Shown piece after piece: positions 1 through 64,000 of a stretch of 64,000 nt of DNA. The position numbers and the translations under genes were made by a program. Source of the stretch: Eledone cirrhosa (Eukaryota). The stretch lies in the NCBI GenBank assembly GCA_964016885.1, contig OZ024740.1:330646001-330710000 (forward strand), read 5' to 3'. The notes beneath the pieces were generated by a model, which did not search any database, was not told the origin of the DNA, and saw nothing but the letters and a program-made list of their open reading frames with translations. Position 1 is the stretch's first letter. Every line of letters starts with the position of its first letter.

Positions 1-134
1 GGATTACACTTGCCTCGCTGGCTAGACAGTAAAAAAAGTAATAATGAAGTAATTGATTTCTATATCTCTTTAACACAAGTACTCTAAAGATATCATGCAT
101 ATATACATACATGCATACATATATAAACACATTC

Positions 135-258
135 TATCGGTTGAAACGGCCGGAGTTCAGCCGTCGGGTTCCTGACTCTTTACCTATTAACTACTCTACT
201 ACCCTAAGTATCGAGTACTCTGGGGCGTTTTGGTCCACCTAGTATCTTACCACAATAT
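135..258 (+). mobile_element. Fragment of a PLE pLTR-like repeat carrying the 3' half of a hammerhead (GAAAC-GGC..GCC-GTC)
   Basis: Reverse complement of 12655-12765 (ctactaccctaagtatcgagtactctgg...ggtccacc); also related to 56285-56365. Confidence 0.55.
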
Positions 259-1075
259 CGTTGTTAAACACATTCACATATATATACAAATATACATGCC
301 TGCATTAGATCTGCCAATCACCAAAAGCACAAACCGGGTGTTCCATGAACATAAGTGCCTCAAAGAAGGGAGAAATGAAGCAAAATGTGGAGATTTTACA
401 TAATGAAAGCTATACCAATTTTCACAAGACATCTCCCACCCATCTCACAGTGCATGCATACATATATACGTGTATAAATATACATACACTCATATACATA
501 TGCACATACAGTATATATATAAAAATACAGGAGATATAAAAGAACAGCTCGGTATGTTCTTCTCACAAACTCTGCAAATCGCAAACTTAAACAGTAGACA
601 AAATAGTGTCGGGCAGGGAAATGTACGCGAAAGACATTAGTTAACAACAAGTTAAACTATAGAAATTCCAACTGCACCTATAAGAAATATTACCGGAATA
701 TCATTTCAGGTTTTTTTAGCACTCTGTTGTTATGTAACTGATTTCGCCAGGTCTAACATTGAACATATAGATTTTAGAAACCTGAAAATCATCTGTTAAT
801 TATAAAATCACAATTACAAGCTATTGATGGAATTGTTAATTTCGGTAAACTTTTCTAGACGTGAACCGTTAGAGTTTCTAAAAGTGTTACCGGTGTTATG
901 CCAGAAAATGTAACTCAATAATTGACCAACTAGAAACAGATAAAATATGTAGCGAGGTAAAATAGGTATTGTATCCCATTTAATCCAAATACATGCTTCA
1001 TTCCTTCAACTGAGCTGTGTTGTTGGGTGCCACATTCTGGTGACACTCTAACGAACGCAACAAGTAAATGACAAC

Positions 1076-1137
<62 letters not shown>

Positions 1138-1181
1138 AATACTGTTCGTAACTGCACTCCTTGTTTTTGTTTTGTTCTTTT

Positions 1182-1214
<33 letters not shown>

Positions 1215-1221
<7 letters not shown>

Positions 1222-1337
1222 TAACAGATTACAATTTAAGCAAAGAATCGCTTCTAGGGTTCTTATATATTTAATATATATTTATCCTTATCGGGCCCTC
1301 TATGGATTTTAGTCTTCACATTTATTATTATTACTGT
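1215..1337. mobile_element. Miniature rearranged derivative of the pLTR of the PLE at 56425-59440
   Basis: 1215-1252 matches 56428-56463; 1253-1337 matches 59352-59437, i.e. the opposite pLTR orientation. Bounded by (TA)n on both sides. Confidence 0.65.
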
Positions 1338-1829
1338 ATATATATATATATATATATACGCATCTACACCTGTATGTATCTATTCATGTATATATATATA
1401 TACATATGTATATGTATATGATGGATGCGTGTGTGTGTGTGTGCGTGCGTGTACAGATCGAGAAAAACAACTGAAAAGTAACGGAAATAGTTTTGAGTCA
1501 CTTAAGTATTAAATTCCTCCTTGACAAATGAGTATTTTGTTTTGTCCATTCTATGACGTATATATCTAATTACACTCGTGGTTTAGTAATAACCTAGTGA
1601 TATTATCATTCCTATTTTTATTAATTGTTAGGCTGCTCTTTTTCTATTTTGCATTTTGGTACCGGTATCCACTCTCGGAATTAGAGCTACTTGTTATAAT
1701 TAGTGTTAGTATAAATATCATTTCATCTTTAACATTCTGAAGCTATCATCAACATTATCAACAATCATGATCATTATCACTGTTGTGTTCGTTGTCGTTA
1801 TGCTCATAAAAAGTCCCACATTGTAGCTC

Positions 1830-2030
1830 TAATATGAGGAAGCCTCTAGGTAATAATTCGTACTATTAAGCATATTAAAAAGTACTTCGAAAGACAGAGT
1901 CACCTTCGTAAATGAGATACAAGTAACGCATTCAAGTAAATAGATGCGATACACATGGCCTAGAATGACTTTAACCATAGGATTGTTTTGAAATGTTTGA
2001 CTTGAAGCTAAACAACAGCAACAACAGTAT
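1830..2030 (+). mobile_element. Degenerate SINE-like repeat with (AAC)n tail
   Basis: Tail ...cataggattg...gctaaacaacagcaacaacag resembles 9860-9930 and 10240-10320. Confidence 0.35.
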
Positions 2031-2430
2031 TTTCATGTAAATGTTATTATCGTGTTCAACATTTTGTGTTCAGTGTTATCACGATTATTGTCAGTTACCA
2101 ACGATACAATTTATAGTGTAACAATATACACAGTAACTGAATTTAGGTTTCGATCTCGGTGTACGTCATGAATTAGTATGTTTTAAGTCTAAATCTTCAT
2201 TTTAATGATAAACGCCCTTTTCAAAAGGAATGCAAGGAATGAATTCCTGTGTTTGACACTTTAATAGTACATTTTTTATCTTGCCAGGAATATTTCGCTG
2301 ATAATAAGTGGAAGTAGTAATTATCATAAATAGTAATGCTGATAAATACATATACACGCCCGGTAACCAATTTGTTTACATACATGGAGGTTCACTCAAG
2401 GACATACGTGCGTACATAGACACATACACA

Positions 2431-2431
<1 letters not shown>

Positions 2432-2495
<64 letters not shown>
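2432..2495. repeat. (GATA)n microsatellite
   Basis: Direct reading. Confidence 0.95.
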
Positions 2496-3827
2496 AAGAA
2501 AGATACATACATATATACATATATACAAACATATATGCAAGCATATATACGCACACATACACACATAAATATAGGGACCCACACTATTGGTACACAAACA
2601 AACTCCAGTAGGTATATAGCGAATAGAATAATGTCTGAAATGTAATGGGTATTTCAAATGAGTAAACGCACACACACTCATATAGACGCCCATACACAAA
2701 AATACACATACGTGCACATTCAGATACACACACACATATATATATATAGGTACATATAAACTCATATATATACATACGCATACATATGTACACATACATA
2801 TAAGTGAATATGTGTGTGTTTATATATATGTATTATTGTAAGTATAAATAAACACACACACATGCACACACACACACACACACACACATATCTCTCTCTA
2901 TATATATATATATATAAGTACATATAAATTCATATATATACATACACATATATATAAGCGTATGTTTTCTATTATATGTATTTATGTTTTAATGTAAGTA
3001 TAAATGTATGTATACATATATATATACACGCTCATACCATGCGTTATTTAGAGCATCTCTTTTCATTTTCTCTACATAATTCACATTCACGAAGGGGGAG
3101 AGATAAAACATATCACCTAATTCATTCACTCATATGTTATTTACAAGCTCGTAGACATCGCAAGATAAATATCTCGCAATCACTTTACTGTCAGCCCACA
3201 AGGGCAAATATCTGAGGAGTGAGATATCAGACTCATGGTTCTTTCATAGAGAAGAATCGCATTGCAACATAGTTTTATGAAACGATGCAGTTTATTCGTT
3301 CTTTCATCTCTCAGGCTTAGTAAAAGTGAACAATTTCAACTATAATATATATATAAAAGGAGCATCACCATCACCATCACCATCACCATCACCATCATCA
3401 TCATCATCATCATCCATCAGCAGCAGCAGCTGCTTAAAGTCAGGTATATTTTCCCCATATCCACGTTTTTCATCCCCATGCTCATAATTCATCTGCTGAT
3501 TTTTAAAACATATTTTGTATTAAAATACATCATCATAATCATGTACATGGTGTTTATAATCTGCGTCATAACAATCATCAACGCAATATCGACATATACT
3601 TCATCATTATCATCATTAGATATATTAATGTAGATGCTTAAAAAGCATGAACAGTATATCTTTCCTGGGTACCTTAAAGTAAATACCAGCAAATTAAGTC
3701 ATCTATATTACTCAGGGAGCATTCACCACGGGATTATATGTCATGTTATTTATTACTTTACAGTTTCCACTTAATGTTTCATCTCTCCGGGTCTGGCAAA
3801 GAATGACGCTCAGCAAATATATTTAAT

Positions 3828-3863
<36 letters not shown>

Positions 3864-4523
3864 AGCTACTGCTACTACAACTTATTATTCTGCATAAAAA
3901 TCGTACCGGTGTCATCTATTTAAATCATAAGTAATATTGTGACGATCGGGTAATAATCTGAATAGAAGATTTCCCTAAATTCCTGGGTTAATTCTTTGTT
4001 ACTTTGCGTTTTCATCTATTATTGGACATACTGTTGAATGTTGGAGGTCTAATAGGGAGTTCCATTCAATTAACATATGTTCATCATTGCAATAATGTCG
4101 CTAACATATCTGGAAAAAAAACAGACGTGAACGTCCCAAATGTGCATGTTAGTTCTCCCTAGTTCGATGCATTGAACGGTTAATATATAGTTTATAAATA
4201 TGCTCAGACACATTTATGACCCGAGGTCACGTTCAAATAAATCTACGCCAATTTTTCAGTGATGTTTATTATACTGATTCCTTATCCAAGAGGATGAAAG
4301 GTAAAATAGACCACGACACTATTCGAAATCGCAATAGGATAGATGTTTTTTGCATATTCTCTGAAAGTCTGCCGATTATTTTAATATAATAATTTCTTTG
4401 TCGCAGAAGGATATGATCCAAAATTCGAGGTGTCCGTATCAATATGTTCATACCATTGAATATCACACTAATTACAAATAGACGTTAAATGAAATACTTG
4501 TTTTTGAGAGATATTTCCACATC

Positions 4524-4622
<99 letters not shown>

Positions 4623-5016
4623 AGAAATACTTTGAGTAGAACGAAGAAATAGTTATAATGGGACCTTCATATTTCTCGGAACCTAATTTGGGGAACACCG
4701 TTATAACATATAAACAACGTCACACATTTTGAGAAAGGGAAAACTAGTTGGTCTAACACAGAAGTGTGTTCAGCAAACTCCACTCTAATGAGGCTTAACC
4801 TCATTACTCCATTGAACCTGCAGCCGTGGATACATCCGATTTCCTTTGGGACTGGCCACTTGCAAGAGCGAGACTGCCGTAATCTTATTTTTCCTCCGGA
4901 GTAACGCTCTCTCCATTATGTCAGCTGGGACTACGAGACGACCTGCTCTTGGCATTCTGCACAACAGAGGGCATTCGCCGACATGGTCCAGGCTCATAAT
5001 TTTTGGGTATTATTAT

Positions 5017-5206
5017 GGTGGATTGGCAGTAACGGTAGAGGGTCGGACACCATGCTTTGACGTATAGAGTTACGGCCCTTGCCATTCTGAGTTCAAATCC
5101 CGCCGAGGTTAACTTTGCCTTTCATCCTTATGGGGTTGATAAAATAAAGTACCAGTAATACACTGGATAATTGCTGGCCTTGTGCCAAAACTAGAAACAA
5201 TTATTA
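5017..5206 (+). mobile_element. tRNA-derived SINE (octopus-type), full length
   Basis: Pol III box A-like TGGCAGTAACGG, box B GAGTTCAAATCC, body gaggttaactttgcctttcatcc...gataaaataaagtaccag, (ATT) tail. Second copy inverted at 55170-55356. Confidence 0.85.
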
Positions 5207-5469
5207 TTTCTCATGTGTTATGAATTCTCTGCTATATCTATACTTGTTGAGAACCTGGGGTTGGCAATCAGTTAAGGAAGCTTGTAGTGAATTGAAGGAG
5301 ACTAGGATGATGATGACATAATAAGGAACAGTATATTGTGCTGGTGTATAAGTCGAGAGTTGATGTATAATAAAGGAAAAATATATAAATATACTATACA
5401 TATCTATAAGTCCTCTATTTACCGATTTTCGATGTCTTCAATGATATAGAGCTTATTAAGGGTTTGTTA

Positions 5470-5576
5470 AATATATATATATATATATACATATATATAC
5501 ATATATGTGTGTGTGTGTGTGTGTGCGTGTGTGTGTGTGTGTGTGTGTATGGGTGTGTGTGTGTGGGTGCGCGCGC

Positions 5577-5610
<34 letters not shown>

Positions 5611-5646
5611 ATGGGTGTGTGCGTGTGTGTATGTGTGTGTGTGTGT

Positions 5647-5703
<57 letters not shown>

Positions 5704-5763
5704 CGTGTGTGTATGTGTATGTGTGTGTGCGTGTGCGTGTGTATATATATATATATATATATA
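5470..5763. repeat. Compound (TA)n-(TG)n-(TA)n microsatellite
   Basis: Direct reading; source of the CVCV/HTHT pseudo-ORFs. Confidence 0.95.
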
Positions 5764-6434
5764 GTTAACACGTGTTTTCTGTCCAGAAAGGTTAAAACGA
5801 TAAGAATTAGGTATTTAACCCGGCATATTAACTATTAGGATAACGAACTAAATGTATATGTCTCATAAGTTCTTGTGTTCAAAGCATGCCAGTTATATGT
5901 CAACTTGGCATTTTTTTAGTCCGGGCATGATGTGTATACCGGAGGTATATATTGTGACCAGTTTAATCTGTATTAGCCCTATCCCGACCACACCTTTCCC
6001 TTATAAATTCTGGCTTTGATCCAATGCATGATTCTATAAACATTCTCCCATCCCATTTCCACATCTTTATCATTATTTTCCTGATAATAGTCATCTTCTG
6101 ATTTATATTTATCATTATCCATATGAGTTTTATACTTTTGTTGATATTCTTCGTTTTGTTGAAGTTAATGTCACTTCGTTCTTAACGACGGACAGCATGC
6201 ATTCACGCGTGTATGTTCCTATTTATATTAGTGTATATGTTATGTTTTATGCATGTATGCATCTATCATACTCTTCCCACACCTGCTCGTACTCCTTCTC
6301 TCACACACGTATACACACATGTACATATACGTCTCAGTGTATGTTATTCTTTGCATTTTCCTGTGCACGTGTGTATATATTTATCTATTTTTATGTCTAC
6401 TTGTTTACACGTGAGCGTATGGATGTGTTAAATG

Positions 6435-6514
<80 letters not shown>

Positions 6515-6569
6515 AAAACTCATTCTTTGATTTATTCATTGAACCTTGTTTAACCTTTAAATATCTATA

Positions 6570-6619
<50 letters not shown>

Positions 6620-6900
6620 CGTAAGTAAATTAACGTAACGTAAAACATCATATTCCAACTTACCTCTATTTGTGAGTAGAGCCGACACTGTGTTGGCCTG
6701 TACTGTCCGTGGTAGTAATACCAACATGAATGATATTCTCTGAACCACTGCTGGATGCTGGAGAAAGAATAATTGTTGTTTATGGTGTTGCTGTTCTTGT
6801 TGTTTCTTCCTCTATATTTTTTGTTGATGTGCGTATATGTGTGTGCATCTATGTGATTCTATATAAATATATAATTGTATAAATAATGTATATATATAAC

Positions 6901-6935
<35 letters not shown>

Positions 6936-7973
6936 TTTATTTATGTGTGTGTGTGTGTGTTTGTGCGTGTGTGTGTGTTTGTATGTGTCTGTATGTATGT
7001 GTGTGCATATGCGTTTGTTTATATATGCGTGTGCGTTATGAAGATATGCTAGCTGCTGGCGTAATCATCATCATCATTGTCATCGTCGTCATCGTCGTCA
7101 TCGTCGTCATCATCGTCATCATCATAATCATCTTCACTATCAGTATTATCATCATCGTTATACTCGTCATCGAAACTAGCGTCTGTTTTATTTCCATTCT
7201 AGACGTTGATGTGTTTGTTGTTGTTATTGATGTTGTAGTGTTTGCAATCATTTCTCCACCGTAGCTTATTATAACTGATATTGTTTTTTTTTTTATTTTT
7301 ATGTATTTTCTTCTTTCTATTCCTGTTTCATTTTATTCATACTCTATTCTATTATATTCTATAATTCTATTCTGCTCCAGTTATATTATATTCTAATATA
7401 TATTCCAACGAGAATTATCGAACACATCCCTTCCAGTATACGTAGGTGTGGACATGTGTGTGCCCACTTGTGTGTGTCTGAGTGTTTCGCTATATGTGTT
7501 CCTGCGTATATATATATATTATATATATATACTTGTGCGTATGCACCTAAGCATGTGTATGAATTCGTGTGTGGCCCTTGTTTTTTTTAATACCGTACCT
7601 AAAAGATGAATATACAGTAATCACTATAGTTGTTGTTATTGAGGTGGTGGCGGTGCTATTAACTAAGATCTAGAGTATTCATCGTTGTAGCTGTTGCTAC
7701 TGCCATTGTCACTGTTGTTACTGTTTAGGATAATATTAATGTTGAGTGCTGCTGCTGCTGTTACTCATACTTCTGCTGCTGCTGCTGCTGCTGCTGATGT
7801 AGTGATACTGCTGCTGATAATGACGCTGTTGTTGTTGATGTTAGTGTTACTGCTGCTGATATTGCTGCTTCTATGTGTGTTTTTTTCTGATGATGATGAT
7901 GTTTATTTATTTATTTTTTTATCTATTTTTAGTATTATCTTTATTAGTCGACCCTTGTGGCTAATAAATGAAA

Positions 7974-8009
<36 letters not shown>

Positions 8010-8019
8010 TATTATTATT

Positions 8020-8112
8020 ATTCGGCGTCGATAAAATAAAGTACCAGTAATGTACTGGATAATTGCTGGCCTTGTGCCAATAGTAGAAATAATAATAATA
8101 ATAATAATAATA

Positions 8113-8165
<53 letters not shown>
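8020..8165 (+). mobile_element. 3' half of the same SINE with (AAT)/(ATT)n tail
   Basis: gtcgataaaataaagtaccagtaatgtactggataattgctggccttgtgccaa matches 5136-5190; another 3' fragment at 38815-38880. Confidence 0.75.
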
Positions 8166-8166
<1 letters not shown>

Positions 8167-8501
8167 TTATTTTATTTTATTTTATTCATTATTTATCACT
8201 TTACGTTTTGCAGCGGCGGCGGCGAAGAAAAATGAAGAGAAATACAAATATATACATAAATCAATAATGATGATGATGATGACGATGATAGTTTTTTTTT
8301 TCGGCCACAAGGGCACACGAAGGTGGTGATAATGCAAGGACGTATAACAATAAATAATATTGATGATGTTTTCTTTTATTGACTACAAAGCGATAAACGT
8401 CGGGGATAATAATAGGACGAAAAAATATACACGATTTCCACATTACGTTTTGTGTGTGTGCAAATCTGTGCGTGTTGTTGCTTGGCAGTGTGTGTGGGGG
8501 G

Positions 8502-8555
<54 letters not shown>

Positions 8556-9258
8556 CAACATTCCAAGAACAAACTGCTCCTCTTCTTCAATCACTAACGC
8601 AGCCACGACCAAAAGCCCCCTCGCTAAACACCACAGTGCCTGCCATCTTCATCAAAGCAATATCCATCATCTATTACTACTTCTACAAACACCACCACCA
8701 CCACCAACATCAACAACAACAACACCACCACCGCCATCACCAACAAAATTCTACATCTACAACAACATCCATCTACTTCTACGGCTACTGATTTTTACTG
8801 CGGCTATAACTACTGGCTTATGAGTATGCAGTGCCGTTATCTGCACTGATAGAGAAGTAGTAGTAAGGTACAACCAGCTAGTCTCTCCAGTCATTCGAGA
8901 TGCAATATTTTAAAATATCTTTTTCTGTACTTTACCATTATTTTATGTTGATTTTTTTTTTATATTTATGTATTATATAATAACATGCATAGACAATTGC
9001 TACTACACACACACACATATATGTATATATATATATATAAGTGTGTGCGTGTGTGTGTATGCGTGTGTGTGTGGGTGGGTGTGTGCATGTGTGTGTGTGT
9101 GTGTGATATAGACGAGACGAAATATTTCAAAGGTTTTTACTTGCAGAGTATAAAGTATTTATTCAAAATCTTAGATCTAGTTTTGTTTTGACTATCCGAA
9201 ATACACACACACACACACGCACACACATATATATATATATATATACATTTATATCTAC

Positions 9259-9303
<45 letters not shown>

Positions 9304-9334
9304 ATAAATATATATATATATATACATATATATA

Positions 9335-9540
9335 GTTATGTAATAAACCACATAAGATAATTATTTCATTTACCAGTGGTTTCTTGAAGGCAGATGTTGT
9401 GTCCGTCTTCAGTCGTCAGAATGAATAAATAAAATCCATGTTATTTATTCATTCTGACAATCGAAGACAGACACGACATCTGCCTTCAAGAAACCACTGG
9501 TAAATGAAATAATTATCTTATGTTGTATATTACATAACTA
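9335..9540. mobile_element. ORF-less foldback (palindromic) module with a hammerhead in each arm
   Basis: Arms 9335-9432 and 9441-9540 are near-perfect inverted repeats; the module is flanked by (TA)n. Confidence 0.85.
9365..9425 (-). ncRNA. Hammerhead ribozyme (canonical core)
   Basis: Minus strand: TTCATT-CTGACGA-cTGAAG..CTTCAa-GAAAC-CACTG-GTA-AATGAA; stems I-III pair and the cleavage triplet is GUA. The plus-strand twin at 9448-9508 has CTGACAA (G8->A). Confidence 0.8.
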
Positions 9541-9749
9541 ATAAGCTCTGTAGCCTACATAGAGCACTCTTTTTTTCCTTTTCCTTTCCGACGGAAATAC
9601 TTCATTTACATATATATATATATATATATATGTATTATTTGTATATACACCTTATATAACCTACAAAATAGATCTAACACTAATAGCATATTACCAACAT
9701 AACATCACGAAGACCTTACCCCCAACGCTTTGAAAAACGCACCTTCTAT

Positions 9750-10334
9750 TTGATCTCGTATGTTGCAAGAAGAAATAACAGCCAAATGGCCTACCATGTT
9801 ACATAGTGTGCATAATTGAAATAAGGCAGTCCTGACTATAATCAATCTGAAATCGAGACTGGATGATCACAGCTGAGATCGCTTTGTTCATAGGCCTGCT
9901 TTACCAGGGCTAAAGGCGGCATAAACTATGCCACAAAAAACGATTTGATGGTGCCCAACCTAACTAAAATACTACGAATGAGTGAATAATGGACCGCTCC
10001 CAATTCGTGTGGAGGATGCGTGTCGCCGACAACACCGCTCCGCTGAAATAAGGCCACCACTAATATCAACACCTTCACCACGATAAACAACATGCCGAAT
10101 GAATCGTCGAGGAAGCGTCTACAAGGAGGTTCACCGGGCTAGAAAAGGAAACCATATCTTACTGCATTCACATCGTTACTTATCTAATTTGCACGTTGTA
10201 TAACGTATGTTGTCGAAGATAACATTTCTAAATAAAAGACGGGATGATCGTGACTGGATTGATATTGATCGACGCCCTCCTCGATTCCTGGGCGAACTGC
10301 GGCTAAACAAAACACAATAACTTTACTTCTACTT

Positions 10335-10391
<57 letters not shown>

Positions 10392-10830
10392 CTTTCAATT
10401 ATTTCATAAATAGCAGAAACAAAATGAATACCACCCGTTTCTCTTTTCAAGAAATCATTACCCTACATAACACCCAATGATTGTCCACACCACAGAGACC
10501 ACCCATCCAGTACCATCAACATCACTATGACCACCACAGACTTCATTAAAATCAAGATTCTCACCACCTCCTTCCCCCCATAATTACTACTTCAGCAATC
10601 ATGATAATCACCCAGGTTACCGACACAACCACTCTCGCTGACATGGAAGCCAGACTAACGGGGAAACCAATGTGTGGTCACTTGACCTTCTAGAAACAGC
10701 AGCTAAATCTACAGTAAATTAGAGAGCACCGTTTCTTTATGGACGGACGTAGTGGTTAAGATATCCTAAGGAAAACTAGAAACAACTTGATCATAGCCCT
10801 GCAGAGGCTGGTCCGCCCTCGAACTAAATA
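9750..10830 (+). mobile_element. Cluster of degenerate SINE-like copies (9750-9930, 10170-10320, 10650-10830)
   Basis: Shared motifs agaaa(t/c)a(a/g)cagc(c/t)aaat and gatgatc...gctg...gatcatag...; a similar motif occurs at 13440-13505. Confidence 0.4.
10335..10391. repeat. (AGT)n microsatellite
   Basis: Direct reading. Confidence 0.95.
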
Positions 10831-11169
10831 GTTACTCTACCGCCACTACCATCAACATCAACCTAATTAATGTTACTGCCTTTTCGTGTGATTTAGCTGC
10901 TGCTGCAGACTGCCGTGGAATCTGCTGCTTCACTAATGCTTCCTATTTTCTTGCTGCTGTTGAAGATTCTACTGCTGTTGCTGTTACTGTTGCTAATTCG
11001 GATACTGCCGCGTAACTACTGGTAATACTGCTGTTGCTCTTACTACTGATGATATTGCTATTGCTATTCGAGATACTACTGTGGTTCTAATTCTATTGCT
11101 GCAGAGATTTCTCACTTGTTTTCTGAAAAGGGACGGGTATTAACACCACCACCAACATTAATGACTCAT

Positions 11170-11470
11170 AATGTTTTCTAAATTAGGCACAATGCAATCA
11201 CTTTGGTTATAGGGGAAATTCGATTATATAGTTGATTGTTGTATTATTTTATCGGACCCATAATGACATTTTGGCACAATGCCAACAATTCGACGAGGAA
11301 CAGAAAGTCTATGTAATTAAACCCTGAAGGTGACTGGCACTTTATTTTATCCACCACGGAAAGATGAATGGCAAAGTTGATCTGTCTAACATTTGAACTG
11401 AGTATGTAAAACAACTGAATATACGCCGCAAAGCCGACTGCCCACGTTGAATCGATTCTTCCAATATCAG
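11170..11470 (-). mobile_element. Degenerate SINE copies (family of 5017-5206)
   Basis: tttattttatccaccacggaaagatgaatggcaaagttga...atttgaactgag is a decayed reverse copy of the SINE head and body. Confidence 0.5.
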
Positions 11471-12548
11471 CGCTCAGATTATCTTTAACATAGTTTCGGA
11501 CCTATAAATTTTGAAGTGGCAAGATTCGATTATCAAGACCCCATTAATCCACAGAAATTAAGCTAAGAATGTAAATGAGAAGGAGAAATACAATATGGCA
11601 CTTTGCCATACAGTCTAATAAATTTACCAATCCAACGTATCAAAAGTAATTTCTAATAAGAATTTGATTAAATTTTGGGGTAGTCAATGATATCTCCAGT
11701 ACTTGGTTAATATGTCATTTCCTCGATCACAGTCATCTGCTTTATTTAAACTCAGAACAAATTTCCGTAACTAAAAATCACTCAGCATTATATCTGACAC
11801 GATAGCGACTCATCTAATATAACGTCAATCTATTTTGTTCTCGTTTAGACATTAAGTTCAATTTCATATCATCCTAACTGACAATATCATGAAACTTTAA
11901 GTAGTGGCTTGCAAAGGCATATGGGGTTGAACAAACATATGCAATCTCAATGGGAGGTTGGGGGGGGGGGGATTATATGAGACTAAATAATTAAGTAAAT
12001 AATCATCACTAAATATAACTAAACGTATATTATAAGACAAACAAATTTTAGTTTGAAAACCAAATATGTTAAACCACCTACATAAATGAGGGAAGCCACC
12101 ACATACGGGGTTTGTACACCACCACGACCCTCTTAATTTTCGCTACATACTTTTTAAAGCAGGATAATCCGGAGTATAATGTGAATTGCCATCGGGTCAC
12201 AGTGCAATAGTAAAAGACAACCGCTCGTAGGTAGTTGACACATAATAATACGTAAAATATGTCGGAAATCTTTACGAATATCCCATCGATTTAATGTACT
12301 TAATAGTTTGATACCATTTGAATTTACATTTCATTTGGTGGACACTTTTCGAATTCATACGAAAGTCACTTCATATTTTAGTTCACTTTCAACGTCAGTT
12401 TGTCTTGGGAAAATATCAATTCCTTCTCATGAAACTTGATCCCCATTTATAGGGTGAGGGATTGGTCAGCTTTGGTAAGAGATTCTCTGTGGGAGGTGAA
12501 TTTATCTTTAGAGAAGGTTTCTTTGCAGGATGGTAATACATCCTAGCA

Positions 12549-12867
<319 letters not shown>

Positions 12868-12875
<8 letters not shown>

Positions 12876-13850
12876 GTTTACATATATATATATATATATA
12901 TAAAGTCATAGATATATATGTGTTTTGCAACGGGTCACGTTGTGGCTGAATGGAAGAATTAATAAATTAAATAATCAGTGCTATATATCATAAAACATGT
13001 CTATAGAATCAACAGATAAAATATATACCGTTTCTCTCCGAATCAGCATAATTAACCATATAAAAAATCAATTAGACCAAGCTATAAGAATAAAGGCTCC
13101 TATGAAGAAATCTCCGACAAATAACCTAAAGCAGCCCCTTCGCGGCGGTGACGACGGAGTATTTATCGAATATTTCGACAGCATGTAAAACCGACCAGAT
13201 ATACAGTCAACCAAACAGAATTAGGTGTAAAATAAACTAGAAGAAATGTGTACATATTTAAATATCTCTACCATGGTTTCGTCCGCATTTTAAGACATCC
13301 AATAACAAGGGATATCTAGAGCTTCGGATTCTTCTGGAGTTAGCTCAAATTTAGACAATTAATTTTCCAAAGTGATTGCGACAAGAATACATTCAAAACT
13401 GGCTAAGAATCGTGACGTGGCAGCGGTCAAGTTAGAAAGGATGTGACTAGTTGCTTACGGCTGGTAGGCTTTTTACTAGAAAGCACAGCCCAATACAGCC
13501 AAATTGTATCTTAACCTAACGGGAGATTATTACATATAAAGGTTTACATATATATATATATATATAAAGTCATAGATATATATGTGTTTTGCAACGGGTC
13601 ACTTTGTGGCTCAATGAAGAATTAATAAATTAAATAATCAGAGCTATATATCATAAAATATGTCTATATCATAAAACATGTCTATAGTCGGAAGCGCCGC
13701 GAAGGGGCTGCTTTCGGTTATTTGTCGGAGATTTCTTCATAGGAGCCTTTATTCTTATAGCTTGGTCTAATTGATTTTTTATATTGTCAATAATGCTGAT
13801 TCGGAGAGGAAACGGTATATATTTTATCTGGTGATTCTATAGACAAGTTT
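12868..13850. mobile_element. ORF-less module: ~666-nt monomer, partial tandem copy, then inverted copy
   Basis: 12871-12997 repeats at 13537-13670; 13695-13850 is the reverse complement of 12990-13145; (TA)n on both sides. Confidence 0.8.
13265..13340 (-). ncRNA. Hammerhead-like motif with extended stem II and CAGAAGA core
   Basis: Minus strand: CTC-CAGAAGA-aTCCG...AGATATCC..GGATGTCT...CGGAc-GAAAC-CATG-GTA-GAG. Confidence 0.6.
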
Positions 13851-13852
13851 TA

Positions 13853-13941
<89 letters not shown>

Positions 13942-13960
13942 AGAAATTCCAAAACCAATG

Positions 13961-14007
<47 letters not shown>

Positions 14008-14026
14008 AGAAATTCCAAAACCAATG

Positions 14027-14065
<39 letters not shown>

Positions 14066-14924
14066 CACATATCAAACTATATTTTTTCTATCGTGCAATG
14101 AACGTTAACGACGTCGCATGGATTATTATTGTTGAAAGCATAATGACATATATAATGAAAATTTGACTGGCTTGTCTTATAATCGGTATCGCTAACACTG
14201 TGTTTCATAATGCAATCGTATATGGAGGCATGTGCCATATATATATATTTATGTATTATACTTATACAGGTCGCGTTACAGTTTCGATTCTAAGCTGTGT
14301 TCATATCTCAGCAAAGTTGGCAGCGGTGTATGTGTTCCTTACACATGTTTGCCCGTGATATTACAAGATGTTTTAGACGCTTCATCGGAGAATTGCATTC
14401 TAGCCATGACTGTCAAATATTTGCTTGTTTATTGTTTGTTGGGTTTATTTTCATACCTAAGTCTAGATCCTCCAAGTACTCGTTTCTGGACTGTTTTTCA
14501 ATACGTCGGGATACTCGTCCTTAGAACTTGTTAGATATATCACATCTCATGCTAAAATGTCTCTAATACTCTCTAACTCATTTAAGTAATCATCACCTAC
14601 ATAAATGCAGAATGCTTCAGTATTTCAATCTACCAATAGTACTATATTACAAAATCCCACTAAACTAATGAATTAATAACATATGAGGCAACATGTAACA
14701 TTTCGTAGTTCAAAATACGCTGAGGTCCACTGCAAATTTCATTTTTTGGTTTCAATAATGAAAGTTAAAAAAAAATCTGGCTCTATGAGAAATTAGAGGA
14801 AAGACAATAAAGGCTATAAATGTGCGGAAAAGAAGGAAAAACGTAGGGACACAAAGGCCATGAAAGAAAAAAAGAGGGGAATGGGGAAGGTGTGAGGGTG
14901 ATAAACTATGTGCCTAGGGCGGTG

Positions 14925-15125
14925 CAATGTTTAGGCTGTGCCTCGCGGACAAAACTGCAACACTCGCTGCAACATCCGCCCCACATCACGGGGCACCTTC
15001 CTCAGTCGGGTTGCTGACGTTCCAATCTTGCGGAGGAGCTCGGCATTACGATTTCCGAGGACGCCAGAGGTCTCGACGGGGACCGGTGCGAAGAGGAAGC
15101 GGCCGGGCATCTTGAAAGTTCCTGT
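14925..15125 (-). pseudogene. C-terminal restriction-like endonuclease fragment of a CRE-like non-LTR retrotransposon
   Basis: Translation FLFAPVPVETSGVLG..AELLRKIG..RL..PR...MLQRVLQFCPRGTA fits the F.P..VET.G..G...A..L..LG....L.QR.S...QRGNA consensus recalled for CRE-clade elements. Confidence 0.6.
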
Positions 15126-15391
15126 TGATATAGGGATGGAAACTCGAAAGAATGAGTATGTCTGCCCGCATCTGAATGGTGCACCTAAAACCCTTAGCGA
15201 ATATATGGGGCATTCTACAAAGTAGTTGGGCTGGTCACAGCCAAAATTTATATTGTTGAAGATAGTGTTGAAGATGTAAGACAAATCAGCTTGATGGTGT
15301 AAACTAAGAAGCATTATTAATAACTATACTATGTAAACAAGAAAAGTTATTTATAATTTTAAAAACGGATGCAGCGACGTAAATATCATAT

Positions 15392-15422
<31 letters not shown>

Positions 15423-16236
15423 TTCTCTCTCTTTATCACTCTCTCTCTCTCTCTCACTCCCGCTCTCCCCTCTCTCTCTTACTATGTCCATGTTTGTCTG
15501 TGTATAAGTGCATGAGTGGGTAGGATTGCTCGGATGTGTATTTGCGTATCTATGCTTACTTATTTATAACCAATTAGATCTGTATGAAGCAAGTTGCCAA
15601 ACACATTGTTACTGGCCATTCGACTGGTAAGCATCTCATTACTAAAAATCACAAACAGGCATCACCCCATCACACACATATGCACACAGAAACATAATCA
15701 CATACAATCTCACATACAGACACACACAAACACACTCACACAGATTTACATATACGCTCATGGCCTCACATACACAATAAAATCACACAAAAACTCACAC
15801 CTAAAAATCACACACTCACACCAACAATCAAACCATTGAAACACCGTCTACTTCCCTGGCACCAAATCTGTCTGTGATAAATTATACTTCCCAAATGGAC
15901 ACGATATTGACTCACCCCCTCACTTATGTTTTCATTACGGCGTCATTTACACTATATTATATAGAAAAATGAACCACCCGTCTTAACTTGATTGCACCCA
16001 TTGAAACCTATTATTGACCTTACATTTCTTATACAGCAGAAGTTCAAAGTAAAGTCTTTTCCTCTCTTATTCCTTCTTTAAACCATACTTATAACTAATC
16101 GTGTCTGTCTATGAATGTAACTGCTATTGTAAATTCGATTAGTAAATTCGATATGTATATATATATATATATAACTTTTCAACTAATTTCTTGCTATTAT
16201 GAACCGTCGCCAACTGCAGGCTGCTGGCCAGTTTAA

Positions 16237-16360
16237 TGACTGAAGAGGCTTTGTTTAGGTCACTTATTCTAGACCCTTCCCATGTTGTATGGGTGAGCAG
16301 TGCGTCCCGAAAAAGGGCTACTCAGACGCTCAAGTCTCCGCCGAAGCATATTGCTCTTCA
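16237..16360 (+). ncRNA. Hammerhead-like motif with ~95-nt stem II domain
   Basis: TGA-CTGAAGA-GGC...GCC-GAAG-CATATTGC-TC-TTCA; one A short in the GAAA core. Confidence 0.45.
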
Positions 16361-17351
16361 GGTTACCAGTGCTGTGCTATTAGGATAATGATCGAGCCAC
16401 CCACATGTAGATTTGTGACTATGTGTTTTTAACGGGTTTCCATTCCTCCACCCCAGTGAGACTTCTGAAGAAATATCTGCACATAAATGTAGCAATGTGA
16501 TAGATTTATGCTACACACAAACTCAACCCACTCAATCCACGCACCTACGTGTACAGTGACAAGCCAATTCGAGTTAACAGGACAGTTACGAGGATCGCAT
16601 GTGTTACTGTCATGGATTTTAATATTTCTAGTGGGTGTAGCCATACTCATCACGGTTGGCCAAATTCAGGTTGGTGAGGTTATTTAACCCATATTTGTGG
16701 TGGATGGCCTTTGAATCTGTAGAGGTCATCCGACATTTGACAGCTCTAGTATTTGTGATGCGTTTTCTACTTACCCCACTATTCAGTTCCGTCCCCGACC
16801 AACCGACTATGACAACAGGTTGTACTGAGCTACTTGGCACCAGTAACAGGCAGTCACCTAACCCGACAATATATGTATAGGTATATATATATATATATTT
16901 TTTTTTTCATCTTAACACCATATGAAAAAAACAATTTGATTGGTTAGTTCTTTAACAACCTCCAAACAAGGACATGACACTAACATACTACTAATTCTGA
17001 ATAAAATTATTATTGCTTTTGAAAACAGCTGGTGATATGCATGTAAGTAAATATTCTCTTTATCTGATATTTTGTAACTAACCTTACATAGATCAATAAC
17101 GGAGTATAGCTACAATGAATTATCATCACCTAGAAACGATCGTAAAGTAGTGAAGTATATCTCTAATGACTTGATTTTTTATTTCATTGTTTTAACTTAT
17201 ATCATGACTGTTTTCCTTTTAATATTTAATTGTTTTCCGGGATTTATCTTAACCTACAACATTTTCAACACATGGATTACATCGAGTTCTTCATGTAGAA
17301 TAGACCCCAAAACATACTGTGGATACCTCTGTGTATATATATATACATACA

Positions 17352-18073
17352 TACTTAAGCATATAATCCCTGCTTTCACACTTTACGGGATCTTCTGAAA
17401 CTAAAAAAAATAAATCTGTGACCGCAGAAGTAAATATTGCGAAAAACGTTGAAAACGAAGGAAAACAGGAAGACGATACTTTTGTTCATGAAGTCGTTCC
17501 CTGGCAATGAAAGAAAAGAAAAACGAAGATAATACGTCGTTATATGGTGCTAGAAAACAATTACAAGCAAGACAAAACTACGTTTATGGTATAAATGGAA
17601 CCATTAGACTAATATTATATTTAGGAAACCAAATGATTCTCGGCTTCGAAGTTACGATGGGTGTATGTATATATTTAATTATGATTACTTTTATAATTTT
17701 AATAACCTTTGTCATTTTCGTTTTACTAATTTATTTACATTATTCTTGATTCCGAAGCCGAGTATCATTCGGTTTCCTAAATAGAATATTAGTCTAATGA
17801 CTCCATTTATACCATAAATGTGGTTTTGTCTTTGCGTGTAATTCTTCTCATCGCTCCACCTAACGACGTATTATCTTCATCGTTTTCCCGTTCATTGCCA
17901 GGGTACATCTTCATGAACCGAAGTATTGTCTTCCAGTTTACCTTCGGTTGCAACGTTTATTAGAAATATTTACTGCTGCTGCGATCACAGATTGATTTTT
18001 TTTTAGCTACAGAAGATTCCGTTAAGGGTGAAAACAGAGATTCTTTGCTTAAACATTAATCTGTTATTTAAAT

Positions 18074-18075
<2 letters not shown>
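17352..18075. mobile_element. ORF-less foldback of the pLTR of PLE 56425-59440
   Basis: Arms 17352-17650 and 17752-18060 are inverted repeats homologous to the pLTR at 56440-57020; HHR-like motifs at 17352-17402 (-) and 18005-18054 (+). Confidence 0.85.
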
Positions 18076-18134
<59 letters not shown>

Positions 18135-18138
<4 letters not shown>

Positions 18139-18525
18139 GATAACAAGTTATCGTTACAGGTAATCCAGTTATGAGTACTCTGCGTCGAGGATAGTTTTAA
18201 CGTATGGCTTTGGTTGACTCAACAAGATGCTCCCATAGTTATGCAGCGTGTTCGCGGTAATTTCTGTATAGGTTATATTTGGAGTAATGATAGTTAAAGA
18301 ATGAAGAGTAACTTCGGAGTACGTAGATATGTTGTACGTACTCTGATGTGTTGACCAAAGGTAAATAATGTGTTGGAGATCGAGTGACGCAAACTCAAGC
18401 GATTAGCGAACTTTAGACTCACATGATCAACGAAACAATTGTCAGTACTTTAAATAAAGCTCCTTATTGTACAGCCAACAATGTTACTCTTCATTCTTTA
18501 ACTATATATAACAAATTCATCGCCG
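18135..18525. mobile_element. pLTR-like module (inverted plus direct pieces) homologous to 25010-25340
   Basis: 18135-18310 is the reverse complement of 25170-25340; 18338-18505 is a direct match to 25013-25180. Confidence 0.8.
18338..18448 (+). ncRNA. Hammerhead-like motif with long stem II
   Basis: GTACT-CTGATGT-GTTGA...TCAAC-GAAAC-AATT-GTC-AGTAC; perfect 5-bp stem I and palindromic loop 3. Second copy at 25013-25123. Confidence 0.7.
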
Positions 18526-18528
18526 TTA

Positions 18529-18680
<152 letters not shown>

Positions 18681-18744
18681 GTGGTAGAAGATTGAAAGGT
18701 AATATCCGTAATGGTAGAGCCCTCAGTCCATGGGACGAGTTAGG

Positions 18745-18979
18745 TGGAAATGGTTACACAAGAGTTAGTTCACCATACTGAGAACAATTGTTTCACCTTA
18801 GCGGATCCTCACCTCGTAATACTAAACTTTAGTATTGCCTGTGTGAAGTGATCGTTTCTGCGCATGCGCGTTCGTACTGTTTTCCTTCCTGTTCCGTCTA
18901 ACCATGTCCATTACGGGCTGAGGATCCGCTAAGGAGAAACAATTGTTCTCGGTATTGTGAACTAACTGTTGTGTAACCA

Positions 18980-18980
<1 letters not shown>
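18745..18980. mobile_element. Small foldback module with hammerhead
   Basis: 18750-18820 is an inverted repeat of 18910-18978; the module lies between (TA)n tracts. Confidence 0.75.
18914..18951 (+). ncRNA. Minimal hammerhead ribozyme
   Basis: CGGG-CTGAGGA-TCC-GCTAA-GGA-GAAAC-AATT-GTT-CTCG. Confidence 0.75.
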
Positions 18981-19034
<54 letters not shown>

Positions 19035-19042
<8 letters not shown>

Positions 19043-19797
19043 GTAAGTATTATGTATGTATACGTACATACATATATGTATACAGACGTACAGTAGTATG
19101 TATATATATATATATATACACACATGCACACATATATATATGAACGTATAGGTTTACCGAACATTTATTATAATGCTCGGCGTGTTTGTTTGTAAACAAA
19201 CAGCCCGAATTACGCCGTACATTGTTTAGGCAACCACGTCACCTTTTTGTTCAACACTGACACAGGAACGATGTACTAGTTTCAAGCTTATTAGCTATCG
19301 TCAGCATCGTATACCTTCCTGCCTGATGGTTGAAGGTCTGAAAGTATATACTTTCCTTATGCATATTAACGGCTGAGCAGCCTAATTTGCATATCGAGTG
19401 AGTTCAGTCGGCCGGGCACACCGAAAACGATAAATGGAATAGAATGAAACGATATTTCATTTCTCACTCTTAGTACGGCACTTACTTAAATGTAAGTATG
19501 TATGTATGTATACGTACATACATACATATATGTATACAGACGTACAGTATTTATATACACACATGCACACATATATATATATATGCACGTATCGGTTTAC
19601 CGAACATTTATTATAATGCTCGGTTTGTTTGTTTATGCCGTACAGTGTTTAGGCAACCACGTCACCTTTTTGTTCAACACTGACACAGGAACGATGTACT
19701 AGTTTCAAGCTTATTAGCTATCGTCAGCATCGTATACCTTCCTGCCAGATGGTCTGAAAGTATATACTTTTAAATTTCGTCTCATTCTATTCCATAT
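19035..19797 (-). mobile_element. Retrozyme-like tandem of a ~445-nt monomer (about 1.7 copies) with two hammerheads
   Basis: 19038 repeats at 19488; HHRs at 19269-19309 and 19692-19732; short inverted end at 19772-19797. Homologous to 23308-23590 and 45793-47920. Confidence 0.85.
19269..19309 (-). ncRNA. Minimal hammerhead ribozyme
   Basis: CGATG-CTGACGA-tAGCT-AATA-AGCTt-GAAAC-TA-GTA-CATCG; palindromic stem III ACTAGT. Identical copy at 19692-19732. Confidence 0.85.
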
Positions 19798-20424
19798 ATA
19801 TATATATATATATAACGAATATATATATATATAACGAATATATTGATAAAGAAGACCGAAGACGGTTAATTATATAATATGTTAATTAATGCACGTCTCT
19901 TCCACATCTTAACCAGGCATACAATCAATTATTACTTAATTACTTATATGGAGAAAAGATTGGATTCGTCAGAATAAATAAAAATTATAGAAGAATCTTC
20001 TTAGATTCGTGTTTATTACAAATTTGGCCTAACATCCAATGTTTATATTTGAATAAATACTACGTCAAATTTGAAAAGGGCACTCAAGCGAAAGCAAATT
20101 GCAAGATCAATTCTGAACAGGGCATCCAAACAAAGACATTTTACTACAAATCTGAGTTACATCTAAAATAAGGAATTCATACAACTCAAGCAAGATTGTA
20201 TTTAGGCTTCAAAGTAGTTTACTGTAAGAAATCTAATAGTTTGAGCTGTAATAACATGTTCACCAACACTTATATATTTTCTCATATATATATGAATAAA
20301 AGGGGAAGTATTAATTGACTGGTCGTTTATGATCCTTGTTACCAATCCGGGTAACTTACTCGTATTAGGAGGGATTTTCAAACTAGTTTGTTGTGTTGTC
20401 TTGAGGATGAAAACATATATATAT

Positions 20425-21055
20425 ATATGAATGTATATATAGTGTATTTTGTAATACACTGTATGCTTAATTAAAAGCATTTAGAAGACCTTACGCTATT
20501 GTTTTAGAGTAGTGACAGTCTCACTTACTTTAATTTTGAGCAAACAGGGGAGATAAAGCTGACAAAGCTCTGTTTCGCACTTGTTGGTGCTAATCAAAGC
20601 TAAGTACTCCACCTGTTTACTGAAAATCATGAATTTTTAATTCTTATAGAATTCTAGTAATAATCAGGAACTTATTACAAAATACACTATATATACATTC
20701 ATATTTATATCGCTATTTCAGAGCACCAATTCTAATTTTCAATTTCTGCTTCACCGGCTACCGCTTTGTATAATCAGTTCCTGATTATTACTAGAATTCT
20801 ATAAGAATCAAACATTCATGATTTTCAGTAAACAGGTGGAGTACTTAGCTTTGATTAGCACCAACAAGTGCGAAACAGAGCTTTGTCAGCTTTATCTCCC
20901 CTGTTTGCTGAAAATTAAAGTAAGTGAGACTGTCACTACTCTAAAACAATAGCGTAAGGTCTTCTAAATGCATTTAATTAAGCATACAGTGTATTACAAA
21001 ATACACTATATATACATTCATATTTATATCGCTATTTCAGAGCACCAATTCTAAT
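20425..21055. mobile_element. ORF-less module: inverted arm plus ~319-nt monomer with terminal direct repeat
   Basis: 20432-20672 is the reverse complement of 20775-21020; 20673-20735 repeats at 20992-21054. Confidence 0.85.
20847..20891 (+). ncRNA. Hammerhead-like motif (TTGATTA core)
   Basis: AGCT-TTGATTA-GCAC-CAACAA-GTGC-GAAAC-AGAGCTTT-GTC-AGCT; twin on minus strand at ~20557-20601. Confidence 0.7.
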
Positions 21056-21414
21056 ATATATATATATATATTTATAGAGTTTATAATATTACATCACAAT
21101 ATGTAAACAGGTGTGTTTGCGAAGTATTTTGAATGGATGTGTTTGCAAAGTACATGGGTAATCTAAATTTTAAGTTTAAAAAAAAGTTTAAATGAGGACG
21201 TTAAAATCTTATCCGTGAATCAGATTGTAAACACAGATATAATTAGAAATGTATGTGCGTTTCTTTCTTAGAGAGTAATATACTATTGTATATTCTTAAA
21301 CATATTTTTAATAAATATTTAACGGATATATGCCTGCAATCATAAGTGTATGTTTGTCTGTATGCATGTACGTATCCATGTATGCATGTATGTATATGTG
21401 TGTGCATGTATGTC

Positions 21415-22526
21415 AGGTCACCAGTTGGTGCTGCTGGTAACATGTAACCCAATACAACCTGTCTCATGGTCGGGTCGTTGGCGACTACACAGGCAACCCC
21501 GCCAAGGTTTCTTGGTGAGGAGGGTGACTTTGGACATCCTGCAGGACTAACAACAAAACCTGTCAAAGGGCAAAGAGCTCTTAAGAGTCAATGGCCATCC
21601 AAAATCACTGGGAGAGATGACCCCTTAGCCTTTGTCAAGGCAGAATTCTAGGAGAAGGAAAACTATGATATAACACCTGCAACCTGGATGGTATCCAATG
21701 ATGTTGACTTATTCTTCTTTTTGGTAAATATCATCTTGGTTAAGAGAGTGGGACTGGCTTTGTGCAATGCCTTTGCTCACTATAAAAGCTTCACGGCACA
21801 GGCATTGCTTTATATCTAGAGATCTATCTGCACTTGTCGTCACATGGTACCATGGGCCTAGCACTATGTGTCAATAATTGACACAGATGTAGTGTTTGTA
21901 CCAGAGTTTTCAAGTCGCTGGCTGGACTAAAAAGTCACACTCGTTTAGCGCATCGGTAGGATTTCTCCTACATGGATATAAAGTAGTGGCCGTACTCGAA
22001 AACGAGTTGGCAGCCACCATGTATGTATGCATAGATGCATGCATGTATGTATATCAGTTTGTCCTACATTGCTACTGGTAACATGTAACCTATTAGAACC
22101 TGTGCATGGTTGGGTTGTCGGTCACTAAACCGGCAACCAGTCCAGGTGTGTTTAGTGAGGAAGTTGATTTTCGACACCCTGCAGGATGAAAAAAACAAGA
22201 CCCACCAACAGGCGGGAAAAAATCAAGAGGGCCGACAGCCAACCAATATATTTTTTTTCTTTTTTATATGGAGTGAGAGATTCATGGTCATCATTCAGAT
22301 ATCCAATGATGTTGATTAGTTATTCTTTTGGGTTAAATGAATACGATGTTCACTTTCCTCACTTGAAAAAGCTTCAAGCAGAGGCATCACTTATTATATG
22401 ACAATCTTTTAGATGCATGGATTTGCTGGCAATAGGCATGTCCCTAGCAAGACAGAAAAAGCCAGGTCAGTGATGTACATGCTTAAGTGTCAATCATGGG
22501 CATTACTCGAAATCGAGTTCCAACCA

Positions 22527-22530
<4 letters not shown>
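21415..22530 (+). mobile_element. Two diverged tandem copies of an interspersed repeat (possibly the 5' end of a LINE)
   Basis: gct(g/a)ctggtaacatgtaacc...ggcaacc...gtgagga...cctgcagga at 21430 and 22070; tatccaatgatgttga.t..ttattct at 21692 and 22301. Confidence 0.5.
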
Positions 22531-22557
<27 letters not shown>

Positions 22558-22561
<4 letters not shown>

Positions 22562-22665
22562 TATAACAGATTAAATTTTAAGCAAAGAATCGGTGCTTTC
22601 ACCCTTAACGGGATCTTCTGGTATATATTTATCCTTAGTCTTCCCATTTATTATTATTACTATAT
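22558..22665. mobile_element. Miniature derivative of the 56425-59440 pLTR family with HHR-like motif
   Basis: aacagattaaattttaagcaaagaatcggtgctttcacccttaacgggatcttctg matches 56434-56489. Confidence 0.7.
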
Positions 22666-22679
22666 ATATATGTATATAT

Positions 22680-23290
22680 ATAGTTATACTTGCGGAGGGT
22701 CATGTTGTTGTATTAATATTGCCAAAAATAATAACTGAACACACTCACTGTTTATTTATTTATTTATTAAATAAATAAATATATACACAAGAACAATAAC
22801 AACAAACACATATAAACGCACACTAATAAAGAAAGATGGAATACAAAAACCAAAACACATACACCCAAACGCGAACACACACATCAAACATTATACACAT
22901 ACGCAAGCGCATGCGCAGACACGGAGAAAAAAATAGATAAAATAAAAATGGCGTAGACAGTACAATAAAACACAATAGGAGCAAACATGATAATAGAGAG
23001 CACTGATGATGTTGCAGATGTGCAACGAAAGAACTTTGTTAGACTATATATATATATATTTATATCTGTATATTTGACCGTTGGTCAGTCAATGATAAAC
23101 ATTGAAGACCAAATGAATTAACTATGGTGATATAAAAGATCCAGAAGCGAAAACCAATCAGACAATAAGAGCGTTCTGTTATTATTTCTGGAAATATTAT
23201 TACAACAGTATGACCCTCCCCAAGTATAACAATATTTGTTTCGACACACGATTTCATATCAAATACCTCGCAAACAAATTCATCGCCGTT
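22680..23290. mobile_element. pLTR foldback related to the termini of PLE 39085-43188
   Basis: 22682-22745 is an inverted repeat of 23168-23230; atgaccctcccaagtataacaatat and acacacgatttca are shared with 39115-39168 and 43162-43188. Confidence 0.7.
22999..23040 (+). ncRNA. Minimal hammerhead ribozyme
   Basis: AGCA-CTGATGA-t-GTTGCA-GATG-TGCAAC-GAAAG-AA-CTT-TGTT. Confidence 0.75.
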
Positions 23291-23307
23291 ATATATATAT
23301 ATATATA

Positions 23308-23688
<381 letters not shown>

Positions 23689-23903
23689 GAGAGAGAGAGA
23701 ATGTTTAAGTATCGAGAGAGAGAACAAAGGAAAGATAGGCGATATTTAGTTGCCAATAGTTTGTGCAAATGTGCTCAAAACTTGTGCCTACAGGGTTAAA
23801 TATTAGAAGCGTTAATATTTAGTGGGCGAGAAAAAATAAGCAGAGCGATTATAAAAGAAATGAATTCAAGGTGTATAAACCGTTAAAACATGTTTATATA
23901 ACA

Positions 23904-23947
23904 ATGTACTACGTATGTTTCGCCCAGAATGGGCTTATCAAGGGCAT
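23904..23947 (-). ncRNA. Hammerhead-like motif, U3-A8 variant
   Basis: ATGCCC-TTGATAA-GCCC-ATTCT-GGGC-GAAAC-ATAC-GTA-GTACAT; stem I only partly paired. Confidence 0.6.
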
Positions 23948-25009
23948 GGAAAACAAGAGAATGATCAATACGCGAGCCAGGAGAGGTTTTAAGGTTAAAT
24001 TCACATCAGAGTTCATTCTTCGCTTAATTTAAGTGCATGTGCTGTTATTACTGCAGAGCAGGGGGAGTAACTCCGGCCGGTGTTCGAAAACCTTGTCCCA
24101 CGTGGTTTATTTACCCATTCACATGATGGTCTTTTGCGTTATTATTTTAAGGTTGCTGTTTCACTAATGCCAGTTCAAGCCGGGTCTGTGATGCACATTT
24201 ATTATTTTGTGGGTGTTGCTTTACTAATGCCTGTTCGAGCAGGGTCTGGGTTGTACATTTGGTTCACAGATGTTTGTTTAAACCGCTTGCCCACCGGAGT
24301 GTTATGGTTAGGGCAGGGAGAGCCAGTTTATAGTTTTCATGCCGCAGTCGCTACTCAGGCGAAGTATGACGCTTGCACTCGGTGCTTACAATTTATAACT
24401 GATTCGGCTCTGCTGTTTATGAGCTCGTGGGGTGTTCTTATGATGTAGTAAATCTCCATGAGGCAAAGCTGGCAATTTCCTCTTAAAATTCTAGGGTGTA
24501 GCCCTACCGACAATATCCCAGTGTGTGAAACAGCATCAACCCCATTAAGATAGAACAATCAGCAAAACATTTACAACAAGCGTTTATCAAACTTCCCGTC
24601 ATCCCTATCCCATAAATCTCATACATGTACCACCAATTAATCTCTAATTTATTGTTTTTTTCTTTCATATGTCACTACATCGGTCCCTCTACACGTATCT
24701 ATGTACATCTCGAATCTAGTTTCTCATGTTAGCACTAAGGCCACCAACGAATCCTTATAAGAACACTTACTCAAAAACTACTACTAACATACTATGTACT
24801 TACACGCTCTCACTTATTTACTTCTTTATATTTTCCATCTTCTCATTTTCTTATTTTTTAATGTACACTCTCTTATCTTTTACTTTTTACTTTGTACATA
24901 TGTAACTTCTCTACCTATTTACCTTATATGTTTTATTATTGATGTTATTGTTTTGATTATACGAAATCTTTCTATATAAGTCTTGCCTCGAATGAATTAT
25001 TTTCATATA

Positions 25010-25340
25010 TACGTATTCTGATGTGTAGAGCAGAGGTAAATAATGTATTGGAGATCGAGTAGCGCAACCTCAAGCGATTAGCGAACTCTAGACTCATCTG
25101 ATCAACGAAACAATTGTCAGTACTTTAAATAAAGCCCCTTATTGTACAGCCAACCATGTTACTCTTCATTCTTTAACTATTATTACTCCAAGTGTAACCT
25201 GCATAGAAATTACCGCGAATTCGCTCCATAACTTTGGAAGCATCTTGTTGAGTCAAATAAAGCCGAACGTTAAAACTATCCACGACGCAGAGTACTCACA
25301 ACCTCTAACTGGATTACCTATAACGATAACTTGTTATCCC
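25010..25340 (+). mobile_element. pLTR-like repeat with long-stem-II hammerhead (25013-25123)
   Basis: Homologous to 18135-18505; ends at (TA)n. Confidence 0.75.
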
Positions 25341-25505
25341 ATATATATATATATATATATATATATAAGCAAAGGGTTTTCCATTTATTAATATCATTGA
25401 TATGTATATATATATATATATATATATACGTATTTATTTACCAATATGTCAGCCTGTAATGACTACACATAGATCCCGCTCTTACGTAATGACCACTATT
25501 TGGGG

Positions 25506-25576
<71 letters not shown>

Positions 25577-25739
25577 GAATATAAGCTTTCACTGTATTTT
25601 TGACGTCAATACTCATCTTTTTCCATTTCTCTGAGGGTTCTAAACCACACTATCAGCATACAAATACGGTGAAAGCTTATATTTTTAATTTCAAACTCGC
25701 TCACTGTTTCAAAACATACTTACTTATTTATATATATAT

Positions 25740-29090
<3,351 letters not shown>

Positions 29091-29129
29091 GTGTTGTCTA
29101 TCTATCTATCTAGCTATCTATATATATAG

Positions 29130-30190
29130 TTAGTAAAGCAGAACATTGCTTATTGTAATCCAGTTCATGGTTATGATAGCCAGTTTCTTGGACGGTTTCC
29201 AACATACATTTGCAAGAATCTGGTTAGTAAATCCCGTTCAATCTTGGAGTATAAACAATAAAAGAGAAAACACCGCTAAGCATTAAAAAAAAATGATTTT
29301 ATCCAGGTATTTACGATCGTTTCGTTGGTAAGCGCAATCTTATATCGCTATACTGCAAATAGCAGCCACTCAATAACTGTTTTTCACCTCCAAATTTTCA
29401 AAATAATGAATAAGTTACTTGTAAAAAGTTCTTAATATATATAAACAAATATTTATTTGAATCGTATTTACTAGTATAGAGAAAGAGGAAGGGGGGAAGA
29501 ATTAGGAAGTAGAGGGACAAACGGAGATGGAGGGAAGGATAAAGATGGAAGGATTCCTCGGTCAGTTTTGATTCGTAGACTTGGTGTCGTCAATTTACAG
29601 TGTAGGGAGTTAAAGAGAATTAAATTGTTTATAGTGGGAGGGAGAGGGAGAGGGAGAGGGGGTAGAGACAGAGTGATACATATATATAAAAGAGGGGGAA
29701 GAGAAAAGAGAAGAAAAGAAATGAGAACAAAACAATGGGAGAGAGGAAAAGAAGAAAACGAAAAAAGAAAAAAAGGAATGGAGGAGAGAAGGACATAAGT
29801 ATTGGTTACTGTGGGTAATTAAAGGGGTTAGATTCAATAAGAGGGTGGAAAGTCTAAGTATATGCAGTTTGTCAGGTGGTAGTAGGAGGTTAAGGGTTCG
29901 ATTTGCACTCATAGTGCGAACATTTTTCTTTAAGTCTATGGTTGCAATAAATTGATCTTTCTATTTTATTGTTGAGTAACTTATTATTCGAACTCAAAAT
30001 GTGGAACAGTTCAAGGTCACATAACCAACAACTTCTCACACCACTCCGATATGCAGGCGCGTTCGATAATTTCTTCCACTTGAGGGTGTTTTGATGGTTA
30101 CTTTCCCTCAGTTGCCAGGTCTTGTTCGCAAGGGTAGTTACATAACGATGCTGAGAATGTTTCATTGCGTAACATTTTTAATGCTTACCT
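29130..30190 (-). mobile_element. 3' fragment of a PLE (GIY-YIG C-terminus) with pLTR
   Basis: ORF 29890-30165 TTLANKTWQLRE..LKWKKL...YRSGVRSCWLCDLE...LLNNKIE...CNH parallels the C-termini at 57660-58050 and 45450-45775; GAAAC-GATC-GTA at ~29311-29323 (-). Confidence 0.75.
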
Positions 30191-30224
30191 GTGTTTTCTC
30201 TTTTATTGTATATGTATATATATA

Positions 30225-33200
30225 TATAAACGTTTGTAGCTGTAAGGCCAAAACAATGCAGGTATGGATATAGAATATAAATAAAAATGCAAAAGATACT
30301 TTTGACAATTAGTCTTACCTTAAATTTATTTAAGTATATTTAATTTTCGACATAATATCTCTTCTTCGGAGGGAAGTACAGTGGTTAAACCAGCGTTCTA
30401 AATAGCTTGCCAAGTCATGCTGACAGGAAATGGTATAGAGATTCTGTTCTATCTCTAATGTCAAAGAGTGAAGGTTAGGTGGATAAAGAGTAGTCTGCCT
30501 TTAAAAGGGGTTTTGTACATGTATGTTTAAGTGAGTGGGAGAGAACGTGAAGGCGTAAGTATGTGTGTGTGTGTGTGAGTGTGAGTGTGAGAAGATATGT
30601 CTATACGTAAATCTGGGGGCTAGAGGCTCTATCATGTTAAAATTGGTATTCGTGTGTGTATGTGTGTGAGAGAGAATAAGTGGAGGTGTAAACGTGTGTC
30701 TGTGTGTGTTTATGTGCGTGTGTGTGTGCGTGTTCATGTGTGTGATACGGGTGTGTGAGTGTGGGGCTAGGTTCTCTATCAAGTTATAAATTGGGTGCTG
30801 AGTTCTAGTCTGTTATTGATTGGTGGTTGTATTTTGTCTATAATCAGTGCTTTCTTAATTCTAAGATTGCCGAGGTTTCTTTTCTTAGTTTCTATCCTAA
30901 CTGTTATGTTTTTGTCGGTGTTTTTGCATTTCACTAGGTGTTTCTTAAATGAGGAAGCGTTAGTATTGAGGTGTACTTTTTTTCTCATGTGAAGTTATCT
31001 GGTGGTGCTACTTACGTAGAAGTTGCTGCATTTGTCGCACTCTAATCTGTATACCACGTAAGCCTAGTCGAATACGTCTGTGTCGCCGATGGGGCAGTTG
31101 GCCAGCCTGCAGCGGCTGTCATGTCTGGTGGAGTGTCTTTTGGTTAGCTGTCCGCATAGAAAAGGTCCTGAGTGGGCTAGTTGGATATTTAGTCCCTCTC
31201 GTCTGATAGCTCTGCGGATGGCTCTTGTTGTTTCGTCACTGAAGTGTGGGAGCTTCAGGAAGCAGGTGTTAGTGCCTCGGGTGTGGTGTCCTCTGTTGTT
31301 TCTGGCACGGTTCGTGGTGGACGTCGGGTATCCGTTCAGTTTGAGTACTTCCAGAAATGTGTGGTGTGTGTGTCTCGGTCTATAGTGTTGGTGTATTTGT
31401 TCCGGATACGTGTTAGTTCGTTCCTTATGCATCCGAAATTAGTGCCGGCTGGGAGGGCCGATCTGAAATGTATGAACAGGACCCTGCTGGCGGTTTTTCA
31501 TAGGAGCAGGTGTGGATGTTGCCTTCCTCTGTTACCCTGATTTGGAAGTGCTGTAGGGATAGGGACCCGCGATCATCGGGGTGTTCCATGCTGAATTTTA
31601 TACTGGCGTACATGCTGGACTATGTCGTGTATATTTTTTCGGCCTCTTCACGGGATGATGTAAGGATGAGTATGTCATCTACATATCGGGTGTAGAAGGC
31701 ATGGGAATGGCAGGTGTTGAGGGCTCGGCATTCTAGCTGGTTCATATAGGTGATGGCCAGCAGGCCTGATAGGCTGGATCCCATGGGTAATCCTGTTGTC
31801 AGTCGGTATGTGTAGTGATGGAAGGTGAATTACGTGTTATCCACTGTGAAGGACAAAAGCTGGTGTATGTCCGTCGAATGGAGGACGTAGCAGTGGATGT
31901 CCTCTGCGACAACGCAGTCCGTCAATAAATCGATAGCTGGATGATCGGGGACTGTAGTGTAGAGGGAGTCAACGTCGAGGCTAAAGGCGTATCTATTTCG
32001 TTTAAGTTGTTCTGGCTGGAGTTGTGGTAGTCTACGTATGACTTCATCGGAGCTACTGACATGCCCGGGAAAGGTGGAGAGTTGAGGCTTGAAGAGCTGG
32101 GAGAGGAGCCAGGAGATTTTGTATAGGGGTCCTTCTATGCTAGGGGCAATGGGTCTTATTTGCGTCTTAGTACTATTCTTGTGCGACTTGATGAGGTGAT
32201 AGAAAGTGGGCAGTCTGCTATTTCTAGTGGTGTAGTTCAGCTTAAATTTATTTGGGAGTTGTCTTCTCCTACATATGTCGGACCGGATGGATTTGGCCTG
32301 CTTTTCGATCTGGGCTGCAGTCATGTCCGGTATCTCTGTATATAGTACGTTGTCGCTTAGGTGTTCAAAGGCTAGGTTGTTGTATGTGGTTTGAGAGATG
32401 ACACAAAACTCTTTACCTTTGTCGGATGGTAAGTATATAAGTTCCCTATTCCGCAGGTTCTTCAGAGCGAGTTGTTGTGTCCTGGAGAGGTTTGGGGCTA
32501 TCTTCTTCTGTTTCCGCAACATGTTAAATACGGAATGATTTAGCCTCGAGCGTTTTTCTTCAAGATCGCGGTTAGCAGGCGGTGAACAGAGTGGGCAATT
32601 CAGTTGGTATATCGGGAATCTGGATTTGTTAGATTCCGTGGTGTTGTTGCCGAGAGTCGATATTCATTTTAGTTGGTAGGCGGCCCGACAGAATTTCGTT
32701 TATATGTCGAGCCATAATTTGTCGTCCAGTCTCTGTTTCAATATGAACTTGGGGCCCAGGCTGAAGAGGTCTAATTCCTCTCGGGAGAGGGATCCTGTCA
32801 AGCATGTGACGAGATGTTTGCGTCAGGTGTGTTGTGGGTCGGGGTACCGCTAGGTTCGGTGTGGTACCGTCTTGTTCGCCTCTGTTGGTGCTTAGAGTTG
32901 GGTTGTTGTTAAGACGGTTGCCGTGCTCAGTTTGAGAAATGTTTACGTTAGGCGTATTTTCTCGTAGTCTCGTAGTCTCCGCGATGGTGGTATGACCTGT
33001 CTATAGCGGCGGAGATAACTCTGGGCAGAGGTTCTGGGGTTTCAGCGAGTTGTGGTACAAGCCTGGAAATAGTCCGTATGTGTTGTTGTAGCGTGCGGTG
33101 TAGGTGTTGTATGAGTTTTCTAGAGGCAACATTTTTGTATGTAGCAAGTGATCGTTTGAGGCCTGGTGATTTGAAGCATGTTGCTGGGTGCAAGTTCTAG

Positions 33201-34090
33201 AAGGTTTTTGGGATGATGTTATTATTCAATCATCATTTGGGGAAGTTTATTTGGCAGCCGGCTTTGTCGAGCTTTTCAGATAGCTGGAAAAGTTGTGAAC
33301 TGGGCCTTGCTCAGGCGTTAGGAAAGGAGGAAGCTATAGTTCACTTGAAGCATTGTGTAATGAGGTATAAACGTTTGTAGTTGTAAGGCCAAAAGAATGC
33401 AGGTATGGATATAGAATATAAATGCAAATGCAAAGGATATTGTTGATAATTAGTCTTTTACCTTAAATTTATTTAAATATCTTTAATTTTCGAGATATCT
33501 CTTCTTCGGAGGGAAGTAAATTGGTTGATCCAGCGTTCTAAATAGCTTGCCTAGTCCTGCTGACAGGAAATAGTATAGAGATTATGTTCTATCTCTAATG
33601 TCAAAGTGTGAAGGTTAGGTGGATAAAGAGTAGTCTTCCTTTAAAAGAGATTTTGTACATGTATGTTTAAGTGTGTGGGAGAATACGCGAAGGCATAAGT
33701 ATGTGTGTGTGTGTGAGTCTGAGAAGATATGTCTATACGTAAATGTGGGGGCTAGCTGCACTATCATGTTAAAACTGGTCTTTGTATGTTTATGTGTGTG
33801 TGTAAGAGAGAATAAGTGGAGGTGTAAGCGTGTGTGTGTGTGCGTGTGTGTGCGTGTGTGTGTGCCTGTTCGTGTGTGTGAGAGGGGGGTGTAAGTGTGG
33901 CGCTAGGTGCTCTATCAAGTTATAAATTGGGTGCTGAGTTCTCGTCTATTATTGGTGGTCTATTATTGGTGGTCGTATTTTGTCTATAATCAGTGCTTCC
34001 TTAATTTTAATATTGCCGAGGTTTCTTTCCTTAATTTCTATCCTAACTGTTATGTTATTGTCGGTGTTTTTGCATTTCGCTAGGTGTTTC
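30225..34090 (-). mobile_element. Near full-length decayed PLE flanked by direct pLTR repeats
   Basis: PSDKG, FSLDVDSLYT, LPMGS and RYVDD-type motifs plus GIY-YIG (YVVYRLECDKCSNFYV.STTR); 30225-30945 repeats at 33367-34090. Confidence 0.9.
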
Positions 34091-34091
34091 T

Positions 34092-35612
34092 TTCTGGCCA
34101 TCACCTATATGAATCAGCTAGAATGCCGAGCCCTCAAAACCTGTCATTCCCATACGTTTTTCCCCCGATATGTAGATGACATACTCATCCTTACATCATC
34201 CCGTGAGGAGGCGGATAAAATATACACGACATTCGCCAGCTTGGACGCCAGTATAAAATTTAGCATGGGACACCCCGATAACCGCCGATCCTCTTCCTAC
34301 TGGACTTGCAACTCATGGTAACAGAGGAAGGCAACATCCACACCATCTTCTATAAAAAGGCCGCCAGCAGGGTCCTGTTCGTACATTTCAGATCGGCCCT
34401 CCCAGCCGGTGCTAAGTTCGGATACAAAAGGAATGAACTACACATATCCGGAACAAATGCATCGACGCTAGAGACCGAGACACACACACCAAACATTTCC
34501 TGGAAGTACTCAAACTGAACGTCCACCACGAACCGTGCCAGAAAGAACAGAGGACACCACACTCGAGGCATTAACACCTGCTTCCTGAAGCTCCCACACT
34601 TCAGTGACGAAACAACAAGAGCCATCCGCAGAGCTATCAGACGAGAGCGACTAAATATCCAACTAGCCCATTCAGGGCCTTTTCTACGCCGACAGCTAAC
34701 CAAATGAAACTCCACTAGACATGACAGCCGCTGCAGGTTGGCCAACTGCCTCATCGGCGACACAGACGTATGCCACCAGGCGTACGTCGTATACAGATTA
34801 GAGTGCGACAAATTCAGCAACTTCTACGTAGGTAGCACCACCAGATAACTTCACATAAGAATAAAAGAACACCTCAATACTAACGCTCGTCATTTAAGAA
34901 ACACCCAGTGAAATGCAAAAACCCCGACAAAAACATAACAGTTAGGATAGAAACTAAGAAAAGAAACCTCGGCAATCTTAGAATTAAGAAAGCACTGATT
35001 ATAGAAAAAACGCAACCACCAATCAATAATAGACTAGAACTCAACACTCAATTTATAAATTGATAGAGCACCTAGCCCCACACTTACACCCACCTTTGAC
35101 ACCCACACACACGCACGCACACACGCACACACACACACGCACGCTTACACCTCCACTTATTCGCTCTCACACACACACATACACACACAAAGACCAGTGT
35201 TAACATGATAGAGCATCTAGCTCCCAGATTTACGTATAGACATATCTTCTCACACCCACACACACATACTTACGCCTTCACGTATTCTCCCACTCACTTA
35301 AACATACATGTACAAAACCCCTTTTAAACCTTCACTCTTTGACATTAGAGATAGAACAGAATCTCTATACCATTTCCTGTCAGCATGACTTGGCAAGCTA
35401 TTTAGAACGCTGGTTTAACCACTTTACTTTCCTCCGAAGAAGAGATATTATCTCGAAAATTAAGGATATTTAAATAAATTTAAGGGAAAAGAGTAATTGT
35501 CAACAATATCTTTTGCATTTGCATTTATATTCTATATCCATGCCTGCATTGTTTTGGCCTTACAATTACAAACGTGTATACCTCATTACACATCACTACA
35601 CTATAACTTCCT

Positions 35613-35615
<3 letters not shown>
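34092..35615 (+). mobile_element. Inverted 3' portion of the same PLE family (RT C-terminus, GIY-YIG, pLTR)
   Basis: Reverse complement of 30225-31760; RYVDDILILT; HHR-like motif at 35430-35466. Confidence 0.9.
35430..35466 (+). ncRNA. Ultra-minimal hammerhead-like motif (CCGAAGA core, loopless palindromic stem III)
   Basis: TCCT-CCGAAGA-a-GAGAT-ATT-ATCTC-GAAAA-TTA-AGGA; copies on the minus strand at 30339-30373 and 33481-33512. Confidence 0.5.
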
Positions 35616-35647
<32 letters not shown>

Positions 35648-36238
35648 TATATATATAAATATCCGCAAACCGTGCTCATTATGTAAGAGCGGGATCAACG
35701 TGTAGTCATTACAGGCTGTTGAATTGGTAAATATTGCCACTGAATCAGCCTCAAAGCACATCCCATTAAAGGGAGAGCATAGATATTGTAGTGTGGACCA
35801 AGTGCTCTGCAACCTGTTTAAAACTATGTCATCTAGATACACATGGTAACCCGCGATCTAGTATCTGTAAAACAAATTGTGATACTCGCGGCTAAAATGT
35901 CATTGATCGATTGACTAAGAATGATCTTGGACTGAAGAACAATATTTGCTGGCAATATTACAACGTCATCTTTCTGTATTTGATTTAAGTAATTCTGTTC
36001 GTATGCTGATGGAAAATGTCAGTTTTAAGGTGAGTAAGGGACAGGGGAGAGAGAGTGAGGTTGGGGAAGCGGGAGAAAGTTAGATGGAGCAAGAAAATGT
36101 TAGAGAATGAGACACCAAGGGTGCAAGACGGCTATATTTCTCTCTGAAATAGTAAAGCAATGCTTTAGACATCGAACAAGTGACAAGGAAAAGAAAAAAA
36201 AAGAGATTTGATATATATGCGTCTGTGTGTTTGTGTGA

Positions 36239-36298
<60 letters not shown>

Positions 36299-36778
36299 AC
36301 AGGGAGAAAGAGACGATTATGAGGAAGGAAAATGTATTTTTTTCCTTTTTTTTGTCTCTCTCTCTCATTTTTCTGGGTTAGAAAATGATTAAAACGAAAT
36401 GTTTTAATTTGTGTGAAGTGTTAATGTATTAGCTGATTTATTTCTTATTTAGCAATGGCATTTATCTATCTAATTATATATTTAATTATTGTCTATTACT
36501 GGTTTCTGCATTTATATGCATTATCAAATGATAGTGAAATGTATAAGTGTGGTGTCGCACATGTTAAACAGAAGATGCAGAAAGAATAATGTTATATACA
36601 AACAAGGTTTAAGAAGTGAAAAGAAAAAAGAAAAAGGAAAAAAAATCCGTGCATAATGTGGAACGTAAAAAGTCAATGTGGAAGAAAAGTTAATGTTATT
36701 TACAGGCACAGTAATTGAAGTTAAGCAGTTCAAAATGTGTTAATATCGCAAGAGTATTTAGTTGAACCATGGTTTCCT

Positions 36779-38070
36779 AGTGAACTTCCACAGCGCATCC
36801 CTAAAGAATTTGTGTTGGACGGACTCAAATTTATCTTGGAAAACAATTTCTTTGAATTCAATGCCAAATACTACAGACAGAAATCTGAGACTGCCATGGG
36901 CACGAAAGTGGCACCCTCATACGCCAACCTTGTCATGGGATATTTGGAAACCATTCTCTACCGCAAAGTTCTAGACAAATACGGCAACCACTTCTACCAA
37001 CACATAGAAAAGAACTGGAAGAGATATGTGGACGACTGCTTCATCCTCTGGCATGAAAGTATAGATAGACTGTTTGAGTTCAAAACCCTTCTGAATGAGC
37101 TCAACACTAACTTTCAATTCACAATGGATTACAGCCATGAACAACTCCCTTTCCTCGACATCCTCATCAAGAAAACAATCAACACAATAGAAACAGACAT
37201 ATACTACAAACCTACAGACTCCAAACAATACCTTCCATTCAACTCGTGCCACCCTAGACACACCAAAATGGCAATTCCTTATGACCTAGCCAGAAGGATC
37301 TGCACAATAGTTTCAGATAAATACACATGCTACACACGACTAGAAGAATTAAAAAACACACTTATCAGCAGAAACTACCCACCATCCCTAATCACCAATG
37401 GATTCGAACGTGCCCTAAAACTAGACATCCAGGAACTCAGACACCCCAAACCCAGGAGTGAACCGCAACAAAAATCTCTACCATACATCTCCACACACAA
37501 CCCACTCAACAATGAGGCATTCGATACCATCCTCCAGAACATTCCTTTACTAAAAAGAGACCCAAGAATGAACAATATCCTCCAAACACACAACATCATA
37601 TAGAGTAAAAGACAACTCAAATCCATAAAAAACATCCTCACACAAGCCAAAATCCAACAAACCTTCACAATAAACCCTACAGTAACAAAATGCGGAAAGC
37701 CCAACTGTAGCATATGCATAAATCTAATAGAAGGTTCAACATTCCATTTTAAACAAGGACAACGTTTCACAGTTAAACACAACTTTACATGTGCATCTGA
37801 AAACCTTATCTATGTTTTGACTTGCTCAGGTTGTCTAGAGCCCTATATAGGACAGACAAAAAACAGCCTCCGTCAACGTATGACCGTCCATAAATCACAA
37901 ATTAAAATATAGGAATACAGAAAGATTGCATTTAGTGAACCTATCGCCAATTGTGCTCTCAACCAACTTCCAAACTTTAAAATTTTCCCCATTTACAAAT
38001 TCATAGACAACGCTACTTTCATCCAACGCACCAATAAGGAAATAAATTTCAACCAGTACTCAATGCCCTG
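36779..38070 (+). pseudogene. PLE RT-GIY-YIG coding remnant
   Basis: AMGTKVAPSYANL, WKRYVDDCF, LPFLD; in-frame TAG at 37601-37603, then KCGKPNCSIC and FTCASENLIYVLTCSGC..YIGQT. Confidence 0.9.
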
Positions 38071-38491
38071 AAATTCGGACTTATCGAAAACTGCAACAAA
38101 CCATCAAAGATTTACAAGAGTTACCTACCTCACACCCTACCTAATCCTTTTAATTAATAAATTAAATATCACCCAGCAAGAATTGGTTCCCCTGCATATT
38201 AACTCTCTAAAAAGGGAAATCATATCAAACCACAGTCCACCATTTGCCTCCTTCAGGGAACCATGGTCTACTAAACACTCTTGCGATATTAATACATTTT
38301 GAAATAGTTAACTTCAATGACTATGCTTGTAAATAACATTAACTTTTCTTCCACATAGACTTTTTACGTTCCACATTATGCACGGTTTCTTTTTTCTTTT
38401 TTCTTTTCACTTCTTAAACCTTGTTTGTATATAACATTATTCTTTCTGCACCTTCTGTTTAATATGTGCGACACCACACTAATATATTTCA

Positions 38492-38533
38492 CTATCATTT
38501 GATAATGCATATAAATGCAGAAACCGGTAATAG
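38492..38533 (+). ncRNA. Minimal hammerhead, U3-A8 variant
   Basis: CTATCAT-TTGATAA-TGCAT-ATAA-ATGCA-GAAAC-CG-GTA-ATAG; sense to the PLE ORF. Inverted twin at 36493-36534. Confidence 0.7.
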
Positions 38534-38725
38534 ACAATAATTAAATATATAAATAGATAAATAGACGCCATTGTTAAATAATAAATAAATCAACTAATAC
38601 CTTAACACTTCACACAAATTAAAACATTTCGTTTTAATCATTTTCTAACCCAGAAAAAAGAGAGAGAGAGAAACAGATGGAAAAAGAAATATTTGTCTTC
38701 CTCATAATCGTCTCTTTCTCCCTGT

Positions 38726-38767
<42 letters not shown>

Positions 38768-38873
38768 TAACTCGTGTGCCTCCTCTCCACATTTTATTAT
38801 TATTATTATATATATTTCATCCTTACAGCAATGTACTGGGTAATTGCTGGCCTCGTGCCAAAAGTAGAAACAA

Positions 38874-38952
<79 letters not shown>

Positions 38953-38987
38953 TTATATATATGTATATTTATATATATATACATATA

Positions 38988-39020
<33 letters not shown>

Positions 39021-39031
39021 GTGTGTGTGTA

Positions 39032-39086
<55 letters not shown>

Positions 39087-39644
39087 CGTTTCTGAATTTG
39101 TTTAGCAAGATTCTTTATCTGAAATCGTGTGTTGAAACCGATATTGTTATACTTTGGGAGGGTCATGTTGCCAATAAGAAACACACGCACCACATGCTTT
39201 CACTTCAATTTATTATATTTATAAATTTATAAATTTACAAATTTACAAACTTATAAATTTCTGGTTGGTTGGTTGGTTCCACAACCAGATAGTTGTTTAT
39301 ATATAGTCATAGTCCTTTTGTCACACACTCTGTGACCTCTTCAGTGACTGGGGATTCCTTTCTTTGTTTCTTTGTTTCTGTGCCTTTCCTTTCTTCTATC
39401 CTACGCCATTTTGTTTCTGTGTGTGTGCTGTGTGCTCAGTTTGCGCATGCGCCACATCCGGGTGTCTGTGTGTGTTTGTGTTCATTCATCTATTTGTTTA
39501 TTTATTTATTTATTTATTTATTTATTGTTGGTTGGTTGTTTGTTCTATGTGCGTGTGTGTTTTGATTTTGTCCTGTGTGTGTTTTCATTTTGTCCTTAAT
39601 TGTAAGTTGTTTGTTCTATGTGTGTGTGTGTTTTGATTTTGTCC

Positions 39645-42359
39645 TTAATTGTAAGTTTTGATGTTGCTGTTCAACTCATATTTTCTATTTAATTTTGGTT
39701 TTAATTCTTTTATGCTTACTGCCTCTGTAATTTGCCTAAACATTGCGTCTTTTCTGTGTGTGGATTCTATTTTCATTTCTATGCTCTCTAATCTACCCCT
39801 GTGTTCTATCTTAGCATGTTGGTAGAGCACAGATGATTCTTTATTATCTTGGAGGTCTCGCCAGTGTTCATTTATTCGTTCCCCTATACTACGAGCTGTC
39901 TCACCTATGTACACTATACTTTTGTTTCTACATTGTCCTTCAGTACATCTTATGCTATACACTACATTTCTAGCTTTACAGTTAATATGGGGGCTTATTT
40001 TACAGGTTATACATTTCTTATCTATACATGAGGGTCTTTGGAAGGGGTATGTCTTGCTAATAAGTGTTTTTACGGAGGTACCTCGTCTTTCTACTATCTT
40101 AATATTGAGATTATGTTTATTTAGGGCCCTTCTAAATTTGTAGGCTAGTTCGCCTCTAGGGGTTGTATTGATGAACATTACACTCTGGTATTTATTGCTA
40201 TCATACCATGAGTTTATTCTATTGGCCTTGTTCCTAGTTCTTTTTATTCTATTCCAAAATTTGCTCCTATACAAGGGGCAGGTCCCATTTATGTCATTAT
40301 TTACCATTGTTTCCCATTTGGTTCTGGCTCCTTTATACACTCTGATTCTATCTCTCTGGTTGTAGCCAGAGAACTGCATACGGTGGATGAAGTGTTGTAT
40401 GTGTCTCTCTAGTTCTTCGGGGTTGCACATGCGGGACACATTTCTCATCACCCGTACCAAATCCGCAATCAGTATGTTGATTTTGGTATGGTCCGAAATG
40501 GCCGAGTTTCGGTGGATCAGATGTTTGGAAGTCATGGGTTTGGCATAATGGGAATGGAGGATTTGTTTTTGGTTGTTAATGGTATCTAACCAGAGCTTTG
40601 TGTCTAGTACAGGTAATCGATGGTTGGGGTGTCTACTTGGGTAGTCTATAGTAACTCTAATGCTCTGGTGGATGGAGTTTGCTATTTGCTGGATACTTTC
40701 CATTGTGTTTTTCTCTAGTTCCTGACTGTTCTTTAGTGGGCGTGTCTTAACTACGATGTTTATATCATCTACGTAGCGGGAGTACATTATCAGGGTTAAG
40801 CTGTCTTCTAATTGTTCATTAAGTTTTTGTTTAAGTCTATTGTCCCACCATACCATGAATAAGTTAGCTATGTCGCCTGCAATGCTAACACCAATGGCTG
40901 CTCCTTCCTCTTGGGCATATGTTTTACCATTAAATTTGAACATATGTTTCTTAAGGGTTAATTTTATGCTGGCCCCTACCGCATGTGCAATCATTTTCTT
41001 CAGTTCATCGTGGTTTTAGGGTGTCCGTATGCCTCTGGTCCACCCTTTCCATCTATCTGTGTGGGTTTTCTTGGCCATTGAGGGAATGGTAGGTGGTCTG
41101 CCTCTTGCTGGTCTTGTAGGGCACAGGTTGCTAAGGTCATAAGTGTCTAGGTAACTATTACTATGGGTAAGCTTAAGTAGAAGTCCCAGCTCACTGGTAT
41201 CAATCCCACAGAACTCAACCTTGCTTTCGCTGATCATTTCTACGCATTTCTCCACAGCAAAATCCACGTCAATAGATGGATACAGGGACACAACATCCAT
41301 ACTGCCTATTATGCAGTTTGTTAGGTCCCCAGATCGGTTACCCGCGCGGATTCTGCTGAGGAGGTCCTCCGTGCTGTCACACACATCTGGGGACATCTCA
41401 ATGATGGGGCGTATGATCGGGGAGAGGAAGTAGGACAGTCTGTAGTTACTAGCAATATTAGCCAAACAGACTGGCCGTGTTGGTGGTCCCGCGACAGGGT
41501 CCCAGCTCGTCTTATGGTCTTTTCGAAGCCCATACAACGCCGGCACGTCATTGTTCCAGGCCTGGAAGTTGTTGGCAGTCCTTTTGTTGGGCTGCATTAT
41601 ATTCGTCCACATCACCATATGGGCATTGAGGGCTTTTTCTCTATCCTCATGCTCCTGTGGTGTTACCTCTCTTGTGTTAGTGATGTGGGGTTGCATTGCC
41701 TGGATGTAGTTTGGCAGGCTGTCAACCGACATTCTGCCAGACTTGTCTGTTGGAAAACATGCTATCTCTCCATTACGCAAGCGCTGCGTGAGCTTACGCA
41801 AGCCATTTGCAGATTCTTCTCCCAGTTGCTGGGCCTCTATTCTATCATGCTTCTTGCTATACTGTTCTATAATATTTCTAAGTTCGGATTTAGCTATACT
41901 AAATTGTGCTTCTGTTTGTTCATCGACCTGCGACGGCAACTGCCTGCGTTTGTTAAATGGCAAAGTCGTGGCGTGGACTCGTCGTAGGTCGAATGCTTTA
42001 TCGGAGGGGTTATAAAACGGAGAGTTCCAGGCTGCTGCTTTATGTGTACTAGTGTTATTATTATTGTTAGTTGTGTTGTTTCTATTTCTATTTCCACCAA
42101 CAGCCTCATGGTTGTTTCTATGTCTGTCATAATTACTCCTGTCTCTTTCCACTGGCTCAATGTTGTTATCTACCCTATTTTGTGTGTCTGTGTGTTCGTC
42201 TTGGTTATTCTCTTTGTCCTTAGTCTCCCATCTCCTTTTCCTTTTAATCCTATTACTTTCTCTTATTTCTCTGATTTCTGTGCTACTGTCATTACTTGTT
42301 TTCTGTGTCTGTGTGTTTGTTAAGATTGTTGTGGTGTTGAGAGGCATTGAATGCATGTG

Positions 42360-42423
<64 letters not shown>

Positions 42424-42800
42424 GATGTGTGTTGTTGTTGTGTGTTGTTGTTGTCTCCGTGTGTGTTATCGTTGTTGTGTGTGTTGTTATTGTTGTTTGT
42501 GTCTGCGTGTCTGTTGTTGTTGTATCTGGGTATGTTGCTATTGTTGTTGTTGTTGATGTGTGTGTTGTTGTTATTGTTGTCTCCGTGTGTGTTATCGTTG
42601 TTGTGTGTGTTGTTATTGTTGTTTGTGTCTGCGTGTCTGTTGTTGTTGTATCTGGGTATGTTGCTATTGTTGTTGTTGTTGATGTGTGTGTTGTTGTTAT
42701 TGTTGTTTGTGTCTGTGTGTCTGTTGTTGTTGGGATGTGTGTTGTATACGTGTGTGCGTATATTGTTGCTTTTGTTTTTGATGCTCCAGCGTAGTTTTGT
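39645..42800 (-). pseudogene. PLE RT plus GIY-YIG polyprotein, ~1050 codons, single in-frame TAA at 41016-41018
   Basis: PTDKSG, GSMDVVSLYPSI, GAAIG, YSRYVDD, LPVLD and NVVYSIRC..VYIGETARSIGERINEH; the two listed ORFs are in frame (RTP*NHDELKKMIAH). Confidence 0.92.
42350..42740. repeat. (GTT)n-rich low-complexity tract with internal ~117-bp duplication inside the PLE ORF
   Basis: NNNNTHINNNNNSNIPRYNNNRHADT occurs twice, followed by a poly-Thr run. Confidence 0.85.
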
Positions 42801-42977
42801 AAAACAACCAACCAACAATAAATAAATAAATAAATAAACAAATAGATAAATGAACACAAACACACACAGACACCCGGATGTGGCGCATGCGCAAACTGAG
42901 CACACAACACACACACAGAAACAAAATGGCGTAGGATAGAAGAAAGGAAAGGCACAGAAACAAAGAAAGGAATCCCC

Positions 42978-43022
42978 AGTCACTGAAGAGGTCACAGAGT
43001 GTGTGACGAAAGGACTATGACT
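42978..43022 (+). ncRNA. Minimal hammerhead ribozyme in inverted pLTR
   Basis: AGTCA-CTGAAGA-g-GTCACA-GAGTG-TGTGAC-GAAAG-GA-CTA-TGACT. The twin at 39305-39349 (-) has G12->A. Confidence 0.85.
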
Positions 43023-43204
43023 ATATATAAACAACTATCTGGTTGTGGAACCAACCAACCAACCAGAAATTTATAAGTTTGTAAATTTGCAAATTTATAA
43101 ATTTATAAATATATAATAAATTGAAGTGAATGCAACTGGTGCGGGTGTTTCTTATTGGCAACATGACCCTCCCAAAGTATAACAATATATATATATATTT
43201 ATAC

Positions 43205-43238
<34 letters not shown>

Positions 43239-43257
43239 GTGTGTATATATATATGTG

Positions 43258-43290
<33 letters not shown>

Positions 43291-43517
43291 CGAGAGAGAG
43301 AGAGAGATTACAATAACCAAAGTTCACTTTAAATCATTTATTTGCTTACAATTGTTTCCTCCAACTTCGTACCAACTATTTAGTGATCTATAACATATTT
43401 GACCTCCTTTTTAACACAAGAGACATATAAAAACATATGCATATATTGACCCACAGTGGGTTGACATCCATCATAATGATATAGCATGGCAATTTACATA
43501 TAAAAGTTAAAGGATGA

Positions 43518-43783
43518 AAATGAAAATAAAAATAAAAATAAAAATAAAAATAAAAATAAAAATAAAAATAAAAATAAAAATAAAAATAAAAATAAAAATA
43601 AAAATAAAAATAAAAATAAAAATAAAAATAAAAATAAAAATAAAAATAAAAAATAAAAATAAAAATAAAAATAAAAATAAAAATAAAAATAAAAATAAAA
43701 ATAAAAATAAAAATAAAAGTAAAAGTAAAAGTAAAAATAAAAATAAAAATAAAAATAAAAATAAAAATAAAAATAAAAATAAA
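43518..43783. repeat. (AAAAAT)n hexanucleotide microsatellite
   Basis: Direct reading. Confidence 0.95.
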
Positions 43784-44410
43784 ACATTGGCAGTTTATGA
43801 AGATAAAGCAAGAGGAAAGTTTAGAGTAGTCAGTGTATGAAATAATCTCACGTGTAACATGCACGCGTGTCTTATTTATACAGGATTAGAGTGCGGCAGA
43901 TTGTTACTTGTAGAATCAGGCAGTTAAAGCAGGCAATCAATATTATTATGTGGACCGTATTGTTAAATCATTTTTTCGCATACACCTGTATGATATACAA
44001 TCCTGAATGTAGAGAAACACCAAAATATCAAAAATATCAAACATATCACAAAACATATTATAAAATAGGCAAAACAGCACCACTGTCTTCGCACACATCA
44101 CCACTCACACAATCCCTGAAACGCAATATATAGACTACAGGTCTATCACACAATCCACGATGATTCAGCATTGGGTGTCTGGTGAGTCAAGTTATAAACC
44201 ATATCTTGTCGTTTCTTACTTTGATTAATAGATCAGGATGTTTTAGTTGTGTGAGATGACATTGCATATTCCGGAAGTGTGCGTGTGACTAAGGGGAGTT
44301 AATGCGTAAGGGGAGGTAACTAGCTGATTTTCATAGTTAAATTTATTATCTTAAATTACATTAATGGTGTTTCAAGTGAGTCCCTATCATATGAGGTTAT
44401 AACCAATTTC

Positions 44411-45079
44411 TAAATTAAGTTACTTATCTATAAATTACAGTGTAGTCTATTAAGAAGTACTAAAGGTGTTCATATCAGGATGATTACCTTCTATTATGGT
44501 GTGCCACACCTGAACATTCTATAAGAAGAGTTAGACCTCCAAATCAATGATCTTTGTAAGTGTATTCCACCCGCAGGACCTGGCAGGGTCTTATTACTAT
44601 ATATGACTCCCGGTATGCTCTGGGTCATTGTATGTCTGAATTCTTGGCAAATTTAAATATCACCAGGGTGGTCCGGAGATCAATTCTCTCATATAAAGAC
44701 CCTAATCTGGCCATCAAGCAATACATAAACTCTCAACTCATATATAAATTAGGTTTCTTATCTATAAATTACAGTGTAGTCTACTAAGATGTATTAAAGG
44801 TGTTCAAATCAGGGTGATTACCTTCTATTATGGAGTGCCACACCTGAACAATCTATAAGAAGAGTCAGACCTCCAAATCAATGATCTTTGTAAGTGTAGT
44901 CTACCCGCAGAACCTGGCAGGTTCTTATTACTATATAAGACTCCCGGTAAGCTCTGGGTCATTGTATGTCTGAATCCTTGGCAAATTTAAATATCACCAG
45001 GGTGGTCCGGAGACCAATTCTCTCATAGAAAGACACTAATCTGGCCATCAAGCAATACAGAAACTCCTAACTCATATAT
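44411..45079. repeat. Tandem duplication of a 334-bp unit
   Basis: ttatctataaattacagtgtagtcta at 44424 and 44758; colinear through ctcatatat. Confidence 0.9.
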
Positions 45080-45449
45080 CACCTGTACAAAATTCATTGT
45101 ACTCAGCATATATAGTATATAGTCCCTTTAATAATAAATTAATTACTTAATCATCTATCTATCCTATGGTGGCACTCCATGCACAGGACTATGTTAGCAC
45201 AACCAATACAGTACCTACAGTTTACATTAATCATATATTTGTGCAATGTAGTCCAAGTAATTCAAGGCCAATATATCAGAAGTAGAGGTACATGGGGGTA
45301 TCTCCAGGGTAATGGTTACTATAAGGGTGCCACTATTTGCGTTAGAGTGTATAAATCGGTGTGGAGATGAGGTGTAAGGTGTGCCACTGGTGCTGATTGC
45401 TAGAGGTGGTGACAGGTTCAAGTCTGACATTGTTATATATAGGGTTTTA

Positions 45450-45775
45450 AGTTTTGGAAAGAGTGTCGGAAGCGGTGTTGGCAAGATGCGAACACTCTGA
45501 TATTTTATTAAGGAGATTATGGTTAGAGAAGATGATAGTATGGGTCTCTAGTAGACAGAGGTTAAAAAAAAAGTAGGTGGTTTGTACGATGTCGCAATAC
45601 CTACCACTTCCCATTTAAGTGTATATAGTTTATTTTTAGTTTTTAGATAGTGTATGTAGCTAGATAGTGAAGTGGCTAGACTGTGTTTTTTGAAAGAGTT
45701 GAGGTGCGAATTGTATCTAGTTTTGAAGCAGGTAGAAGTAGAGCCTATATAGGTTTCAGAAGAGTTGTTAGTTGT
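45450..45775 (-). pseudogene. PLE GIY-YIG C-terminal fragment (not in ORF track)
   Basis: Manual translation YIGSTSTCFKTRYNSHLNSF...TSLSSYIHYLK...LKWEVVG..TSYKP...NLCLLE. Confidence 0.75.
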
Positions 45776-45792
45776 TGTATATATATATATAT

Positions 45793-47984
<2,192 letters not shown>

Positions 47985-49330
47985 GTGTGTGTGCGTGTGT
48001 ATTTATTTAATTATGTATGTATTACACATTTTATTTTTCCCTTACCCGTTCCTACCTTTTCTATCCACCTATCTATAAATGATTGCTACATACTCAAGTT
48101 TATTTTCCTTTTCTCTTGCCTATTCTCTTCACTCACCACTAATCAGGCATTCTGAATCAACACCCGGTGCAAACTTTACGCTGAATTCATTGCCTAACTT
48201 ATTGATTTGAAGCTAAAATTTCATTGTCAATGAGAGAGCAACATAAAGGACAACCGCTGTTGCAGTCTTCGTAATAAGATCACAGCTTGAAAGGCTTTTT
48301 GTTTCTTCTTCACGCCTATAATAATGTCTACTTTATAAGAATACGTTTATTGCTCCCCAACCTTGACTGGAAAACCTGGTAGCCATTTTGAGTTTTTCTG
48401 GGAAAAAGAGGAAATATTACATAAGATGTCCTCCGCTACTTTATAACTGAGAAAATGATTGGTTGGATAACACTTTTTTAATTATATACCAGCTTGCCTA
48501 GACATGTCCGTGAACTAAACAAAAAAACAATAGCCGAAGGTGGTATATGAGACAATTTCTTCCCTAATACATTTCTTAGCCTATGAAACAAAACAAAGCA
48601 TTATATGTAACTCGCCTTCCGATGGTTTTCCTTTTTTGTTTTTACTTACCTGTGAATCTTCTTTACACAGGGGCAAGCATTGACACGTTCTCCTATTCTA
48701 TAATATTTTTTGTAGTCTTTGATCTATCAGCGCATTGATCACAGTGTATCATACGGCTTATAAATCTCTCAACACATTATTTATTCAACTCCAATTTATT
48801 TATCATTGACTTGCTACCTACTACTGAAATGAAAATACCAATGATTCAATCTTCTACATCTTAAATTACAAGGGCCCGAATTATCAAATTCCTCAATTCT
48901 GTCGAACATCTCTGAAGAATTATCGAGTAATTGTTGTCGACAGTTTCAAATATACCACCTTGTTCATGATTGATTTCTATAATGTCTAAGTGAAAAACAT
49001 TCAAAATAAAAGAAAACAAAATCTTTTTTTTTTCGCAGTGCTTCAAATGTTACTACTTTTTATATTCTATGTACACACACTCACCTACACGCATACACAC
49101 ACTCACCTACACGCATACACACACTCACCCACATTTTCTAAATGTTTATTTATAAACATACCGTATTTCTTTAGAAATACGAAATTCCAATACATATTTG
49201 TATACAGTTATGCTCGAAGCTAAATTCTAATTCTATTCTATGAAAAGTTGATCCAACTTATACAACTTCATATGGAAATGAGATTAATCACCTCATTTAC
49301 ACAGACTAGAAAATGATATATTTTTGCCAG

Positions 49331-49438
49331 CAGTTGCAAGAGCGGGAGGAATCGTCTTGAGAAATAGTTCAATTCGAACTGCATCGACAATAGTCCCCCT
49401 TGCTTCTGCTGGACACCGCCAGGTGGGGATAGCTGCCG
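49331..49438 (+). CDS. Candidate internal coding exon (phase 1-1, 108 nt)
   Basis: Acceptor ttttgccag|, donor CCG|gtatgt, one open frame (VARAGGIVLRNSSIRTASTIVPLASAGHRQVGIAA), locally GC-rich; no homolog recognised. Confidence 0.3.
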
Positions 49439-49970
49439 GTATGTTTGCATAGCTACGGCTTTCTAAATATTTATCAGTAAACATACCGTATTTCTTTATA
49501 ATTTATTTTCATTGCATGATTTTAAAAACACGATGTTTCCTAACTTGCAATGACGTGAATGTAATCATTTCCACCCTTCCTCTATCAATGCGTGTATACA
49601 TAACATACTGCCATTGTAATTCTGCGTGGGCACTTCTGATAGCCTGGTGTCGTTTTCCATTTTAATCTTATGAGTTGAAATCTTATTTTGCTAGCCTTTG
49701 ATTTTCATCATTATAATGTCCATATGTTGTGCATTGAGTATCACTGCAAGTAGTCGGATTATTGGATACAATGTCTCATGGATTTTGGCTACAAACTTGT
49801 GGACAATACGTGGATATTTAGGCCGGCGTCATCTTTTCATTAAAATCCTCTCTGGGTATAATGAAACAAATCAATTTACAGATTAATTTAACTTGTAACC
49901 TAGTAGTAGTAGTATTAGTAGTAGTAGTAATAGTAGTAGTAGTAGTAGTAGGAGTAGGAGTAGTAGTAGT

Positions 49971-50004
<34 letters not shown>

Positions 50005-50916
50005 AAGAAAGCGTACAATAATTACAGTATGATACTATCATAATTAAGTGGGCCATTATGGACTATTTGCAGGAAATTGACTCATTAGTTCGTAGGATAG
50101 AATGCTTCGCATACACGTTGTGGTTCACTACACACTGATGTCAAATCATTCTCATATTCTCCCTGTTAAATACTGGGATTTATTATTTTTCCTGACTTTG
50201 TCTCTCTTTATTTCCCCACAATCTTCCCTCTCATTTCTCTCTTACTCTCTCAATCTGAATTTCCAACACTTCAGGGTCTCGTTCAGCAGAAATGAAGTAG
50301 CAAAGAGTTAGTTATTACTTCTCATTAGGAAAGGTTACATGCTGCACTAACCATCCAATGTCGATCGGATGTACACCATAGCACAAAATAATAAAATCAT
50401 ATGTTAACGTTTGCACTAATACAGCATTAGTTTGTATAAAAACACAAATATTTAGAAAGAGGTATTTGTAAAGTTAAGGTTAAGATGACAAAATAATTTA
50501 AAGCATGGAATTCAAACTCGAACACAGCATGTGTCAGCGGTATCTGCAATTGCCAATTCATTATTAACAACATTCTTAAAAGACTCTGAAAATCAAAATA
50601 TGAATTCAGGGTTTGTGAAATTCTAAGAACAAAGACACGCCCAGTTAAACGCCGAGAGAAAACAAAACATTATCTCTTGTAGTGAAACAACTTATCATGG
50701 AGCAAATTAAGACAGTTACCTGGTCGTCAACATTTAAGGCGCTCCATTTGTATACACCACAGCAAAATGTTTGAAACATTAAATAACGGTCTATAGGTAA
50801 GAATATTGATTCAGTCTCCTGTGACATACATGATACGCACTAATAATTTATACAGATGAGAAAAGACTCGTGGATTGATATTCTATTAAGGCGCAGGAGA
50901 AAATGATTTTCAAATT

Positions 50917-51044
50917 TCTTCTTCTTCTTCTTCTTCTTCTTCTTCTTCTTCTTCTTCTTCTTCTTCTTCTTCTTCTTCTTCTTCTTCTTCTTCTTCTTCT
51001 TCTTCTTCTTCTTCTTCTTCTTCTTCTTCTTCTTCTTCTTCTTC
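50917..51044. repeat. (CTT)n microsatellite
   Basis: Direct reading; source of the poly-K/R/L ORFs. Confidence 0.95.
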
Positions 51045-51427
51045 CCCACCCCTTGCACAGCCTCTTCCATCTTTTCTCCAGCCTCATCAATCAAGTCATT
51101 CGTCACCCTTTCCTCCTCCCCATCAACTACTTGATATATATGGTATTAAATAAGACCCACCACCACCACCACTTTCAACTACAAACTGAGACACCTATAA
51201 ATAACCAGAACTGACCAACTGTGTCTGACAATCCTGATGATTTCATACGAATGAATCATTTCTAGTCCTGTACAAATCATTTCTCAATATAATAAATATG
51301 CCTATTCTCTACAAATATACTGAGTACATTATTTTGTGGTTACTCCGGCCAAAACTCGTGAATATATATATATATATACTCGTGATATATATATATATAT
51401 ACTCGTGAATATATATATATATACTCG

Positions 51428-51472
<45 letters not shown>

Positions 51473-51479
51473 GATATAT

Positions 51480-51521
<42 letters not shown>

Positions 51522-51918
51522 TATATATATATATATATATGAATGTATGCTTGATGATATACTCTATAGTTATTTATTTATTTATATGTTAATGTGATTT
51601 CTCCATGTGATCGCTGACAGACATCGTATATATGTATATATGTATATAAGATGTGCCGCAGCAGTTAGACAATTTTTCACTGATGAGCTCTTAATAGAAC
51701 GAAGTTTTTTTAGAATTGCGAGCCTATTGATAACGATGCGAATTACACTACACTGTTGCAAATATTTAATTATCTGCAATGCGTAGTGATTGTCTCCTTG
51801 TGCGAATACAAGCAGTTCATATTTTGTTTACTTTCATTCCCAAAATTTATGTTGAAATTTAAATTATGTAAACTATTTTTTTCGGCTTACTATATCGAAG
51901 CATAATTATAGGAATATA

Positions 51919-52088
51919 CCGTGTTTTCCGAAGTCGAAGGAGCTGCTTTTTACCTAAAATAAGTGTAAAAAATCTACTATGCGTCCTGGAGGCCGAAGGT
52001 TGTTTATAATTTTTTTTTCCAAATTTTTGGTTTTCAAAATTAGGGTGCATCCTCGAGGACGAAGCGTCTTCGGCGCCGGGAAATACGA
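51919..52088. mobile_element. pogo/Tc2-type MITE
   Basis: TA|CCGTGTTTTCCG ... CGGGAAATACG imperfect TIRs, internal gcgtc/gcatc repeats and aaaattagggtgc subterminal motif. Confidence 0.6.
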
Positions 52089-52685
52089 AAACCTTGCTCC
52101 AGCCGGATCGATCTAGTTACATTTAATATCCAAAACAACTTCCTAATCACTTGGTATTGATGATGTTCTTTGAAATATGTTGACACAATTTAAAATACGA
52201 AAAATATATTCAAAAGGATGAGATATGGAAACATCTATATAAAATATTTGACATTACGAAACAAATAAATGTGATTAGTTAAAAACATGTATAAAAACAC
52301 AAACCAAAATTTATGTCAGATTAAGAGCTTATTTAACATAAATACTGTTAGTGTTACTAGGACAGGCCTGAAGCAAATGATGAATACCTGAATAACGGCG
52401 TCATCGATAATTTTATATTAGAGATGAAACAAGATATTTCAGTTTTACATAACTTTGATAGGTTACTTAAGCACAAACACAAACACACTTCCCCATATAT
52501 GTGTGTGGGTGTATGTATATGTATGTGTATATGTGTGTATGTGTATGTAGAACAAGACATGCGATAATTAAAGACGCAAGGTGATCTAATATCATGGAAA
52601 TATATTTTAATCATCAGGAGAAACTGGTTTAAAATCAATATTATTTCACCATAAGCCCCAAATCAGTCAAACTCACACGCATACA

Positions 52686-52747
<62 letters not shown>

Positions 52748-55169
52748 TGTATGTGTGTGTGTGTGTGAGTGTGTGTGTGTGTGTGCGTGTGTTGTGAGTA
52801 TGTATGTATTTATACAACATTGTTTTTTTTTAAAAGACAGAACACTGCTTGCTTCCGGTATATAGATGCAAAGGAATTGTATTTCTTGTGTGGCCTGTGG
52901 AGCCGATTATTATAACTCTTTTCAAAGACGTCTGTATGAAACAATCAGGCGTACTTTTCTTGTAGGTTAATGTATGTAGGTTAAATATATAAATTACATA
53001 TAATAAAACATATTTAACCGGAGGTCTGTCTGGTGAGGCGGGATTAAGTTATGGTGCATGTTTGTCATTGAAAGCCTTTGTGAGATGATTAAAATCCCAT
53101 AGTAAACAGAAATGAATAGAGTCTGAGTTAATGAAAAAGATGTATGCTCGTTGAAGGGGATGAACGCACAAAAATATAATAAAAGATTAGAAGGAAATAT
53201 GAAAATGTTTTATAAACATGTACACATATATATATATATTCATTTGAGATTGGGTCTCCAGTTAAGCGTATGTGTGTTATGTGCTGAATACTTTCGTGAT
53301 AATTTGGATTATTATTGAACCTTAAGATATTTTTAATGAATGCAAGATATACAACCACTTTTTACTTCGTGTCTTTATTAGCTAACCCACTATTGAATAT
53401 ATGATGTAAAAATGGAAAGATATTTAAATTTCTAATGTGGCCGTCTATTATATCCTCGGATATTTTAAAGTTTTAATACTGATAAAGGGAGAAAGTAATA
53501 CAAAATGAGAGAACAGAGAAAAGCGAGGAAGAGGAGACAACAAAAACAACAAAACAAACGAAATGTTTAAATAATTAATACTTTGATTTTCTTTCAACTA
53601 AAATATTTAAATTTTAATGATATCATTTGTTTTATGGATGGTAGAGATGTAAACTGGTTGAAGCATATCGTTTTACATTACACAATAGGCTGAAAGAAAC
53701 GAGATATGAAAATATATTCATTTTACTACTTGCACAGATACAAAACTTGAAACAAATTAATAATTAATTTATTTCAAAGGTAACTTTATATTTTTTAAGC
53801 CTTGATTGTCGAAATTAAATTACCATAAATTATGCAACCTATTAAATAATAACAATATTTGTGTCGTTCGTTTCAATATTGTTGTGACTTCTGGTACGAC
53901 ATTTGTGGGGATTGTGTTACTACCTGTAACCTTAGAGAATCACACGATTTCAATAATCCATCAAGTACACAAAAGCCTTCTTCTGATCTTCCTTTTTTCC
54001 AAGAGTCACATCGTCTGTAGAAGTTCTACAAATCACTTCATTCCAATCTCATGTATCTATCTGTCCATTCCATTACTCACACTCCGATATACACTGATTA
54101 TCACAAACACAATCTTTACAGATTTCCTGTTTCAAATTATTCCAATCTCAATGTTTTAAGGGTTGTAGAATTTTACTTTTTCATTTGCTTTCTTCACTAT
54201 CCTAGTAATGAATACGAAGGAACAAACAATATACAAAGTCAATTTATTTTGCCTATTAATGTAATGTCTGGTTCTTATGTCCCGTCTTTCTCTCTGTTTG
54301 GATTGGACAATCTTCATAATTTTCACTAATTTTCGACTAAGCGTACTTTATGGTTGTACGACTTATTTCCTGCTACAAACTCTCAGTTCTGTTAAAACTT
54401 CCACTGAAACCGTTTCCGAACTTGATCGTTTCTCCATTGCTTATATTCTTCCTGGTTTAAATTGGAGCAATTTGCATCAATGTCTATCATTGTTTCATTC
54501 CATATTTCACATATTCTTCATTTTGCTGACACCACCTATTCCATAAATATTTTTTCTCAAGCTGTGTATTTGCAGTCATTGACGTTGAGCTGCTAAAATA
54601 TGACTTCCTATTTATTTGTCTTTTTATTTATATATGTTTTGTTTCTTTCTCAAACATACCAGTCCAGAGGCTTTCAAGTTGTGACCATACATATGTTTCC
54701 CTTAAATCTATTTAGAATACCCTATTTGCATTACGTTTTGGTTCTTTTCACTCTTTCTAGTTATATTTCTGTGCTCTTCTGCAAATAATCAAATAAATTA
54801 AATAGTTAAACCTCTTAATCTGGATCCCACTTCTAACACAATATATTGTCAGTGGCTTCCTAGTTTGTTGTTGTTTTTTTTTATCGAATCTCGTCATTTG
54901 AATCCGCAATCCCAGCTCCATATCTGACAACGATCACTGCTTTTCAGACAACCTCTTGGGGTAAACGAGACCGATAGGGCGCACATGGAGCCTGAAATGT
55001 CTTCAAATGCGCACAGCTCTCAGCCAATCGAGCAATATGATCGGTGGAAAATCCAGGTTGAGGATTGATGGGGTACATAAATCAAGGAAAACAAGCTGGA
55101 GAAACATTCGTCTAGCAAACTGTGACGATACCTGTTTCATATCAAGGGAAAGTTGGAAATAATATCCAG

Positions 55170-55356
55170 TAATAATTGTTTCTAATTTTTGCACAAGGCC
55201 AGCAATTACCTAGTGCATTATTGGGATTTTATTTTATCGACCTCGTTAGGATGAAAGGCAAAGTTAACCTTGGCGGGATTTGAACTCAGAATGGCAAGGG
55301 CCGTAACTATATTCGTCAAAGCATCGTGTCCGACCCTCTACCGATACTGCCAATCC
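55170..55356 (-). mobile_element. tRNA-derived SINE, full length
   Basis: Reverse complement of 5017-5206. Confidence 0.85.
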
Positions 55357-55419
55357 AAGACCAGTGAGAAGATGCACAATCTGAAATCAGATGGCGGTAG
55401 GTTGTATCAACGGAAACCT

Positions 55420-55860
55420 TAGGCGGATCGTAGCCTAGTACAACTCTAAATTAGCATCATGACCACTATTATTAGACTGGGCATATACTTGGTGAAATAA
55501 GATGATGCATTCACTTTGAATCACAAACAACAAACCCACTAAGTATTTATATGAAAATGCTCCATTAAAAAGAGGTTTTGAAACTGCCCCAACATGAAAA
55601 GCTACTACAACATACCAAAGCGAGGGAAGCAGGGACAATTATCTCGACCAATAACAACTGTAGAATATCTTACATGGGAACTTCAGTAAAGGGATGCGAA
55701 TGGAGACAAGGACCGACAAATATACATCAGAGATAGAAGTGACACTGGGCTAAAGCATAAATAAAGGATGTAATGCATGCTGCAACACACCAGAATATTG
55801 CAGCTAGATTCTATTATATCAGCGATGGAAGAGATTTAGGGTACAAGCTGCGGTGACTGT
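55420..55860 (+). pseudogene. Highly decayed RTE-like LINE 3' fragment
   Basis: Broken translation YLTWELQ*RDANG...YIRDR.DTGL resembles the RTE C-terminal LWEP.HG...GR...YID.L..DTG motif. Confidence 0.35.
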
Positions 55861-56359
55861 ATGAATTCTTTGCCGAAGTTTCCTTTTCTATTTGCCAATA
55901 ACTGGTGAAGAACGAAACCTTTCACAGGCACAACAAGTTAGATACGAGACTGTACAGGAATGTATGTATATATATGTCACAACCTCATAACAAGTGAGTA
56001 ATTGAACGATATCACTACTCTCTAGGAAATTTCTAAGACATATAGTAAGATGAGAGTAAATAAGATTGACTTCACCCACCATGGAGGACTGGCAATATCA
56101 TCCGAAAAAAAATATTACGGAAGAACAGAGCAAGTACAACAATCAAGAGATCGAAGTGATGGACAGAAAGATCGGGTAAATTGGGGAGATAGAGATAGAG
56201 ATAGGGAAAAAGAGTGAGATGGGTGTCTTTAGTTTTGTACAGCTAAAAGGAAAATAATATCTTCTTGATTATATATACATATATAACGAAGGAAGTGTGG
56301 TAAGGAATGAGAAATAGCCGTCGAAACGGCATCAGATCTGCCGTCCGGATCTTGGACAT

Positions 56360-56399
<40 letters not shown>

Positions 56400-56424
56400 T
56401 TATTTATATATTAATTAATTAATT

Positions 56425-59400
56425 TATTAAAATAACAGATTAAAGTTTAAGCAAAGAATCGCTGCTTTCACCCTTAACGGGATCTTCTGCAACTAAACAA
56501 GTCAATCTATGAACGCAGAAGTAAATATTTCAAAAAACGTTGCAACCGAAGGAAGACAGGAAGGCGATACTTTGGTTCGTGGAAACATTCCCTGGCAAAG
56601 AACGAAAAAAAAAAAAGGTAATACGTCATTATTTGGAGCGGTGAAAACAATTACACGCAAAGACAATACCACGTTTATGGTATAAAAGAAGTCGTAGACT
56701 AATATTCTATTAGGGGGTTCATGGAGACGTTCACTGGCAATGAACGGAAAAAACGAGGATAATACGTAATTATGTGTACCGATGAGAACACTTACACGCA
56801 TAGACAAAACCACGTAAATGGTATAAATGAAGTCGTAGACTAATATTCTATTAGGTGGTTGATGGAGACGTTCTCTGGCAATGAACGGAAAAAACGAAGA
56901 TAATACGTCATTATGTGGACCGATGAGAACAATTTCACGCAAAGACAAAACAACGTAAATGGTATAACTGAAGTCGTAGACTAAAATTCTCTCTAAGAAA
57001 CCGAATCATCCTCGGCTTCAGAGTTAAGAATAAAGTAAATAAAATACAGAGGTAATTGAAATTAAGTATATACATACACACATCCATATACGTACAAACA
57101 CAAGCATTCGCAAAACACTCGCCATGGGTATACAAATAGAAGCACGTACACAAAAAATCCCGCAGGCACATACAGAACCCACGCAACGCCTATAACTGCA
57201 CACATACGAACGTATACACCAAATACACATAAAAATATATATAAAAATATATATATATATATGTGTGTGTGTGCATGTACACACATAATTAAATAAACGT
57301 ATATAAATAAATAAATACGTATATAATGCGCGCACACACATACCTACATGTAAATACACATATGTACGCAGACGTACCTCGCCAAAACACTAAGTACACA
57401 TCCCACACAGCCTACATACGTACGAACCCGCATACTCACACAGACGCAAACCTCACGTATACACATAACCAAATGCACATGTACCAAAATATATAATATA
57501 TAGTCCATAACATATACAAGCAAATATACGTACCTTCACAAAATATACAGGTAATATATACTTACCTATACAAATAAGTAATGGTATAAACATAACATAT
57601 ACTTAGCTACCACATCAAGACGTAAAATATCCGCGTATTGTCCGTACTATCCGTTAGGGTATAATGTGGGGCTGTAATACAGGAAGGTTTTGTGCAATTT
57701 ATGTTTACAAGCCGAAATTGCCTCATAATTTTTGTTTAAGATGTGGTCTTTGGCGTAGAGTATTTCCAGGGCCTCAGCGGCGCAGAGGTCTCATGGTCTT
57801 TATTTCCGTTCTACGATCTAGCCCCAGCTAGGATCTCCCAGTGTAACTTATATTGGGTGTGGTTGTCTTTTAGATTCCAGATATAAGCTGAAAGTGACGT
57901 CATATTCCTTCTTAGAGGGTAACGTAAATAATGGGTATGCATGTAAAGACGCTGCTTGAATCTGTTGGCGGTTAACTCTATGTAGGCCCTACGGGACGTG
58001 GGTGTTTCAACCTTACATTTGTAGACAATGCTACTAGAGAGGCATTTCCCGGATAGTGGGCAGTCAACCCGATTCCTACAATTACAGTTAGTACTAGCTG
58101 CAGGGTTGCACGTGTTCCTAGGCCTAGGTAATTTAGCTAAATTTGAAGAAGTGATGTTATGTGCAAGGTTAGGAGTCGTAGAGTAAAATATTTTAATGGT
58201 ATTTCTATTAAAAATGTTATTATATTTATGTGCTGAAGGGAAATACTTCTTAATAAGGGGGGAAAAGATCTTAGCTAATGGTGTGGCCACCTCCATATTA
58301 TATAGTGGGATATACCATATAATGCATCGGGATCTATTTTTCCTTGGTTTATGCTCATACTTAGTATATGCTACCTTATCGACAAATCCATTCCGAGCAA
58401 GAGCTTCATTGTAATATGTGGAATGGTCGTTGAAAATATGCTCGTTTGTAGATAGATGGGAAAGCCTCAAAGAAACGTTTCTTACCAGGTTCGGCTTTCT
58501 ATACGGGTAGTGCAAGCCATTCGAGAAATTTAGGGTAACGTCGAAGTAATTAACGACCGAGAGGTTGGCCTCAACATATATGGAGAGGTTGAAGCCTTTA
58601 AAGAACGTGGGCCGCACTTTGTCATGGTCAAAAACCATCATCACGGTACAAACCACCGCCCACGTTGGGGAATTCTTCCTTGATAGAGAAAAGAAGGAAA
58701 AGGCCGATCGTTGGCGCCCATACTCACGTCGAATGGGGTACTATTAGATTTTTAATCCAAATAGAGTCGTCGAAATTAATCACCGACTTACGGGCATTGA
58801 GGATGATATCAATTTCGAAATCCTTAATCTTTGTGAGTGTTTTAGCGAAATTGAGAGCTCTAAGGAGAAGTGGTAAAGTGAAGGATAGGTAGTAATTATT
58901 GATGTCGAATTGGATAAAACGGCAAGTTACTTGTTGCATATGCCGTTGAACCAATCAATCACCGCGAAAGAATTGTTCCACAGGCAAAATCCTTTTACTA
59001 AGTCTACCTAAATCGTTTTTTCCGTTCATTGCCAGAGAACGTCTCCATGAATCACCTAATAGAATATTAGTCTACGACTTCATTTATACCATAAATGTGG
59101 TATTGACTTTGCGTGTAATTGTTTTCACCGCTCCAAATAATGACATATTATCTTTGTTTTTTGTTCGTTCTTTGCAGGGAACGTTTCCATGAACCAAAGT
59201 ATCGTCTTCCTGTCTTCTTTCAGTTGCAACGTTTTTTGAAATATTTATTTCTACGCTCACAGATTGACTTTTTTAGTTTAAGAAGATCCAGTTAAGGGTG
59301 AAAGCAGCGATTCTTTGCTTAAACTTTAATCTGTTATTTTAATAAATATTTGCTCTACGGTTCTTATATATTTGATATATATTTATCCTTATCGAGCCCT

Positions 59401-59432
59401 CTTTCTATTTTAGTATTCAAATTTACTATTAT

Positions 59433-59440
<8 letters not shown>
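56425..59440 (-). mobile_element. 5'-truncated PLE with inverted pLTRs
   Basis: QFDINNYY, NYFDVTLN, YRKPN, CNCRNRVDCPLSGKCLSSSIVYKC..AYIELT..FKQRLY.H; 56425-56755 is the reverse complement of 59010-59345; HHR-like motifs at 56444-56494 (-) and 59275-59325 (+). Confidence 0.9.
56575..57000. repeat. Three tandem ~141-bp units inside the pLTR
   Basis: ggtataa..gaagtcgtagactaa at ~56680, ~56820 and ~56961. Confidence 0.85.
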
Positions 59441-59481
<41 letters not shown>

Positions 59482-59485
<4 letters not shown>

Positions 59486-60602
59486 AATGATATAGATATC
59501 CCAGTTGTACTAGGTACCCACGGAAATATATATGGTGTCTATAATAGTGGTTGTTCTATGGTACTAATTTGAGATACCAGAACTGTAAATATGAGCGGAA
59601 CAAGTAAACACTAAACAATCTTTTAAATAAATTAAAATACGATTTAAATATTTACCTCTTCTAGTGCCATGACCGACGGTTTCGCTTATCAAAAGATTGG
59701 AAATTCAGAGAATTTCCAATGGAAGATATAGCTCTTCAGATAGCTTTTCCAAATCTACTAGACATAAGTCCGTACAGGTGTAGATATATCACCCTCTGCC
59801 CGGTGAATGAATCAAGCCGTTAAAATGACCGACACACTTATTGGACCGTTAGAGAAATCGGGAATTATAGACTCGCTGATATTTCATGCTGCTAGAAATA
59901 TCAGCACGATACAGCATATGTTTTTCTCTACATTAAGGAGAATTAGATAAATGATATAGATATCCCAGTAGGTACTAGGTACCCACGGAAATATATATGG
60001 TGTCTATAATAGTGGTTGTTCTATGATATTAATTTGAGATACCAGAACTGTAAATATCTAAATATTTTCCTTATTTAAATCGTATTTTAATTTATTTAAA
60101 AGATTGTTTAATGTTTACTTGTTCCGCTCATATTTACAGTTCTGGTATCTCAAATTAGTACCATAGAACAACCACTATTATAGATACCCTTTATATTTCC
60201 GTGGGTACCTAGTACCTACTGGGATATCTATATCATTTATCTAATTCTCCTTAATGTAGAGAACAAATATGCTGTATCATGCTGCTATTTCTAGCAGCAT
60301 AAAATATCAGCGAGTCTATAATTCCCGCTTTCTCCAACGGTCAAATAAGTGTGTGGGTCATTTTAAGGGTTTGATTCATTCACTCGGCAGAGGGTGATAT
60401 ATCTACATCTATATGGACTTATGTCTAGTAGATTTGGAAAAGATATCTGAAGAGCTATATCTTTCCATTGGAAATTCTCTGAATTTCCAATCTTTTGATA
60501 AGCGAAACCGTCGGTCATGGCACTAGAAGAGGTAAATATTTAAATCGTATTTTAATTTATTTAAAAGATTATTTAAAAGTAATGTTTACTTGTTCCGCTC
60601 AT
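59482..60602. mobile_element. Retrozyme-like 465-nt monomer: ~1.25 copies (-) joined to ~1.15 copies (+)
   Basis: ataaatgatatagatatcccag at 59482 and 59947; tatttaaatcgtattttaatttatttaaaagatt at 60072 and 60537; arms are mutually inverted; no protein-like ORF; (TA)n flanks. Confidence 0.88.
59666..59744 (-). ncRNA. Hammerhead ribozyme with long hairpin stem II
   Basis: GCTAT-CTGAAGA-GCT.ATATC..ATTGGAAATTC-TCT-GAATTTCCAAT..GATA.AGC-GAAAC-CGTCG-GTC-ATGGC; twin at 60442-60521 (+). Confidence 0.85.
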
Positions 60603-60612
60603 ATATATATAA

Positions 60613-60691
<79 letters not shown>

Positions 60692-60692
<1 letters not shown>

Positions 60693-61753
60693 ATAACAAA
60701 AAAATAGAAACAGACATATACTACAAGCCCACAGACTCCAAGCAATATCTCCCCTTCAACTCTTGCCACCCTAGACACGTTAAAATTAATATTCCCTACA
60801 ACTTAGCCAAGAGAATCTGTACTATAGTCTCCAATAAAAACATCTGCTAATTACGGCTACAAGAACTAAATGACACACTCATAGGCAGGGACTACCCTGC
60901 ATCACTAATTGACAATGGAATCCAACGTGCCCTAAAACTCAGTACCCAGGACCTTAGACACCCTAAAGTAAATCAACCAAAACTAAAAGCTCTTCCATAC
61001 ATCTCCACACACAACCCCCTCAACAATGAGGCCTTTTGACACCATCTTCCAGAACATCCCTGTATTGAAAAAGGACCATAGAATGAACTAAATTCTACGA
61101 ACACACGATATCATAAAGAGCAAAAGACAATCCAAGTCAATGAAAAACATCTTAACACATGCCAAAGTACTGCCAACCACAACAACGAAACCCACAGTAA
61201 AAAAATGCGATAGACCCAACTGTGGCATTTGCATCAACCTAATAGAGGGTTCGGAATTCTATTTCAAAGATGGACAACGTTTTATAGTAAAACACAATTT
61301 CACATGTGCATCGGAAAATCTAATATATGTATTAACTTGTTCAGGTTGTCGAGAACAATACATAGGCCAGACCAAAAACAGCCTCCGCCAACGCATGACT
61401 GTCCATAGATCCCAAATCAAAATACGGGAATACAGGAAAATACCACTGAGTGAACACATAGATACCTGTGCCGCCCAAAATCATCCCAACTTCAGAATCT
61501 TTCCCCTCTACAAATTTAAAGATAATTCCACCCACACCCAGCGCATCAGCAAGGAATCTTACTTCATTAACAAATACGGACCCCGTCTAAACACTTCTCC
61601 CTAAGACGAACCCACAACATACACACGTCAACATACATACCTACATCAGCACACATCTCTACCCACATATAAACACAATGACATACGTAAACACACATGC
61701 TCTATGGTGCTACACAAAAAATATATGTGCATATATATATGTATATATATGTA

Positions 61754-61833
<80 letters not shown>

Positions 61834-61983
61834 ATATATGTATGTGTATATATATATATAGTGAATATCATTTCACACCTTTTATTGTTAAGATTTTTGA
61901 TGTTCTATTAAGAGAACCGATTTTACTGAAAAAATCGAATAATGTACACCATTTTACCAGGGGGAAAAAAATACTGGTCCACC

Positions 61984-62015
<32 letters not shown>

Positions 62016-62196
62016 CACACACACATACACACGCGTACATCAACATACAAAGAGACTTATATATACACACACACACACACACGCACTTCTCCGTATAAGA
62101 CAAAAGCTAAAAAATATCTTTTGGCATGCTAAAATACCCCCCATTGCTTTCAGACACATTCTTACTGACCATCCCTGCCACCACGAATTACTCTGC

Positions 62197-62247
<51 letters not shown>

Positions 62248-62337
62248 ATCTTAATAGCCATTTGACACACATCGCTGCTAACCATTATCACAACATCGAA
62301 CACCTTACTACTACTACTACACACACACACACACACA

Positions 62338-62410
<73 letters not shown>

Positions 62411-62750
62411 TTGTTGTGAAAGTGTCATTTCTCAATCTTGGCGCAGAACCAATTTTTTATTCACATGACCTCTACCAACCAATCAAAATTGTTTTGACCA
62501 CAAGCATTTTTGCTGGAGCTACTTTTTTAACATAAAAACAGGTAGAATTCCCAAGAGCAAACAGCACGGACACTCTATCTCAAAATTATTTTTGAAAAGC
62601 ATTTAGAAATGCGCAACCGGTAAAAACTTAAAAACTTAAAACCACAACTGAATACTAACCCATACAATCACTAATACTCTTTTATTCCTAATTAAACCAT
62701 TTTTCAACTGTGAACAATTTGTCAGCATTTTCTATTCCGTTTACCAATAT
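60692..62750 (+). mobile_element. 5'-truncated Neptune-like PLE (RT thumb, GIY-YIG, 3' region)
   Basis: IETDIYYKPTDSKQYL..., KKCDRPNCGIC, LIYVLTCSGCREQYIGQT; starts directly in (TA)n. HHR-like TTT-TTGAAAA-GCATTT-AG-AAATGC-GcAAC-CG-GTA-AAA at 62589-62626. Confidence 0.88.
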
Positions 62751-64000
62751 ATATATATAGCAGCTCCTCGAGACAGGGATGTTCAATGCAGGGATGTGTG
62801 GTGTGTATATTTTAATTCAAATCGATCGATCGCCGCATGGAATGACGTTTTTCATTTTTTTTAGGTTTACGTAATTAATTCTTCATAAAATGTATGTATG
62901 AATAATAAAATTGTTGAAATTAACGTGAAACAATATTTGCTACGTAGCATGTTAAGTTAAATTGTAATAAATGGAGATGTATTTTTTTATTTCTATTTCT
63001 TATGATACGAATACATATATATTTTTTTTTCAATGTTATTTTAATATTTATGCTTCCAGGCTATAAATGTATGCTATTATATGCTTCAAACCAGCAACTT
63101 ACAAAATCATTTCAATATTCCATATAAACTGTGCGAAAATAGAAAATGGAAAATGAAAATAGAAAAGGTTGCTATGTTGCTGTGTTTATCTTTATTTAAC
63201 AGTTTGTCGTAAAAAATGAGGAAATGTTTCAAATGTGATCTACGTCAAAAGTAAATGCTTACCCCGCTGTGAATAGTAGAAATAAGAAATGAAAGAGGTT
63301 TAGAGGTTTGAATGGCTGGATTTTCATTAAATTAGGAATGTTTTACATTAATTTGGTTCTATATTTCTATTTTTATTTTTTTATAACGGCAACATTTCTT
63401 CTTCATAAGTTGTCTTTATAGAATGCTTGAAGATCAACACTGTGCACTCATAAACATTTGTTTATAATAAATATTACATGCTGTCTATAACTATTAACAT
63501 GAGATAATATGTTATCTTGACGGCAATATTGATGTTGCGTTATTTACCCACTAAGTCATGCTGAAATAAGCTATGATTAAATTCATTTCAGTCGTGAGCG
63601 TTTTGTATTATAATCTATCAGTATATACAGTCATGAATATTCAAAATGGTTTTTCCTTTTTAAATCAGTAGGTGTTGTTTGATTTTGGCTGCTAATATTG
63701 TCTGGATGCCGTCTATTACGGGGATTTTGCATCTGCCCATTGTTGTTGATTTATGATTATTTAGAGCTATATTTTGTTGTTTAATGAGATTTGGAAGTTA
63801 TGTCTAGCAAATAATCTTACCTTTGAGAGTTTCCTTATTTGACTCTTGTCTAAATATACCCCGTGTCATGATACGTATGTCATATGGCGCTTTCTAAAGT
63901 TCAACGAAAGTAGAGTCATGTTTATATATAACTAGTTTTAGCGTATGTAAATAACAACTATAATTATGTTTACATATCTGGTAGCGAATATAATTGTTTT

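Follow-up and report, generated by a model that had tools for sequence, protein, structure and literature searches.

The window, by which we mean the whole 64,000-nt stretch of Eledone cirrhosa DNA that was analysed, contains an element that is in all likelihood one insertion of a genome-wide, ORF-less non-LTR retrozyme family, judged from its sequence and that of its relatives. Copies of the family carry the integration signature of PLEs, as read from their ends, and were very likely mobilised by PLE machinery; the original prediction had likewise paired an ORF-less retrozyme with such machinery, and is supported in this. On balance it is probable that, for this ORF-less hammerhead repeat with two fixed ends and a (TA)n target, the template is a circular monomer RNA, which a PLE RT/endonuclease copies simultaneously from the two sites. 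Retrozymes and PLE tails have each been published already; what is added here is genomic evidence joining them.

Self-BLAST and a repeat search of the window resolve the element into a 465-nt unit, present as a minus arm followed by a plus arm, head-to-head, between (TA)n runs. Direct repeats are spaced 465 nt apart, and complementarity between the arms is 92–99%. The features are as follows.

59436..59483, no strand: left (TA)n target run (period-2 repeat called at 59436–59499).
~59484..60057, minus strand: minus arm, 1.24 units (580-nt alignment), with its 3' end at family site B and its 5' end at unit position 59.
59484..59592, minus strand: terminal A-to-B segment of ~107 nt, equivalent to the PLE 'tail' and present at the minus-arm end only, from comparison of ends across the family.
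59666..59744, minus strand: type I hammerhead of the minus arm, intact (5-bp stem I, 49-nt stem II, 3-bp stem III), with a predicted cut after the GUC at 59671.
60058..60071, no strand: junction spacer of 14 nt, which by eye resembles a short inverted piece of the unit.
60072..60603, plus strand: plus arm, 1.15 units, with its 3' end at family site A, ~80 nt beyond the predicted cut.
60442..60521, plus strand: type I hammerhead of the plus arm, with an intact core but a stem I that a private C>A at 60443 weakens, and with a predicted cut after 60516.
60604..60690, no strand: right (TA)n target run (period-2 repeat called at 60601–60690).
60689..62753, plus strand: neighbour outside the element, a 5'-truncated young autonomous PLE (RT C-terminus, GIY-YIG and 3' UTR) in the same TA run.

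This anatomy agrees closely with what had been predicted, namely about 1.25 units on the minus strand and 1.15 on the plus strand, one hammerhead per arm, no protein-like ORF and a (TA)n setting. Each arm has one type I core (minus arm: CUGAAGA at 59739, GAAAC...GUC at 59683–59671; plus arm: CUGAAGA at 60447, GAAAC...GUC at 60504–60516), the longest stop-free frame on either strand is 58 aa when read round the unit, and (TA)n was found on both sides. Unit GC is 34–35%, no terminal repeats other than the unit itself were seen in the element, and the (TA)n context leaves no way to delimit a target-site duplication. Having a single cut site on each strand, the window copy could not release a monomer by itself, and is thus a product of the process rather than a source of circles.

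Exact matches to the hammerhead core number 228 with GUC and 1,348 with GUA across the 3.0-Gb assembly, against 0 for reversed-pattern controls; the 228 exact matches alone show that occurrence of the core is not due to chance. Searching the same assembly with the unit returned 2,403 candidates, of which at least 39, besides the window copy, scored at 90–96% identity. Sister subfamilies at 68–75% identity have units of 457–488 nt, wrap beyond one unit and share the same two ends. The full type I core, head-to-tail multimers, lack of protein ORF and LTR, GC below 45% and small monomer are those of non-LTR retrozymes; the monomer, at 457–488 nt, is above the 170–400 nt given in the main text of PMC7229834 and within the 51–972 bp given in the text of 10.64898/2026.07.22.740005. 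Further type I hammerhead motifs, unrelated in appearance and with a short stem II, were noticed at L196:1501-1550, L200:1501-1550 and L103:2369-2475.

Rfam at the gathering score gave 0 matches in the window, probably because of the 49-nt stem II. Unconstrained MFE folds of the hammerhead regions contained no catalytic fold (weak z-scores of -1.75 and -1.09), which appeared only under constraints; with the C>A change at 60443 in stem I of the plus arm, the constrained hammerhead fold has -12.8 versus -19.2 kcal/mol. Among 14 aligned copies, chosen to span the subfamilies and including two with damaged 3' sides, the core is invariant in 14/14 except at N7. Stems I–III of these copies have 89% of cells paired, with nine double changes, a level reached by 0/500 shuffles of a kind that ignores relatedness. 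Between subfamilies an A-U pair in stem I becomes G-C and a U-A pair in stem II becomes C-G, and these compensatory changes point to selection on the ribozyme fold. Folded as a circle, the monomer is more stable than its shuffled versions (40 of them; z -4.5 and -3.6), and the antisense strand of the unit does no less well than the sense strand (z -5.4).

The 3' ends of the copies are fixed at two sites. Across 103 distinct insertions of the window's subfamily group, site A lies ~80 nt past the cut and site B ~107 nt beyond A, while 5' ends are scattered over 101 distinct positions among 133 arms. In this sample, whose loci were picked by best score or, in one set, by position on one contig, and whose proportions are therefore not genome-wide estimates, 67 of the 74 single-arm insertions end at A, three at B and four elsewhere; the 27 inverted insertions comprise 24 A+B, three A+other, and no A+A or B+B. 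The complex loci L166 and L172 are counted apart from these two groups, and the 103 leave out L118 and L124 (pieces of the long array), L083 (near-identical to L082) and duplicates. Single arms end more often at B in a sister sample ordered by position, so the A bias is specific to the subfamily; end calls for L268–L291, which are biased to B by the query, were excluded from A/B ratios. In the first 87 loci, 94 of 102 A or B ends run into TA. The window copy, with its minus arm ending at B and its plus arm at A, is a typical A+B insertion.

The original prediction had each arm starting at a different point of the unit, and expected copies to be circular permutations that never adjoin an ORF. 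The 5' starts do differ at random, but the 3' ends are fixed family-wide (B in the minus arm and A in the plus arm of the window copy), and free circular permutation is thereby ruled out. The other half of the expectation held: with three PLE protein queries, no PLE ORF was contiguous with any arm in partly overlapping sets of 87, 45 and 50 loci. A fixed 3' end, variable 5' truncation, partial tandems, a head-to-head inverted copy, a one-sided tail and a microsatellite target, all of PLE type, are present together. The tail, at ~107 nt, exceeds both the published 30–40 bp and the lengths seen in this genome's two PLE families (41 and 63 nt). An inverted form with one longer end is the PLE insertion signature already described in the relevant parts of PMC8557442 and PMC3846280, and is not a new geometry.

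For the inverted arm, a template switch or foldback had been predicted, in which a single RT passes unit length and its own cDNA then serves as template, through folding back or switching. Self-priming of this kind is proposed for PLE inverted junctions in PMC3846280, and 13 of the 24 A+B insertions are compatible with snap-back by length. However, snap-back onto the first cDNA is feasible only if one arm is wholly contained in the other, and in 11/24, the window locus included, neither arm can be copied from the cDNA of the other. The arm 5' ends, counted by hand, lie within 11 nt of each other at three of 23 junctions, which, like the short inverted spacer at the window locus, is in keeping with foldback, but are asymmetric by at least 24 nt at the other 20. 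Foldback also fails to account for the second arm invariably ending at whichever fixed site the first arm did not (24 of the 27 inverted insertions are A+B), and as a general mechanism this part of the prediction is not upheld; we consider the mechanism highly improbable. Given the 11/24 insertions that fit neither snap-back direction, the asymmetric 5' ends and the junction gaps (-4 to +1 nt in 16/23, counted by hand), both arms are best read as having been primed independently on sense RNA and then joined.

Copying past unit length, another element of the original prediction, is supported by 47 of the 133 arms, which exceed 470 nt and wrap back into the unit, and by arrays of ~29 and 19 + 9 units; the circular template that it proposed is retained as the best reading. 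We think it fairly probable that the template is circular RNA. Among arms found via the post-cut segment, 29/30 run through the cut site (the 30 include repeat matches on a few insertions), and a cleaved linear monomer is therefore not the usual template. There is no pile-up of 5' ends at the cut site; two of 133 arms start exactly there (L005 and L172), which hints weakly at linear templates in some cases.

A young sister insertion (L292+L293; G000:C1:156425600-156438700) is a 13-kb foldback multimer of a 457-nt unit, in the order TA, end A, 19 cut sites, inversion, nine cut sites, end B, TA. Monomers are identical in 17/26 cases, and two variants are present in 26/26 and absent from 8/8 monomers at four other loci; for one of these variants, all 27 exact matches in the genome fall inside the insertion. 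Such uniformity is in favour of a rolling-circle mechanism, with a single RNA circle read repeatedly from two sites. Two other young loci (L295 and L296) also have variants fixed in all of their own units. Against this, the change 194T>G, beside start site B, recurs in 5/26 units of L292+L293 without periodicity, which a single error-free circle does not explain.

The main rival needs no circle: an uncleaved read-through transcript of a tandem array would be primed internally at A and B, and unequal crossover would later build up the long arrays. In vitro, PAc works on RNA that has not been processed and starts internally (PMC11167929), loci with many units that could supply such transcripts exist (~29 units; 19 + 9 units), and the short stem III suggests slow or dimer-dependent cleavage, going by the portion of PMC4209133 on this point. 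The ~29-unit array (L159–L161; G000:C3:162363000-162376350), which runs head-to-tail between TA runs and ends at site A, contains an inserted foreign repeat and later duplications (unit pairs differing by 1–3% versus a mean of 8.1%). The recurrence of 194T>G within L292+L293 also fits a linear template. The same older array is, however, mostly star-like, with 184 singleton minor alleles; the L292+L293 variant is confined, within the assembly, to this insertion, where every unit of the two inverted arms has it; and the 194T>G pattern, counted by hand from the 3' end, does not match between the two arms. The variants fixed within L295 and L296 likewise tell against it. Uniform arrays could also come from a homogeneous linear multimer transcript of a locus missing from the assembly or haplotype, or from assembly homogenisation, gene conversion or unequal crossover. 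Overall, the uncleaved read-through transcript is an unlikely template.

Whether the two arms share a template was addressed through variants. At lineage-shared sites, differences amount to 0.76% within arms and 0.74% between arms, versus 2.4% between insertions, which counts for one template per insertion. Rare alleles are common to partner arms in 19/122 cases (1/7 at the window locus) against a background of 0–6% per locus; this sharing is above background but thin, and most rare alleles are post-insertion mutations. That both arms of an insertion derive from one RNA molecule is a possibility to which we give slightly less than an even chance.

The same genome provides autonomous PLEs as a control and as a possible helper. 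The neighbour at 60689–62753 belongs to an autonomous family with RVT_1 and GIY-YIG domains and no homology to the 465-nt unit, and is a separate insertion in the same TA run as the retrozyme. The unit was considered as the 5' pLTR of this adjacent PLE and rejected: no homology to it is present in 37 other loci of that PLE family, which has 3' ends of its own. These are two, 41 nt apart, and are combined as long+short in 14/14 fully visible inverted insertions, a count that excludes the lone short+short case (L066), which runs off the end of the sequence compared at that locus. The family encodes a 784-aa RT–GIY-YIG frame and a 455-aa upstream frame without a Pfam match. It is very young (at least 150 copies at 99–100% protein identity, these being the best 150 of 20,425 candidates), and by eye its 3' UTR has an apparent degenerate hammerhead core.

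A second autonomous family, PLE-B (L207–L236), also has two ends; these are separated by ~63 nt, and the first lies ~75 nt beyond a degenerate hammerhead. Its pLTR has a degenerate core and a palindromic stem III, and of 30 3' ends 10 are short, 18 long and two other. The two-end rule shared by these autonomous families, together with the published PLE tail, is what identifies the PLE integration signature in the retrozyme. Both families have degenerate hammerhead cores, versus the full conserved core of the retrozyme. PLE-B was also considered as the direct parent and rejected, there being no pLTR homology except in a chimera (L197) and one 35-nt match; no homology of the unit to the pLTR of either family was found. 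Two retrozyme/PLE-B chimeras were found (L197:1300-1620 and L206:1217-1690), of which one switches to PLE-B at the hammerhead cut and the other adds a PLE-B tail at site A. They offer a lead to the identity of the helper, which is putatively 'Neptune-type' on the basis of a CX4CXXC motif before GIY-YIG, as that motif is set out in part of PMC8557442.

The unit might alternatively be the pLTR of an autonomous PLE not yet found, the copies being its 5'-truncated stumps. In Xenopus, retrozymes derive from PLE pLTRs (10.64898/2026.07.22.740005, main text), the geometry seen here (cut to A ~80 nt, then tail) matches that of PLE-B, and only a small share of the more than 2,400 candidates was inspected, with three PLE protein queries. 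Nevertheless, the arms longer than one unit wrap into the unit and not into an ORF, and the searches above found no PLE ORF leading directly into an arm. The same-strand upstream PLE matches at L028, L077 and L201 lie 195–858 nt away, behind TA-rich flank, whereas PLE-B pLTR loci have an ORF upstream in ~10/30 cases. We regard this origin as very unlikely. The original prediction had set its retrozyme against copies that are always the fixed-ended pLTR of an ORF-bearing PLE. The ends did prove to be fixed, but none of the copies inspected is a pLTR of this kind, and the retrozyme reading therefore stands.

Elsewhere in the window, a second, different PLE-like ORF fragment lies at 57811–58900 (minus strand); it has no Pfam match, and is taken for a PLE from its motifs and its tblastn relatives. 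It is flanked by inverted arrays of a 141-nt unit at ~56440–57000 (plus) and 58950–59330 (minus), in which no clear hammerhead was seen; this unit is extremely abundant in contigs of three sequencing runs from one sample. Two more PLE-B-like palindromic stem III motifs occur at 25799 (minus) and 38520 (plus), and a 334-nt tandem dimer with a 93% match at 44411–45079.

The copying of a circle from both sites, which we prefer, would proceed in five steps. Multimeric loci would be transcribed, self-cleave and circularise, by analogy with known retrozymes and in keeping with the observed conservation of the hammerhead. A Neptune-type PLE protein would then nick both strands of a (TA)n run, this being the target observed. 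Synthesis would start from one nick at internal site A and from the other at B, 107 nt away, as suggested by in vitro data for PAc and by the observed fixed ends and A+B rule. How far each RT travels round the circle would vary, as do the observed lengths, which range from less than one unit up to 19. Joining of the two cDNA ends, with the 0–4 nt overlap seen at junctions, would give head-to-head arms; extension of only one nick would give a single arm, mostly ending at A in the window's subfamily. It is possible, though we would put it just under evens, that two PLE RTs, from the two nicked (TA)n strands, load on the same RNA circle 107 nt apart and complete up to 19 and nine laps. If so, the genome records rolling-circle, twin-primed integration of a ribozyme circle, animal retrozymes are tied to PLE enzymes, and the PLE tail and inversion are explained as one event.

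In twin priming of L1, two nicks prime on a single RNA, and the resulting inversion is joined through microhomology; the annealing point of the second primer varies, and the two parts have no sequence in common. In contrast, both starts are fixed here and the arms cover the same sequence.

How retrozymes return to DNA, and by which enzyme, is stated to be open in PMC7229834, PMC7761336 and 10.64898/2026.07.22.740005, as is the way in which PLEs form inverted one-tailed insertions in PMC8557442. The present family gives a handle on both questions: its RNA is short and well defined, its two start sites are mapped, its target is known to be (TA)n, its host genome has young PLEs with intact ORFs, and its insertions preserve a record of many laps of a single template. 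Circle can thus be compared with linear RNA, and site A with site B, directly in vitro. The family also points to a way in which circular RNA could naturally give rise to targeted, multimeric insertions in DNA.

Metazoan non-LTR retrozymes were described by Cervera and de la Pena (2020, PMC7229834), whose main text gives units of 220–240 nt in coral, 350–390 nt in mussel and ~330–350 nt in axolotl, shows circles, and proposes rolling-circle RT and PLE mobilisation. The making of cDNA longer than the unit from circles, and mobilisation by PLEs, are likewise proposed, without being shown, in the retrozyme papers PMC7229834, PMC7761336 and PMC4209133, in the portions of them that concern mobility. 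Like the retrozymes of PMC7229834, as presented there in the main text, the present family is ORF-less, has GC below 45%, a type I hammerhead with weak stem III and head-to-tail units ranging from about one to long multimers, has a highly self-paired monomer and coexists with autonomous PLEs. It differs from them in its unit of 457–488 nt and its 49-nt branched stem II. The main text of PMC7229834 makes no mention of fixed A/B ends, of inverted A+B arms or of a (TA)n target (0 matches to 'inverted', 'orientation' or 'target site'), although its figures S6/S9 may bear on them. A literature search, which covered few subscription papers, found no description of a retrozyme joined to a PLE tail, of retrozyme insertion ends or of a cephalopod retrozyme.

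Vertebrate retrozymes are non-autonomous PLE derivatives according to Li, Clavereau and Pollet (2026, 10.64898/2026.07.22.740005), on evidence of co-occurrence and pLTR phylogeny; the text reports consensus lengths of 51–972 bp, with dispersed monomers and rarer multimers. The conclusion on origin and helper is the same here, and the unit size is within that range. Unlike the elements of that study, which from abstract to discussion gives no insertion-end anatomy, the present family shows no pLTR homology to the two PLE families compared, but has the integration signature of PLEs.

The inverted 5'-truncated copy and the 30–40-bp one-sided tail are PLE hallmarks in the pertinent text of Craig (2021, PMC8557442) and Arkhipova (2013, PMC3846280). 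Frangieh (2024, PMC11167929) reports a PLE protein that cleaves and extends both target strands, with two internal RNA starts defining the tail and a dimer predicted; hammerhead cleavage is not needed for insertion by PAc in vitro. As described in the parts of PMC3846280, PMC8557442 and PMC11167929 that deal with insertion, EN+ PLEs share with this family 5' truncation, partial tandems, a head-to-head inverted copy, a one-end extension, two internal RT starts, an AT-rich or microsatellite target and a start ~80–90 nt past the hammerhead cut. The retrozyme differs from them in having no ORF, a tail of ~107 nt rather than 30–40, and arms that can both be long multimers, and from the two autonomous PLE families of its own genome in keeping a fully conserved hammerhead core.
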